Source: Halarcobacter sp.
Lineage (GTDB): Bacteria > Campylobacterota > Campylobacteria > Campylobacterales > Arcobacteraceae
Direction: 5' to 3'
NCBI GenBank assembly: GCA_048571215.1
Contig: CP182352.1
Span: 2,432,001 to 2,496,000, forward strand
DNA length: 64,000 nucleotides
Both the position numbers and the translations under genes were made by a program. Shown in pieces: positions 1 to 64,000 of the stretch; position 1 is the first letter of the stretch, and every line of letters begins with the position of its first letter. Below the pieces are notes generated by a model that was given only the letters and a program-made list of their open reading frames with translations, ran no database searches and had not been told where the DNA came from.

Positions 1-179
1 GCTTTACCTATTTGTTCTTCATCATTATTTACTTCATAAACTTCAAAAAAAGTTCCTATTTCCATAAGAACTACAGTATTTTTTCCATACTTTTTTTCAA
101 ATAGTTTTTGAAGTTTAAAATATGTTACTGTTAGCAGTGTTTTTTTATCATCTAATAACTCTTGAACTTCTTCTCTCAA
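1..179 (-). CDS. MutS-family protein, N-terminal 59 codons only (runs off the window)
   Basis: Manual translation from TTG at 179: MREEVQELLDDKKTLLTVTYFKLQKLFEKKYGKNTVVLMEIGTFFEVYEVNNDEEQIGK; VLMEIGTFFEVY matches the MutS domain I mismatch-recognition motif (G-x-F-F/Y-E). Confidence 0.7.
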   Translation of the reverse strand, partial: MREEVQELLDDKKTLLTVTYFKLQKLFEKKYGKNTVVLMEIGTFFEVYEVNNDEEQIGK

Positions 180-180
180 C

Positions 181-600
181 TTATTTCATCACTCCTGTCC
201 AATCTCTTATCATACTTCTTTGCTCTTTTGTTAAATTTGCTTCATCATGCATCAATAAATAACTTTGTAGAGGCATTGCTGCATATACAGTTCTAAATAT
301 CCCTTTTAATTTTTTCTTTTTTTCTTTTTCCGTATAGTTTTCCCAAGTAGAAAAATTTAAAGCTGCTTTTCCATGTTTTACGTGTCTTGCTATCATCCAT
401 GAAAAAGGTGCTATATCTGAATACCATGGCCATTTAACTTCATTTGAATGACAATCATAACAAGAGGTTTTAAAAACACTCATAACCTCTTGTGGTGCTT
501 TTATTTCTAACTCTTTAGAAGTTTGCTCATTGTTTTTATCTATTCTTATAAATTGTATTGCAATTAAAACTAATATGGTAAAAAAAATTGTTTTTTTCAT
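181..600 (-). CDS. Exported haem-binding (c-type cytochrome) domain protein
   Basis: N-terminal hydrophobic segment, CYDCH haem motif, WPWYS and AMP motifs typical of the Haem_bd family. Confidence 0.85.
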   Translation of the reverse strand: MKKTIFFTILVLIAIQFIRIDKNNEQTSKELEIKAPQEVMSVFKTSCYDCHSNEVKWPWYSDIAPFSWMIARHVKHGKAALNFSTWENYTEKEKKKKLKGIFRTVYAAMPLQSYLLMHDEANLTKEQRSMIRDWTGVMK

Positions 601-604
601 AAAA

Positions 605-934
605 TTAATCCATTAATAAGGTATACGGTCTTTTTATCTCATCAATAAATTGATAAATAGATATGTTTCTTCCATATCTTTTAAACTCTTTTGAATCAAA
701 AAAAACTAGTATTGTTGGAATAGAAAATACCGAAAAACTACTTGCTATCTCTTTATACAAGTCACATTTTACTTCATAAAGTTCTATTTTTGGAAAGTTT
801 TGCTCTATTGCAGTTTTTATTTTAGGTTTTAAATCTTTACAAACTGAACAATTCTTTCCACTAAAATATACAAGTACCGCTTGTTTGGTACTTATATAGT
901 CATTTAATTTTTCAACTTGGTTTATTTGATTCAT
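605..934 (-). CDS. Thioredoxin family protein
   Basis: CSVC motif and downstream SIPT cis-Pro loop, 109 aa. Confidence 0.85.
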
Positions 935-2951
935 TTGCTACTAAAACTGATTCAGAAATTTTTTCTTCAACTTTTTTCTCTTCCTCTTTAATTAGTTTTT
1001 CTGTATCATTTTCTGGATTTGTATGATCTTTTCTATTAACAAAAATATCATGTCTACTTAAACTAATCCCTTTCATATGAGTAAGAGGGAAGGCAAAAGC
1101 CATACCTTTTCCTGTTGTTGTTATATGTAAAGTGTGAATAATAGATCTAATTACAGGATTTACTAAACTTTGTGGAAGTAAAAATAAAAGTAATGCATCA
1201 TTTGCTTCAAAAGATGTTCTATAGAAGTTATCCATTTTTCCTAAGCCCATACCATCAGCTCTAAGAACTGTAACTCCAGGAGCCCCTGCTTTATTTGCTG
1301 CTTGTATTGCATCTATTTTTTTATCTTTTGGTACAATAATAACTACTGCACTAAAATCCATAGGTAAAGAGTGTCGTCTATCACTTCCATCAATATTTAC
1401 TGTAGCTAAATCCATATTCTCAGCATCAATAAGTGCATCTCTTAAGATATTAGCAGCTTCAATTTCAGTATCTGATTTAACTCCAAGTTTTTCTGTAATA
1501 ATCCCATATAACATAACAGTAATCATAGGAAATAAAGAAGCAAAAGCAATTAATCCAAACCCATCAATTAAAGGACTTCTTCCAGGTATATTTGTGGCAA
1601 GTCCAATACCAAGGGCTGCAACTAATGGAACTGTTACAGTTGAAGTTGTAACCCCACCACTATCATATGCAATTGGAATAATATATTTTGGAGCAACAAA
1701 AGTTAAAACAATAACTAAAATATACCCAACTATAATATAGTAATGGATATGTCCCCCATCAACAATTCTAAAAGCACCAAGAGCAATACCAATTGCCACA
1801 CCAAAAGCAACAAATATTCTTAAGGCAAAATCATTTATCTTACCATCACTAATCTCTCTAGCCTTCTTTGCAATAGCCATAAGTGCAGGTTCTGCCATAG
1901 TTGTAGAAAAACCAATAGCAAATGCAAAAGCATAAATTATTAGTACAGAATCACTCTTTGTGAGTTGATAAGCCATAGTCTCACCAAGAGAGAAAAGACC
2001 TAATTCTAAACCTAAAATAAATGCATATAAACCTAAAATTACTAAAATAAATCCAAGAAATACAGTTTTTAAATTTTGAATAGGTTTTTTTAGAACTCCA
2101 TATTGAAAAAAGAATATAATTGCCAAGATAGGAACTACATCTTTTACAACTGATATGATTCCAGTGATTATTGAGTTTATAGAGATATCTGTTGGAACAG
2201 ATGCATTTGCATCTAAAACTACACTTGCCACATCTTTAGCATCAACTAGAGAATAAACTGCAATTCCATAAATTTGTACAAAAATCATAGGAGTTAGTGA
2301 AGCAAAAGCTATAAGTCCAAAACCATCAATTACAGGATTTCGTCCCTTTATTGAAGAAGCAAGACCAATTCCTAATGCAGCAACTAAAGGAACTGTAACT
2401 GTTGAAGTTGTAACTCCACCTAAATCATAAGCAAGTCCTATAATCTCAGCAGGTGCAAAAAATGTAACACCTACAACCAATAAATATCCAACAATTATAT
2501 AATAGTGTATTGGATGACCTTTAATGATTCTAAATACACCCAAAAGAATCGCAAAGCCAACTGAACCTGCAACAACCAATCTTAAAATAGTTGCATCAAT
2601 TCTACCACTTGAGATAGAAGCTGCTTTATCAGCAATAACAGCAAGTGCAGGCTCAGCAATAGTTGTACCAAAGCCAATTAAAAAACCAAATATTAAAACC
2701 CATACTATGGAGCTGTGTTTTGCAAAATCCCTAGCTAGACCCTCTCCAACAGGGAAAATACCTATTTCTAGACCTTGTAAAAATATTGCTAAACCAACAC
2801 CAACTATACATAATCCAATAGCTGTTGAAACCCAGCCTTCAGGAACTGCTTGAATAATTGCAAGTTGAAAAAATAAAATAACTAAAACAATAGGAAGCAA
2901 GTCTCTAAATGAGTCTTTTAAAAGCCTTAAAAAAAAGTTAAACTGCATCAC
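912..2951 (-). CDS. Tandem DUF1538 membrane protein fused to a C-terminal PII-like domain
   Basis: Two homologous hydrophobic halves, each with TTxAEPAL, [17 protein letters not shown] and [12 protein letters not shown]; soluble tail with [15 protein letters not shown] and [10 protein letters not shown] resembling GlnB-like proteins. Confidence 0.8.
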
Positions 2952-3651
2952 TAATAGTCCCTTTTACCTGTTTATTAAACTTTTCTAAATCTGAGGTTTT
3001 CCCTATTACCACTAAAATATCTCCCTCATCAATTTTATGATTTATTCCTTTTGTATTAAAAATAAACTTATCTCCTAATTCTTTATCCATTATACCAATA
3101 ATTAATATATTATATTGCTTATGTATTATTATATCTTTAAAAAAAGTTCCATTTAAAATAGATTCTTTTTCTATATATATCTCTGAAATATTTAAATCGG
3201 ATTTACTAAAAAGTATCTCATCTAAAACCTCTAACATCAGCGGTTTTGTCATATGTCTATAGATTCTATGGGCACCTAATTCATTTGGATTAAGAACTTT
3301 TGTTGCACCTGCAATTGTAAGTTTTTTTGATTCTGCTTTTGTTTTAGAAGTTGTAATTATTTTTAAATCTTTATTTAAATTTCTAGCAGATAAAGTTACA
3401 AATAGATTATTTTTATTACTATTACTAACACAAAATAAAGAATCAATACCATTTTGTATCCCTAATGCTATTAATTCATTATCATTTAACAAGGTTGAAT
3501 TATTTATATTAAAGCCATCTTTTTGTGCCATTTTTAATTCATCTTCGTCAAAACTAACTATAATAACCTTATACCCTTTATCATCAAGTATATTTGCTAT
3601 TTTTGAACCAAGTGTTGTGTAGCCATAAATTATAATATTTTTTTTCATCAT
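2938..3651 (-). CDS. Stand-alone TrkA/RCK-family potassium transport regulatory protein
   Basis: Rossmann-like N-terminus, [12 protein letters not shown] and AGATKVLNP motifs, TrkA_C-like tail; paralogous to the C-terminus of the adjacent channel. Confidence 0.85.
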
Positions 3652-3658
3652 AAACTTT

Positions 3659-5215
3659 CTAAAACTTTTTTATCAAAAAATCAGTTTTTAACTCTTTTAA
3701 AGACTCTTTATACCCAATCACTATCAAAATATCTTTCTCTTTTATTATATAATTAAAATTTATAGGATTAAAAATAAATTGATGATTATTTGAAGTATTT
3801 ATTACTCCAATTAGTGTTAAATTATAATCTTCAAAATTTATTATATTTAGATTTTTATCTATAATATTCATCCCATCTACAATCTCAACCTCATCAACTT
3901 GAGCTGAAACATCTTCATTTAGAAGTATCCCATCAACTGCCTCAAAAGCAACAGGCTGTCCTATATATTCCCCTGCAACATAGGCACTGATTTGATTTGA
4001 ATTAATTATAAAATTAGCTCCTGCAAGTTTTAGTTTACCCTCAACTTCTTGGTCATTTACTAAAGTAATAATCTCTATATTTTCATTTAATGTTCTTGCA
4101 CCTAAAACTATAGATAGATTTGTCGCATCATCTTCACTAAGTGTGATAATAGTTGTAGCACCATCTCCAACCCCAATTTTTTTAAGAAAATCCATATTTG
4201 TTGAATCCCCAGATATTGCAAGAAGATTATCATCTTTAGCATTTAAAACTTTTTGCTCATCATGGTCAACTATTAAAACTTTTGTTTTTTGTTTGACAAG
4301 CTCTTTTGCCAAATTTTTAGCCATAACATCATAACCACAAATCACTACAAATTTTTTTAGTTTTTGTACCTCATTTTCAACTCTTATTTTTTTAATAGAT
4401 TCCATTCTCTCTGCTAAGGCAGTTGTAACAATAGAGGTACTAAAAGCGATTACTAAAAAACCATTTATTATTAAAACTAAGGTTACTAGTTTTCCCTCGG
4501 GAGTTATAGGCACAATATCTCCATAACCAACCGTTGAAATTGTAATTAAAGACCAATATACTGCATCAAAAAAATGATTAATATTATCATTAACTCCACT
4601 TGGTCCTTCATATACAAATATAATTGTTGAACCAAAAAATATAACAATACTACTTAAAATCATTAAAGTATATAATTCAAATTTTCTTTCAACGAAAATA
4701 TTTAAAAACTCTTTTAATGAATTCGTATATCGTAATATTTTAAAAAGTCTAAAAAGCATAAAAATTCTTAATACTCTAAGTGGTCTATATGCTGGAAGTA
4801 TTGCTAATAAGTCAATAATAGACATGGGAGAAAATATAAACTCAAACTTCTCTTTTATAGCTTTTTTTATGGATTTAGATAGTTTATATTTTTTTGCTAA
4901 AAACATAGCTTCTTCATAATCATTGATTATGGTTTTTCTTATATCACTACATACCCACAATCTTCCCAACCACTCCACTATAAAAACACCTATGGCTAAA
5001 TACTCATATGTGATTAATAAAGACATTTTAGTATGATTAACTTCATAAATTAAGATTCCTATGGTACTTAAGACCAAGAATATCATAAAAAAATCAAAAT
5101 ATTTTTTGTATTTATATTGGGGGTTTTCTAATATATTTCTAGTAAATTCTTTAAAGTTTGTGTATATAAGTGAACTATCAAGATGGTAGGATATTGTTAC
5201 AATTGGATTTTTCAT
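3659..5215 (-). CDS. Six-TM potassium channel with C-terminal RCK domain
   Basis: Selectivity filter TVGYGD, S4-like RPLRVLRIFMLFRLFKILR, RCK domain. Confidence 0.92.
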   Translation of the reverse strand: MKNPIVTISYHLDSSLIYTNFKEFTRNILENPQYKYKKYFDFFMIFLVLSTIGILIYEVNHTKMSLLITYEYLAIGVFIVEWLGRLWVCSDIRKTIINDYEEAMFLAKKYKLSKSIKKAIKEKFEFIFSPMSIIDLLAILPAYRPLRVLRIFMLFRLFKILRYTNSLKEFLNIFVERKFELYTLMILSSIVIFFGSTIIFVYEGPSGVNDNINHFFDAVYWSLITISTVGYGDIVPITPEGKLVTLVLIINGFLVIAFSTSIVTTALAERMESIKKIRVENEVQKLKKFVVICGYDVMAKNLAKELVKQKTKVLIVDHDEQKVLNAKDDNLLAISGDSTNMDFLKKIGVGDGATTIITLSEDDATNLSIVLGARTLNENIEIITLVNDQEVEGKLKLAGANFIINSNQISAYVAGEYIGQPVAFEAVDGILLNEDVSAQVDEVEIVDGMNIIDKNLNIINFEDYNLTLIGVINTSNNHQFIFNPINFNYIIKEKDILIVIGYKESLKELKTDFLIKKF

Positions 5216-5221
5216 TTTATT

Positions 5222-5247
5222 AACAAGGAAGTTTTATCCTCCTTGTT
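5222..5247. terminator. Stem-loop immediately after the leuA stop (possible weak terminator)
   Basis: Minus strand AACAAGGAGG-ataaaa-CTTCCTTGTT, 10-bp stem with one G-U pair; poor U-tract. Confidence 0.45.
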
Positions 5248-6801
5248 TTATACCTGATGCTCTTTATTTTTTTCAAGTCTTTCTTTTTGAGAAAGGTATG
5301 AATTTAAGGCACCTAAATAAGCTTTTGCCGTTGCAAGCATTGTATCTATACTTAAACCATGTCCAACAAAAGCTGGGCTTGTTTCATCAAAAGACACTCT
5401 TGTTGTAACTTTAGCTAAGGCATCTTTTCCTTCAGTTACTGATATAACTTTATAATCTTTTAACTCACCATTATATCCAGTAAGTCTATCAATTGTTTTA
5501 AAAATTGCATCCATAGTTCCATTTCCAATATTTGCATCTGTCATAACTTCATCTTTATATTTAATAGATACAGCTGCTGTTGGAACACCATTTGAACAAT
5601 CTGATATTTGTAAACCAACTAACTCATAAGTTTTTATAGAATTTAAGGCTTCATCAGTGATTAACATTCTAATATCATCATCTGTAACCTCTTTTTTCTT
5701 ATCAGCTAATATTTTAAATCTTTCAAAAGCAGAATTTAACTCATTTTCTGTAACCTTATCAAAACCTAAGTGCTCTATTTTATCTCTAAATGCTGCACGA
5801 CCTGAGTGTTTACCTAAAATCAATGTTGAATCTTTAAATACACCAACATCTTCAGGTTTCATAATCTCATATGTTTCTTGATGTTTCAACACACCATCTT
5901 GGTGAATACCACTTTCATGGGCAAAGGCATTTTTACCAACAATTGCTTTGTTTTGTTGTGGTTCTACCCCAGTTATTGTTGAAACTAATTTAGAAGTTGC
6001 ATAAATCTCCGGAGTATTAATATTTGTATATAAATCTCCAAAGGCATCTTTTCTTGTCTTTATAGCCATTACAGCCTCTTCTAAAGCTGAGTTTCCTGCT
6101 CTTTCACCTAAACCATTTATTGTAACTTCTATTTGTCTAGCACCATTTAAAACAGCACTTAATGTATTTGCTGTAGACAATCCTAAGTCATTATGATTAT
6201 GTACAGAGATGATCGCTCTATCTCCTGCAAAATCACTTAATTCTTTAACCATTGCACCTAATTCTGTTGGTAATCTATATCCAACTGTATCTGGCAAGTT
6301 AATAGTTCTTGCTCCAGCAGAGATAACCGCATCCATAACCTCTTTCATAAAAGGTATTTCTGATCTTCCTGCATCTTCTAATGAGAACTCTACATCATCA
6401 ACAAATGTTCTTGCATACTCAACTGCATGAACTGCTCTTTTAATAACTTCATCTGGACTCATTTTTAATTTATATTGCATATGAATCGGACTTGTTGCTA
6501 TAAAGGTGTGAATTCTGTGTTTAGGAGCTTTTGAAACTGCTATACCAGATTGTTTAATATCATTTTCGATTGCTCTACTCAATGAACAAATACTAGAGTT
6601 TTTTACTACTTCAGCTATTCTACTTACTGCATCAAAGTCTCCTGGACTTGCTGCAGCAAAACCTGCTTCAATAATATCAACACCTAATTTTTCTAATTGT
6701 AAAGCGACTTTTATTTTTTCTTCTGTATTCATAGAACAACCAGGAGATTGTTCACCGTCTCTTAATGTAGTATCAAATACGTATATTCTATTCTTATCCA
6801 T
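5248..6801 (-). CDS. leuA: 2-isopropylmalate synthase
   Basis: [20 protein letters not shown] and HESGIHQDG motifs plus the C-terminal regulatory domain. Confidence 0.97.
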
Positions 6802-6902
6802 GTTTTGCCTTTGTAAATTGCATAATATTATATCTTTTTTTTAATATAAAAAAAGTAAAAATAAGTTTTTTTGTGATTGTGTATATTTAAAAAATTTAAA
6901 TA

Positions 6903-6980
6903 TTAGAGTGATTTTGAAAGCAGCAGAAGAGAGTTAACACTTTTTATAAAATGGTTATTATAAAAATTAAATATTTTCAT
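6903..6980 (-). CDS. Putative leucine-sensing leader peptide of leuA (MKIFNFYNNHFIKSVNSLLLLSKSL)
   Basis: 25-aa ORF with AAGGAG 7 nt before the ATG, CTT CTG CTG CTT Leu run, ending about 100 nt upstream of leuA. Confidence 0.8.
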   Translation of the reverse strand: MKIFNFYNNHFIKSVNSLLLLSKSL

Positions 6981-7012
6981 TATTACTCTCCTTGTTTTAT
7001 TTTGAATACGAA

Positions 7013-7041
7013 ATTATATTAGTTTAAAATTTTTTTGTCAA
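7013..7041 (-). promoter_or_regulatory. Sigma70 promoter for the leader peptide and leuA
   Basis: TTGACA (7041-7036), 17-nt spacer, TATAAT (7018-7013). Confidence 0.85.
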
Positions 7042-7063
7042 GAGTTTTTGATATTTTTATCTT

Positions 7064-7672
7064 CTACTCTTCACCTTCTTTTGTAGGAAGTATTGCTAAT
7101 GTTGTTTCCCCTGAGCTTACTTTATCTCCAATTTTTACTACAATATGATTTGTATTTTCAATAGTAACTGTAATTTGTCCTTGTAAAAAAATACCTATTT
7201 TTTCACATTTTCTTAAACTATTTGTTTGAGTAACATCAATTGCAATATTATACATTGAAGAGTATAGATTTAGTGTAGAGTTTGCAAATTTTATTATCGC
7301 TTTTTCATTTAGTTTTTTTGCTTTATATGAACTAAGATTTAAATTTAAACCTCTATTATATGTAACTTCATAATCCCCATCCTCTACAGCTCTTAGTATA
7401 TGATTTGAACATAAAGATACATCAATAAAAATCTCTTTTTTATTATCTATTGTATCTATAGCAGTGATAACTCCTGAAATAGGAGCTACTATATCACTTG
7501 TATTATTATTAAAATTTATTTGTTTATTTCTAAAGATATAGATTAAAAATAGTGTTAAAACAAAAGTTATAAAAACTAGAAAACCACACTCAATTAGTAT
7601 TGAGATTATCATTGCAATAAATGAAATACCTACTGCTTTTTGTCCCTCTTTTGCTATAACACTATCAAACAT
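7064..7672 (-). CDS. Phosphatidylserine decarboxylase-related membrane protein, probably lacking the autocleavage motif
   Basis: IAKEG N-terminus, TM pair, FRN...IVAPISG, HILRA, VKIGDKVSSGET; same position after ftsH as in Campylobacter; no (F/L)GS motif. Confidence 0.7.
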   Translation of the reverse strand: MFDSVIAKEGQKAVGISFIAMIISILIECGFLVFITFVLTLFLIYIFRNKQINFNNNTSDIVAPISGVITAIDTIDNKKEIFIDVSLCSNHILRAVEDGDYEVTYNRGLNLNLSSYKAKKLNEKAIIKFANSTLNLYSSMYNIAIDVTQTNSLRKCEKIGIFLQGQITVTIENTNHIVVKIGDKVSSGETTLAILPTKEGEE

Positions 7673-7674
7673 AT

Positions 7675-9738
7675 TTACTCTTTTTTGTTTTTGTTTTCTT
7701 CTTCATTAGATGAAGAATTATCTTCACTAACATCAGTTTTAGAAGAATCTTCAACATCAACTTTATCTGTTGTTGTATCCTCTTCAGTTAAAGCTTCACT
7801 ATGTAAGTCTTCATCTTCAAAAACTTCTCCACCATGTTCTTTAATAATTTCTCTTACTCTTTCACCACTTATAACTTCAATATCTAATAACTCTTTTGTC
7901 ATATGCTCTATTGCATCTTTATTATCTTTTAAAGATTGCACTACAGATTCATATCTATCATTTAGTGATTTTCTAATAAAATCATCAAGACTTTTTGCCA
8001 TATCATCAGAAAAATCTTTTTGTGTTTGTCCACCTAAGAATTGATTAGATCTTTTTTCTAAAACCATTAAACCTGCTACTTCACTCATACCATAAACAGA
8101 TGCCATTGATTTAATAATATCAGTTGCTCTTTCTAAGTCATTTCCAGCACCAGTACTAATCTCACCGATAAATACCTCTTCTGCTGCTCGTCCACCAAGT
8201 AGCGTATCAACTTCAGCTATAAGTTCATGCTTTTGCATTAAGTATTTATTCTCTTCTGGTGTATTTAAGGTATATCCAAGTGCAGCCAAACCTCTTGGTA
8301 CAATTGATACTTTATTTACTTTTTTAGCACCTTTAGTAATCTCTGCAATTAAAGCATGTCCACTTTCATGATAAGCAACAATTTTTCTCTCTTTTGGAGA
8401 TATTCTTCTTGATTTTTTCTCTAAACCAGCTATTTGTCTCTCAACTGCTTCCTTAAAGTCATCATAAGTAACCTCTTCTTTGTTAACTCTACCAGCAAGT
8501 AATGCAGCCTCATTAATAATATTTGCTAAATCAGCACCTGCAAGTCCTGCTGTCATTCTAGCAACTTCAACTAAATCTACATCTTTACCAAGTTTAACAC
8601 CTTTGATATGTACATTTAAAATCTCTTTTCTACCTTCAAAATCAGGTTTATCAACTAAAACTTGTCTATCAAATCTTCCAGGTCTTAATAGTGCTGGGTC
8701 TAATACTTCTGGTCTATTTGTAGCGGCAAGAACAATTACAGGAGCACTTTCTGTAGAGAAACCATCCATCTCAGCTAAAAGTTGATTTAGAGTTTGTTCC
8801 CTTTCATCATTTCCACCCATAGGTCCACCACTTGCTCTACTTTTACCAATAGCATCAATCTCATCAATAAAAATAATAGCAGGAGCAACTTTTTTTGCTT
8901 GTTCAAACAAGTCTCTAACTCTACTTGCTCCAACTCCAACAAACATCTCAATGAAAGCTGAACCAGAAACAGACAAGAACTCAACATCTGCTTCCCCTGC
9001 AACTGCTTTTGCTAGAAGAGTTTTACCAGTACCTGGAGGTCCCACAAGTAAAACACCTTTTGGAATTTGAGCTCCAAGTTTAATATATCTTTCAGGAGAT
9101 GAAAGGAAATCAACTACCTCTTGAACTTCCTCTTTAGCCTCTTTATTTCCAGCCATATCTTCAAATTTTACTTTTGGTTTTTCAGAATTAATCATCTTTT
9201 TAGAGCTTCCAATTCCAAGGATTCCCCCTGAACCTCCACCCATTGATTTACTCATTCTCTTAGCTAAGAACATCCAAATTGCAAAAAAGATAAAAATAGG
9301 TAAAACCCAACCAAAAAGAATATCTGCTAATATATTCTCTTCATTTATACCACCATAATTAATTCCATTTTTTTCTAAAGTTGGAACTAATGTTTCATCA
9401 GGGATAACTCTTCTTGCTGTATATGTGGTTATCTGACCATTTGTTGGTTTTGATACAGCTTTAATTTGTGTATTTCCAATACCTACATACTCAATTTTTC
9501 CAGAACTAATCAATTTTTTTAACTCAGAATAAGCAACAGTTTGTTTTTTTGATTGTCCTGCACTCCCCATTATACCTTGGGTTCCCATTGTAGAACTTGT
9601 TCCTTCTGGGAACACTGCTTTAAAAACAATAATTGTAACAATTGAGAAAATAACAAATACTAATAGTGGATTATTATTAAAAAAATTGTTGTTATTATCC
9701 CCACCGTTGTTGTTATTGCCTTTTTTTCCATTTTTCAT
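7675..9738 (-). CDS. ftsH: ATP-dependent zinc metalloprotease FtsH
   Basis: Two TM segments, [14 protein letters not shown], second region of homology, HESGH zinc motif. Confidence 0.97.
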
Positions 9739-9752
9739 TAAATAAAACTCCT

Positions 9753-10565
9753 TTATTTTTTAAAAACTACAGTTATCCATTCATTTTTATGGATTAACTC
9801 TACTTGTACTAAATCAGTAAATTTTTTCAAAACCTTATCTATATGTTTGTCTAATATTCCTGATATTATTAAAATACCCTTATCATTTAAGCATTTTTTT
9901 AAATCTTTAGCTATAAAAACTAGCACATCAGCTACAATATTTGCAATAACAACATCATACTTTTTTCTTGCGTTGTTTGCTGAACCTAACCAAGAGTTCT
10001 CATAAGTGATACTATTTAATTCAAAATTAGAGCTTGTATCTTTTATACAAACTTCATCGGTATCACAAATATCAACTTTTGAACCAAGTTTAGCAGCTGC
10101 AATTGCAAGTATTCCACTTCCAGTTCCAACATCTAAAACCTTGTCATCTTTTTTGGCATATTTGCTTATTGCCTCTAGGCAACTTGATGTTGTTTCATGA
10201 TGACCTGAGCCAAATGATAATGCTGGGTCTATAATTATATCAATTTTATCTTTACTTTTATTATCCCATGAAGGTCTAATAAAAAACTTTCCAACCTCTA
10301 CTGATTTTACAGAGTTTTGATACTGCTTAATCCAATCTATATTCTCTTTTTTTGTTAAAATAGTTTCACACTCTACATCTAAGGCCTTAGCAAACTCTTT
10401 TATACCAAACTCTACATCACTTAAATCATCTTCACTTCTTGCTATCAAACTATCATTGTTTTCCTCAATTGCACCATTTGTCAAAGTTACTAACAAATCT
10501 GCAAAAGCTTCAAAATGTTTTTTGGGTTTGATAATTAATTCATAATAGTATTCAGACAAAAACAT
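9753..10565 (-). CDS. prmA: Ribosomal protein L11 methyltransferase
   Basis: IDPALSFGSGHHETT, VLDVGTGSGIL, ANIVA. Confidence 0.95.
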   Translation of the reverse strand: MFLSEYYYELIIKPKKHFEAFADLLVTLTNGAIEENNDSLIARSEDDLSDVEFGIKEFAKALDVECETILTKKENIDWIKQYQNSVKSVEVGKFFIRPSWDNKSKDKIDIIIDPALSFGSGHHETTSSCLEAISKYAKKDDKVLDVGTGSGILAIAAAKLGSKVDICDTDEVCIKDTSSNFELNSITYENSWLGSANNARKKYDVVIANIVADVLVFIAKDLKKCLNDKGILIISGILDKHIDKVLKKFTDLVQVELIHKNEWITVVFKK

Positions 10566-10655
10566 AACCTTTTTTATTTTTGGTTTGTATAAAATCTAAT
10601 TAAAATTTATTCAAACCATATTTACTTAAAAGATTATATTTTAGCTAAAATGTTA

Positions 10656-11588
10656 TTAAAAAAAGTTTTCTATCATATCTCTCATAACTTTTTCATCAGT
10701 TATGCGATTTATAATATCTCTAAACTCGGAAGCTCCTGTATAACCTTTCGAATAAGAGTGTAGAAGTTTTCTAAACATAACAGCTCCATGTATTCCATGA
10801 AACTTTAATACCTCATCATAGTGTTCTAAGATAATCTCTTTTTTTAACTGTTCACTTATATCTTCAACCCCATGTTTTAATTGATAAAATATCCAAGGTT
10901 TTCCAATTGCAGCACGACCAATCATTACACCATCTGCTTTTGTATATTCTAATACCTCTTTTGCTTTAGCATAATCTTTTATATCACCATTTGCAATAAC
11001 AGGTATCGAAACAGCTTCTTTCATCATTTTTATAGCATCATAATCTACAGGTGCTTTATATTTTCCTGCTCTTGTTCGACCATGAACAGAGATAAAATCT
11101 ACTCCACAAGCCTCAACAACTTTTGCTATCTCAACAGGTATCTTTTCATCTACGCCAATTCTAACTTTTGCAGTAGTATATTGTTTTTTATTATACTTTT
11201 TAACGGTACTTAATATCTCTTCAAGTTTTTTTAAATCCCCTAAAAGATTAGAGCCTGAACCATGGTTGAAAACTTTTGGCGCAGGGCAACCACAATTTAA
11301 ATCGATACCATCAATCCCCTCGACATCATTTAGTAGTTGAACTGCATCTCTTACTAGTTCTGGTTTATTACCTGCTATTTGTACTATATAAGGGTCTTCA
11401 CTTGGAGACTTTTCTATCATTTTTAATGTTTTTTGTGATTTATAAACTAAGGCATTTGAAGATATCATCTCTGATATGGTTAAGTCTGCTCCAAACTTTT
11501 TAACAACAGCTCTAAATGGTAAATCTGTATATCCTGCAAGTGGAGCCAACACCATAAGGGGTTGGCTAAAATCAATTTTTTTTATCAT
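10656..11588 (-). CDS. dusB: tRNA-dihydrouridine synthase
   Basis: LAPLAG, DLNCGCP, HGRT, ANGDI, GVMIGR. Confidence 0.92.
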   Translation of the reverse strand: MIKKIDFSQPLMVLAPLAGYTDLPFRAVVKKFGADLTISEMISSNALVYKSQKTLKMIEKSPSEDPYIVQIAGNKPELVRDAVQLLNDVEGIDGIDLNCGCPAPKVFNHGSGSNLLGDLKKLEEILSTVKKYNKKQYTTAKVRIGVDEKIPVEIAKVVEACGVDFISVHGRTRAGKYKAPVDYDAIKMMKEAVSIPVIANGDIKDYAKAKEVLEYTKADGVMIGRAAIGKPWIFYQLKHGVEDISEQLKKEIILEHYDEVLKFHGIHGAVMFRKLLHSYSKGYTGASEFRDIINRITDEKVMRDMIENFF

Positions 11589-11591
11589 ATT

Positions 11592-12605
11592 TTAAACTAT
11601 TACTATATCATCTAAACTGTAATGTTTTCCTGCATCTTTTAAGTCTAATAAAGCTCTAAATACAATATGCTCTTCATCACCATAACCACTTAATAAATCT
11701 TTTAATTTTTCTATCATTTCAAGTTCTAATAAAACATAAAAATATGCATCCATTGCAACTTCTGTATCATTTGATAAAATTTCAAAAAGCTCTAATAATT
11801 TATCAGGACTTAAAACCTCTTTATAAAGTTTAGCTAAAGTTATATACTCCTCTTTAGAGTAATTAAGAGATTTAGTGATTTTCAAAATCTCCTCTTTTGA
11901 TAATCCAAACTCAATATTATCTATATCTTTTAAAAACAGTTTTAATGCCATCTCTTTATCTAAAGTAACACCAGAATAAATTTTTTTAATTGTTGTCATA
12001 GATTTATTTTCTAATACATTAAAAAATGCTGCTCTTACTACCTCAGGTGAGTGTTGGTCAACTCTTTTTAAAATCTCAACAGCATAATCAACTTGCTCAT
12101 TTACTTTGTTTATTAAGTTTTGCTGTGCAAGAGCTGAATCTGCTGGCAATTTCAATGATTTATCAACAACATGTTTACCAGCTTTGATATCTTTTACTTT
12201 AGAAACAGTATCATTTAAGGATTCACTCTTTGATGTAAAAGTATTATCTGTAACATCTAATTTAAATTGTTTTAATATAGATGATAAGTTTTTATAACTT
12301 GAAGTTTTAAATTTTCTATTATCACTTTTTTCTAAAAGAAGTGATTTTATAACCTCAATAATACTCTCTTCATCCTTTTTATAACCATTTAATTTACAAT
12401 AGTTTAAAGTACCATAAAATATTAGATGCAGAACACTTAATACAAATAAAATAATTGCTGGCAACAGCACCCATATTGATATTAATAAAGTGATTGAAAA
12501 ATCAAAAACTTTCAATTCATAATTTGCTGGTTCAATACTAAAGACAACTCCCCAAACAACAATTAGTAAGAGTAAAGAAGCCCCTATATATGTTTTTAGT
12601 CCCAC
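11592..12605 (-). CDS. Hypothetical membrane-anchored protein (two N-terminal TM segments, helical soluble domain)
   Basis: 337-aa ORF tightly packed between dksA and dusB. Confidence 0.75.
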   Translation of the reverse strand: MGLKTYIGASLLLLIVVWGVVFSIEPANYELKVFDFSITLLISIWVLLPAIILFVLSVLHLIFYGTLNYCKLNGYKKDEESIIEVIKSLLLEKSDNRKFKTSSYKNLSSILKQFKLDVTDNTFTSKSESLNDTVSKVKDIKAGKHVVDKSLKLPADSALAQQNLINKVNEQVDYAVEILKRVDQHSPEVVRAAFFNVLENKSMTTIKKIYSGVTLDKEMALKLFLKDIDNIEFGLSKEEILKITKSLNYSKEEYITLAKLYKEVLSPDKLLELFEILSNDTEVAMDAYFYVLLELEMIEKLKDLLSGYGDEEHIVFRALLDLKDAGKHYSLDDIVIV

Positions 12606-12617
12606 ATCTAATCCTTT

Positions 12618-12980
12618 TTATTTTTTTACTGGTTCAACCTCATAAATCTCTCTACAAGGTGTACAAAATTTTGCAAATGGTTTTGCTCTAAGTCTTCCTA
12701 TTGCTATAGACTCATCACACATTTCACAAATGCCATACGTACCTTTTTCGATTCTTTTTAGTGCCTCTTCAATCTCATTTAATTCTTTAACTTGTTGATT
12801 TGCTATGATTCCCTCTTTGAAACTATCGCTTGATACTTCTGCATAATCATATTCATCATTGCATTCTGAATTCTTTAAAGAATCGATACTATCCCTACTA
12901 CCCTGAATATTTTTGTTAATTGAGTCTCTTCTATCTAATAAGATTTGTTTTAACTCATCAATTTGTTTCGTATTAGCCAC
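12618..12980 (-). CDS. dksA: RNA polymerase-binding protein DksA
   Basis: Coiled coil with DEYDYA and C4 zinc finger (YGICEMC...FCTPC). Confidence 0.92.
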   Translation of the reverse strand: MANTKQIDELKQILLDRRDSINKNIQGSRDSIDSLKNSECNDEYDYAEVSSDSFKEGIIANQQVKELNEIEEALKRIEKGTYGICEMCDESIAIGRLRAKPFAKFCTPCREIYEVEPVKK

Positions 12981-13030
12981 ATTATACCTTTTCTAAAAAA
13001 ATTTTGGTATTATACTTAAAATCATATAAA

Positions 13031-13489
13031 TTATTTATGATACGGATGATTGTTCTTTATAGCCAATCCTCTAAACACTTGTTCAAGTAAAACTACAGTT
13101 ACAACTTTATGTGCCATTGTCAAGGAGCTAAGGCTAATAATTTTGTCACATTTATCTAAAAAATCTTTATCAAAACCATAGGCACCACCTATAAAAAAAT
13201 TTACTTCAGATTGATTTGTAATAAGCTTTGAAAATTCAAAACTATCAACTTTTTTACCTAAAACATCCAATGCTATACAAAAACCACTTAAATAATTCTC
13301 ATAAGCTTTTGTATAAGATTGCCTTGCTTCTTTTTCACCAATTGTTTGAGCTTTTGCTATAGTTTTGTTAAATATAGAGTGAATTTCAACCTTTGCATAC
13401 TTTGAACACATTTTAATAAAATCATTGGTAATCTTATCAAACTCATCATTTGTTGGTTTTACTATAGCATAAATATTAATTTTACTCAT
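13031..13489 (-). CDS. rlmH: 23S rRNA pseudouridine-1915 N3-methyltransferase
   Basis: FFIGGAYG, SLSSLTMAH, LLEQVFR, HPYHK. Confidence 0.95.
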   Translation of the reverse strand: MSKINIYAIVKPTNDEFDKITNDFIKMCSKYAKVEIHSIFNKTIAKAQTIGEKEARQSYTKAYENYLSGFCIALDVLGKKVDSFEFSKLITNQSEVNFFIGGAYGFDKDFLDKCDKIISLSSLTMAHKVVTVVLLEQVFRGLAIKNNHPYHK

Positions 13490-14099
13490 ATAGTGCAGAC
13501 CCTACAACATTAAAAGTAACATTTTCTATTTTTTCATCAATAAGTACTCCACCTATCGCACAAACAGGATGTTTTGATATTTTTGCTAAATATGGTAATT
13601 TATCTGCTAAAAGTGAATCCACAGCTTTTGTATTTGTAGTTCTATATGCTCCTAATCCAATCATATCAATATCATAGTTATTAGCATGTAAAATCTCTGT
13701 TTCATTGTGAGTTGATAAGCCAAAAAGTTTATTAGGGTATTTTTTTCTTAAAAGCTTAAACACTAACTCTTCATTTTTCACTTTTAACTTTTCATTTTTC
13801 ATCTCTTCTAAGTCTTCTTGTCCTAAATGTAAACCATCAGCATATTTAAGTAACTCCAACTTGTCATTTATAATAATTGGAACATCCAAATGTTTTTTTA
13901 AATAAGTTAAATTTTCTATTTGGGATTCCAAGGAGTTTATTTTATCCCTATATTGTACAAGTTTTACATCTAAATTTTTAACAATTTTAACAAAATCAAT
14001 TAAATAGATATCTTTTTTAAGTAAAGTGCCATAATCACAAAGTGCATATAGGCTATTTGCTTTAGGTTTAAACCCTAAAGCTATTTCTAATCTAGTCAT
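13482..14099 (-). CDS. thiE: Thiamine phosphate synthase family protein
   Basis: VQYRDK, IIIND, GLHLGQED, GLSTH, TNTK, AIGG. Confidence 0.85.
   Translation of the reverse strand: MTRLEIALGFKPKANSLYALCDYGTLLKKDIYLIDFVKIVKNLDVKLVQYRDKINSLESQIENLTYLKKHLDVPIIINDKLELLKYADGLHLGQEDLEEMKNEKLKVKNEELVFKLLRKKYPNKLFGLSTHNETEILHANNYDIDMIGLGAYRTTNTKAVDSLLADKLPYLAKISKHPVCAIGGVLIDEKIENVTFNVVGSALYE
13766..13807. repeat. Degenerate 7-bp tandem repeat, six copies, inside thiE
   Basis: Coding strand aagagat-gaaaaat-gaaaagt-taaaagt-gaaaaat-gaagagt. Confidence 0.6.
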
Positions 14100-14966
14100 T
14101 TAACTAGCGTTACTATCTTTTAAAAACATTATTAATAAATCAGATAAAGTCTTCTTCATATCATTTCTATTAACAACCATATCAATTGAGCCATTTTCCA
14201 ATAAAAACTCTGCTCTTTGGAAACCTTCTGGTAAATCTGCACCAATAGTTTGTTTGATAACTCTTTGACCCGCAAATCCAACTAAAGCACCAGGCTCAGC
14301 CATAATTATATCTCCTAAAAATGCGAATGAAGCAGATACTCCACCCATAGTAGGATCTGTTAAAACAGAGATATAAGGTAATTTTGCTTTATCTAGTTTT
14401 TTAAGAGCCGCAGAGGTTTTAGCCATCTGCATTAAAGAAAAAGTTGATTCTTGCATTCTTGCACCACCTGAAGCAGACACTATAATTAACCCTTGGTGTT
14501 TTTCCATTGCACGATTTACAGCTCTTACAATCTTTTCACCCTCAACAGAACCTAAACTTCCACCCATAAAGGCAAAATCAAATACAACAATTTGTGCTGG
14601 CACACCATTTATTTTGCATTCTCCACTAATAACAGCAGAATTTCTTCCTGTTTTTTTAGTAGCTTCATCAACTCTTTTTTTATAAGATTTCTTATCAACA
14701 AATTTTAAAGGATCAACAGGTTTTATATCTGCATCATACTCAACAAATGAGTCCCTATCAGTTATAATCTCTAACCTTCTTTTAGCTCCAATTCTCATAT
14801 GAAAATTACATTTAGGGCAAATATTATTTTGATTTTCAACCTCTTTAAAAAACATCAAAGATGCACACTCTGGACATTTCACCCAATGGGTTGGAGCATC
14901 TTGTTTACTTGGTTGTTCTTTATTACTATCAAATGTAATTTTACTAAATAGATTTTTTAAATCCAT
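14100..14966 (-). CDS. accD: Acetyl-CoA carboxylase carboxyltransferase beta subunit
   Basis: WVKCPEC zinc finger, [23 protein letters not shown]; start moved to ATG 14966 (MDLKN) because AAGGAG lies just upstream. Confidence 0.96.
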
Positions 14967-14980
14967 CGATTTCTCCTTAA

Positions 14981-15144
14981 AAATGGTTCCCATTTTTAAG
15001 GAACCGTTTATTTTTTTCTACTTTTTAACACAATTTATAAAAAATTGTTAAAAGTAGCAAAACTCTAAAGGGCTTTAAGAATAAAGCCTTATTATATTAA
15101 ATGGTTCCCATTTTTAAGGAACCATTCATTTTTTCTACTTTTTA
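14981..15144. repeat. Structured intergenic element: two ~46-bp direct repeats flanking two hairpins
   Basis: aaatggttcccatttttaaggaacc(g/a)tt(t/c)att(t)ttttctacttttta at 14981 and 15099; internal hairpins ctacttttta..ttaaaagtag and ggcttta..taaagcc. Confidence 0.8.
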
Positions 15145-16350
15145 TAAATTTTTTAATTTCTCAACTTCATCAAGTTTTTCCCATGGGTAATCACTTTGTC
15201 CCACTTGACCTCTTGATGCAACATCTGCATAAAGAAAGGTTTCACTTGATGGATTATCTAATCCAAACTTATCTGTAATCCATCTTGGTGTTAAGGCATA
15301 CTCTTTTGTAATAAATGCTGATAACTCATCATCATTAAACTTTGTATATGTACCTAAGGTATCAACATTAACTGAAGTTGGTTTAGCAACACCAATTGCA
15401 TATGAGATTTGTACAATAGCTTTTTTTGCAAGTCCAGCGGCAACAATGTTTTTTGCAATCCATCTTGCTGCATATAAACCTGATCTATCAACTTTTGTAT
15501 AATCTTTAGATGATTGAGCTCCACCACCAATAGGTGAATATCCACCAAATGAATCAACAATTAATTTTCTTCCTGTTAATCCACTATCATGTAAACTTGA
15601 ATGACTTACATATCTTCCAGTTGGATTGATATGGATAATTGTTTCATCTTTTTTATACATTTCTGTTGGTAAGCCTGTATCATCAATAAGTCCTTGAATC
15701 AACTCTCTTACCTCTTCAATTGGCATACCTTCAACAGAAGGTGCACTTACAACTATTGTATGGATTTTTTGAGGTTTACAATTTTCAAAATTCTCTTTTG
15801 TACCATAATCCATAGTAACTTGAGTTTTAATATCAACTCCTAGTTTATGATTATGTTTTAAGGCATAATTATACACCTTATCACATAACATTCTAGCATA
15901 AGTAATAGCAGCAGGCATTAAATCAGCAGTCTCATTTGAAGCAAAACCAAACATAATACCTTGATCCCCTGCACCAATTTCACCAGTTGTTTGATCAACT
16001 CCTTGAGAGATATCAGGAGATTGTTGATTTAATAAAACTTGCACTTTTACATCATCAGGGTGCAAGCACTGCTCTTTTGTAAAAGAGGATTTTCCATCAT
16101 AACCAATTTTTGCCAAGGCGTCTTTTACAATTTGTTCATAATCTTCTTGACTTAATTGACATAGAGATTTAACCTCTCCACCAATAACAACATTTTTTCC
16201 AGCTACAAAAACCTCAGAAGCAACTCTACTATTTTTATCTTCTATAATTAATCTATCTACGATAGAATCTGCAATAATATCTGCACATTTATCTGGATGC
16301 CCTGGGCTTACAACTTCACTTGTAAATAAGTAATTTGTTTTGTTTTCCAT
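15142..16350 (-). CDS. metK: S-adenosylmethionine synthetase
   Basis: FTSEVVSPGHPDK, GAGDQG, GLTGRK, KDYTKVDRS; most likely start MENKTNY at 16350 (AGGA upstream). Confidence 0.97.
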   Translation of the reverse strand: MENKTNYLFTSEVVSPGHPDKCADIIADSIVDRLIIEDKNSRVASEVFVAGKNVVIGGEVKSLCQLSQEDYEQIVKDALAKIGYDGKSSFTKEQCLHPDDVKVQVLLNQQSPDISQGVDQTTGEIGAGDQGIMFGFASNETADLMPAAITYARMLCDKVYNYALKHNHKLGVDIKTQVTMDYGTKENFENCKPQKIHTIVVSAPSVEGMPIEEVRELIQGLIDDTGLPTEMYKKDETIIHINPTGRYVSHSSLHDSGLTGRKLIVDSFGGYSPIGGGAQSSKDYTKVDRSGLYAARWIAKNIVAAGLAKKAIVQISYAIGVAKPTSVNVDTLGTYTKFNDDELSAFITKEYALTPRWITDKFGLDNPSSETFLYADVASRGQVGQSDYPWEKLDEVEKLKNL

Positions 16351-16389
16351 TTTTGTTTTCCTATTTTGTTTTCCATTTTTGTTTTCCAT
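16338..16389 (-). repeat. 13-bp tandem repeat, four copies, spanning the metK leader and start codon
   Basis: ATGGAAAACAAAA ATGGAAAACAAAA TAGGAAAACAAAA ATGGAAAACAAAA. Confidence 0.9.
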
Positions 16390-16445
16390 CAAAATCATAC
16401 TTATCTTTTATCTTAAACTACACGAAAAAAATAAAAAATTAATAA

Positions 16446-18248
16446 TTATTCAACAGTTACAGACTTCGCCAAGTTTCTTGGCATGTCAACATCATTCCCT
16501 AATCGTATAGAAATCTCCATTGAAAAGACTTGCAATACAACTAACATTTCAAAAAACTCTAACATATAATGGTCAGTTTTTTGAAGTTTAATAAAATCAT
16601 CTGCTAAATCAAAGTTACATGCAGAAATAGCGCAAATAGTACTATCCCTTGCACTTAACTCTTCAACATTTGATTTTATTTTATCATATAATAAATTTTG
16701 TGGCATTAAAGCTATCGTGAAAAGTTCAGGATCAGCCAATGCAATTGGTCCGTGTTTCATTTCACCTGCAGGATAACCCTCTGCATGCAAATATGAAATT
16801 TCTTTTAATTTTAAGGCTCCTTCTAAAGCCAATGGGAAAAAGACATCACGTCCTATAAAGAAAAAACCATGTCCATGAAGATATCTTTTTGATAATCTTC
16901 TACATTTTTCATGTATTTTATCACATACAATTAAAGATTTTGGAACCTCTCTTAAAGCTAAAATCTCTTTATTTAATTCATCTTTAGAAATAGAAGTTCT
17001 AATAGTGCTAATATATAAAGCCAACATCCATAACACAACTGTTTGTGTTGAAAAAGCTTTTGTTGAAGCAACACCTTTTTCTATACCTGCTCTTGTAAGT
17101 ATAGTATAATCAGCACATCTTGTCATAGATGAATTATCCACATTACAAACAACCAAAGATTTTAATCCAGCTTTTTTTGCCATTTTTAAAGCTTCTAAAG
17201 TATCTGCTGTTTCACCACTTTGTGAGATTACAATAAAAAGAGTATCTTTTGTAAGTAAGGGTTGTTTATATCTAAATTCACTTGCAATTTCCACACTACA
17301 CTTAACTTTTGCTAATCTTTCAAAAAGATATGAAGAGGTTAATCCTGCATGATATGAGGTACCACAAGCACAAATTTTAATCTCATTTATCCCTTCAAAT
17401 AATGAAGAATCAATCTCATCAAAATTTATAGATTCATCTTTCAATCTACCAAGCATACAATCACTTACTACATCACTTTGCTCATAAATCTCTTTTTCCA
17501 TAAAAAATCTAAAACCATCTTTTTGAGCAAACTGTTTTGATGTGGGAAGAGTTGACCAAGAATAATCATCACCAAAAAATTCAATCCCATCACAACTAGC
17601 TATTCCACCCACTCCATCTTCTAAATATACAACTTCGTTTGATAAACCAATTAATGGTGCATCTGAAGAAGCAAATAATACTTCACCTTCATTTTTCCCA
17701 CGAGCAATAATTAAAGGACTTCCATGTTTAAAGAAAAATATTTTTGAAGGATCAGCTTTTGATATAAGTAAAATAGAAAAAGCTCCCTCTAATCTTGAAA
17801 TAGTATTCTCAAAAGCTTTTTTTGTATCATTTAAACTATTATTGTAATTTTCAAAAAGATGTACTATAACCTCGGTATCAGTTTGAGAAACAAAGTTATG
17901 CCCCTTTGAACTAAGTTCCTCTTTAAGTTCTTTATAGTTTTCAATTATTCCATTATGTACTACATAAGAGTACTCACCTAAGTGGGGATGAGCATTTAAT
18001 TCTGTAGGTTTTCCATGGGTTGCCCATCTAGTATGACCAATTCCCACAGGAGAATCTTCAACAGTTGTCGCATTTACTTTAGCTTCAAGGTTTGACAACT
18101 TTCCCAAAGCTTTAAAAACATCAATTTTTTCGTTGTTTAATAAAGCGATTCCAGCAGAATCGTATCCACGATATTCTAACTCTTTTAAGCCTTCTAATAA
18201 AAATTTAGTTGTATTCTCTTTTCCAATGTAACCAACAATTCCACACAT
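16446..18248 (-). CDS. glmS: Glutamine--fructose-6-phosphate aminotransferase
   Basis: MCGIVG, EYRGYDSAG, GHTRWATHG, C-terminal PRNLAKSVTVE. Confidence 0.98.
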   Translation of the reverse strand: MCGIVGYIGKENTTKFLLEGLKELEYRGYDSAGIALLNNEKIDVFKALGKLSNLEAKVNATTVEDSPVGIGHTRWATHGKPTELNAHPHLGEYSYVVHNGIIENYKELKEELSSKGHNFVSQTDTEVIVHLFENYNNSLNDTKKAFENTISRLEGAFSILLISKADPSKIFFFKHGSPLIIARGKNEGEVLFASSDAPLIGLSNEVVYLEDGVGGIASCDGIEFFGDDYSWSTLPTSKQFAQKDGFRFFMEKEIYEQSDVVSDCMLGRLKDESINFDEIDSSLFEGINEIKICACGTSYHAGLTSSYLFERLAKVKCSVEIASEFRYKQPLLTKDTLFIVISQSGETADTLEALKMAKKAGLKSLVVCNVDNSSMTRCADYTILTRAGIEKGVASTKAFSTQTVVLWMLALYISTIRTSISKDELNKEILALREVPKSLIVCDKIHEKCRRLSKRYLHGHGFFFIGRDVFFPLALEGALKLKEISYLHAEGYPAGEMKHGPIALADPELFTIALMPQNLLYDKIKSNVEELSARDSTICAISACNFDLADDFIKLQKTDHYMLEFFEMLVVLQVFSMEISIRLGNDVDMPRNLAKSVTVE

Positions 18249-18307
18249 TATTTAAAAACCTTTAGTAAAATTAGGATATATTATCAAAAAGGTACTAAAT
18301 TATTACT

Positions 18308-19093
18308 TTAAACATTTAATGTAGATAATAGTTTTAAATGGATTTTAGTATTTGTTGCAACTATATATTTATCTCCAAATAAATCATACTCACCTCCATC
18401 TATATTTGTAACTTTTCCACCTGCCTCTGTTAGTATTAAAATACCCGCACTTACATCCCAAGCTTTTAAATTCATCTCGTAATACCCTTCATAAACTCCC
18501 TTTGCTACATAACATAAATCAAGGGCTGCTGAACCTAGTCTTCTAATATCTTGACACTTAGGTAATACACTCTCAATCTTTTTTAAAACATCTTTTAAAT
18601 CCTCTTTTGAAGTTCCACTTGTATAAGGAAATCCTGTAGAGATAAGTGATTTTTGGAAATCATCTTCTGGTGATACTTTTAGTTGTTTACCATTTAAGAA
18701 ACTACCCTCACCTATTTTTGCTGTATATAACTCATCTAGTATGGGATTAAGAACAACAGCAAAATATGGTTTTTTGTCTTTATAAACTCCAACTGAGATA
18801 CAAGTATGGGGAACTTGATTTACAAAGTTTGTTGTTCCATCTATTGGGTCTATGATTATAGAGTTATTAAATTCTATATCGCTATTATCTGATTCTTCTG
18901 CTATTAGGGTAAAATTTTTAAACTCTTTGGCAAAGTTCTCCTTTAAAAAGTTTTCAACTGCCAAATCATATTTAGTTACCAAATCTTTTTTTGCTTTAAA
19001 ATTTACACTTTTATCTGTATAGTAACCATCTAATAATATCTTTCCAGCTTCTTTTACAATCTCTATTAATTTTTTTTCCATAATTTTATCCAT
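18308..19093 (-). CDS. suhB: Inositol monophosphatase family protein
   Basis: IDPIDGTTNF, RRLGSAALDL, WDVSAG. Confidence 0.9.
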   Translation of the reverse strand: MDKIMEKKLIEIVKEAGKILLDGYYTDKSVNFKAKKDLVTKYDLAVENFLKENFAKEFKNFTLIAEESDNSDIEFNNSIIIDPIDGTTNFVNQVPHTCISVGVYKDKKPYFAVVLNPILDELYTAKIGEGSFLNGKQLKVSPEDDFQKSLISTGFPYTSGTSKEDLKDVLKKIESVLPKCQDIRRLGSAALDLCYVAKGVYEGYYEMNLKAWDVSAGILILTEAGGKVTNIDGGEYDLFGDKYIVATNTKIHLKLLSTLNV

Positions 19094-19157
19094 TTAATTT
19101 TTTAGAAATTTTAACTAAATTTAGTTACACTTCGATTAATTTGGAGAATATTAGAAT

Positions 19158-19760
19158 ATGAAAGATTTTATTTTAGCAGAGGATAAAGAGTTTTATTTTG
19201 GAGATTGCAACTACTGTCAAGCACAATGTTGTAGTGGCATATATGGTTCTATCTTTTCCCAAATCCTTTTAGAAGAGTTTGAAAAAGTTTATGAAAATTT
19301 TCCAATTCTATTTATCTTTGGAGATTTAAATTATGTTAAACCAGTCATAATATTAAGTGATGGCTTTAATTATTGTCCATATATAAAAGATAACAGATGT
19401 ACAATTTATGATAAAAGACCAAATGTATGTAGAAACTATCCCTTAAGTCCCAATCTAGACAACAATATATATATCGATACCTGTTGCCCTCAAATTAATC
19501 CAGATGATGAGAATAAAACTTTAATTATAAAAAACAATAAATTATCAAATGAATATCAAAATGATATTTTTGAAACTTACCAAGAAAGATATTTAGAAAC
19601 ACATTTTGAATTTGACTCTTTAAAGAAAGAAGATTTTAAAGAGATACTAATAATCAAATCTATGAAGTTTTATATTTATGATGGTGAAAATAATAATAAA
19701 TATCTTGAGTATCATAAACAATCCTTAGTAAACTTAAATAATATATTTTTAGAAAAATAA
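19158..19760 (+). CDS. YkgJ-family (CxxCxxCC) cysteine-cluster protein
   Basis: CNYCQAQCC, CPY...CTIYDKRPNVCRNYP. Confidence 0.85.
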   Translation: MKDFILAEDKEFYFGDCNYCQAQCCSGIYGSIFSQILLEEFEKVYENFPILFIFGDLNYVKPVIILSDGFNYCPYIKDNRCTIYDKRPNVCRNYPLSPNLDNNIYIDTCCPQINPDDENKTLIIKNNKLSNEYQNDIFETYQERYLETHFEFDSLKKEDFKEILIIKSMKFYIYDGENNNKYLEYHKQSLVNLNNIFLEK

Positions 19761-19794
19761 AATATTAATTTAATCTTCTTTTTAGGTTAAAAGG

Positions 19795-19803
19795 TGTTAT
19801 AAT
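19795..19803 (+). promoter_or_regulatory. Extended -10 promoter with no long ORF downstream
   Basis: TGtTATAAT. Confidence 0.55.
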
Positions 19804-19928
19804 TACACTATCTAAACAGTATGGAGGTGCAAATGACAAAGGATTTTCATTTTTAGTATTGTTAAAAAATAATCAAAAATAATCTATTACAAAATAGATA
19901 TTAAATATGTGTATTATTTAAAAACCTT

Positions 19929-19961
19929 AAAGGTGAGTTTTTTTACAACTCACCTTTTTTT
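19929..19961 (+). terminator. Intrinsic terminator
   Basis: aaaggtgagtt-tttttac-aactcaccttt followed by further T residues. Confidence 0.85.
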
Positions 19962-20097
19962 ATATACTAAATTCCTCTTTCATATTTTTTATAAGCATTT
20001 TTTTGTCAACTTTCAATAATCGCCTTATATACAAAAATAGCACCTGATTTATCTCTACTATTTATATCAACTTGTGCGATTAAACTTTTTAGAGTAT

Positions 20098-21960
20098 TTA
20101 TACTATTTCAAAATCTGAAACTATTTTATTTCGTCCATGTTTTTTTGCTGAATATAGATTATTGTCAACTCTTTTGATAAAGGTTTCAATACTATCTGTT
20201 TCATTTACTTGAGATAAACCTATGCTTACTGTTAGATGTTTAATTGTATCAAATTCAAAATTTTCTATCTTGTCTTTTATTTTTTGAGCTAATTGCATCG
20301 CACCCTCAATGTGTGTATTTTGGCATATTATTAAAAACTCTTCACCACCCCACCTTCCAACTATATCAATATTTCTACAACTCTTTTTTAATATATTTGA
20401 TACTTCAATTAACACCTTATCACCTACTTGATGTCCATATGTGTCATTTACCAATTTAAAATGGTCTACATCGATAAGTAAAATAGAAAATATAAATTTA
20501 TTCCTTTTAAATCTCTTCATCTCCTCATCTAAACTTTTATCTATTTTGATTCTATTATAAACTTGAGTTAATTTATCCATTTGTGAAATTTTCTCAATAA
20601 TTTTTTTATCATTTATATTTTCACCTATTGAGATATAACTATCGATTTTATTATCGTCAAAACTTGGTAGTATTGTAGTTTTTAACCAATAAAGCATGCC
20701 ACTTTTTGTTTTGTTTTCTAACTCCCCTACCCAAACCTTTCCATTTGAAATTTTTTCCCATAAAGATTTATAAACTTTTGTATCTAAATTTCCACTTTTT
20801 AAAATTGATGGGTTTTCACCTAATAACTCATCTTTTGAATAACCACTTATATTACATAAAGCACTACTAACACCTGTGATTTTTTTGTTTAAATCTACAG
20901 TCATTGTAATTACATATTTATCAATAATATCCACATGTTTTTGATTCTCTTTATATACCTTAGTAAATTCCATATGAAGTTTTGAAGTGGGTATTGATAT
21001 AATTAAACCTATAGGAATTGAGATTAAAAGTGTTAATAAGCCTATTGTGTATGCTAAACTTAAGTTGTTGTTTTTTATATTATTTAGATAATCAGCTTTA
21101 ACTTTTAAAATAAGTTTTAGATTTTCACCATTATTAATATATTTATCTAATGGGAATATAAATCCATTAAGAGTATTTGATATATTTTTATCAAATTTAG
21201 GAAAGTCTGAATTTATAGTATATGCTTTATTTAAATATCTAGAAAAATCTTTTTTTCTATCTGGATTTACAATATAATAACCATCCTTATCTATTATATA
21301 CATATCAAATTGATTATTAACTCTAAGCTTTTCAAACAAAGGTTTCATCTCTATATTAACAACTAATATTCCATAAAGTTTCCCCTTGTAAAACACTTTT
21401 TTAGAAACTCTAAATGTGGGTCTTAAAGGTTGTTCTAATTTTCCATGCTCAATATTTAAATCTATATTTGAATACCAAAATTTGTTTTCTTTTTCTTCAA
21501 TAGTATCTTTAAAATAATACCTGTCTGATTTATCTTGTAGTTTATCATTAGGGACTATAAATACAGCATTACTATTTTTATCTTTATCTATTCTTATTTT
21601 TTCAAGTCCATTTTTATCTATAAATCTTAGTTGAAAAAAGTTTTTATTATTTTCCATACTATTTATAAATAAACTGTCAACTATCTCTTTTTTATCTTTA
21701 TTATTAACTATTAAATAATTAGTAAAAAGTCTATTTGTTTCAAGAGAGTCTATGCAAAGTTCAACTTTACTTACATAGTCTTGTATTTGCATTTTGATAT
21801 CAGAAGAAACTACTAAAGAATCATTATCAAGTTTTTTTTGTATCTCCTCATATTTTATATTGTATTGAATATAACTTGTTCCTGTAGCAATAATTAGACC
21901 AAATATTAAAAATAATATGATATTTTTTATATAAATAAATTTAATATTTTGTAATCTCAC
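20098..21960 (-). CDS. Membrane diguanylate cyclase (Cache-like sensor, PAS, GGDEF)
   Basis: Two TM segments, QLRFID..G.E.IR and DKSDRYYF Cache motifs, PAS, RNID I-site, GGEEF. Confidence 0.9.
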   Translation of the reverse strand: MRLQNIKFIYIKNIILFLIFGLIIATGTSYIQYNIKYEEIQKKLDNDSLVVSSDIKMQIQDYVSKVELCIDSLETNRLFTNYLIVNNKDKKEIVDSLFINSMENNKNFFQLRFIDKNGLEKIRIDKDKNSNAVFIVPNDKLQDKSDRYYFKDTIEEKENKFWYSNIDLNIEHGKLEQPLRPTFRVSKKVFYKGKLYGILVVNIEMKPLFEKLRVNNQFDMYIIDKDGYYIVNPDRKKDFSRYLNKAYTINSDFPKFDKNISNTLNGFIFPLDKYINNGENLKLILKVKADYLNNIKNNNLSLAYTIGLLTLLISIPIGLIISIPTSKLHMEFTKVYKENQKHVDIIDKYVITMTVDLNKKITGVSSALCNISGYSKDELLGENPSILKSGNLDTKVYKSLWEKISNGKVWVGELENKTKSGMLYWLKTTILPSFDDNKIDSYISIGENINDKKIIEKISQMDKLTQVYNRIKIDKSLDEEMKRFKRNKFIFSILLIDVDHFKLVNDTYGHQVGDKVLIEVSNILKKSCRNIDIVGRWGGEEFLIICQNTHIEGAMQLAQKIKDKIENFEFDTIKHLTVSIGLSQVNETDSIETFIKRVDNNLYSAKKHGRNKIVSDFEIV

Positions 21961-22229
21961 AATATAACCTTTTTTGATGGAAAAAGATTATACCTTTTTT
22001 AAATTTTAATTAAGATTAATAGTTTTTTAATTTTATATATTCTTAATGATAAAAGCATAATCACTATTTTATGGTATTTAATATTTTATGAAATAGAAAT
22101 TTTAAATTTATATGATCTATATTTTGTCTAAACTATTATTAGATTTACTTATTTATATTGGTTTATATTTTTATATGTAAGCGATTAAATTTGAGAATAA
22201 AAATTTTGAATATATAAAGGAAAAAAAGA

Positions 22230-22430
22230 GTGAAGAAGTTCACCCTTTTTTTACGATATTCTCACGGACACGGTGGTGCTATCGCACATCACCTTAGTCT
22301 GCGAAACCTAAAAACGTGAAGCAGTTCACCTTTTTTTAACGGTATTCTCACGGACACGGTGGTGCTATCGCACATCACCTTAGTCTGCGAAACCTAAAAA
22401 CGTGAAGCAGTTCACCTTTTTTTAACGGTT
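22230..22430. repeat. 86-bp GC-rich tandem repeat (about 2.3 copies) made of palindromes, REP/BIME-like, directly after groEL
   Basis: gtgaag(c/a)agttcacc recurs at 22230, 22316 and 22402; the intervening ttctcacggacacggtggtgctatcgcacatcaccttagtctgcgaa is identical in both units. Confidence 0.9.
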
Positions 22431-22432
22431 TC

Positions 22433-24326
<1,894 letters not shown>

Positions 24327-24361
24327 TGTATTCTCCTATAAAATTTTTTTTAATAATTAAT

Positions 24362-24388
24362 TTAGCACTCTATTTTTTTGAGTGCCAA
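24362..24388. promoter_or_regulatory. CIRCE element (HrcA operator)
   Basis: TTAGCACTC-N9-GAGTGCCAA, one mismatch from consensus, upstream of groES. Confidence 0.93.
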
Positions 24389-24417
24389 ATTTTATTAAAT
24401 TTTTTGATTTTTGTCAA
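24389..24417 (-). promoter_or_regulatory. groESL sigma70 promoter
   Basis: TTGACA (24417-24412), 17-nt spacer, TAAAAT (24394-24389), abutting CIRCE. Confidence 0.8.
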
Positions 24418-24432
24418 GTGTTTTAGATAAAC

Positions 24433-24453
24433 TATGAGTAGTTTTGACTAAAG
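24433..24453. promoter_or_regulatory. HAIR-like element (putative HspR operator)
   Basis: TATGAGT-N7-ACTAAAG versus consensus CTTGAGT-N7-ACTCAAG, just upstream of the groESL -35. Confidence 0.6.
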
Positions 24454-25320
24454 TTATAAATTTTGATGTCTATAGATGTACTTTAACAGCAATTGTTTAA
24501 GAGATTGATTAAGCTTTTCATCTAATTGATTTAAGGTAGTTTCACACTTTAAAGCTAATTTGTCAGCAGATTCAATGGTTTGTTCTAAACCTAAAAGGTT
24601 TACAAAAGAGTTTTTTGATTGATCATTTTGCGTAGTTTTACCAGCTTGTTCTTCACTACAGGTTTCATCTATAATATCATCTTGAATTTGAAAAAGTAAG
24701 CCAATATCTATACCAAAATCAAAAAGAATATTTTGAATATCTAAATCATATTCACTGATAATTGCACCCATTTTTAAACTTGCTGCTATTAGTTTTGCTG
24801 TTTTATGGATATGTAAAAACTCTAACTGACTTAACTCAAGTTTTTGATTCTCAAAAAAACAATCAATGGCTTGACCAATTATCATTCCATCTATTCCACC
24901 ATTTGATGCTAAAGTTTTTATTAGATCTACTTTTATATCATTGTGTAAAGGTGCATTTGCTATTTGATTAAAAGCTTCGGTATTTAAGGCATCGCCAACA
25001 AGTATAGCAGTTACTTCATCATATTTTTTGTGTAGTGTTTCAAATCCTCTTCTTAAGTCTGCATTATCCATTGAGGGCAAATCATCATGGATTAAAGAGT
25101 ATGTGTGTAACATCTCCAAACCTAAGGCTACAGGTAAAGAGTTTTCTACTAAAAGTGGTTTATTTGACTTTACCACATTTAATAAAAGCATAGGTCTAAA
25201 TCTTTTACCACCAGCTTTAAGCATTTCGCCTAAAGCCTCTTGGAAATATGGATGGAATGTTTTTGATTGTGGTAAATTATTTAATAGATAATTTTCAAAT
25301 AAAGTTAACAATTTTTTCAT
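24454..25320 (-). CDS. ispA: Geranyltranstransferase / farnesyl diphosphate synthase
   Basis: GGKRFRP, SLIHDDLPSMD..LRRG, FQIQDDIID, GKT. Confidence 0.93.
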   Translation of the reverse strand: MKKLLTLFENYLLNNLPQSKTFHPYFQEALGEMLKAGGKRFRPMLLLNVVKSNKPLLVENSLPVALGLEMLHTYSLIHDDLPSMDNADLRRGFETLHKKYDEVTAILVGDALNTEAFNQIANAPLHNDIKVDLIKTLASNGGIDGMIIGQAIDCFFENQKLELSQLEFLHIHKTAKLIAASLKMGAIISEYDLDIQNILFDFGIDIGLLFQIQDDIIDETCSEEQAGKTTQNDQSKNSFVNLLGLEQTIESADKLALKCETTLNQLDEKLNQSLKQLLLKYIYRHQNL

Positions 25321-25637
25321 GATTGAGTATTTTGTCCAAATCCACCCATCATATTCATTGCCATCATTTTTTTATTTTCATCTGCTTGTTTAATTACATC
25401 ATTCATAGCTGATATTAAAAGAATTTGTAAAGAATCTTTATCTTCAAGTAAAGAATCATCTATTTGTAAATCTACAACTTCCGAATTTCCATTAATAGAT
25501 AATTCTACCATTCCTCCACCAGCTTTTGATGTAAAAACTTTACTAGAGTTTTCTTCTTTGGCTTTATCTGCCATCTCTTGTACTTGTCCCATAATCTCAT
25601 TTAGGTTGATCTTACTTAAATCAATTCCCTCAAACAT
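25317..25637 (-). CDS. YbaB/EbfC-family nucleoid-associated protein
   Basis: [23 protein letters not shown]; start moved to ATG 25637 (MFEGIDL) to remove the long overlap with panD. Confidence 0.88.
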
Positions 25638-26013
25638 GATCACTTCCCACAAGTTCATTAGTAATTGTTTCAATATTGTTTTTATCATTAACAATAACAA
25701 CTGTTGGTTTATAAACATCTAGTTCTGATTCAGTATATGAAGCATAGGCTATAACTATAATTTTATCACCTATTTCAACTTTTCTTGCTGCAGCTCCATT
25801 TAAGCACATATCTTTACTTCCTGCTCTACCTTTTATTACATAAGTAGCAAATCTTTCACCATTGTTAACATTTACAATTTCAACTTTTTGTCCAACCCTT
25901 AATTTTGCAGCAGTCATTAACTCTTCATCTATAGTTATCGATCCAACATAATTAAGATTAGCATCTGTAACAGTTGCTCTATGAATCTTACTATACAGCA
26001 TATCAAATGTCAT
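25630..26013 (-). CDS. panD: Aspartate 1-decarboxylase
   Basis: [16 protein letters not shown] cleavage site, [15 protein letters not shown]. Confidence 0.97.
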
Positions 26014-26025
26014 ATATTAATTCCT

Positions 26026-26388
26026 CTATTTTGCTAAATTTATAGGTTCTCCCCAAAATTGCTCTGGTATTAAATACTCTTCAACTGGATTTCCACCTAT
26101 TATGTGTTCTTCCACAATTTTATCTATTTTTTCCTTAGACAATTGACAGTACATATGATGACCTGGTTCTATTAACATAACTGGTCCCATTTGACATCTT
26201 CCAAGACATGATGTTCTAATTGCTTGAACAGGTCCCATTAAACCTTTTTGCATCATTGATTGTGCTAAATGATTAAATAAATCTCTACTTTGTTCTGTTA
26301 CACATGAAGGTTTTGGCATCCCTGGAGGTGAACTTTGCTCACATTTGAAGATATAAAATGTAGGTTGTGGAATTGCTGGCATTTCCAT
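26026..26388 (-). CDS. Thioredoxin-like [2Fe-2S] ferredoxin
   Basis: C-x12-C and CLGRC..GP motif, IVEEHI.GG.PV. Confidence 0.88.
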   Translation of the reverse strand: MEMPAIPQPTFYIFKCEQSSPPGMPKPSCVTEQSRDLFNHLAQSMMQKGLMGPVQAIRTSCLGRCQMGPVMLIEPGHHMYCQLSKEKIDKIVEEHIIGGNPVEEYLIPEQFWGEPINLAK

Positions 26389-26531
26389 TATTATGGTCCT
26401 TTTTATTTAAGATATTTTTTGTCTGAATTTTAACAAAGATTTTTTAAACTCTCATAAAAATTGATTTTTAATAAGTTTTTAAAACCTTAAGTTATATACT
26501 TTTGCAATTTTTATTCCATAATTAAGGGCTT

Positions 26532-27065
26532 ATGATGAAAAAAATCATATTTTTTTTATTTTCACTAGTGTTACTTTTAGAAGCAGCAAACCCAATTGCT
26601 GTACTTAAAACATCAAAAGGGGATATAGAGATTGAGTTAAGACCTGATATTGCACCAAAGGCAGTTGAAAACTTTATAACTCACTCAAAAAACGGTTATT
26701 ATAATGGACTTATTTTTCATAGAATTATAAAAAATTTTATGATACAAGGTGGTGATCCAACGGGGACTGGTAGAGGTGGAGAGTCGATTTGGGGAAAACC
26801 TTTTAAAGATGAATTTGCTTCAAATGCAGTTTTTGATAAAGCTGGTATTTTAGCAATGGCAAATGCAGGACCAAATACAAATGGAAGCCAATTTTTCATA
26901 ACAACAGTTCCAGCTTATTGGCTAAATGGTAGACATACAATTTTTGGATATGTTACTAAAGGTTACGAAACTTTGAAAGCTTTAGAAAATGTACCAACAA
27001 CTGGTCAATATAGAGGGAATAAACCTTTAACTGATCAAAAAATCATCTCTATAACTATAAAGTAG
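26532..27065 (+). CDS. Exported cyclophilin-type peptidyl-prolyl isomerase
   Basis: Signal peptide, FHRII..FMIQGGD, AMANAG, GSQFFIT. Confidence 0.95.
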
Positions 27066-27086
27066 TCTTTAAAAGACTACTTTTTT
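27059..27086. terminator. Bidirectional intrinsic terminator between convergent genes
   Basis: aaagtagtctt-taa-aagactacttt followed by further T residues. Confidence 0.8.
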
Positions 27087-29651
27087 TAGTCTTCCACTAA
27101 ATTCTCTTTTAATTTACTAATATCCAAAATAGATATAAGTTTATCATTTTTTGAATTTTCTAAAGGGGTAACTATACTATTAATAAGTGTATATTTACCA
27201 AGCAAATGTTTATCTAGTTTTTTTATTCTACTTTTTGAAATCTCTGGAATATCTCCTAAAGAATTCACTAAAATTCCTATATAATTTTCACTCTGTTTAT
27301 CATAGTTTTTAACGATTACAATCTCTTTATAATCCTCTGTATTTTTTTCATCAATATATTTTTTTATATCAATTACAGCAACTGCTTTATTGTTATAAAT
27401 AACTGTTCCCTTAAAGTGATGTTCCTTATTTAATGTTGGTGATAAATCTATTTTTTTTATGCTAACAGTTTCATAAACATCATTTACATCTACACCTAAG
27501 CATTTCCCTCCAATGTAAAATGAAGCAATCTCAGCTGGATTATCAATCAAACCAATTTGAGTTTCACTAAAAAGTTTTTTATTTTTATTTATTTTTAAAT
27601 TTGCAGAACTAATGTATGAGAAAAATATTGCATAGATATCATTGCTATACTTATCTACTGTTTTATATTCCCTATAACCTTGAGAACACTTTACACCTAA
27701 GGCGTAGTAATTATTGTTATAAATAACAATTTCGCTGTAACTTTCACCATTTATTAAATTGAAAAACTTATCATCTAAATCAAGTTTATCCCCTATATTC
27801 AATTCTGGATTTGTTGATGAGATTATTTTTTTATCTTTGTTTGTGTAAACACCAAAAACCTCTTTATTTTTTTTCTTATTATAGTTTGGAATTGATTCCT
27901 CGAGCATTGCTTTAAACTCTGGTTTTGAATCAAATACAACACCAATTCCACCTAAAAAGTCAGTATTTTGTTTTATAGCTGAATAATATATATAAGTATA
28001 ATCTTTATTATAAAATTCTGTTTTCTCAAATTTTGATACAAAATAACTATTTGTACTTTTAAGCTCTTTTGTTTTTGTTACAAGATCTAAACTTAATTGT
28101 TTTCCAAGTAAATATTTTTCATTGGCATTTGAAACAGCAATTATAATGCCATTTTTATCATAAATAAATAGATTTGTATATACGGTATATAAAGAGTTGA
28201 TATATTTTAAGATATTTTCTAATTTTTTTGATTCTTTTTTATCTATATTATCTATAGATAATACTTTTTTAAACTCTTCTGTTAATGCCCACCATCTACA
28301 ATCATTTGCCCTTTCATAAAGATTTCTATCCATAATATCGACCATTAGAGATGCAATATAAGAACTATTATTTAGTACCATTGTTTTTGTAAGATTTGCT
28401 ATTGAATGATCAAATATTTTTTTTGTTTCTTCCCCCGTTGAACTTATCTCATTTAATAATGCTCTTGAGAATCCTCTCATATTTTCTCGTCTATCATCTT
28501 TTGCTTTATTTATATTTCCATTCCAAACTAATCTATTTAAGTTTGATTGAATTGAATTTGCTTTTAAAGGTATTTTCTTTAGCTCCTCACTAAACCCCTT
28601 CCCTTCTTGTAAAATTGCCAATAATATATCTTGGTCTATTTCTATACTATTTTCATCTTCTAAAAAAGCATAATCAACTGCAACCATAATATGTCCATAC
28701 CACTCTTGCCCAAAATAACCTTGATATCCATTCGTTGCACAAGATTTAGCTAGATAATCCCTTCCTCCATGGGAGATTAACTTAAATTTATCATCCAATA
28801 TGTGATTAAATTTTGTTCCCAATGAGATATGATATTTATCACTACTCGCAATAACAACTCCATCACTATCTAAAACCATTAGACACTCTTTATTTTTTTC
28901 ACTCTTTAGGTTATCAAAAATACTTGTCATCTCATCTTGAAATCTAAAACATAAAGATAAAACACCAATGTTTTTAGCATCTTTGCCATTTCCATCTTTT
29001 ATAACTGAACTATAAACTAAACTTCTTTTTTTGTGTGGTAAAAAATCATGATATTTAAAAGTCTCTACATACTCTTCATTACCAACTAATACCCTTGAAA
29101 TTATTTCATCTTCTGATTTTTTTATTTCTGTAGTTCTTTCATCTAATTTAACTAATACATTACCTTCTGTATCAAATAAAACTATGTCATAATAAACACT
29201 ATATTTTTGAATATACTCTTTAAATCTTTTTTTTTTTTTTTGCTTCGATATTAAGACTTTCATTATCTAAATTTTTACTTTTAATTATAAAATCGATAAT
29301 ATCTTTGTCTGTTGATAAAAAACCTATATCTGCTGTTCTTTCAAATAGATTTCGAATTAAAATATCAATAGAGATTTGTGCTTTAAACTTCATTTCTCTA
29401 ACTGTTTTTTCTAAAGTTTCATAACTTAAATGTTCTAATAATGAATGGGTTAAATCTGTAAAACTATTTTTCGTATCATTTATATTTGTATTACTATTTC
29501 CAAAATGACTAAGTAAAGCTAAGTTATCCCAACTTTTTGAAAGTGATAAAAGTTCTTGTTTGTACTCTTGAACTAATTCCATATGTTTTATAAACTTATT
29601 CATATATGATATTGATTGCATTTTGCTATGATTACTCATATTTTTTGTCAT
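27086..29651 (-). pseudogene. Large soluble chemotaxis protein (two Cache-like repeats and C-terminal CheW), frameshifted at an A15 tract
   Basis: ORFs 29220..29651 and 27086..29263 overlap at T15 (29227-29241); removing one base gives a single 854-aa frame; internal repeat IDILIRNLFERTAD / VDIMDRNLYERAND; CheW-like tail. Confidence 0.85.
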
Positions 29652-29831
29652 AATAAACCTTTATAATTGTATTCTTTTTTACAATTATAATTAATTTTTT
29701 TGTTTATTTTTATGATTATATGATTAAAATATATACAATATAAAAGGTTATAAAGGGGTTTTGTAGGACAGTTTTAAGTATTTAAATTAAATTATTTTAT
29801 AAGTATCTTTTTATTAATAATTTTTTGGATT

Positions 29832-31208
29832 TTATCTATTACCAAAGAGTTTAGTCATAATAGTTTTATCACCATGGTTTATAATCTCTTTTTCCATTTT
29901 CTCTAATTTTTTTGCTTCTGATTTAGCTTTTTCTTTCCAGTATGCTAATTTTTGTGATATTGCTTCTGCATTTTCTATGCTATCAAATTTTGTTTTTAAA
30001 CCATTTAACTCTTCTTCTAAATCATCAATTTTTACTTCATAATTTACTTTTATTTGTTTACACTCTTTTTCATGCTCATCTATTAAATTATTAAGTTTTG
30101 TGTTTAGCTGTTTTATCTCAATTTTTAAATCTGAATTCTCTTTTGTAAGTCTCATTGTATGAGTTCTTTTATCATCTACATATTCAGAATCTTTGATATA
30201 TTTTTTTAGCTGCATCTTTAATCTTTTATTTTCTACAGTAAATTTTTCTGCTGTATAAATATATCTATCTTTATCTGCTTTTGCTTTTTGAACTTCATTT
30301 TTAAGTATTTCTATATCATCTTTTAAACGATTTATTGTTTGTTGTTGTTCAGCTACATTTGCTTTACTTTTAATAAAGATTTCACCCTTATCTTTTATAA
30401 GTGAGGTTTGAACTTCTCTTCTTTTTACAACCTCTTTAGTCTCATCTTTTTGTATCATCAAAGCCCCAGTTATCTGCCCATTATCATCTAAAGTAGAGAT
30501 AACTGTAGTATCTGAAATATAATACCCACCATCTTTTGTTATATTTTTGATTCTATCATTGAAAAAATTATTCTTTGATATTGAATCATAAATCTTTTCA
30601 TATATCTTTTTATCTAAATCGGGATGTTTTAAACTATTTAACTCTTTACCTATTAATTCATCTTTATCAAAACCTGTAATTTCACAAAAAAGATCATTTG
30701 TATAAGTTATATTCATATTCTTATCTATTTTTATAACTATATTATTATTATAAATAATATCTTTATACTTTTCTAACTCTTTGTTTTGTTGTTCAAGCAT
30801 AAACTTATTATAATCTCTTAAAGCTATCTCAGCTAAAATTGTCATAAGTTTTTTTATATCAATGGGTTTTATAATATACTCAGAAACCTTCAATTTTATG
30901 GCTTCTACAAGCAATTTACTATCTGAGTAAGCTGTAGCAAATATAACAGGAATATCTTTATTGGATTTTCTAATTTGGGAAATCATCTCTATACCTGAGA
31001 GTTTAGGCATATTTATATCAGCAATGATTACATCTATTCTATCTTTTTTCTCTTTATATAGCTCTAATCCCTCTAAGCCATTACTTGCAGTATATACAGT
31101 TTTAAAGAAGTTTGAAAAAAGTGATGACAACTCATTTTTAATATTTTCATCATCTTCTACATATAATATTCTTAATCTTTTTAAAAGTTCCCTATCAATA
31201 CTTGCCAT
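29832..31208 (-). CDS. Response regulator: REC, PAS and long coiled coil
   Basis: LYVEDD, DINMP, ATA, IIKP; PAS (FCEITGF..ELIG); heptad-rich C-terminus. Confidence 0.85.
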   Translation of the reverse strand: MASIDRELLKRLRILYVEDDENIKNELSSLFSNFFKTVYTASNGLEGLELYKEKKDRIDVIIADINMPKLSGIEMISQIRKSNKDIPVIFATAYSDSKLLVEAIKLKVSEYIIKPIDIKKLMTILAEIALRDYNKFMLEQQNKELEKYKDIIYNNNIVIKIDKNMNITYTNDLFCEITGFDKDELIGKELNSLKHPDLDKKIYEKIYDSISKNNFFNDRIKNITKDGGYYISDTTVISTLDDNGQITGALMIQKDETKEVVKRREVQTSLIKDKGEIFIKSKANVAEQQQTINRLKDDIEILKNEVQKAKADKDRYIYTAEKFTVENKRLKMQLKKYIKDSEYVDDKRTHTMRLTKENSDLKIEIKQLNTKLNNLIDEHEKECKQIKVNYEVKIDDLEEELNGLKTKFDSIENAEAISQKLAYWKEKAKSEAKKLEKMEKEIINHGDKTIMTKLFGNR

Positions 31209-31214
31209 TATTGA

Positions 31215-31601
31215 CTAAACTTCCATTTGGGTAATCAAATCTATAAACTTTAAAAAATCAAATGGTTTTAAAAGATAATTATCAACTCCTAAATCTTTTG
31301 CTTTATTTATATAATCTGTTTCTGTATGAGCAGACATTATAATAACAGGAATATTGATATCTTTTTCATTCATCTTTTTTATCATATCTAAACCATTCAT
31401 AACTGGCATATTGATATCAGTAACAACAACTGAAATATCATCATTGTTTTCCATAAGAGTTAATGCCTCTTCTCCATTTGTTGCTGTTAAAAAATCTGCT
31501 TGTAGTTTTGTCAAAGTATCAGTAATAATCTCTATTAAATCCTCTTCATCCTCTACAAAAAGCAGTTTTAATTTTCTAAGTTTATCAATTTTTTCTTGCA
31601 T
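31215..31601 (-). CDS. Single-domain response regulator
   Basis: FVEDE, TDINMP, MSA, LKPF. Confidence 0.9.
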   Translation of the reverse strand: MQEKIDKLRKLKLLFVEDEEDLIEIITDTLTKLQADFLTATNGEEALTLMENNDDISVVVTDINMPVMNGLDMIKKMNEKDINIPVIIMSAHTETDYINKAKDLGVDNYLLKPFDFLKFIDLITQMEV

Positions 31602-31607
31602 TAGGTC

Positions 31608-32105
31608 CTAATCTTTCAACTCGTCTTTATGAACTACCGATTCTATATCCATAATAACAAGCATTTGGTTATTATTTAATCTTACAAAACCTTTTAAATA
31701 TTTTGATGGTATTGCCGACCCCATATCAGAAACAGGAGCAAGGGTTGAAGTATCTAATCTTTGTACATCATCAACTTTATCAACAATAATACCAACCATT
31801 CTTTTATCTTTTGTTATAACTGCAATTACTGCTGTATTTTCATCGTAAACAGGAGCTCCGGTTTTAAATTTAATTCTAATATCCAAGATAGGAACAACTT
31901 CACCTCTTAAATTTATTAAACCTTTTACCCATTGAGTAGTATTAGGTAAGGTAGTAATATTATCTGGATAAGTTAATATCTCTCTAATTTTAGGTAACTC
32001 AATAGCATACTTCATTTTTCCTAACTCAAAGGTCATAAACTCACTAGTATTAGCATAATCAATTACTTCATCATCATGATGACTATTTATATTTTTAGTT
32101 TCCAT
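31608..32105 (-). CDS. cheW: Chemotaxis adaptor CheW
   Basis: GLINLRGEVVPILD, GIIVDKV. Confidence 0.92.
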   Translation of the reverse strand: METKNINSHHDDEVIDYANTSEFMTFELGKMKYAIELPKIREILTYPDNITTLPNTTQWVKGLINLRGEVVPILDIRIKFKTGAPVYDENTAVIAVITKDKRMVGIIVDKVDDVQRLDTSTLAPVSDMGSAIPSKYLKGFVRLNNNQMLVIMDIESVVHKDELKD

Positions 32106-32253
32106 TAGCTTCCCTTCATCTTTAATTCTATTGACACAAAGTTTTAATTTTATCTATCTAATAAAATCAAATATACATGACAATAATTATTTATTCTATT
32201 ATCATTCTTTATAGCCATTAAAACTTTTATATTTTATCTTTACTAAGCTTAAA

Positions 32254-33444
32254 TTAATATTGTTTTTCTACACTTTTAACGGTACTGTATACTATAGTTT
32301 TGGGTGTTTGCAGTGTGATTGTATCATCAACTTTCACCTCATCTAATTCAATTATTTTATTATTCTGTGAGATTTGTACATAACCTTTTAAACTCTTTTT
32401 ATTTGGATGGTTATTTGAGTATGACTCTTTTAGTGAGCTTAATCTATCTTGTTTTGTATTAAAAATTTGTGATAAATAGTTTTTATAATTAGATTTTAGT
32501 ATAGATATTTGTTCATTTATAAATCTGAATTTTGCCTCTAAAGAGTTTTGTTCAAAGTGTTTAAGAATATTATTTAACTCAATCTCTTTATGTCGTAGGA
32601 TATTTTTTACTCTATTTTGCAAATCAATTTGAAGATTATCCAAGTAGATTCTATGTTCATTGATATCGGGTAATGCTATCTCCATTGCATTTGAAGGGGT
32701 TGCAGCTCTAACATCAGCTACAAAATCTGAAATCAAAAAATCAACTTCATGTCCAACTGCTGAGATTATTGGTTTTTTTGCTTCATAAATTGCACTTGCT
32801 ACAATCTCTTCATTAAAAGCCCATAAATCTTCAACACTTCCCCCACCTCTTCCAACAACTATAATATCAACATCTAATTTATCAGCAAATTTTATTGAAT
32901 TTACTATACTAAATTTTGCATCTTCCCCTTGTACTAAAGTTGGAATTAAAATAAGTTCAACTAAGGGCCATCTATGATGTGCAACTTTTTTCATATCTTC
33001 AATTGCTGCACCTGTTGCAGAGCTTACTAAAGCTATTTTTTTAGGATACTTTGGAAGCTGTTTTTTAATACTTGAATCAAAATAACCTTTTTCTTGTAAC
33101 TTTTTTTTCAATTGTTCATAAGCAAGGGCTAAAGAACCTTGTCCTAAAGGTTCAATTTTTGTACACATTAGTTGATAATTACCTCGGGGAGTATAAACTG
33201 TAATACTTCCACTTATAACAACTTTTTGCCCTAATTCAAGTTGAAATTTCAAAAATCTTGCATTTCCTTTAAACATAACACATGAGATTGTTGAGGATTC
33301 ATCTTTTACTGAAAAATAGATATGTCCTGAGTTATGATAAGTTAAATTTGAAATCTCACCTTGTACATAAACACTAACAAAGGTTGTTTCTAAAATCGAT
33401 TTAATTTGTGTATTTAAAGAAGATACAGTAATAGGAGAGTTCAA
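32254..33444 (-). CDS. xseA: Exodeoxyribonuclease VII large subunit
   Basis: GEISN, SGHIYF, RGGGS.EDLWAFN, SAVGHE, RAATPS. Confidence 0.95.
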   Translation of the reverse strand: MNSPITVSSLNTQIKSILETTFVSVYVQGEISNLTYHNSGHIYFSVKDESSTISCVMFKGNARFLKFQLELGQKVVISGSITVYTPRGNYQLMCTKIEPLGQGSLALAYEQLKKKLQEKGYFDSSIKKQLPKYPKKIALVSSATGAAIEDMKKVAHHRWPLVELILIPTLVQGEDAKFSIVNSIKFADKLDVDIIVVGRGGGSVEDLWAFNEEIVASAIYEAKKPIISAVGHEVDFLISDFVADVRAATPSNAMEIALPDINEHRIYLDNLQIDLQNRVKNILRHKEIELNNILKHFEQNSLEAKFRFINEQISILKSNYKNYLSQIFNTKQDRLSSLKESYSNNHPNKKSLKGYVQISQNNKIIELDEVKVDDTITLQTPKTIVYSTVKSVEKQY

Positions 33445-33468
33445 AATTTTCCTTTATTATCGCAAAAA

Positions 33469-34179
33469 TTAAATTTTTCTTGCAATAATCAAAGTTGAAA
33501 TCTTCATAGAAAAAGCTTTCGTATAAATAGGCTCTAAACCTGCTTGTTTTAACTCTTTACATAGATTGTCTGTAGTTAAAAACTCATCAATAGAGTTAGG
33601 CAAATAAGTATATGCCTCTTTATTTTTAGAAATAAGTCCCCCTAGTGTTGGTAAAATCTTATTCATATAAAAATCTGTAAGATAATCTATAGGTGAAGTC
33701 TTTTCGTTTTTTGTAAACTCTGAAATAACTACCAGACCATCTTTTTTTAGAACTCTTGCAAACTCATCAAAAGCCTCTTGTCTTTGTACAACATTTCTAA
33801 TACCATATGAGATTGAGATAATATCAGCACTATCATTTTCTAAAGGCATTTGAGCAGCTCCTGCTTCTATAAACTCTACATCTGGAAGTTTTTTCTTAGC
33901 CACATCCATCATACCAACACTTGGATCTACCCCGATTACATTCTCTAAGCAAACACCATTTAATTGAGCTGTTTTCTTCCAAAACTCAATCATATCACCT
34001 GTTCCACAAGCAACATCTACAACCCTTTGGATTTTATCTTTTCCATAAAAGCTAAAGGTTTTATTACACGCTTTATTTCTCCAAGACTTATCAATTCCCA
34101 TACTTAAAACTCTATTTGCTATATCATAAGTACCTGCTATTTCATTAAACATTGATACAATTTTTTCTTGTTTACTCAT
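33469..34179 (-). CDS. ubiE: Menaquinone biosynthesis C-methyltransferase (UbiE/MenG)
   Basis: YDIANRVLSMG, DVACGTGD, YGIRNV, AYTYLPNSI. Confidence 0.93.
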   Translation of the reverse strand: MSKQEKIVSMFNEIAGTYDIANRVLSMGIDKSWRNKACNKTFSFYGKDKIQRVVDVACGTGDMIEFWKKTAQLNGVCLENVIGVDPSVGMMDVAKKKLPDVEFIEAGAAQMPLENDSADIISISYGIRNVVQRQEAFDEFARVLKKDGLVVISEFTKNEKTSPIDYLTDFYMNKILPTLGGLISKNKEAYTYLPNSIDEFLTTDNLCKELKQAGLEPIYTKAFSMKISTLIIARKI

Positions 34180-34197
34180 ATATTAATTTTCCTAATT

Positions 34198-34446
34198 TTA
34201 TACTAGATATTTTCCAACTAAAAGACCAATAATAAAACCTACATTTAACATAATTATTAAAAATAGATATGATATTTTTTTATCTTTTTGAGGAATCTCA
34301 TTTAATACTTTTTTTTGTTCAATTATCGAATCATCTAAAGACCTTCTTGCAAAGTCAATATTATCAAAAGAGTTTCTTAAACTAAGCTCTGCTAACTCCA
34401 TTCTCTCAACAATCTCTTTTGCTTGCTTAAAAGTCATATCACTCAT
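34198..34446 (-). CDS. Small hypothetical protein, helical N-terminus and C-terminal membrane anchor
   Basis: 82 aa, hydrophobic tail ISYLFLIIMLNVGFIIGLLVG, packed in the operon. Confidence 0.7.
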   Translation of the reverse strand: MSDMTFKQAKEIVERMELAELSLRNSFDNIDFARRSLDDSIIEQKKVLNEIPQKDKKISYLFLIIMLNVGFIIGLLVGKYLV

Positions 34447-34456
34447 CTTTATACAC

Positions 34457-35248
34457 TTACTTCTTAATCTCTAGCCATTTATCTAGATCATAAAAAATTT
34501 TATTTAAAGTTCCCAAAACATAATCTTTAGCTTCTGTTTGGATTCTTCTAAAAAATAAAAACTTTCTTGCACTCTCTATATCACCTAACTCTTTTGCTTT
34601 CATAGCTTTAGCAGCAAAATCTGTGTTATTATATGCCATTTCCCAAACTGTACTTCCAAGATATCTACTCATAGTAATAACCTTGTCATTTTTTACAGGG
34701 AAATATTTTGGATTTTTTACAAAATCACAAATAACAGAATTACTATCTAAATACTTATGTCCAAAAAAGTTAATAAATTGTTCCTCTATATATTCTTGGT
34801 CCATTGAGATTGCTCTATTTAATGCAAATAAAACATTATCTTCTGGATTCTCTTCAATTTTTTTAATTTTTTTCATTGTTGCGATTGCATTTTTACCATC
34901 AAGCTCACCATCACCTAAAGGGATAATCCACTTGATATTTCCAAAAGAACCAACCTTTTTAATCTCTTCAAGAACTAAGGTAGAAGTTTTATTTCCCCCA
35001 ACATCTACAATAATCTCATGCTTATCATCCATCAAAATCAATTCATCTAATTCTGTTAATTTATTTGTTCCAAGCATCCTTTTATCAACTATTTGAGTTC
35101 TTGTAAAAGATCTGCTATCATTATTTTCATCATCGATTTCGATATATGTTACTTTTTTACCATGTTTCTTATACAAATATGGTGCAATTACCTGCATTGC
35201 CACAGTAGATTTACCGACACCACCTTTTGTTTGCGGAATAATAATCAT
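34457..35248 (-). CDS. ParA/MinD-superfamily ATPase of unknown function
   Basis: Deviant Walker A KGGVGKST at the extreme N-terminus, IEID, IIVDVGG. Confidence 0.8.
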   Translation of the reverse strand: MIIIPQTKGGVGKSTVAMQVIAPYLYKKHGKKVTYIEIDDENNDSRSFTRTQIVDKRMLGTNKLTELDELILMDDKHEIIVDVGGNKTSTLVLEEIKKVGSFGNIKWIIPLGDGELDGKNAIATMKKIKKIEENPEDNVLFALNRAISMDQEYIEEQFINFFGHKYLDSNSVICDFVKNPKYFPVKNDKVITMSRYLGSTVWEMAYNNTDFAAKAMKAKELGDIESARKFLFFRRIQTEAKDYVLGTLNKIFYDLDKWLEIKK

Positions 35249-35265
35249 TGTTAACCTTTGTTAAA

Positions 35266-35913
35266 CTAAAGCTTATGACTCTTCATAAATTGTACAATTT
35301 TACCATGAAACCTACAATAGAGCATATTTAGTGGAATTTCAAATCCATAAAGTTTGACAATTTTATCGTAATTTTTATTAATTCCATATTCACACCAAGA
35401 TTGCAAATCTCTATAATTTTTAAACTCATAGGAAAAATGTTTTAATAGTTTTGCTGTATATTTATCCACAACCATAAACTCTTTGTGACAAGCATAACAC
35501 ATAATTGCATCTGCTGTTTCATCCCCAATGCCTTTTTGTTCTAAAAGCCACTCTTTGCTTACATTTTCTTTGAAGTTTTCAAAATCATTAAACTCTTGTA
35601 AAATATTTTTACATAGCTGTTTGATTCTATTAGCTTTTTGATTTTTAAAACCACTTGGGGTGATAGCTTCTATAAAAATATCTATTTGAATATTTGATAA
35701 TTTTTCTATATCAAGAAGATTTGATTTTTTTAAATTTTCTAAAGATTTTTCTACATTTGTCCATTTTGTATTTTGGGTTAAAATTGCTCCAATTAAAACT
35801 TCAAAATCATTATCTGCAGGCCACCAATATTTTGAAGCTCCTTCAAGAAGATTTAAATTCTTTAAATATTTTAATAAATCATAACTATCACAGATTTGAA
35901 TCTTTTTAATCAA
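35266..35913 (-). CDS. HhH-GPD DNA glycosylase (3-methyladenine glycosylase / endonuclease III-related)
   Basis: WWP, GAILTQNT, KGIGDETAD, VVDKYT. Confidence 0.88.
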   Translation of the reverse strand: MIKKIQICDSYDLLKYLKNLNLLEGASKYWWPADNDFEVLIGAILTQNTKWTNVEKSLENLKKSNLLDIEKLSNIQIDIFIEAITPSGFKNQKANRIKQLCKNILQEFNDFENFKENVSKEWLLEQKGIGDETADAIMCYACHKEFMVVDKYTAKLLKHFSYEFKNYRDLQSWCEYGINKNYDKIVKLYGFEIPLNMLYCRFHGKIVQFMKSHKL

Positions 35914-36718
35914 ATATAGCCTCTGTTTTTATTAACTCTTCTTTATTGCAATACTTTTTTAATTTAAAGCACTCTACTGTTTTACCCTCTACTATATCCA
36001 TAACCATAAGTTGAAATATAGATTTACAACTATTAGGTACATCAAAATGACCACCTAAGCCAGTTGTTGCCTTTGCAATTGGAACATTATCATTCATACC
36101 TATTACATTGTCTCTACATCCAGTAAGTCCAATATCAGTTAAATAAGCAGTACCATCCACAACTTGTAAGTCATCTGTCCCCACATGGGTATGTGTTCCA
36201 CAAATACCACTTACCTTACCTTTTAACATCATAAAAATAACTCTTTTTTCACTTGTAGCTTCTGCATGGAAATCTATAAAAATATTTTTAATATTCTCTT
36301 CTTCAAGTTTATTTACTAATTTTATTGCCCAATTGAAAGGATTTTCAACTGTAGGCATAGCAAACTGTCCCATAAGATTTATTATTGCAATTTTTTCTTC
36401 ACCTAATTCGAAAATTTTAAAACCATCTCCTGGAATCCCTAGGGGATAATTATCAGGTCTTAAAACATTTTCACTTTCTAATAAAACAAACATCTCATTT
36501 TTTTTATCAAAAGAGTGATTTCCACCTGTTATGACATCAATACCAGAGTTTAAAAGTTCTTTACAATTTTTCACAGTTAAACCAAAACCATGACTTGCAT
36601 TTTCACCATTTGCAATAACAAAATCTATATTAAACTCATTTTTAATTTTTTTTAAATTCTCTTTTATAATCTTACGACCAGGTCGTCCTACTATATCACC
36701 AATAAATGCAATTCTCAA
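35906..36718 (-). CDS. YmdB/TIGR00282-family metallophosphoesterase
   Basis: GDIVG, NGEN, GNH, DFHAEATSEK, GTHTH. Confidence 0.93.
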   Translation of the reverse strand: MRIAFIGDIVGRPGRKIIKENLKKIKNEFNIDFVIANGENASHGFGLTVKNCKELLNSGIDVITGGNHSFDKKNEMFVLLESENVLRPDNYPLGIPGDGFKIFELGEEKIAIINLMGQFAMPTVENPFNWAIKLVNKLEEENIKNIFIDFHAEATSEKRVIFMMLKGKVSGICGTHTHVGTDDLQVVDGTAYLTDIGLTGCRDNVIGMNDNVPIAKATTGLGGHFDVPNSCKSIFQLMVMDIVEGKTVECFKLKKYCNKEELIKTEAIFD

Positions 36719-36749
36719 AACTTTTCCTATATTTTTTATAAACTATATT

Positions 36750-39284
36750 TTAAACAGATCTTTTTAATCTTACTTCAAATACTGCTCCACTATCTTTATT
36801 GTATGCAACAATTTCACCATCTTGTTCATCAATAATTTTCTTTGCAATATTTAGACCAACTCCCATACCACTATGTTGTTTTGTACTTATAAAAGGATCA
36901 AAAATTTTATCAATAATTTCATCTTTTATTCCACCTGCATTATCAGTAAATTTTACAATAACTTCATCCTCTTGCTCATATACTAAAATATTTAATTCTC
37001 TTTTTTCATAATCTTCTATATTTTTTAAAGCATCTAATGCATTGTTTATTATAATAATCCAAACTTGTTCTATTCTTTGTTTTTGAATATCTGAATAAAA
37101 TTCAAACTTTGTTTTATTTATGTTTGTTATTGAGAAAATTTCATTATTTAAATATATTTTTGAGATTTGTTTTGAAACATTATATGCCATAGTTAAAGAG
37201 GTGATTAAAGTTGCATAGATATTTGATTTTTCTTTAGCCACTGAAGAGCTTTGTGACATCTCTCTCATAGACTCAACAATAACTGCTATTCTATTTATAG
37301 CCTCTTCTATTTTACTACAGCCTTCTTCCATATCCTCTTTTATTTTTGTATGGGGCAAATCCTCAATATCCATTTGCAACATTTCAAAATTACCTTTTAG
37401 ATATGTTAAAGGGGTATTTATTTCATGGGTAATTCCAGCAGCTAAAGTACCAATAGAAGTAAGTTTTGCATTTTTTATTTGTTGATCTTGATGTAGTCTA
37501 TCTTTTTCAATATTTTTTTGAACCTCATCACTCACTCTTTGCTCCAAGGTTTGATTTAACTCTTGAAGTTTTCTTTTATCTTCTAATGAATTAATAACAA
37601 GCACAATATTCTTTTTATCTGGCAATATTCTTAAAGATACATCTAAATATATCTCTTCATTGTTTTTTGTTAAAAATACCAATTCAACATTTGAAATAGA
37701 ATCAATCTCTTTTAACTCATTTGAAATATCTAAAAGTAAATTTTTACTTGTATCATCTGCTAATTCAAAAAAATTCTCTTCAAATAGTTCATCCTCACTA
37801 TATTGAAAAATATTAAAAAATGCACTATTAAACTTCTTAAATTTCCCATCTATATTAATCAAAGCAATACCACTATTTGCATTTTGAAAAATCACATTCA
37901 ACTGCTCTATTTGATAGTTTAAATCATTGTATAATTTTTCAATTCTCTTTTTATCATCAATATTAGTTCTAATCTCTGTATATGAGATTATCTCTTTATT
38001 CTGATTATAATTTGTTTCAATTTGAGAAGAAACCCAATACTCTAAACCAAGTTTTTTTACACTTAATAATTCCCCAGACCAAATATTTTTATCTTTTAAG
38101 TATTCAACCACTTCATCAAACTCTTCATAACTTTTTTGATCTAATAACTTTTTATAAGGGTGTCCTATTAACTCCTCTTTTTGATATCCAGATACCTTAC
38201 AAAAGTATGAACTAATATCTACTATATTCCAACTAGGATCTACTTTTATATACATAACATATTGATTTATTAATTCTAAAGCATCACTCAATATAAGTTT
38301 GTTTTTTTCCATAGAATCGTTTAATAAATTTTTTTCACTTATTAATTTTTTATTTATATTTGATAAAGGAGAGGTAAATACTAAAGCTAATAATAAAGCA
38401 ACAATAAAACTCATATACATAACTGCATAAATTGAAGACTCATACTTATCAAGAAACTCTTTAAAGGATATATCACTATTATTCAAAATAATATTTAGAT
38501 ATATTTTGCCATTTACTTTTATTTTTTTAAAATAATAATAATTACTTGAAATTGAAGAATTACTATTTAGAAGATAATCTCCATAAGCCTTTATTACATT
38601 TTTTAAATCTAAATCACTATAAAAATATCTTGACCAAGAGTAGATATTGTTTTTATCATAAATTATATTTTTATCTTCATCAATTATATAACTTACAAAA
38701 CTTAAAGACTCTAAAAACTCACTAACATCAACTTTAGAGATTATTGTGTACTTATTATCTTTTATTGCAAAATAGATTATTGGCTCTAAAGGACTTATAA
38801 TCTCTGCATCTTTTTTATTAAGTTTAATAGCAGAGTTATAAATTGAATTATTTTTTAATTTTAAGATATCTGAAAATATTTCAAAACTACTAAGTGTTTC
38901 AAAATAATCTTTTTCGATAACTATTTTTTGATTATCTTCACTTAAGTTTATTAACTCTTTTCCAGTATTATTTTTTAAAATTGATAATTCAATTAAAGAA
39001 TCATCACTTAAAATTATTGTAGATAAACTTTTTTCTAAACTATGTTTATCAAAAGTTTTATACTCAACAGTATCATGTATTTGTTTAAGTAGAAACTTTT
39101 GATGATTTATTAGTTTTTGTAACTCATTTTCATGTCTATCAACTAATTCTAAATAAGTATTAATTTTATCTTTTTTAAATATCTTATTAAATATTGTATA
39201 ACTTAAATAAAAGGAGCTAAAAAAAAGTATAAACCCAAATACTAAAAAAGCAAGAAATAGTTTTAATGAAAAAGTGGTTTTCAT
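36750..39284 (-). CDS. Membrane sensor histidine kinase with two PAS domains
   Basis: H-box GITHEINTPL, N-box INNALDA, DNAGGI, FDPFISTK, GMGVGL. Confidence 0.92.
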   Translation of the reverse strand: MKTTFSLKLFLAFLVFGFILFFSSFYLSYTIFNKIFKKDKINTYLELVDRHENELQKLINHQKFLLKQIHDTVEYKTFDKHSLEKSLSTIILSDDSLIELSILKNNTGKELINLSEDNQKIVIEKDYFETLSSFEIFSDILKLKNNSIYNSAIKLNKKDAEIISPLEPIIYFAIKDNKYTIISKVDVSEFLESLSFVSYIIDEDKNIIYDKNNIYSWSRYFYSDLDLKNVIKAYGDYLLNSNSSISSNYYYFKKIKVNGKIYLNIILNNSDISFKEFLDKYESSIYAVMYMSFIVALLLALVFTSPLSNINKKLISEKNLLNDSMEKNKLILSDALELINQYVMYIKVDPSWNIVDISSYFCKVSGYQKEELIGHPYKKLLDQKSYEEFDEVVEYLKDKNIWSGELLSVKKLGLEYWVSSQIETNYNQNKEIISYTEIRTNIDDKKRIEKLYNDLNYQIEQLNVIFQNANSGIALINIDGKFKKFNSAFFNIFQYSEDELFEENFFELADDTSKNLLLDISNELKEIDSISNVELVFLTKNNEEIYLDVSLRILPDKKNIVLVINSLEDKRKLQELNQTLEQRVSDEVQKNIEKDRLHQDQQIKNAKLTSIGTLAAGITHEINTPLTYLKGNFEMLQMDIEDLPHTKIKEDMEEGCSKIEEAINRIAVIVESMREMSQSSSVAKEKSNIYATLITSLTMAYNVSKQISKIYLNNEIFSITNINKTKFEFYSDIQKQRIEQVWIIIINNALDALKNIEDYEKRELNILVYEQEDEVIVKFTDNAGGIKDEIIDKIFDPFISTKQHSGMGVGLNIAKKIIDEQDGEIVAYNKDSGAVFEVRLKRSV

Positions 39285-41437
39285 AATCTATCAATCTTTC
39301 TTCTATCTTTTGTAATTAACTTTATATAAAAGCTACAACCATTTTCTTCATTTTCAACCCACATATCTCCATCACTTTTTTTAATTAAAAGTTTTGCCAT
39401 ATGCAAAGTTATACCATTTCTACTAATATTTTCTTTTGTACTAAAATCTAAATCAAATATCTTTTTTATAAATTTTTCTGGTATCCCCAAAGCATTATCT
39501 TGACACTTAATTAAAATATCATTTCCAACTTTTGAAATATAGATATTGATTACTGGATTATTTATATTTTTTAATTTAAATTGTTCCATTGAATTATTTA
39601 TCAAAGCAAAAACAACCTTTCTTAGATCAAAAGAAACCCCATAGGTTTCTAAATCTTTATTACCAGAGATGTCTATTTTTATACTACTATCTGATAAAGA
39701 TGAAACAACACTATTAATTACCTCATAAACATTGTATCTATCATGTGCATTTTCATTACTAAATAAAGATTTAAAATCATTTAATTGTCTTGATAGCCTG
39801 TTTACTTCATCATTTATTTTAGCAAATACTTCTATCTCTTCTTCATTAATAAGATTTTTATTTTTTAACTTATCCTCAATATCCATTAGATTTAAAGAGA
39901 TATTTGATATTGGTTTTTTCCATTCATTTGAAAAGGCATCTAATAATTTTCCCATTAGTTTTATTTTTGATTCGTCAAGTTTTAAATTATCTCTAGTTTT
40001 TATCTCATTTAATTTTAAAAATAAATCTCTTTTTAAAAGTTCATTAACTTTTTGTAACTGCTTCTCATCACTGATATCAACTCTAATTGATCTATATCCA
40101 ATAATATTTTTATTTTCATTAAAAATAGGTGTAATATTTCCCCTAACCCAATAGGAGTTCCCATTTTTATCAATGTTTTTTATTTCACCTTCCCAAATAT
40201 CACCTTTTGTAATTATCTTCCACATATTACTGAAAAATTTTTTAGAGATATCAGGATTTCGTAACATACTTATAGGGCGTCCTATAATCTCATCCTTTTT
40301 ATAACCACTTATTTTACAAAAAGATTCAGATACATGAGTTACTAAACCATTTGTATCTGTTTCAGCTACAATCACATACTTATCAATACTTTTATATAGA
40401 CTATTAAATTTTGAATTATCTATTTTAAATCTTCTATAAAAGTAATGAATAAGAAATATCATCACAACAAAAATTATTGATAAAAAAATAATTATAAAAA
40501 AATAAAAATCATATTTTTTTAAAATCGAACTATAGTTTTCATTGTCCCCTAAAGCAACCATATAACCTATTTTCTTATTGGAAACTTTATTTTTAAGTGG
40601 GAAAAAACTAATCATAGAATAGATATTTTCAGCTTGATAATTAATAGCAAACTTTTTATTTCTATTTATATTTTCTTTTATTATTTGAATTTTCTCTTTT
40701 GGTAACTCTTTCAATGTAGATTTATTGTATATAGAATCTTCATACATATAATTATCATCCAAAATACAATCTTTAAAATTTTTTAAGAACTTTTTATCAA
40801 GCCTTTGCTTTAAAATATTCTTTTTAAAAATAAAAAATGTTTCAAAATTAGTATTTTTACTTATTAAAAAACTTAGTTTTGGCATATTTGTGCTTATTTC
40901 TACTATTGCTAAAAGATTTAATTGCTTATCGAAAAGTGGTCTAACATATTTATAAGATGCAGAAGTGGATGAGATTTCAAAAGTTGAAACAGTTTTTAAA
41001 CTTTCAAGACTCTTTTTAATAAGTCCCACATTTTTATTTTTTTCACTATTTTTATAACCTTTATATTCACTTTTTAATAAAGGCTTTAAAGAAGGCAGGT
41101 AAATGTTTACCTCTTTTAAATCATATTTCTTAAAATTATTAAGACTATCTTTAATATTTAAATAAAGCTTTTTTGCTTTTTTCTCATCTGATATATTCTC
41201 TTTTAAGGTAGCAATAATTTTATTATTCTCTAAAATATGATTATAAAAAATAATCTCTGAGAAGTTTTCACTTCTTAAAATATATGTTGAATAGGTTTTT
41301 TCAATAAGATTTAAATCATTTTTTAAATAAAACTCAATCTCACTTTTTTTATATTGATTTAATACCCATAAACTCAAAGTTAAAACTAAAAAGAACAATA
41401 TTAAATAATTAAAAATTAAAACTTTATTTTTTTCCAT
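39281..41437 (-). CDS. Membrane PAS histidine-kinase-like protein with degenerate H-box
   Basis: Two TM segments, PAS, HATPase-like tail; AFSNEWKKP where H is expected; G2 box SRNGITL. Confidence 0.8.
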   Translation of the reverse strand: MEKNKVLIFNYLILFFLVLTLSLWVLNQYKKSEIEFYLKNDLNLIEKTYSTYILRSENFSEIIFYNHILENNKIIATLKENISDEKKAKKLYLNIKDSLNNFKKYDLKEVNIYLPSLKPLLKSEYKGYKNSEKNKNVGLIKKSLESLKTVSTFEISSTSASYKYVRPLFDKQLNLLAIVEISTNMPKLSFLISKNTNFETFFIFKKNILKQRLDKKFLKNFKDCILDDNYMYEDSIYNKSTLKELPKEKIQIIKENINRNKKFAINYQAENIYSMISFFPLKNKVSNKKIGYMVALGDNENYSSILKKYDFYFFIIIFLSIIFVVMIFLIHYFYRRFKIDNSKFNSLYKSIDKYVIVAETDTNGLVTHVSESFCKISGYKKDEIIGRPISMLRNPDISKKFFSNMWKIITKGDIWEGEIKNIDKNGNSYWVRGNITPIFNENKNIIGYRSIRVDISDEKQLQKVNELLKRDLFLKLNEIKTRDNLKLDESKIKLMGKLLDAFSNEWKKPISNISLNLMDIEDKLKNKNLINEEEIEVFAKINDEVNRLSRQLNDFKSLFSNENAHDRYNVYEVINSVVSSLSDSSIKIDISGNKDLETYGVSFDLRKVVFALINNSMEQFKLKNINNPVINIYISKVGNDILIKCQDNALGIPEKFIKKIFDLDFSTKENISRNGITLHMAKLLIKKSDGDMWVENEENGCSFYIKLITKDRRKIDRL

Positions 41438-41440
41438 AAA

Positions 41441-41818
41441 CTATTTTTTTAAAATCTCTTCAATTTTGTTTTGTAATACAGATAATGAATCAAAAGGCTT
41501 CATAATATAGTAGGTTGCACCCTCTTTATGTGATTTCAATACTCTATCCAAAGTTGAATAAGCAGTCATCATACAAACTTTTTGTTTAGGTTTTATCTCC
41601 ATGATTTTTTCTAAGGTTTCAATCCCATCCATTTGAGGCATCATTATATCCAATAAAACTATATCACAATGATGGTTTTGTATATGCTCTAATCCTAACT
41701 TAGGATTAGAATATGTAGTAACTTTAAATTTTCCAGTTTTTGATAAAAATTTATCAATCAATCTTAAAATCTCTATTTCATCATCAATAATAACTATCTC
41801 ATATTTTATATCACTCAT
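41441..41818 (-). CDS. Single-domain response regulator
   Basis: IIDDE, LDIMMP, MTA, MKPF. Confidence 0.9.
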   Translation of the reverse strand: MSDIKYEIVIIDDEIEILRLIDKFLSKTGKFKVTTYSNPKLGLEHIQNHHCDIVLLDIMMPQMDGIETLEKIMEIKPKQKVCMMTAYSTLDRVLKSHKEGATYYIMKPFDSLSVLQNKIEEILKK

Positions 41819-41830
41819 TTCGATTCTCCA

Positions 41831-43234
41831 TTAATTAAAAAGTTTAATTGCTGCTTCTTTCATTATAGATTCATTTTTCTCTTCCAAAATTTTATCTAAA
41901 TAAACAAATACTTTTTCACTTGCATTTTCAACTTGTTCAATTTTATCTTCAATTAGTTTTTTAGAACATGATACTTCATGCCCAGAGCACTCACTAGCCA
42001 AACTATTTGCTTGGTCATGTACAATTGAATGGCATCCTTCCAAATGTCTATAAGATGGTACAAAACTAAACTGCTCTTTTCCTAAACCTGTTTCATACCA
42101 TTTTCCTAATCTACAATTATGGTGATCAACTGCATTGAAATTGTGTTCTCCACCAAAAATTAATTGATACAGATTATTTTTATAAATCACATGGTCAAGT
42201 TTAGCTAAATTTATAAAAATTTTATTTGAAACACTTTCCACTTGATAAACTGATCTATTGGCATTTCTTTGGAAGGTATTCATAAGTTCACTTAAAACTA
42301 TCGTTCTATCTTTTGTTTTATTTACAACCTCTGAAACAACATCTGAACTATCTTTTATCTTATGGGTCTCAATTTGAATTGAATCAACCACATCTTTTAT
42401 CTGTTTTGCAGCTTCTGCACTTCTATTTGCTAGATTTCTAACCTCTTGTGCAACAACAGCAAATCCTTTTCCAGCTTCTCCCGCAGTTGCAGCCTCCACA
42501 GCTGCATTAAGTGATAAAATATTTGTTTGAAATGCAATTTCTTGAATAATATTTATCACATTTGATATATCTTTACTTTTAGAAACCAATGAGTTTATTA
42601 CCTGATGTTCTGTCTCAATCTGTTCATATAAATTTTCTGTATCATTGACAATATCATTAGTTAGTTTATCTCCTCTTGTTGAGCCTTTTGCAGTTTCTTT
42701 TGACTCTTTCATCATATTATCTAATTCATCTAAAAGTGAAAGATAAGCATTTTGTGTAGTGGTTAAAGAGTTTGTCATGTTTTTATTGTGTCTTTCTAAT
42801 AAACCCCCATCTTTATTATCATGGATTGAAGTTTGTTTTAGACATACAATTGTAAAATCATTTATATTCTTTGTTTTAAGTGAAGCTTCACAATCATTTA
42901 ATACAACTGTATCTGATCCCTTATTTAAAGCATTTAATACAATATTTGTATCTAAATCATGCTCTTTTGCCTTTTCATTTAAAAAATATGGCTCTTTCTC
43001 TTTTGAAAATATTACTAAACCCTCTTCTTGAGAAAAAGCTGCCGCTTGTTTATAAAGCTCTAATTGATCTTTTAATACCTCAAATTCTTCTTCTTGTTCT
43101 GAATTATTATTAATTAGATTTTCAAGTTTTAAAATCTTCTCATCTTTTTTAGTTAGTTCATCTGTTAATAAAGCTATTTGCTTTTCTAGATTTGTTATTT
43201 TATCATCTTTTATTTTTGAATTACAAAAAAACAT
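41831..43234 (-). CDS. Soluble chemoreceptor with C-terminal zinc-binding CZB domain (TlpD-like)
   Basis: [31 protein letters not shown] hairpin tip, no TM segment, DH...[10 protein letters not shown]...H..VH. Confidence 0.9.
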
Positions 43235-43307
43235 TATGTAACTTCCTTTATGGATTTATTATAAAAAATAATTATAACTTATTTTTATTTTGATTGAGAT
43301 TTATATA

Positions 43308-44450
43308 TTAGTTATTATTTAAATTTTTTGCACAAGATACAGCCTGTGCAAAAACAATTTGAAAATTATAGCCACCAAGTTCTCCCGTGATATCTAAACA
43401 TTCACCTATAAAAAAAAGATTTTTTTGAAGTTTACTCTCATAGGTATTTATCTCGATTTCATTTGTAAAAATTCCACCTTTTGTAACCTCAGCTTTTGTA
43501 AATCCAAAAGTTCCCGCTGGTGAAAACTCATAGTTTTTTAAAATTTTCAATTTTTGTTTTTCATCTTTAGTTAATGAACTAATTGATTTATCCTCTAGCT
43601 CAATTGAGTTTAAGAACTCTTGCATAAATCTTTTTGGTAAAGGTATTGCTGAACTGATTTTTTTATTCCCTTTTAGATATTTTTCTAAATTTTGCTTTTT
43701 TAAAAAATCAATTGAGATTTTTCCTTTTTGCCAATAAAGTGAACTATTTAAAATAACAGGACCAGAGCAGCCTTTGTGGGCAAAAAGTAAACTTCCCTCA
43801 AACTCTTTTTCATCAATACTAATATTTACATCACATGAAATTCCACTAAGATTTTTAAACCAAAATTGATCTTTTTGAACGGTAAATCCCACAAGTGCTG
43901 GGGAAGTTTTTATTATAGTATGTCCAAATTTTTTTGCAATATCATAAGCTATTGAAGAAGCCCCTAAACTTTCATAGGATAAACCACCACTTGCAACTAC
44001 AACTTTTTTTGCTAGGATTATATTTTTATTTGTTGTGATTTTAAAAATCTCATCAAAACTTATATCAATCACTTTTGTATTTAGATATTTTTTTACTTTT
44101 GAAGTTAGTTTTTCAAACATCTTTATAACATCACTTGAACTATTACAAAAATATGTTCCTTTTATTATTTTAGGATTTATTTTTGGGAAAACTGTATTTG
44201 AATTTAAGAATGCTAATAAATCTTTATTTGAGAACTCATTTAAAGCAGTTTTTACAAACTCTTTATCTCCTAAATAATTTTTTTCACTAAGGTTTTCATT
44301 AGTGATATTACACTTTGCTCCACCACTAACTTTTATCTTTTCACCAACTTTAGAGTTTGAATCAATTAAACAAACATTATCACTTTTTATTTTAGAAGCA
44401 AACATCAAGCCACTTGCCCCTGCCCCTATTATGGCTATATCGTATACTAT
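43308..44450 (-). CDS. HI0933/BaiN-family flavoprotein
   Basis: SGGAKCNITN, ASGG.S, AEVTKGG, GELGGYN; frame extends 14 codons upstream of the track start to include YDIAIIGAGASG, implying an ATA start. Confidence 0.88.
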   Translation of the reverse strand: MVYDIAIIGAGASGLMFASKIKSDNVCLIDSNSKVGEKIKVSGGAKCNITNENLSEKNYLGDKEFVKTALNEFSNKDLLAFLNSNTVFPKINPKIIKGTYFCNSSSDVIKMFEKLTSKVKKYLNTKVIDISFDEIFKITTNKNIILAKKVVVASGGLSYESLGASSIAYDIAKKFGHTIIKTSPALVGFTVQKDQFWFKNLSGISCDVNISIDEKEFEGSLLFAHKGCSGPVILNSSLYWQKGKISIDFLKKQNLEKYLKGNKKISSAIPLPKRFMQEFLNSIELEDKSISSLTKDEKQKLKILKNYEFSPAGTFGFTKAEVTKGGIFTNEIEINTYESKLQKNLFFIGECLDITGELGGYNFQIVFAQAVSCAKNLNNN

Positions 44451-45688
44451 TTTTTTATCCTTTTACAAATAAAAATATTTGTTCTATCTTTATACATATA
44501 CTCCAAGGTATAATCATTTGCTTTTAAAATATTATTTATAATATAAAATCCCAAGCCAAAAGAGTTTTCCCTTTTCTCTTCATTTGAAAAGAATGGTTCA
44601 TAATACTCTTCCAATTTATATTTTAAGGGTTCTCCTATATTTTCAAAGATTATATCTTCATTTTCACTTTTTATAATAACCTTTTTATTGCTTGAGTATT
44701 TAATTGCATTATCAATTAGATTTTTAACAGCTACACAAAAAAGTTTAAAATTAACTTCTAGTTTTTTATTCTCATGATGCTCTTCAACCTCATCATCCTC
44801 AACCATCAAAATATCTTTTGCATTATCAATAATATCATTTAAAAAATAATAGTTTTTCTCTATATTTTTTGTTGATGAGATCAACTCCTCAATTGAAGCA
44901 AACTCATTTATAAGTTGTTCTAGTCTATTAAAAACCTCTTTTAATCTTTTGTCATTATCTTCACTTCTATCTAATTCAGCTAAAAACTTACCTTTTGTAA
45001 TAGGAGTTTTAAGTTCATGCATAATATTTCGTATAAATATATTTCTTGCTTCTTTTATCTGTTTTAGTTTTTTTGCAGTTTTTTTAAACTCCATACCTAG
45101 TCTTGATACTTCATCTTTTCTATTAGTATCACAACACTCAAAATCAAAATTCTCATCACCTAAATTACTAACTTTATCTTTAAGTATTTTTAATGGCATT
45201 AGTTTTCGTAAAGTTACAATAAAAGATAAAATCAAAGTTATAAGAATAACAATAAATACTAAAATAATATAAATACTATCATTTTGAGTTAAACCATTTT
45301 TGTCTTCAATCAAAAATGTCATATTTTTTCTTTTTAAATACACATATTGTTTATCATTTAACTGCAAAACTCTAAATTTAATATCTCTTATATCTCTATC
45401 TACAATAACCTTTGTATTTATGTTATAAGTTATTGCATCAACTGCAGTTTTCTTATCTATTAAAATATAATTTAGTGTTTCTAAATTATCAATAAATCTA
45501 GTACTAAACTCATTGTGTTTATGGTATTGTTTAAATACAATCTTGGAAACAGGTCCATATTTTCTTAATAAATCATGCTCCAAACCCTCTTGGTTTGTTT
45601 TAAGAAGTATTGCAAAACTTATTAATACTAGTAACATTGATATAATAAAACTTACAGTTATTGTGAAAAATATTGATTCTCTATTCAT
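44447..45688 (-). CDS. Sensor histidine kinase with HAMP domain (ArsS/RacS-like)
   Basis: Two TM segments, HAMP (DEV..L), MHELKTPITKG, NLIDNAIKY, SFGLG. Confidence 0.92.
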   Translation of the reverse strand: MNRESIFFTITVSFIISMLLVLISFAILLKTNQEGLEHDLLRKYGPVSKIVFKQYHKHNEFSTRFIDNLETLNYILIDKKTAVDAITYNINTKVIVDRDIRDIKFRVLQLNDKQYVYLKRKNMTFLIEDKNGLTQNDSIYIILVFIVILITLILSFIVTLRKLMPLKILKDKVSNLGDENFDFECCDTNRKDEVSRLGMEFKKTAKKLKQIKEARNIFIRNIMHELKTPITKGKFLAELDRSEDNDKRLKEVFNRLEQLINEFASIEELISSTKNIEKNYYFLNDIIDNAKDILMVEDDEVEEHHENKKLEVNFKLFCVAVKNLIDNAIKYSSNKKVIIKSENEDIIFENIGEPLKYKLEEYYEPFFSNEEKRENSFGLGFYIINNILKANDYTLEYMYKDRTNIFICKRIKK

Positions 45689-46365
45689 TGTATAAATTTA
45701 TATCCCATTCCTCTGATTGTGTGAAGATATTGTGGTTCTTTTGGATTATCTTCAATCTTTTGTCTTATTCTATTAATTATTACTGCTAAAGAACCTGAAT
45801 TTTCATAATCTGAATTTAATAAATCTGAATTTTCAAAAATATCTTCTCTACTGATTACAAAACCTTCTCTTCTTATCATTAAAGATAAAACCTCATATTC
45901 AGCAGCAGTAAATTTAATATACTTTCCATTTTTTGTTATCTCTTTTTTATCACTATCAAGTTTAAAAGTAGCTTGTATGGTGCTATTCTGTTCATCATTT
46001 TGATGGTTAAATCTTCTAAGTATTGTTTTGATTCTTACTTCTAATTCTCTTGGATCATAAGGTTTAGGCAAATAATCATCAGCACCTAATTGTAAAGCAG
46101 TAACCTTATCAGTTATATCACTTCTTGCACTTGAAATAATAATAGGTATATCAAAGTTTTTTACTATCTCTTTACAAACATCAAGACCATCCATACCAGG
46201 AAGAGTCAAATCTAAGATAATTAGATCATATTTATTTATTTTTAAACTACTAAGAGCCAAAAAAGGCTCTTCGTAGTTAATAACTTCGATATTATATTTT
46301 TTTAGATATTGAGTTAAAACATCAGCAAGTTCTAAATCATCTTCTACCATTGCAATTTTTATCAA
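45685..46365 (-). CDS. OmpR-family response regulator
   Basis: VEDD, LDLTLP, GADDYLPKPY, winged-helix tail TIRGMGYK. Confidence 0.93.
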   Translation of the reverse strand: MIKIAMVEDDLELADVLTQYLKKYNIEVINYEEPFLALSSLKINKYDLIILDLTLPGMDGLDVCKEIVKNFDIPIIISSARSDITDKVTALQLGADDYLPKPYDPRELEVRIKTILRRFNHQNDEQNSTIQATFKLDSDKKEITKNGKYIKFTAAEYEVLSLMIRREGFVISREDIFENSDLLNSDYENSGSLAVIINRIRQKIEDNPKEPQYLHTIRGMGYKFIQ

Positions 46366-46831
46366 AGTTCATCCTTTTTTCCATCATTGCCATTTTTTTA
46401 TCTTCTCTTAAATCCATCAACACTTTTAACTGCTCTTTTTGAGTTTGTGTTAATATAGCATAAACTTTTTCAATCATTTGTGCTTTTGATTCTACCATAT
46501 TATCTCTTTTTTGTTTCATTATTTCAATAAACTTATCTTTATCAAATGAAGTTTTTGTAAATGCAACATTTAAACTCTTTTTATTTTTCATCATCTCTTT
46601 TTTTATTTCAAAGATTTTAGTTTTTTGCTCAGCTGTTAGATTAAGTTTATTTACCATTGATAAAAAAGGTGAACTTTTTTTATGGTATCTCATTTTAAAA
46701 TCTTTTTTAAAACTTTTTTGTTGACTCATATCACCTGGATTCATTCCACTATATGCAAATGCTGAAGTTGATAATAAACCAACTAAAGCCAATGCCATTA
46801 AAGTTTTCTTTTTTTCTATTTGTTTAATCAT
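46337..46831 (-). CDS. Spy/CpxP-family periplasmic protein
   Basis: Signal peptide, two LTxxQ motifs (LTAEQ, LTQTQ), first gene of the two-component operon. Confidence 0.85.
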   Translation of the reverse strand: MIKQIEKKKTLMALALVGLLSTSAFAYSGMNPGDMSQQKSFKKDFKMRYHKKSSPFLSMVNKLNLTAEQKTKIFEIKKEMMKNKKSLNVAFTKTSFDKDKFIEIMKQKRDNMVESKAQMIEKVYAILTQTQKEQLKVLMDLREDKKMAMMEKRMNFDKNCNGRR

Positions 46832-46861
46832 TGTTTATCCTTTTTATTTTTTAACTATAGA

Positions 46862-46916
46862 ATTATGACATTAAGATTTTAATGGTCTTTAAATCCTTTA
46901 TTAATCCAATCTTAAT
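46862..46916 (-). promoter_or_regulatory. Extended -10 (TGtCATAAT) preceded by four ATT(A/T)A repeats at 11-bp spacing
   Basis: Minus strand attaagattgg-attaataaagg-atttaaagacc-attaaaatctt; plus-strand repeat starts 46879, 46890, 46901, 46912. Confidence 0.45.
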
Positions 46917-46983
46917 GATATATATTTCTAAACTTAATCTATTTTATAATAAAATCTAATAATAAATATGCAAAAGGTTTATC

Positions 46984-48282
46984 ATGATAAGAAGAGATTT
47001 TTTTAAATATACATTTTTAACCACTGCTACATTAACTTCTCTTAATGCTAATACAAAAAAAGATGACAACTCAACTGTAAAAACAGATATCGCTATTTTA
47101 GGTGGAGGTTTTGCAGGACTAAGTTGTGCAAAAGAGTTAAAAAGATTAAACCCAAATTTAGATGTAACAATTATAGAAAAAAAAGAGTCTTTTACCTCTT
47201 GCCCTTTTTCTAATCTTTGGTTAGGTGAGACTCAAGGTATAAGTTATGAAAACCTTAATTACCCTTATAATGATGCTATTATAAAATATAACTATAATTT
47301 TTTAAATGAAACAATTATTGATGTAAAAAAAGACAAAAAAATTGTAATCACAGATAAAAATTCTATTAAATATAAATATTTAGTTCTAGCTTTGGGAATA
47401 GATTACGACTATTCCTATCTATTTAAAGATAAAAAAAAGATAGAAAAAGCAAAACTTTTTGCGCCAGCTGGATTAAAACCAGGAAGTGAACATCTAAAAA
47501 TAAAAGAATCCATAAAAAATTTTAAAACAGGTAATTTTATTATAACGGTACCCCCATTTTCATATAAATGTCCCCCTGCACCTTATGAAAGAGCTTGTAT
47601 GATTGCAAACTATTTTAAAAAAAATAATATTAATGGGAAAGTTATAGTTTTAGACCCAAGAGAGAAACCTTTAGCTAAACCTAAAAAAATTTTAAAGGCT
47701 TTTAGTAACTTTTATAAAGAGTATATAACTTATATTCCAAACTCAAAAATTCTTGATGTGGAGTTTGAGAAAAAAAACTTAAGTTATGAGTTTTTTGACG
47801 AGCAGGAGTTAGAAAATAAAAAGCTAAAAATACAATATTCACAACTTTGTCTTATGCCTAAAAACAAAGCAAACTCACTTATAGAAAAAATTGGACTAGA
47901 ACTAACTCCTGATGGTTGGGCAAAACTTAAAGAACCTACATTTAGGAGTACTGTTGATGAAAATATTTATGTAATTGGTGATGCCCAAGGTACTTACCCT
48001 TTCCCCAAGTCAGCTCAAATGGCAAACTCTTGCGCCTATATTGTTGCAAATGAGATTGTAAATACAATTGCAAAAATCCCTTTTGATTATAGAAAAAATC
48101 TTCCAGGAAATATTTGTTATTCTATGATAACAGATGATTTGGCAACTAGTGTTACCCACTCTTATTTATACACTAATAAGATGAATCTAAGTGTAAGTGT
48201 AAGCAATATAGACAAATATACTGCGCAGGCTGCATATGGTTGGTATTTTGGTTTAATAGAAGATATTTTAGCAATTAAATAA
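46984..48282 (+). CDS. Tat-exported flavocytochrome c sulfide dehydrogenase flavoprotein (FccB/SoxF-like)
   Basis: RRDFFK Tat motif, GGGFAG, SCPFSN, YKCPPAPYERA, PKSA, NICYS. Confidence 0.85.
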   Translation: MIRRDFFKYTFLTTATLTSLNANTKKDDNSTVKTDIAILGGGFAGLSCAKELKRLNPNLDVTIIEKKESFTSCPFSNLWLGETQGISYENLNYPYNDAIIKYNYNFLNETIIDVKKDKKIVITDKNSIKYKYLVLALGIDYDYSYLFKDKKKIEKAKLFAPAGLKPGSEHLKIKESIKNFKTGNFIITVPPFSYKCPPAPYERACMIANYFKKNNINGKVIVLDPREKPLAKPKKILKAFSNFYKEYITYIPNSKILDVEFEKKNLSYEFFDEQELENKKLKIQYSQLCLMPKNKANSLIEKIGLELTPDGWAKLKEPTFRSTVDENIYVIGDAQGTYPFPKSAQMANSCAYIVANEIVNTIAKIPFDYRKNLPGNICYSMITDDLATSVTHSYLYTNKMNLSVSVSNIDKYTAQAAYGWYFGLIEDILAIK

Positions 48283-48352
48283 AGCTAAGATTCGATTAAT
48301 TTTTAAAATAACTGCTTTAGTGTATAATATATGAAAATAACGAAGAGAACAA

Positions 48353-50461
48353 ATGAAACTATCTAAATCTATTTTTAATTCAATCTTTTTAGTATCAATA
48401 TTCTCTATTCTTTTAGTAAGTGCTTTTTTTATTTTATTTCAATTTAATAATTTTAATAAAGATAAGAAAAATCTAAAAGAAGATTATATAGAAAGAAAAA
48501 AGATTTTATTAAAAAAAGAGGTTTTGCTTGTTTATAATTATATACAATACCAAGAAAAAAGAAAAAACTTAGAATTAAGAAAAAAATTAAAACAACAAGT
48601 TGAACAAGCTTATACTACAATTTTAAATATATATGAAGAAAACAAAGATAAGTTAAGTGAAGATGAGATTAAATACCTTATAGTTCAAGTTTTAAAAAAT
48701 ATAACATTTAAAAATAAAAGACAATATTTTTTTATAAATACAAATTCGGGTCAAGCAATTCTTTATAATAAAAATTTATATTTAGATACAAATAAAAACT
48801 TATGGGATTTACAAGATTTAAAAGGACAATACTTTATAAGAAAACAAAGTAAAATAGCCCTATCAGAAGGTTCTGGTTTTATTAAAATCTATTTTGCTAA
48901 AGCTAATAATAAACAAGATCCCAAATTAAGTTACATCAAAAACTTTAAACCCTTTAATTGGCATATAGGAATGGGGGAGTATTTAGATGATTTTACATAT
49001 GAACTTAAACAAGATATTTTAGAATATATTGCAAGTATTAGATTTGATAAAAATGGGTATATTTTTATCAATAGTATAGATAAAAAAGCATTGGTTTTTG
49101 ATGGTAGAAAACTTGCCATTGCAAAAACTTATCCAAATGATAAATTATTTAAGAAGCAACTAAATGCAATAAAAAATAAAAATGGAGATTTTTTCTTTTA
49201 TAAATTTAAAAAATTAAATGGTCAAAAAAAGTTTCCAAAACTAGCATATGTAAAGCTTTATGAAAATTGGGGTTGGATTATTGGAAGTGGCATCTACATA
49301 GATGAAATTGACACCCAATTGGCTAAAAAAGATAATCAACTAACAATGGTGATTAAAGAAGAACTTCTAATAATATTTATTTTTCTAATTTTTACTATTA
49401 TTTTAATATATATCTTATCAAAAAGTTTAAGCTTAAAACTTATAAATAATCTAGAACTTCTTAGTGTTTCCTTTGATAAGGCATCAAAAAACTTTACAAT
49501 TATTGATTCCTCTAAATTTAGTATCAAAGAGTTTAAATACTTTTCAAATAGTTTAAATAAAGTATTAGTTCAAAGAAATAATACACAGAAAAAATTAAAA
49601 AATTATTTGAATCTTGTAAATAACCATGTAATAACTTCTACAACGGATGAAAAAGGTATTATTACAAATGTTAGTGAAGCCTTTTGTAAAATTTCTGGAT
49701 ATTCAAAAAAAGAATTAATAGGTAAATCACATAATATTGTAAAACATGAAGATATGCCAGATGAATTATACAAAGATTTATGGCAAACAATTAAAAGTGG
49801 AAAGATATGGAAAGGTGAAATTAAAAATAAGAAAAAAAATGCAGACTCTTATTGGGTTGATGTTGTTATTGAACCAATTTTACAAGATTCAGTTATAGTT
49901 GGTTATACTGCCATAAGACATGATATTACAGATAAAAAAAAGGTTGAATACTTATCTATTACGGATGAATTAAGTGGTTTATACAATAGAAGGTTTTTCA
50001 ATCAAAAGATTGAAAATGAGATTAATAGAGCAAAAAGAGAAGATAATTATCTATCACTAATGATAATTGATGTTGATTTTTTTAAAAAATACAATGACAC
50101 ATATGGACATATGTTAGGAGATAGTGCCATTAAAAATCTTTCAGATGTTTTGATATCTATGGTCAATAGGTCAAGTGATTTTGCCTTTAGGTTAGGTGGA
50201 GAAGAGTTTGGAATAATAATTTCACAAAAAGATAAAGATAGTGCTTTTTTATATGCAAATAAAATAAAAGAAAAAATAGAACAACTTCATATTGAACATA
50301 GATTAAATAAAAGTTCAAAATATCTAACTGTTTCAATTGGTATTATTACAAAAAAAGCAATTGAAATCAAAAGTAGCAGTGAGTTATATAGTTTAGCTGA
50401 TGAGGCTTTATATCTATCAAAGAAAAATGGTAGAAACCAAGTAACAAGTATGAACTTATGA
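48353..50461 (+). CDS. Membrane diguanylate cyclase (double Cache, PAS, GGDEF)
   Basis: Two Cache-type repeats (YFFI..KLSY..W.IG.G.Y), PAS, RSSD I-site, GGEEF. Confidence 0.9.
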   Translation: MKLSKSIFNSIFLVSIFSILLVSAFFILFQFNNFNKDKKNLKEDYIERKKILLKKEVLLVYNYIQYQEKRKNLELRKKLKQQVEQAYTTILNIYEENKDKLSEDEIKYLIVQVLKNITFKNKRQYFFINTNSGQAILYNKNLYLDTNKNLWDLQDLKGQYFIRKQSKIALSEGSGFIKIYFAKANNKQDPKLSYIKNFKPFNWHIGMGEYLDDFTYELKQDILEYIASIRFDKNGYIFINSIDKKALVFDGRKLAIAKTYPNDKLFKKQLNAIKNKNGDFFFYKFKKLNGQKKFPKLAYVKLYENWGWIIGSGIYIDEIDTQLAKKDNQLTMVIKEELLIIFIFLIFTIILIYILSKSLSLKLINNLELLSVSFDKASKNFTIIDSSKFSIKEFKYFSNSLNKVLVQRNNTQKKLKNYLNLVNNHVITSTTDEKGIITNVSEAFCKISGYSKKELIGKSHNIVKHEDMPDELYKDLWQTIKSGKIWKGEIKNKKKNADSYWVDVVIEPILQDSVIVGYTAIRHDITDKKKVEYLSITDELSGLYNRRFFNQKIENEINRAKREDNYLSLMIIDVDFFKKYNDTYGHMLGDSAIKNLSDVLISMVNRSSDFAFRLGGEEFGIIISQKDKDSAFLYANKIKEKIEQLHIEHRLNKSSKYLTVSIGIITKKAIEIKSSSELYSLADEALYLSKKNGRNQVTSMNL

Positions 50462-52020
50462 ATATCTTATCAAAAAAATTCCTTCTTTTTATAATTGTTT
50501 TAGAAATAGTATTCTCTTCAATATTTGGTATGTATATCTACAATGAAGAGAGTAAAAATATCAAAAAAAAATTTGAAAAAGATGTAGATGATAAAATAGT
50601 TGCTTTAGATATGGAACTTTCACTTAATTTTGAGGTTCTTTACTCAGTAAAAGGTCTTTTTGATACCTCAGAGTTGGTTACATATAAAGAGTTTCAATCC
50701 CTAACAAAAGAAGCTTTAAAAAGGCATAGAAGTATTCAATCTTTGGAATGGGCTCCTAAAATCAAGCATAAAGATAGAGCTTTTTATGAATCATTGATGA
50801 AAAAACAGTTTCCATTCTTCCAAATAACACAAAAAGATAAATCAGGCAAACTAATAAGAAGTAAAAATAAAGACTATTACTATCCTACTTTATATTTAGA
50901 ACCCTATTTAGGAAATGAATATTCACTAGGATTTGATTTGTCTTCTGAAGAGAAAAGGTTTAATACTTTAAAAAACTCTGCAAAATATAACAAGCTTCTT
51001 TCAACACCTATAATTAATTTATTACAAAATGGTATAGAAAGAAAAGGTTTTTTAACATTTTTACCCGTATATGAAAAAAAATCTTTTAATACAAAAAGCA
51101 GACTTAAAAATATCCAAGGCTTTGTTATAATAGTATTTAGAATTGATACCTTAATTGAAAATGCTTTAAATAAAACCCATATTGATGGAATCAATTTTAC
51201 TATTTATGATATAACTAAACAAAAAAATAAACTAATCTACGCTTCAAGTAAAAATGATAACTTATTAAAACATAGTTTTAAATATGAAAAAACTATTATC
51301 AATATTGATGAAAAGAAGTGGGAAATTATTGCTACTCCTTCAAATCATTATATAGATGAGAGAAGGACTGTCCTTCCATCTATGATAGTCCTTATAAGCG
51401 TTATTTTTATAATATTTACAACTTTTTATATAAATCTTATCATTCAAAGAAATAAACAAATTGAATCAAAAGTAAAACAAAGAACAAAAGAATTAAATGA
51501 AGCAAATGAAAAACTAAAAGAGATTTCAAGAACCGATTCTTTAACAAAAATTGCAAATAGAAGATATTTCAATGAAGTTATACAAAGTGAATGGTATAGA
51601 GCCATAAGGGAACGGACAGCTATCTCTATTATGTTGATTGATGTGGATTACTTCAAACTCTATAATGATAAATATGGGCATATAGAAGGGGATTATTGCT
51701 TAAAAGATATAGCCTTTGCTTTAAGAAACTCTTTAAATAGAAGCTCTGATTTTTTGGCAAGATATGGGGGAGAAGAGTTTGTGATAATACTTCCAAATAC
51801 AAATGATGCTAGTTTGGTTGCTAAAAACTGTCAAGAAAATATTCAAAAACTTGAAATAGAACATGAGGACTCAAAGATATCTAAATATGTGACAATAAGT
51901 ATTGGTATCAATTCATTAAAGCCCAAAAAAAGTGATAGTTTAACAAGTTTTATAAACAAAGCAGATCAAGCTTTATATAAAGCAAAAGAAAATGGTAGAA
52001 ATTGTATTTTTACCATCTAG
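50458..52020 (+). CDS. Membrane diguanylate cyclase (CHASE, GGDEF)
   Basis: LEWAP, YLEP..GN...LGFDL CHASE motifs, RSSD, GGEEF; overlaps the preceding gene by 4 nt. Confidence 0.9.
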   Translation: MNILSKKFLLFIIVLEIVFSSIFGMYIYNEESKNIKKKFEKDVDDKIVALDMELSLNFEVLYSVKGLFDTSELVTYKEFQSLTKEALKRHRSIQSLEWAPKIKHKDRAFYESLMKKQFPFFQITQKDKSGKLIRSKNKDYYYPTLYLEPYLGNEYSLGFDLSSEEKRFNTLKNSAKYNKLLSTPIINLLQNGIERKGFLTFLPVYEKKSFNTKSRLKNIQGFVIIVFRIDTLIENALNKTHIDGINFTIYDITKQKNKLIYASSKNDNLLKHSFKYEKTIINIDEKKWEIIATPSNHYIDERRTVLPSMIVLISVIFIIFTTFYINLIIQRNKQIESKVKQRTKELNEANEKLKEISRTDSLTKIANRRYFNEVIQSEWYRAIRERTAISIMLIDVDYFKLYNDKYGHIEGDYCLKDIAFALRNSLNRSSDFLARYGGEEFVIILPNTNDASLVAKNCQENIQKLEIEHEDSKISKYVTISIGINSLKPKKSDSLTSFINKADQALYKAKENGRNCIFTI

Positions 52021-52910
52021 ACTCTATCTCTAAGCCAAAATTCAAGTAGATTTCTAGCAATAGCTAACTTTCCAGGCAAACTAAAGCTTAAGCCCTCTTT
52101 ATTGTTTAAAGCATCTTTTACCTCGTCTTTGTGAAACCATTTTGCGTCTACTATCTCATTTGTATCTATATTAAGTTCTTGTGATATAGCCTCAATCTTC
52201 ATACCAACCATTAAAGTTGAGGGAAAAGGCCATGGTTGAGAGGAGATATATGTAACATTTTTTCCTTTTACACCAGATTCTTCATAAAGTTCCCTTAAGG
52301 AAGCCGCTTCCAAAGTTTCACCTACTTCTACATAACCCGCTAAACATGAATATCTATCTGCTTTAAAATTAATACCCTTTCCTAAAAGACAATAATCACC
52401 AAAGGTAACAAGCATTATTACAACGGGATCAATTCTAGGGAAATGCTCTTTATTACAAATAAGACAATCCCTTCTACCTCCAAGTTTTGCAAAAACAGTT
52501 TTTGTACCACAAGAGGCACAAAACTTATGGGAATCATGCCAGTTTAATAAAGAACATCCTTGGGCTATTATTCCTAAACTCTGCTCTTCTACAAAATCTA
52601 AGTTGGTAAATTCCCTTAGAGGAATTTTAGATAAAAAAGTATTCGCTTTTAAAGTAATTGCGAAATAATACTTATCTTTATAAGCACCCAAAAAAATTGT
52701 TTCATCCAAAGAGATATTGTATTTTTCAATAATATCTTTTTTAAAAAAATACTCTTTTGTGTTCTCATTTATCATGATGTTTGTTCCATCAAAAAAAATA
52801 AATACACTCTTTGAACTATTTCGATATAAAAGAATTTCCTCTTCTGTCATTTTTAGAGAATCAAATCTTTCTAAAGGGTTTTGGGAAAAATATGGAACTA
52901 TTTGTTTCAT
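52017..52910 (-). CDS. nudC: NAD(H) diphosphatase / NAD-capped RNA hydrolase
   Basis: FCASCG..CLIC zinc ribbon, FPRIDP, Nudix box RELYEESG, SQPWPFP. Confidence 0.93.
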   Translation of the reverse strand: MKQIVPYFSQNPLERFDSLKMTEEEILLYRNSSKSVFIFFDGTNIMINENTKEYFFKKDIIEKYNISLDETIFLGAYKDKYYFAITLKANTFLSKIPLREFTNLDFVEEQSLGIIAQGCSLLNWHDSHKFCASCGTKTVFAKLGGRRDCLICNKEHFPRIDPVVIMLVTFGDYCLLGKGINFKADRYSCLAGYVEVGETLEAASLRELYEESGVKGKNVTYISSQPWPFPSTLMVGMKIEAISQELNIDTNEIVDAKWFHKDEVKDALNNKEGLSFSLPGKLAIARNLLEFWLRDRV

Positions 52911-52921
52911 TATTCTAGATT

Positions 52922-53356
52922 TTACTTTTCATTTGAGTTAATCATCCAGATTGAAAATATATCTATATAGTTCCAAAATGATTGTTTTAACTCATCGGGC
53001 ATATCTAGAGAACTTAAAATCATAATATAAGACTCTAACCAAATTCTTCTAGCCTCAACTGTTATTTCAAAAGGGGAATGTCTAGCAACCATTCTAGGAG
53101 CACCTCTACTTTGGTCAAAATATCTAGGTCCCCCACAAATTTGTATAAAAAAATCTGCTGAGTGTTTTTTTGCCAGTTCAAAACCCTCATCACTTGGAGG
53201 AAATAAACCTCTAATATTGCTTTGTTTTAATAAATCATAATGATCAGAAATCATCTTTCTCATCCCCTCTTCCCCAAGGTATTCTAAGATTTGAGGATTT
53301 GGTAAGGCTACTTCTGGTCTTTGCCCTATTTGGGCTGGTGTAATTATATATTGCAT
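52922..53356 (-). CDS. Truncated (2/2) haemoglobin, group II-like
   Basis: CGGPRYF, GAPRMVARHSPF.I, WL motifs. Confidence 0.85.
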   Translation of the reverse strand: MQYIITPAQIGQRPEVALPNPQILEYLGEEGMRKMISDHYDLLKQSNIRGLFPPSDEGFELAKKHSADFFIQICGGPRYFDQSRGAPRMVARHSPFEITVEARRIWLESYIMILSSLDMPDELKQSFWNYIDIFSIWMINSNEK

Positions 53357-53371
53357 AAATTTCCTATAAAT

Positions 53372-53600
53372 TATTTAATTTTTTTTATTTTAACGAATCT
53401 ATTGTTTTTTATTTGTAAAGTTAAAACTGTAAAAAAAGTTTTAAGAAAAACAATATCTCAAAATAAAAACATTATTATAAGTAAAACTATCACTCTTTTA
53501 AAAGATACATTTCCATCTTTAGTTTGACTAAGTTCAAGAAAAATAAAAATATAAAAAGTACAAAAAACCAAATAGGTGTATTGGTTATAATTTCAGACAT
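53372..53600 (-). pseudogene. Decayed membrane protein gene (DUF6622-like)
   Basis: MSEIITNTPIWFFVLFIFLFFL then, after a frameshift, LSQTKDGNVSFKRVIVLLIIMFLF and a stop. Confidence 0.5.
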
Positions 53601-53619
53601 ATTATTTTATTTCTTTTTA

Positions 53620-53952
53620 TCATTTACTTATTTGTTGTTCTAAAATTTTAATAAGAGTTTCTTCTTTAATATTTGTTATCTCAGTTTTTGAATAGATTTT
53701 AAGTAAATAAATATTTTCATCTTCATCTATATAATAATATATAACTCTAAAACCACCACTTTTGCCACTCTTTGATGAACTATTTTCTAATCTCATTTTA
53801 TAAAGTTTTGAAGATAACTCGATACCTACTTTTGGATTTTCATTAAGTAATTGATTTAAAGTTTTTAAATCTTGCGGAAGTTTTTTATTCTTCTTATATA
53901 ACTTTTTAACATCTTTTTTAAATGATTCTAAACTAATTATTTTCAAGTTCAT
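53620..53952 (-). CDS. Type II toxin, RelE/ParE superfamily (RelE/HigB-like)
   Basis: FKKDVKKL.KK, KMRL, GKSGGFRVIYY, LLKIYSK. Confidence 0.88.
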   Translation of the reverse strand: MNLKIISLESFKKDVKKLYKKNKKLPQDLKTLNQLLNENPKVGIELSSKLYKMRLENSSSKSGKSGGFRVIYYYIDEDENIYLLKIYSKTEITNIKEETLIKILEQQISK

Positions 53953-54208
53953 TAATCAAATCTTCTAAAGTATCATTCTTTTTCTTACTCTTTTTTGAAA
54001 TAGTTTCATTCAACTCACCACAAGCCTCATCAAACTCACTATAAAAAATATTAGCCTTTTGTTCTTCTACATAAGATTTGATAGCTTCGATAATAACTTC
54101 ACTACGATTGACAGAAAAACTCTTAGTAAATTCATCAATCTCATCAAGAAGATATTTTGGAACTCGTAGACCAACTTGTTGTTTTTCCAAGGATGATAAA
54201 TTATTCAT
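53933..54208 (-). CDS. Ribbon-helix-helix antitoxin
   Basis: VGLRVPKYLLDEID...NRSEVIIEAI, acidic tail, overlaps the toxin start. Confidence 0.85.
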   Translation of the reverse strand: MNNLSSLEKQQVGLRVPKYLLDEIDEFTKSFSVNRSEVIIEAIKSYVEEQKANIFYSEFDEACGELNETISKKSKKKNDTLEDLINELENN

Positions 54209-54231
54209 ATAAACCCTTTTTGTTTTTCTAT

Positions 54232-54260
54232 ATTATATATTATTGTTTTACAGTTGTCAA
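54232..54260 (-). promoter_or_regulatory. Toxin-antitoxin operon promoter with an imperfect palindrome in the spacer
   Basis: TTGACA (54260-54255), 17-nt spacer containing TGTaaaACA, TATAAT (54237-54232). Confidence 0.8.
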
Positions 54261-54272
54261 ATATTTATTGTT

Positions 54273-57200
54273 TTAGAAGTCATCAATGAAATCTCTCTTT
54301 TTCTCTTTTTTAATTTCTTCTTTCTTCCATTCTATTTTATTTTCAATAAATTTTCTATGCTCTAAATACTCTATTCCATTAAATAAATTTAAAAGTAATT
54401 CAAAAAACTCTAATCTTTTTTGATACATTGGGATAGCACTCCCACTCCAAGACATTGAAGTTTTTTCTAAAGACAATTCTTTAAAAATATTAACATCGCT
54501 ATTTTGAGTAATGAACTGTTTTATAAAATCTATTCTCAAATCTTCCTCTATTTGTGAAATAACTTCTTTAAAAATTAATTTTATTTTTTTATTATTTGCA
54601 ATATTTACAGAAATAAATCTTCTTAAAAAATCAATTTGTGTTTTTGTTAAACTTCCTTCTTCATTTCTATGGTCAGTTATATTGAAAAATAATCTAAGTT
54701 TATCATGTAACCTATAATCTGTTCTATTCTCATAAAAATGTTCAATTATCCTATTAAAAACCACTTCATAATCATCTCTTTTCCACAAAATGTGATACTC
54801 CCGTGCAAATGATTTTTCTTTTGTGTTATTTAAATATTCTGTAATAAAATTAATATCAATATTTAAAATTTCATTCATTGTTTTTGCATTATAATCAAAA
54901 TGATTTGAATATATATCAGATTTTAGATATAAAGATTTTAATAATGAAATATTGCTTTTAAAATATATTATCAATTTACTATTAGCTTCGTTATATGGAT
55001 TAAACAACAAATCTAAACCATGCAGAAAATTTTGATTAATCTCAGATTTGTCATACAGTATTTGCGCAATTTTAACAAAAATTTCATTATCAACTTCCCA
55101 ATACTTAACTATAAAACCAGTATTATAAGGAATATTTTGGGGATTTTTTTCTTCCCTATAAAGAATTAATAAATTATCTACATCCTTCTTTAAAATATCT
55201 TCTTTTTTTATGTGAGCAGAAAAAGCAAAAGAAAACTTATTTTTATAGTTGTCATTTAAATTATTTACAAACTCTTCAACAAAAACTTTTGTTTTCAATT
55301 CTAGTAAACTTTTGATAATTATATGTTCATTAAATTTGAAAGTATATGTTACATTTACAATATGATTTATTAATTCATAATACATCTCATCAAATTTTGA
55401 TGCTAAAACTACCAATAACCTATTAATATTACTAGTTAATTGATAAGGTTCTCTATTGTTAACATTTAAATGATTGAGTTCATTTAATACATCAAATAAG
55501 TTTTTAAATTCTTTTATTGAAAAATTCTCTATATAATTAAAAATCTCTTTTTTAATTAATTCTTCTGATTCAGATATATCAATATTTTTATCTTTATTAT
55601 AAAAATCTCCATAATCTAAATAAAACACTTTTTCAATATTCATATAATCATGTTTGAATTTATTTCTCAAACTTTCATCATAAGGAATAGAATATTTTTC
55701 CCACAAATCACATAAATATATAACTGCTTTTACTTCTAAATAATTGTTCGTTGAAAAAAATTTGTAAATATATTCTGTAATTATTTCTTTATCCCAAATC
55801 TCAACATCTGAAGTTTTTGATTCCCATCCATAACGATAATCAAGAATAAATTCTATAAGCTTTTTATCATCTTTTTTATATAGAGTAAAAAGAATCTTCC
55901 AAATTGTTTTTCTCAATATTTTCAAAGCATCATTTTCTACTAATTTAAAAGTATAAATAATAATACTTCTTTCTTCTGACTCAGTAGATTGAAATTGTGT
56001 CTGTAAATAATATCTACCTAGGTCATATAAAAGATTTAAATATATAATTTCATTTTTATTTACTTTGTCTATTATCTTATCTACAATATATTGCTGAATA
56101 ATATAGTCTTCTTTATAAGAATATCTATTAAATCCGAAACTATTTTTTAAAACTTCTAAAAACTTTTCATAGATTTTTTCATTTTTATCAAAATACATAA
56201 ATAATAAATCGATGACCTCTTTGTAGTGTTCATAGTCATTACTAAATATTTTAATAAGTTCTAAAATCTTGTCATCAGCATATTTTTCGCTATTTATGTT
56301 TTCAATATCTTCTTCAGATAGATTTTCAATTAATACTTTTATATAAACTAAATTTCCCGTCCTATCTAAATACCAAAAAAATTTAACTAATTCATACTCT
56401 TTACTAAAATCACCTTGAGACTCTTTCTTTAATCTCTCAAATGGTATCTTCAATTTTTCTGATACAAAGGTAAAATCAAAGCTATTAAATATAGGATTTA
56501 ATACATCATTTAGTTTTTTGTTTTGTAATAGAAAGAAACTATTTATAAAAATATCTATATCTAAAATATTTTCAAGAAAAACCACCTTATAAAAAAGATA
56601 GGTTGATAAAATTTGGTCAGATATTTTTACAACTTCATCTTCATATAAATCAACAATCTCTAATTCATTTAGTTGTTTAACCTTTTCCCAAAATAAATCT
56701 ATTTTTATAGAAAATATTTCTTCAAGTTGTGTTATTTGTATTTCATTTGATTTATCAATACTTCTATAAAATGAAATAATAGCAATCACTTTCATTAATT
56801 CTATATCATTAAATAAATCTATTTCTTCGCTAACTGCTTTATAATAAATATCATATACTTTTGATATATCATTTATACTACTTAAATCATTAGTATCTCT
56901 TGCAATCTTAGAAATCATAACAGCCAGCCTAGGGTTACCTTTAGATAGATATTCAATTCTTTCAATATACATAGGATTTTTGATATTAAAATCATTTACT
57001 ATAATAGATTTAATTGCTTCTTTTCCCAACTGGTTTACTTTTATCTCTACATAGCTAAAAATTCTATCAGATAAGAGTTTTATAATATTATCTTTTGCAT
57101 AATCTCTTACAGTCATCACAATCTTTAACTTATTATCAACAATCTTCTCAGGATAAAGTTGTAACAAATAATCAAGTGCTAAATGAATACGATTTACATC

Positions 57201-57851
57201 ATCAAGAAAAATCACATATTTTTTATTCCCATTAAAAAAGCTATTAATATCTTCAAAAAAATCAGCTCCTCTTCTAATTATACAAACTGACTCATAACTT
57301 GAGTCCTTGCAAAATTCTTTAATTGATTCTATTGCTAATCTACTTTTTCCAATACCAGATTTACCCGATATTATTAAGAAGTTATTCACTCTTAACTTAT
57401 CAATAATATCAGCTTTTTCTTCTTTCCTTCCATACAAATTAATATCTAATGGAGTTGCAAATTTATTGTATTGATAATTATCAATAAACTCATTAAGTTT
57501 TAAAATTTGTCTAGTTGATATTTTACGTTGATAAGTTATTTCTAGAACTCTTAAAAAAATTATTGCAGTAGAAAATAAAAAAGCTATAACAACAATTAAC
57601 CAACTCCCACCTGAAATAAAAATATCCACAATTTGTATTAATAATTTTTCTTTTGGAGGTATATAACTTTTTATTAATAAATTTAATTCTTCACTTATTG
57701 TTAATAATGTGATGTTAAATATAATTGTTAAAAAAAATCTCCAGACTAAAGTGAAATAAGACAAAGGCTTAATAAACCATTGAACTAATTTATTGTCAAA
57801 AACTATTTCGGTGAATTTATTAAAATTCTTTAGCTTTTCAATATAATGCAT
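54273..57851 (-). CDS. 1192-aa protein: two N-terminal TM helices, STAND-like P-loop NTPase, long helical C-terminus; candidate anti-phage protein
   Basis: LYGRKEE, Walker A GKSGIGKS, Walker B YVIFLDD, sensor-1 IVMTVR, GNP motif; hydrophobic segments near residues 30-52 and 76-102. Confidence 0.75.
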   Translation of the reverse strand: MHYIEKLKNFNKFTEIVFDNKLVQWFIKPLSYFTLVWRFFLTIIFNITLLTISEELNLLIKSYIPPKEKLLIQIVDIFISGGSWLIVVIAFLFSTAIIFLRVLEITYQRKISTRQILKLNEFIDNYQYNKFATPLDINLYGRKEEKADIIDKLRVNNFLIISGKSGIGKSRLAIESIKEFCKDSSYESVCIIRRGADFFEDINSFFNGNKKYVIFLDDVNRIHLALDYLLQLYPEKIVDNKLKIVMTVRDYAKDNIIKLLSDRIFSYVEIKVNQLGKEAIKSIIVNDFNIKNPMYIERIEYLSKGNPRLAVMISKIARDTNDLSSINDISKVYDIYYKAVSEEIDLFNDIELMKVIAIISFYRSIDKSNEIQITQLEEIFSIKIDLFWEKVKQLNELEIVDLYEDEVVKISDQILSTYLFYKVVFLENILDIDIFINSFFLLQNKKLNDVLNPIFNSFDFTFVSEKLKIPFERLKKESQGDFSKEYELVKFFWYLDRTGNLVYIKVLIENLSEEDIENINSEKYADDKILELIKIFSNDYEHYKEVIDLLFMYFDKNEKIYEKFLEVLKNSFGFNRYSYKEDYIIQQYIVDKIIDKVNKNEIIYLNLLYDLGRYYLQTQFQSTESEERSIIIYTFKLVENDALKILRKTIWKILFTLYKKDDKKLIEFILDYRYGWESKTSDVEIWDKEIITEYIYKFFSTNNYLEVKAVIYLCDLWEKYSIPYDESLRNKFKHDYMNIEKVFYLDYGDFYNKDKNIDISESEELIKKEIFNYIENFSIKEFKNLFDVLNELNHLNVNNREPYQLTSNINRLLVVLASKFDEMYYELINHIVNVTYTFKFNEHIIIKSLLELKTKVFVEEFVNNLNDNYKNKFSFAFSAHIKKEDILKKDVDNLLILYREEKNPQNIPYNTGFIVKYWEVDNEIFVKIAQILYDKSEINQNFLHGLDLLFNPYNEANSKLIIYFKSNISLLKSLYLKSDIYSNHFDYNAKTMNEILNIDINFITEYLNNTKEKSFAREYHILWKRDDYEVVFNRIIEHFYENRTDYRLHDKLRLFFNITDHRNEEGSLTKTQIDFLRRFISVNIANNKKIKLIFKEVISQIEEDLRIDFIKQFITQNSDVNIFKELSLEKTSMSWSGSAIPMYQKRLEFFELLLNLFNGIEYLEHRKFIENKIEWKKEEIKKEKKRDFIDDF

Positions 57852-57904
57852 AAAGTATCCTATAAATAATTTATATACATATTATAGTAGTATTATTTTA
57901 AAAT

Positions 57905-58039
57905 AAATAGAAAATTGTAGATTTTTTTAAAGCTCAAGGCGAAGAGTAAGATTTGTGAAGGAGCTTACATGAAAGTAAGTGACTAAATAAATCTTACTCT
58001 TCAACGCAGAGATTTAGAAAAAGATGCAGTTTTATATTT
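57905..58039. mobile_element. About 130-bp imperfect palindrome (MITE/REP-like) between mfd and the NTPase gene
   Basis: Nested arms gaagagtaagattt / aaatcttactcttc (14-bp perfect), gcttac / gtaagt, ttttttaaagctc / gagatttagaaaa; no ORF. Confidence 0.65.
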
Positions 58040-61000
58040 ATTTTTTTCTCAAGTATTTTAATGCTGTCGCTATAATATCATCGTCATCTTTGCTTGGACT
58101 TTTTATTGTCTCTTTTGTATCATCTGCTTTAGTAAAGGTAACATTCATTTCGTATGAACTCACTGCTTTAATTGCTTTTTGGATACTTAAAATTTTTACC
58201 ATAATTAATTCTAAAAACTGTTTTGTTGGAGTATCTGGTTTACCAAATCTATCCTCCATCTCTTCTTCTATTGCATACACCTCTTGCTTATCATGACATT
58301 TTGAAAGTCTTCTATATAGTTCCAATCTTACCCTATCTTCAACTATATAATCATTGCTAATATAAGCAGAAATAGCAAGTTTTAAATCAACAGTTTTTGA
58401 CTCCTCTTTTGTATCACCATTTAGAGTTGCTAAAGCATCTTCTAACATCTTTAAGTAAAGCCCATAACCTATTTGTTTGATATGTCCACTTTGGGCTTCT
58501 CCTATGATATTTCCACCACCTCTTATCTCTAGATCTTGATGAGCTAGGGCTGTTCCACTTCCTAAATATGAATTTGTTTCTAAGGCAACTAATCTTTTTA
58601 TAGCATCATTTGTAATTTGTTTTTTATCCTCAACCACATAATAACAAAATCCCTCTTTGTCACTTCGTCCAACTCTTCCTCTTAGTTGATGAAGGTCTGC
58701 TATACCAAACCTATCAGCTCCATCAATCACAATTGAGTTTGCATTTGGTAAATGAAGTCCTGATTCAACTATTGAAGTTGCAAGTAAGATATCAAACTCT
58801 TTAGTATCAAATCTTTCAATAATCTTTTCAGCCTCCAAAGGTTTTATTTTTGAGTGGATAACCTCTATTTTTATATTTGGAACAATTTGTTGTATATCCT
58901 CTTTTTTAGCCTCTATTGAAGCTATGTTATTGTGTACATAAAAAAGTTGTCCGCCCCTTCTTTTTTCTCTAAGGATTATCTCTTTTATAAGTTTATCACT
59001 ATACTCTTTTACATAGGTTCTTACCCCTAATCTTTCCGTTGGTGGGGTTAATAAACTACTCATACCTTTTAGTTTACTAAGGGCTAGATTTAGTGTTCTT
59101 GGAATTGGGGTTGCACTCATAGAAAAAATATGTACATCTTCTCTAAGTGCTTTTAGTTTCTCTTTTTGTTTTACCCCAAACTTATGCTCTTCATCTATAA
59201 TAACCAAAGCTAAATTGTGGGTTTTTACACTAAGAAGGGAGTGGGTTCCAATTACTAATTGTAAAGAGCCATCAGCTAATGCTTTTTTAACTTCTGTTTT
59301 CTCTTTTGCAGTAGATTGTCCATCTAGTTTTCCAATTTTTATACCAAAACCTTCAAACCTTTTTTTCATACTATGATAGTGTTGTGATGCCAAAAGTGTA
59401 GTTGGACAAACAAATACAGCCTGATAACCATCTAAAACTGTAGCAAGGATTGCATTCATGGCAACCTCTGTTTTCCCAAAACCAACATCTCCACTTAAAA
59501 GTCTATCCATCACTCGACCACTATTTAAATCTGTAAATATCTCTTTTACACTTCTTTTTTGATCTTTTGTATACTCAAATCCTGCACTATATTCGAACTC
59601 TTCAAGTAATTTTTTCTGAGTATTTATTTTTATACCATTTACAAGTTCCCTTGCAGCTGCCATTTTTATAATATCATTTGCAATAGCAAATAATCTATCT
59701 TTTACTTTCTCTTTTAGTTTGGCAAAACTTCCTTTACCTAACTTATCCACAACAGCATAGGAACTACCATCTGCAACATATCTATCTATTAAATCTATAT
59801 TTTCAACAGGCAATAAAAGCTTATCATCTCCCGCATACATCACAACTACAAAGTCTCTTTTAGCACCCATTACAACAAAGGGTTCTATCCCTTTATATTG
59901 ACCTATACCGTGGGTTTCATGAACTACAAAATCTCCACTTTGTAACTCATCAAGTACAAGTTTTACCTTTTTTTTACGCTTCTTTTTTATCTCTTTATTT
60001 AGTGAAATTATAACTTCATCATTTGTAAGAACATTTATAATATAGTTTTCAAAACAATAGTTTATATTTTTGTTTGTAAGGTCTAAATCAAAAGCTTTTA
60101 CTTTTGCTTCAGTTGAAGAGATAATGGTTACTTTTTTACCCTCATGAAATGTTAAAAACTCTTTTATATTTGATGGGGCTATCTCTTTTGCATCTTTTGC
60201 ATTATAGATTTGTGGTGTAGCTAAAAACTTATCTTTATTAAGTCTTTTTTCTTCAAAAACATAAGCTTCATCAAGTTCATCTAAAGCATCTTGGGTTATA
60301 TATGAATTTAGATTTTGAGGAAGGTATTCTCCTAATTCGTCTAAATACCAAAATCCCAAAGAGTGAATATCTTTTATAAAAGCATCACTGTTTACTGCAT
60401 CTATTTTTTCATTTATATCCTCTAAAGCACTCTCATCCAAAGCTAAAAATGCAGGAGATATTTTAAAACTTTCTATCTCCTCCTTTTCACTTTTTTGCTC
60501 TTCAATATCAAATTTTCTAATACTCTCAACTTCATCATCAAAAAGTGAAACCCTATATCCTATCTCACTTCCCAAAGGACAAATATCTACTATATCCCCA
60601 CGAATTGAAACCTCCCCTTCACTTGTGACAATATCTACAAAGTAGTATCCCCAATTGAAAAGTTTGCTTTTAAACTCTTCAAGATTTAAGGTATCTGCAA
60701 AAGAGATTTCAAAAGAATCAAAACATTTCTCTTTTGGCATAGGAAAACTAATAGTTCTAATAGGAGCAATTAATATTTTGTCCTCTTTTTTATAAGAGTA
60801 ATAATCATTTAAAGTTTTAGTTATCTCTTGAAGCTCACTAGAGAAAGAGAGTAAATCATCCCCAAAATTAGCTCTAAAATCTGCTAAAGCAAAAGCTTTA
60901 AATCCTAAAAAAGAGACTATATCTGAAGCTATTTGGGCTTGCCTATCATCATTTACAATTAAAAGCTGACATTTTTTTAAATTTTTGTCATCTTTTAAAT

Positions 61001-61052
61001 TTTTTCTTGTGCTTTGCACTCTCTGTGAGAAAAATTCGTATATACTGTTCAC
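58038..61052 (-). CDS. mfd: Transcription-repair coupling factor
   Basis: CarD-like VVHETHGIG, GDVGFGKTEVA, DEEH, SATPIPRT, QLRGRVGR, TRCF tail. Confidence 0.96.
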   Translation of the reverse strand: MNSIYEFFSQRVQSTRKNLKDDKNLKKCQLLIVNDDRQAQIASDIVSFLGFKAFALADFRANFGDDLLSFSSELQEITKTLNDYYSYKKEDKILIAPIRTISFPMPKEKCFDSFEISFADTLNLEEFKSKLFNWGYYFVDIVTSEGEVSIRGDIVDICPLGSEIGYRVSLFDDEVESIRKFDIEEQKSEKEEIESFKISPAFLALDESALEDINEKIDAVNSDAFIKDIHSLGFWYLDELGEYLPQNLNSYITQDALDELDEAYVFEEKRLNKDKFLATPQIYNAKDAKEIAPSNIKEFLTFHEGKKVTIISSTEAKVKAFDLDLTNKNINYCFENYIINVLTNDEVIISLNKEIKKKRKKKVKLVLDELQSGDFVVHETHGIGQYKGIEPFVVMGAKRDFVVVMYAGDDKLLLPVENIDLIDRYVADGSSYAVVDKLGKGSFAKLKEKVKDRLFAIANDIIKMAAARELVNGIKINTQKKLLEEFEYSAGFEYTKDQKRSVKEIFTDLNSGRVMDRLLSGDVGFGKTEVAMNAILATVLDGYQAVFVCPTTLLASQHYHSMKKRFEGFGIKIGKLDGQSTAKEKTEVKKALADGSLQLVIGTHSLLSVKTHNLALVIIDEEHKFGVKQKEKLKALREDVHIFSMSATPIPRTLNLALSKLKGMSSLLTPPTERLGVRTYVKEYSDKLIKEIILREKRRGGQLFYVHNNIASIEAKKEDIQQIVPNIKIEVIHSKIKPLEAEKIIERFDTKEFDILLATSIVESGLHLPNANSIVIDGADRFGIADLHQLRGRVGRSDKEGFCYYVVEDKKQITNDAIKRLVALETNSYLGSGTALAHQDLEIRGGGNIIGEAQSGHIKQIGYGLYLKMLEDALATLNGDTKEESKTVDLKLAISAYISNDYIVEDRVRLELYRRLSKCHDKQEVYAIEEEMEDRFGKPDTPTKQFLELIMVKILSIQKAIKAVSSYEMNVTFTKADDTKETIKSPSKDDDDIIATALKYLRKK

Positions 61053-61054
61053 TA

Positions 61055-61351
61055 CTACTGTTTAACCTCTTCAAAATCGTTTGTATTTTTATCATAATAA
61101 TAAGCGGGATAAGGTATCTCATTTAACAAAAAGATTATATTTGCCTTTTTAAAATTTGTTTTTTGTAAACCTTTTTTAAAAATTTCTAAAATATAAGCTT
61201 TTGTAGAAAATGTAGTTGTTGAAGAGCTTGCAGTATATACAAAGTTTTCCCCCTCTACTGGCGAAAAGCCTTCCCTTGAAACATGTTTTTCAAACTTTTG
61301 TTTATCCTCTAAACCCTCAACTTCTAATAATACTAATACTTCTATACTCAT
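61055..61351 (-). CDS. Hypothetical protein (98 aa)
   Basis: ORF packed between the DUF445 gene and mfd; start moved to MSIEV at 61351 (AGGA upstream). Confidence 0.7.
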   Translation of the reverse strand: MSIEVLVLLEVEGLEDKQKFEKHVSREGFSPVEGENFVYTASSSTTTFSTKAYILEIFKKGLQKTNFKKANIIFLLNEIPYPAYYYDKNTNDFEEVKQ

Positions 61352-61358
61352 AATAATC

Positions 61359-62069
61359 CTAATTTGTAAGTAATGTAGATAAAAATCCAATCAGTCCACC
61401 AAATACCGCACCCCAAATAACAAGCCAACCTAAGTGTTCTTTTATCATCTCTTGAACTATCTCTTTTACCATTTTAGGTGTTAGTTCATCTAATCTTGCA
61501 TTTACTATGCCACTTAATTTTTCATATATATCACTTGAAAAGTTATCAGATTTTACAGCTTCATTTAAAACCTTTTGAAAAGAATCTGTTTGTGATATTT
61601 TTATAATAGAAACTTGTAGTTTTTTTGTAAATGGTTCTTTTAATGGTTCAAGGGCAGCTTCTCCACCAAACATCCCTAACATTCCACCAAAAGGTGACTC
61701 AATCACTGCTTCTTTTAGAGAATCATAAGCAGGACTAAAATCTGTTTTATTTAAAATATGTTCAAAATCTATTGTATTTTTTGCACTATCAACCTCATCT
61801 TCAAAAAATCTTTTTAAATTCTCTTTTGTAAAAAATTGATTCATTAGAAGGTTATGAATAGATAGTTTAAATTGTTCAAACTTACTTTCAATCACACCAC
61901 TTCCATATAAAAATGGAACTTTTTCAAATAACATATGAATAGCTAAAGTATTTGTAACTGCTCCACTTAGTGCAAATAGTCCTACCATAAATACCGTATG
62001 GTTATCATTTGAGTAACCAAATGCCATAACTAAAACTGTAAATATATTTGTAATATCTGATTTATTCAT
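61359..62069 (-). CDS. DUF445-family membrane protein
   Basis: GAVTNTLAIHMLF, GSGVI, C-terminal HLGWLVIWGAVFGGLIG. Confidence 0.85.
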   Translation of the reverse strand: MNKSDITNIFTVLVMAFGYSNDNHTVFMVGLFALSGAVTNTLAIHMLFEKVPFLYGSGVIESKFEQFKLSIHNLLMNQFFTKENLKRFFEDEVDSAKNTIDFEHILNKTDFSPAYDSLKEAVIESPFGGMLGMFGGEAALEPLKEPFTKKLQVSIIKISQTDSFQKVLNEAVKSDNFSSDIYEKLSGIVNARLDELTPKMVKEIVQEMIKEHLGWLVIWGAVFGGLIGFLSTLLTN

Positions 62070-62128
62070 AGTAAAACCCTTTTTTTTTAAGGGATTTTAC
62101 CATAAATTTTTAAAAGAAGTTTTAACTC

Positions 62129-62554
62129 TTATTTTGAAAGCTTTATAATTTTTTTCCATTGCTCCTCAGTGAAGATTTTTTTGAAAGTATTAAATGCATC
62201 AATTTTTATATCTATCGCATCTCTTTTTAATTTAGAAATTTTATCTAAATCCTCTTTTAACTCTTTTGGTGTTGAACCTTTTAAAACTTTTCTTTGAACC
62301 CTTTTTTCAATAGGGAAAGCTTTTCTAATTAAGCCTTGAAACTTAGGGGGATAAACTTGTTTTACCTCTTTTGATACTCTACTCATTTGCTCTTTAGTAA
62401 TGGCCAGCTCTTTTTTATTCATCTTAATTATTTTTCCAATATGTGGAAGTAAAATCAACTCATTTATTTTAAACTTATTGCTTTTCCCTGCCTCTTTTGC
62501 ATTAATATTGCTTGTGAATAAGCAAACAAACAAAACTATAAATATATTTTTCAT
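62129..62554 (-). CDS. Exported helical protein, Spy/CpxP-like
   Basis: Signal peptide, ITKEQ and FTEEQW (LTxxQ-like) motifs. Confidence 0.6.
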   Translation of the reverse strand: MKNIFIVLFVCLFTSNINAKEAGKSNKFKINELILLPHIGKIIKMNKKELAITKEQMSRVSKEVKQVYPPKFQGLIRKAFPIEKRVQRKVLKGSTPKELKEDLDKISKLKRDAIDIKIDAFNTFKKIFTEEQWKKIIKLSK

Positions 62555-62562
62555 TTTAATCC

Positions 62563-64000
62563 TTAAAAATTGTATTTTATACCTGCATATAGGTATGATT
62601 GAGGAATTATCCCAAGGTTTTCGTTAGTTTTCTTATCGAAAACATTATCAACTCCAGCAAAAAAATCTGTATTCTCACCAATATTTGTCATACTAAATTT
62701 TAAATTAGTTATTGTAAAGCCACCAAGTTTTTCATAATCTGTTGTATATTGTGTTCCTATGTACTTAGTGATTGTTTTAATATTTGTATTCTCAGTTGGA
62801 AAGTAGCTTAAAACCAACCCTACTGTTTTTTCAGGTATCTGGGTTAAATCTATATCATCATCTTTATTTTTTGCATCAATTATAGAATAAGTCATATCTA
62901 CAAAAAAGCTATCTATAGGATTAAAAGACAAAGATGACTCAATCCCTTTAATTTCGCTATCACTTATATTTTCAAATGTATTATATGAACCATATGATAC
63001 ATCTGTAATTCTATCATCAATATCAGTTTTAAAGGCAACTAATTCTAGATTCATAATATCCAGATCTACTAAAAAACCAAGTTCAATTGTACTACTTGTT
63101 TCTGATTTCAACTCATAACTACTTGTTTTGCCATTTGCTACATCTACAACAGTTGCTCCTAATTTCTTCTTTCCTGTAGGTGTTGTTTGATCTACATAAA
63201 GCTCTCTATCATCAGGACTTCTAAATCCTTCTGAATAATTAGCTTTTAATGATAAAATATCACTTAAATCATATACCCCACCAAAGCTATATGAAACTTC
63301 ACTCTCATCCTCTGAAGTCTTATCATACCTTGCCCCATAAATTAGTTTTAAATCTTCTAAAATATTATATTCATGTTGAGCAAAAAATGAACTATATGTT
63401 CTATCATCTACATTAAAGGCCGTTGATTTTGTATCATTTATCCTATATTCTGCACCTAAAATATACCTATTTGATTCATTTAATGTATGGGTAAATTGAA
63501 GTTCATTATCTAAGTGCTTTATTGTAGATTTATTTACACTAAAAGCTGACTCTTGTAAACTTGAATATCCTAATTGAGAATACAAAGGAGTATAACTTTT
63601 TCTATCTTTTTCATATTTTGAATAAGCAATATTATATTTAATATCCATATCCTCTGAAAACCTATAGTTTAATCCTGTACTAAAAGTTGTTCTTTCATTC
63701 TCATTATATTGATGTGCGGGAACATTTTTTGCCATAATACTCCCATTTGGTGAAGCATAATTAGTTGGATAACTTGTGCTAATATATAAGCCATCTTTAT
63801 CTTCACTCATATAAGAAAAATCTATATATGCATCAAAACTATCACTAAACTCATATCCTAATTTACCACCAATTGTTTTTACTGTAAGATTATCAATATA
63901 ATCATTTTCTATCGTGTAAGAATCATTAAGTGCAGAAGCTAACTTCCCAAAACTACCTTTATTTGGTAAAGTTGATGGAGATTTTGCTGTTCCACTTTGC
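62563..64000 (-). CDS. TonB-dependent receptor, C-terminal part (start lies beyond the window)
   Basis: Frame stays open from 63810 to the window end; GARYD, GFRSP, GVDNVFDK, terminal YNF. Confidence 0.92.
   Translation of the reverse strand, partial: QSGTAKSPSTLPNKGSFGKLASALNDSYTIENDYIDNLTVKTIGGKLGYEFSDSFDAYIDFSYMSEDKDGLYISTSYPTNYASPNGSIMAKNVPAHQYNENERTTFSTGLNYRFSEDMDIKYNIAYSKYEKDRKSYTPLYSQLGYSSLQESAFSVNKSTIKHLDNELQFTHTLNESNRYILGAEYRINDTKSTAFNVDDRTYSSFFAQHEYNILEDLKLIYGARYDKTSEDESEVSYSFGGVYDLSDILSLKANYSEGFRSPDDRELYVDQTTPTGKKKLGATVVDVANGKTSSYELKSETSSTIELGFLVDLDIMNLELVAFKTDIDDRITDVSYGSYNTFENISDSEIKGIESSLSFNPIDSFFVDMTYSIIDAKNKDDDIDLTQIPEKTVGLVLSYFPTENTNIKTITKYIGTQYTTDYEKLGGFTITNLKFSMTNIGENTDFFAGVDNVFDKKTNENLGIIPQSYLYAGIKYNF

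Follow-up and report, generated by a model that had tools for sequence, protein, structure and literature searches.

An Avs-like nSTAND3 protein of Halarcobacter sp. with a hydrophobic N-terminal domain in the position of the family nuclease

Introduction

The closest described systems are the Avs proteins, whose mechanism and effector dependence are described in a recent survey (Lee et al., Nature 2026, PMC13581612); one of them, Avs15, is a STAND protein sensing the phage tail terminator. The same survey tabulates 684 sensor clusters, counts 90 prevalent ones and gives triggers for 13 new families, places defence and non-defence STAND clades interspersed with each other, and already has TM among the domains on its Avs7/Dsr1 tree (Extended Data Fig. 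2). The 15 Avs effector mutants in its source data are nuclease-type throughout. No tested membrane-effector Avs was found in the literature searched; the word "transmembrane" is absent from PMC11564622.

Here, we describe an Avs-like, single-gene STAND protein (membrane domain, nSTAND3 NTPase, helical sensor) encoded at 54273..57851 of a 64,000-nucleotide window of the Halarcobacter sp. genome (GCA_048571215.1, contig CP182352.1). The gene and all its features given below lie on the reverse strand.

Results

Domain structure of the protein

The reading frame at 54273-57851 is intact and encodes 1192 aa. Both the sequence and the AlphaFold2 models agree with the layout proposed in the first-pass annotation, that is, an N-terminal effector region, STAND, and a long helical sensor. 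The STAND module (aa 113-425; 56577..57515) consists of the NBD, the helical domain, and the winged helix, and has the features of its class: a P-loop NBD, Walker A (57342-57365), hhhhDD, the sensor-1 T-x-R, a GxP helical domain, and a winged helix. The motifs follow in the order claimed, at G141-R142, G163-K169 with S/T170 (Walker A), D217-D218 (Walker B), T247-x-R249, and G305-x-P307, and are invariant in 25/25 rows of the membrane-type alignment. Pfam nSTAND3 (PF20720) matches the protein with 33.6 bits (cut-off 27.2), and the NTPase fold matches Apaf-1 (Z 14.7, rmsd 3.4, 209 aligned), NRC2 (Z 14.6, rmsd 3.1, 180 aligned), and, generally, the plant NRC2/3/4 structures (Z about 14). The profile, the motifs, and the structure matches hence agree on the STAND class.

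In two AlphaFold2 models, with mean pLDDT values of 83.3 and 80.6, the sensor (aa 426-1192; 54276..56576) is helical almost throughout, as had been supposed from the sequence, and contains a single beta-hairpin at about aa 619-636. The conserved SWSGS noted near the C-terminus is found at residues 1134-1138 (54438-54452).

The N-terminal domain

The N-terminal domain (aa 1-112; 57516..57851) comprises basic amphipathic helices (aa 1-28) and a hydrophobic helical hairpin. Two hydrophobic helices had been claimed here; judged by hydropathy alone, the claim holds for helix 2 (aa 83-104; 57540..57605), a strong TM candidate, whereas helix 1 (aa 32-52; 57696..57758) is only marginal. The Kyte-Doolittle peaks are at residues 34-52 (1.79) and 85-103 (2.73), and the clade averages are 1.7 for helix 1 vs. 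2.8 for helix 2; helix 1 reaches 1.6 in 20/23 homologues and contains conserved charged residues, R/K38 in 22/25 and E46 in 22/25. Helix 2 is preceded by invariant G82-S83-W84 and followed by basic residues. The charge pattern of the domain is compatible with an N-in/loop-out/C-in topology; AlphaFold2 confidence is low here, about 44-68.

Three pairs were compared by dN/dS, yielding 0.10-0.24 for aa 1-112, 0.17-0.20 for the NTPase, and 0.34-0.39 for the sensor. The hydrophobic domain is therefore under purifying selection and maintained, with values like those of the NTPase and below those of the sensor.

No Pfam, PHROGs, or PADLOC family matches aa 1-112 above the cut-off, and the ESM Atlas yields nothing. 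A profile of this region, shallow at three rows, retrieved nothing beyond its own cluster and one fragment of 40 aa from 1.84 billion representatives, and none of 594 pattern matches in JGI metagenomes was confirmed as the membrane domain standing alone. Because divergence is rapid in short TM domains, a distant relationship to described TM effectors (SLATT, CBASS/Pycsar TM) is possible.

Replacement of the nuclease

The NTPase-sensor family comprises at least 756 clusters. Its usual N-terminus is a domain of ~160 aa, assigned as PD-(D/E)xK-like nuclease from the motif pattern and weak Pfam matches to PD-(D/E)xK families (L_protein_N in 9/46, VRR_NUC in 2/46). A nuclease homologue matches only nSTAND3 and Mrr_cat clusters in the ESM Atlas, and sequence searches of the PDB gave P-loop-level or chance matches only. 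The invariant GTPD aspartate of the nuclease form is residue 53 exactly in 125/146 proteins, and (Q/E)xK follows it in only 12/146.

Matches of nuclease-bearing relatives begin at aa 110-111 of the 1192-aa protein, and the boundary is sharp: the swap junction, TRQIL at aa 113-117 (57501..57515), equals the (D)TGQI(L/V) that closes the nuclease domain in relatives. The membrane domain thus stands where the nuclease sits, as the effector swap suggested in the first-pass annotation implies; with an hhalign probability of 0.1%, the two are unrelated. The N-terminus varies among relatives, as had also been suggested, a single core carrying the nuclease, the membrane hairpin, or, in one protein (P0062), a further helical type. 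Among 80 genome loci, 78 encode the nuclease, one the membrane domain, and one neither; among 64 matches, 23 fit the membrane-domain profile, 37 the nuclease profile, and none both.

In the midpoint-rooted tree, 12 membrane-type rows group together as a single clade (support 1.0), nested in a 28-leaf clade (0.99) whose remaining 16 leaves are nuclease-bearing. In Arcobacteraceae, where the nuclease form also occurs (loci L004/L038, the latter in Arcobacter), a single event replaced the ancestral nuclease with a conserved hydrophobic hairpin. Four full-length nuclease-type members are present on IMG/VR contigs; the phage collection searched contains no family member. A 3400-aa Campylobacter form (G279) was rejected as an artefact of a run of N.

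The protein is accordingly a variant, restricted to one lineage, of a large nSTAND3 family possibly characterised already as Avs15, and with TM present on the Avs7/Dsr1 tree of PMC13581612, to call it an undescribed system, as was done initially, overstates the case. The clade provides a natural pair in which one NTPase and sensor are combined with either a nuclease or a 112-aa membrane hairpin, and this makes it testable whether a bacterial NLR oligomer can itself form a membrane lesion, like plant resistosomes.

Comparison with described Avs systems

Beyond nSTAND3, the 1192-aa protein has no sequence match among library models or solved structures. No Avs model of PADLOC or NCBIfam matched the query or 26 and 9 homologues; the PADLOC Avs4 model did match a neighbouring STAND in one locus (L053). 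By sequence, the protein is not one of Avs1-4, and a family numbering at least 756 clusters goes undetected by the models that PADLOC and NCBIfam now have.

The best fold matches are Avs4, Avs3, Avs5, and SAMD9. Avs4 (the portal sensor, PDB 8dgf), which shares the STAND and long helical sensor arrangement, is the top Foldseek match of both models (E about 1e-8); however, identity is 11-12%, the TM-score is about 0.2, neither 8dgf nor PADLOC Avs4 yields a profile match, and the window protein is about 350 aa shorter and lacks a nuclease. Avs5/SAMD9 and Avs3 share the STAND fold (9jap: Z 15.9, rmsd 16.3 over 413 residues; 9zjs and 8dgc matched by Foldseek), but differ in their effectors (SIR2, nuclease) and sensors, with 10-13% identity.

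Avs15 resembles the protein in being tripartite with a helical sensor, although the window protein has the hydrophobic hairpin in place of the nuclease. ApAvs15 responds to the tail terminators of HK97, Pal001, and Pal014. That the family is Avs15, with the phage tail terminator as its trigger, has in our estimate slightly better than an even chance. The 15 effector mutants in the source data of PMC13581612 are 13 (Q/E)xK doubles and two single Asp mutants, HjAvs13 D47A and ApAvs15 D53A; the latter, which inactivates the ApAvs15 effector, coincides with the family nuclease Asp 53 (125/146). As (Q/E)xK is rare in the family (12/146), Asp would be the residue chosen to mutate. Also consistent with Avs15 are the E. 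coli genomes, which have no match to one DNA query, as expected if a non-enteric homologue was used, and the HK97-type tail terminators in prophage-like regions of 4/151 family genomes. On the other hand, the link is one of residue numbering rather than of an alignment with ApAvs15, and such a coincidence can arise by chance; no Acinetobacter member is among the matches listed. The window's own genome contains no PF11367 tail terminator. Complex prediction for residues 345-1192 with an HK97-type tail terminator scored 0.00 twice, with controls that did not fold, and speaks neither for nor against this trigger.

The second possibility, to which we give appreciably less weight, is a defence protein of an uncharacterised sensor cluster, triggered by a different phage protein or by a host perturbation. 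It agrees with the missing sequence match to any library model or solved structure and with the 90 sensor clusters in PMC13581612, vs. triggers for 13 new families; the D53 coincidence with ApAvs15 argues against it. An Avs15 assignment would bring with it a known trigger.

Proposed mode of action

Altogether, we favour, with moderate confidence, a one-gene, NLR-like anti-phage protein of an Avs-type nSTAND3 family that kills through clustered membrane hairpins. A defence role of the gene is likely. As the nuclease is replaced by a membrane-seeking domain, the protein probably stops infection by damaging the cell's own membrane. In plant CC-NLR resistosomes (ZAR1, NRC) and in the two-TM effectors of CBASS/Pycsar, amphipathic or TM helices at the N-terminus are brought together by oligomerisation and make a lesion in the membrane. 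The similarity to these is one of function, aa 1-112 having no sequence or profile similarity to them; with no relative among known membrane effectors, pore formation is proposed by analogy.

From how Avs proteins work, we infer the following mode of membrane killing. At rest, the protein would be autoinhibited and probably tethered to the inner membrane, with the N-terminus and the NTPase in the cytoplasm. The helical sensor would wrap a conserved phage protein, for which the tail terminator is the best guess should the family be Avs15. Nucleotide exchange would let the NTPases oligomerise; in the oligomer, the hairpins and their amphipathic N-terminal helices would cluster and form a lesion or channel, the cell would be depolarised, and the infection would be aborted. 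More tentatively, the protein could be a bacterial "resistosome", an Avs with a new membrane-effector family whose hairpin forms an ion-conducting pore once a phage assembly protein, perhaps the tail terminator, is bound. Although we regard this specific form as rather unlikely, it would mean that, on one sensor, a nuclease had been exchanged naturally for a pore, in convergence with the channels of plant CC-NLRs.

Distribution and genomic context

The gene is found in 3/184 Arcobacteraceae genomes, and any family member in 4/151 (Arcobacteraceae), 8/301, and 3/401 genomes of three sets, the last an order-level set searched for an Acinetobacter member. The gene is neither core nor syntenic, in agreement with the initial proposal, and occupies a variable, exchangeable slot after mfd. 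Its GC content is 22.1%, confirming the reported AT-richness, vs. 28.5% for the genome; equally low values are seen in 0.19% of equal-sized windows. Patchiness, low GC, and an exchangeable slot are defence-like, and so is the setting of one copy, which has PD-Lambda-2 B/C homologues next to it in an integrase-flanked element. Among nuclease loci, 15/30 have a PADLOC match among the nearest genes (11 clear; a raw count without background comparison), and 15/30 have none nearby.

Three of the four membrane-type loci with context lie behind housekeeping mfd, outside defence islands. This, the zero matches to defence libraries, and the interspersed STAND clades of PMC13581612 could point to a protein outside defence, either a signalling STAND bound to the membrane or a decayed relic without an effector. 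We consider this quite improbable: the nearest relatives are nuclease-bearing, the gene is patchy and low in GC, the NTPase motifs are all invariant, and purifying selection acts on the N-terminus.

Both sequences of the claimed promoter region (57859..57886), a putative -10 box TATAAT (57881-57886) and a ribosome-binding site AGGA just before the ATG, are present; the TATAAT site, however, is missing from the list of a consensus scan, which returned 48 sites vs. 42.5 expected by chance, so that a promoter at 57881-57886 is only plausible. A search for RNA runs listed none.

An RHH antitoxin (53933-54208) and a RelE/ParE toxin (53620-53952), both on the reverse strand, form a TA pair (53620..54260) 65 bp downstream of the gene, as first annotated. 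Together with the strong hydrophobicity of helix 2 only, it suggests that the N-terminus might be a membrane anchor or localisation module, with an effector acting in trans, e.g., this toxin or a host membrane complex. We regard this as unlikely, if somewhat less so than a role outside defence. The pair comes with a perfect sigma70 consensus of its own (54232-54260). In two other genomes (G147 and G138) it follows unrelated genes, for which reason it was rejected as a subunit, and it does not adjoin the other three membrane-type loci; no partner gene is common to the four, and the domain occupies the exact nuclease position.

The MITE-like element annotated on the other side is real, a dispersed palindromic repeat (REP/MITE-like; 57900..58044, 145 nt, strand unassigned) at the mfd 3' end, with an RNA fold z of -7.96, no match in Rfam, and about nine further diverged copies (five at E<=0.01 in another search). 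It was rejected as a mobilising end of the gene, the same element being found at the same mfd site before other genes in G147, G138, and G054. In G147 and G138, the palindrome and the TA pair both stand next to unrelated genes; they are thus not tied to the gene, and are residents of the slot and not parts of the system. The pseudogene noted beyond the TA pair is a remnant of a DUF6622 membrane-protein gene (53451..53616, reverse strand).

A STAND Family With Exchanged N-Terminal Domains

The ORF at 54273–57851 (minus strand) encodes a 1192-aa protein, and its earlier assignment to the STAND-class NTPases is confirmed by an nSTAND3 match of 33.6 bits (Pfam cut-off 27.2) and by motifs invariant in all 25 alignment rows of the membrane type, i.e., of members with a hydrophobic N-terminal hairpin (Walker A G163–K169, Walker B D217–D218, T247-x-R249, and G305-x-P307). 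In two AlphaFold2 models (mean pLDDT 83.3 and 80.6), an NBD, a helical domain, and a winged helix lead into ~770 helical residues, the sensor, with a single beta-hairpin near residues 619–636. Foldseek ranks Avs4, Avs3, SAMD9, and Avs5 at the top, with 10–13% identity and TM-scores near 0.2; a second structural aligner confines the good match to the NTPase part. The gene is indeed very AT-rich, as the first-pass annotation had stated (22.1% GC vs. 28.5% for the genome, a value reached by 0.19% of equal-sized windows), and close relatives of the protein, where named, are from Arcobacteraceae.

The first-pass annotation had also suspected a swapped effector, and homologues with different N-termini were found. 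Among 64 proteins retrieved with residues 115–1192, 23 fit the profile of the membrane domain, 37 that of a 160-aa domain, and none fits both; the other four are two fragments, one protein with a short-called start, and P0062, with a third type of N-terminus that looks helical over ~130 aa and is neither a nuclease nor hydrophobic. We infer that the 160-aa domain is a nuclease from its PD-(D/E)xK-like pattern (invariant G50-x-P52-D53, K78, and D82; near-invariant E67); Pfam matches to such nucleases are weak. The two domains are unrelated in profile comparison and join the common core at a single point (TRQIL vs. DTGQI(L/V)).

The family sharing this NTPase–sensor core comprises at least 756 clusters. 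The nuclease form occupies 78 of the 80 genome loci retained out of 490 stretches, is spread over many phyla, and is present in an Arcobacter as well (L004/L038). A tree of the common core (FastTree, 116 rows, midpoint root, membrane-type rows limited to 12) unites the membrane type in one clade (support 1.0), nested in a 28-leaf clade (0.99) whose 16 other leaves bear the nuclease and are mostly Campylobacterota where named. This nesting indicates that the nuclease is the ancestral N-terminus, replaced once by the membrane domain. Effector exchange among Avs proteins is already known: for Avs7, at least 20 N-terminal effectors are described (PMC12803255), the domains shown on the Avs7/Dsr1 tree include TM (PMC13581612), and bacterial NACHT architectures contain TM domains (10.1101/2022.07.19.500537). 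Neither a description of the membrane-type variant nor a tested membrane-effector Avs was found in the literature searched, subscription papers (e.g., Gao et al., 2022) being outside its scope.

The Membrane Domain and Its Possible Action

Residues 1–28 form basic amphipathic helices, and hydropathy peaks at 34–52 (1.79) and 85–103 (2.73). Helix 2 of the two-TM N-terminus proposed earlier is a strong TM candidate (mean 2.8 over the 25 rows); helix 1 is weaker, with a mean of only 1.7 (at least 1.6 in 20/23 homologues) and conserved R/K38 and E46 inside it. Judged by hydropathy alone, the domain is likely two-TM; one TM with a re-entrant helix is possible. The charge pattern (5–7 Lys/Arg before the hairpin, a near-neutral loop, 3–6 after) fits a predicted N-in, loop-out, C-in topology, and AlphaFold2 draws a helical hairpin with low confidence.

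The domain is maintained by selection, since its dN/dS in three pairwise comparisons (0.10–0.24) is like that of the NTPase (0.17–0.20) and lower than that of the sensor (0.34–0.39); that the gene is a relic or serves a non-defence role is quite improbable. The domain occurs in 3/184 genomes of the bacterial family, fused to the STAND core every time. A shallow profile (3 rows) run against 1.84 billion representatives matched nothing beyond the domain's own cluster and a fragment of 40 aa, and no Pfam or PHROG family scored above cut-off; within the searches run, the domain is found only in STAND proteins of this type.

In Avs proteins, ligand binding by the sensor leads to oligomerization and effector-dependent death (PMC13581612). 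By analogy, the helical sensor would bind a ligand, upon which the protein, tethered to the membrane by its N-terminal domain, would oligomerize and cluster the hairpins; these may then depolarize the cell, resulting in abortive infection. We consider this reading probable; it builds on what sequence and models establish, namely the architecture, the intact NTPase, the effector replacement, the selection on the membrane domain, and the patchy low-GC occurrence. That the N-terminal domain is an anchor for an effector acting in trans is unlikely. That the protein is a self-contained pore-forming bacterial NLR is a tentative proposition, less likely than not.

Relation to Avs15

The family has no PADLOC or NCBIfam model, and a PDB profile search with it did not recover Avs3, Avs4, or Avs5. 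Identity with Avs4 was rejected by sequence; the PADLOC Avs4 model matched neither the query nor 26 homologues but did match a neighbouring gene, a second STAND gene directly behind a cyanobacterial nuclease-type member (L053:11406–13778, also matching PDC-M54A).

Lee et al. (2026; PMC13581612) defined 90 prevalent sensor clusters and named Avs7–24. Of their 15 effector-mutant constructs, 13 carry (Q/E)xK double mutations and two carry single Asp substitutions, one of these being ApAvs15 D53A. The invariant Asp of the nuclease form is likewise residue 53 in 125/146 family proteins, with (Q/E)xK afterwards in only 12. This residue number is a lead that tips the balance slightly toward the family being Avs15; an uncharacterized sensor cluster is the less probable alternative. 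Avs15 triggers, among the rows listed, are tail terminators of HK97, Pal014, and Pal001 (PMC13581612); HK97-type tail terminators occur in 4/151 genomes of the bacterial family.

Distribution and Genomic Context

The gene is not core and syntenic, an outcome that would have spoken against the first-pass reading: any family member is present in 4/151 genomes of the bacterial family and in 0/21 of the same genus, with mfd in 145/151. The 10 kb after mfd, inspected in 38 genomes (20 from the same genus), are highly variable, and a query-type gene is seen there only in G061, a genome picked for holding it. Three of four membrane-type loci with context lie directly behind mfd (the window, G061, L251). 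The fourth (L035:7977–11591, equal to L153, genome G081) is carried by an integrase-flanked element, with homologues of PD-Lambda-2 B and C nearby; its product is annotated without the N-terminus (P0024, 1078 aa), although the reading frame includes the entire hairpin, with CTG where the start would be expected.

A toxin–antitoxin pair (RHH/RelE–ParE) adjoins the gene in the window and in none of the three other loci; the antitoxin gene is preceded by a perfect TTGACA-17-TATAAT consensus (54232–54260), the sole 12/12 match in the region, conserved in genomes G147 and G138. On the mfd side lies a copy (57900–58044, fold z −7.96) of a dispersed palindromic repeat of 100–145 nt, with further copies in the genome near 100300, 263570, 421300, 855940, 2137500, 2691720, 2775000, and 3129590. 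Its conserved blocks are TCAAGGCG...GGAGC(T/A)TAC...AAGT(A)(A/T)GTGA...CAACGCAG, the stems co-vary, and Rfam gave no match; it may be a REP/MITE-like element or else a structured RNA of Arcobacteraceae that is undescribed. It also lies at the 3′ end of mfd in G147, G138, and G054. In G147 and G138, the palindrome and the toxin–antitoxin pair enclose unrelated genes of 381 aa (L117:513–1658) and 240 aa (L121:481–1203), respectively; neither has a match above cut-off in Pfam, PHROG, PADLOC, or NCBIfam, and both are candidate further defence genes. In G010, from another genus, a gene identified by eye as a HipA-like kinase directly follows mfd (L149:358–1554), a further toxin-type gene at this site.

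For 30 nuclease-type loci, the two nearest genes per side (119 proteins, one broken family-gene piece being dropped) were searched with PADLOC at 1e-8. Matches were found near 15 loci (11 clear, 4 doubtful) and none near 15, counts that have no background for comparison; clear neighbours are restriction-modification, AbiE, SIR2, SoFic, another STAND, and PDC genes. Distribution and neighbourhoods are defence-like, which is not proof. At L099:6231–14499, the member is flanked by the specificity gene and the restriction gene of a type I restriction-modification operon; at L261:5439–6086 (G832), a gene judged by eye to encode a CatB-like acetyltransferase closely precedes the member, as does an integrase-like fragment. 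Members carried on plasmids (13 Leptospira plasmids, one Bacillus cereus plasmid) are annotated as hypothetical or ATP-binding proteins. Campylobacter-family members (G259, G279, G292, G399) are often interrupted by a contig end, a gap of Ns, or stop codons; the interruptions fall at similar sensor positions, possibly at a repeat or phase-variable tract.
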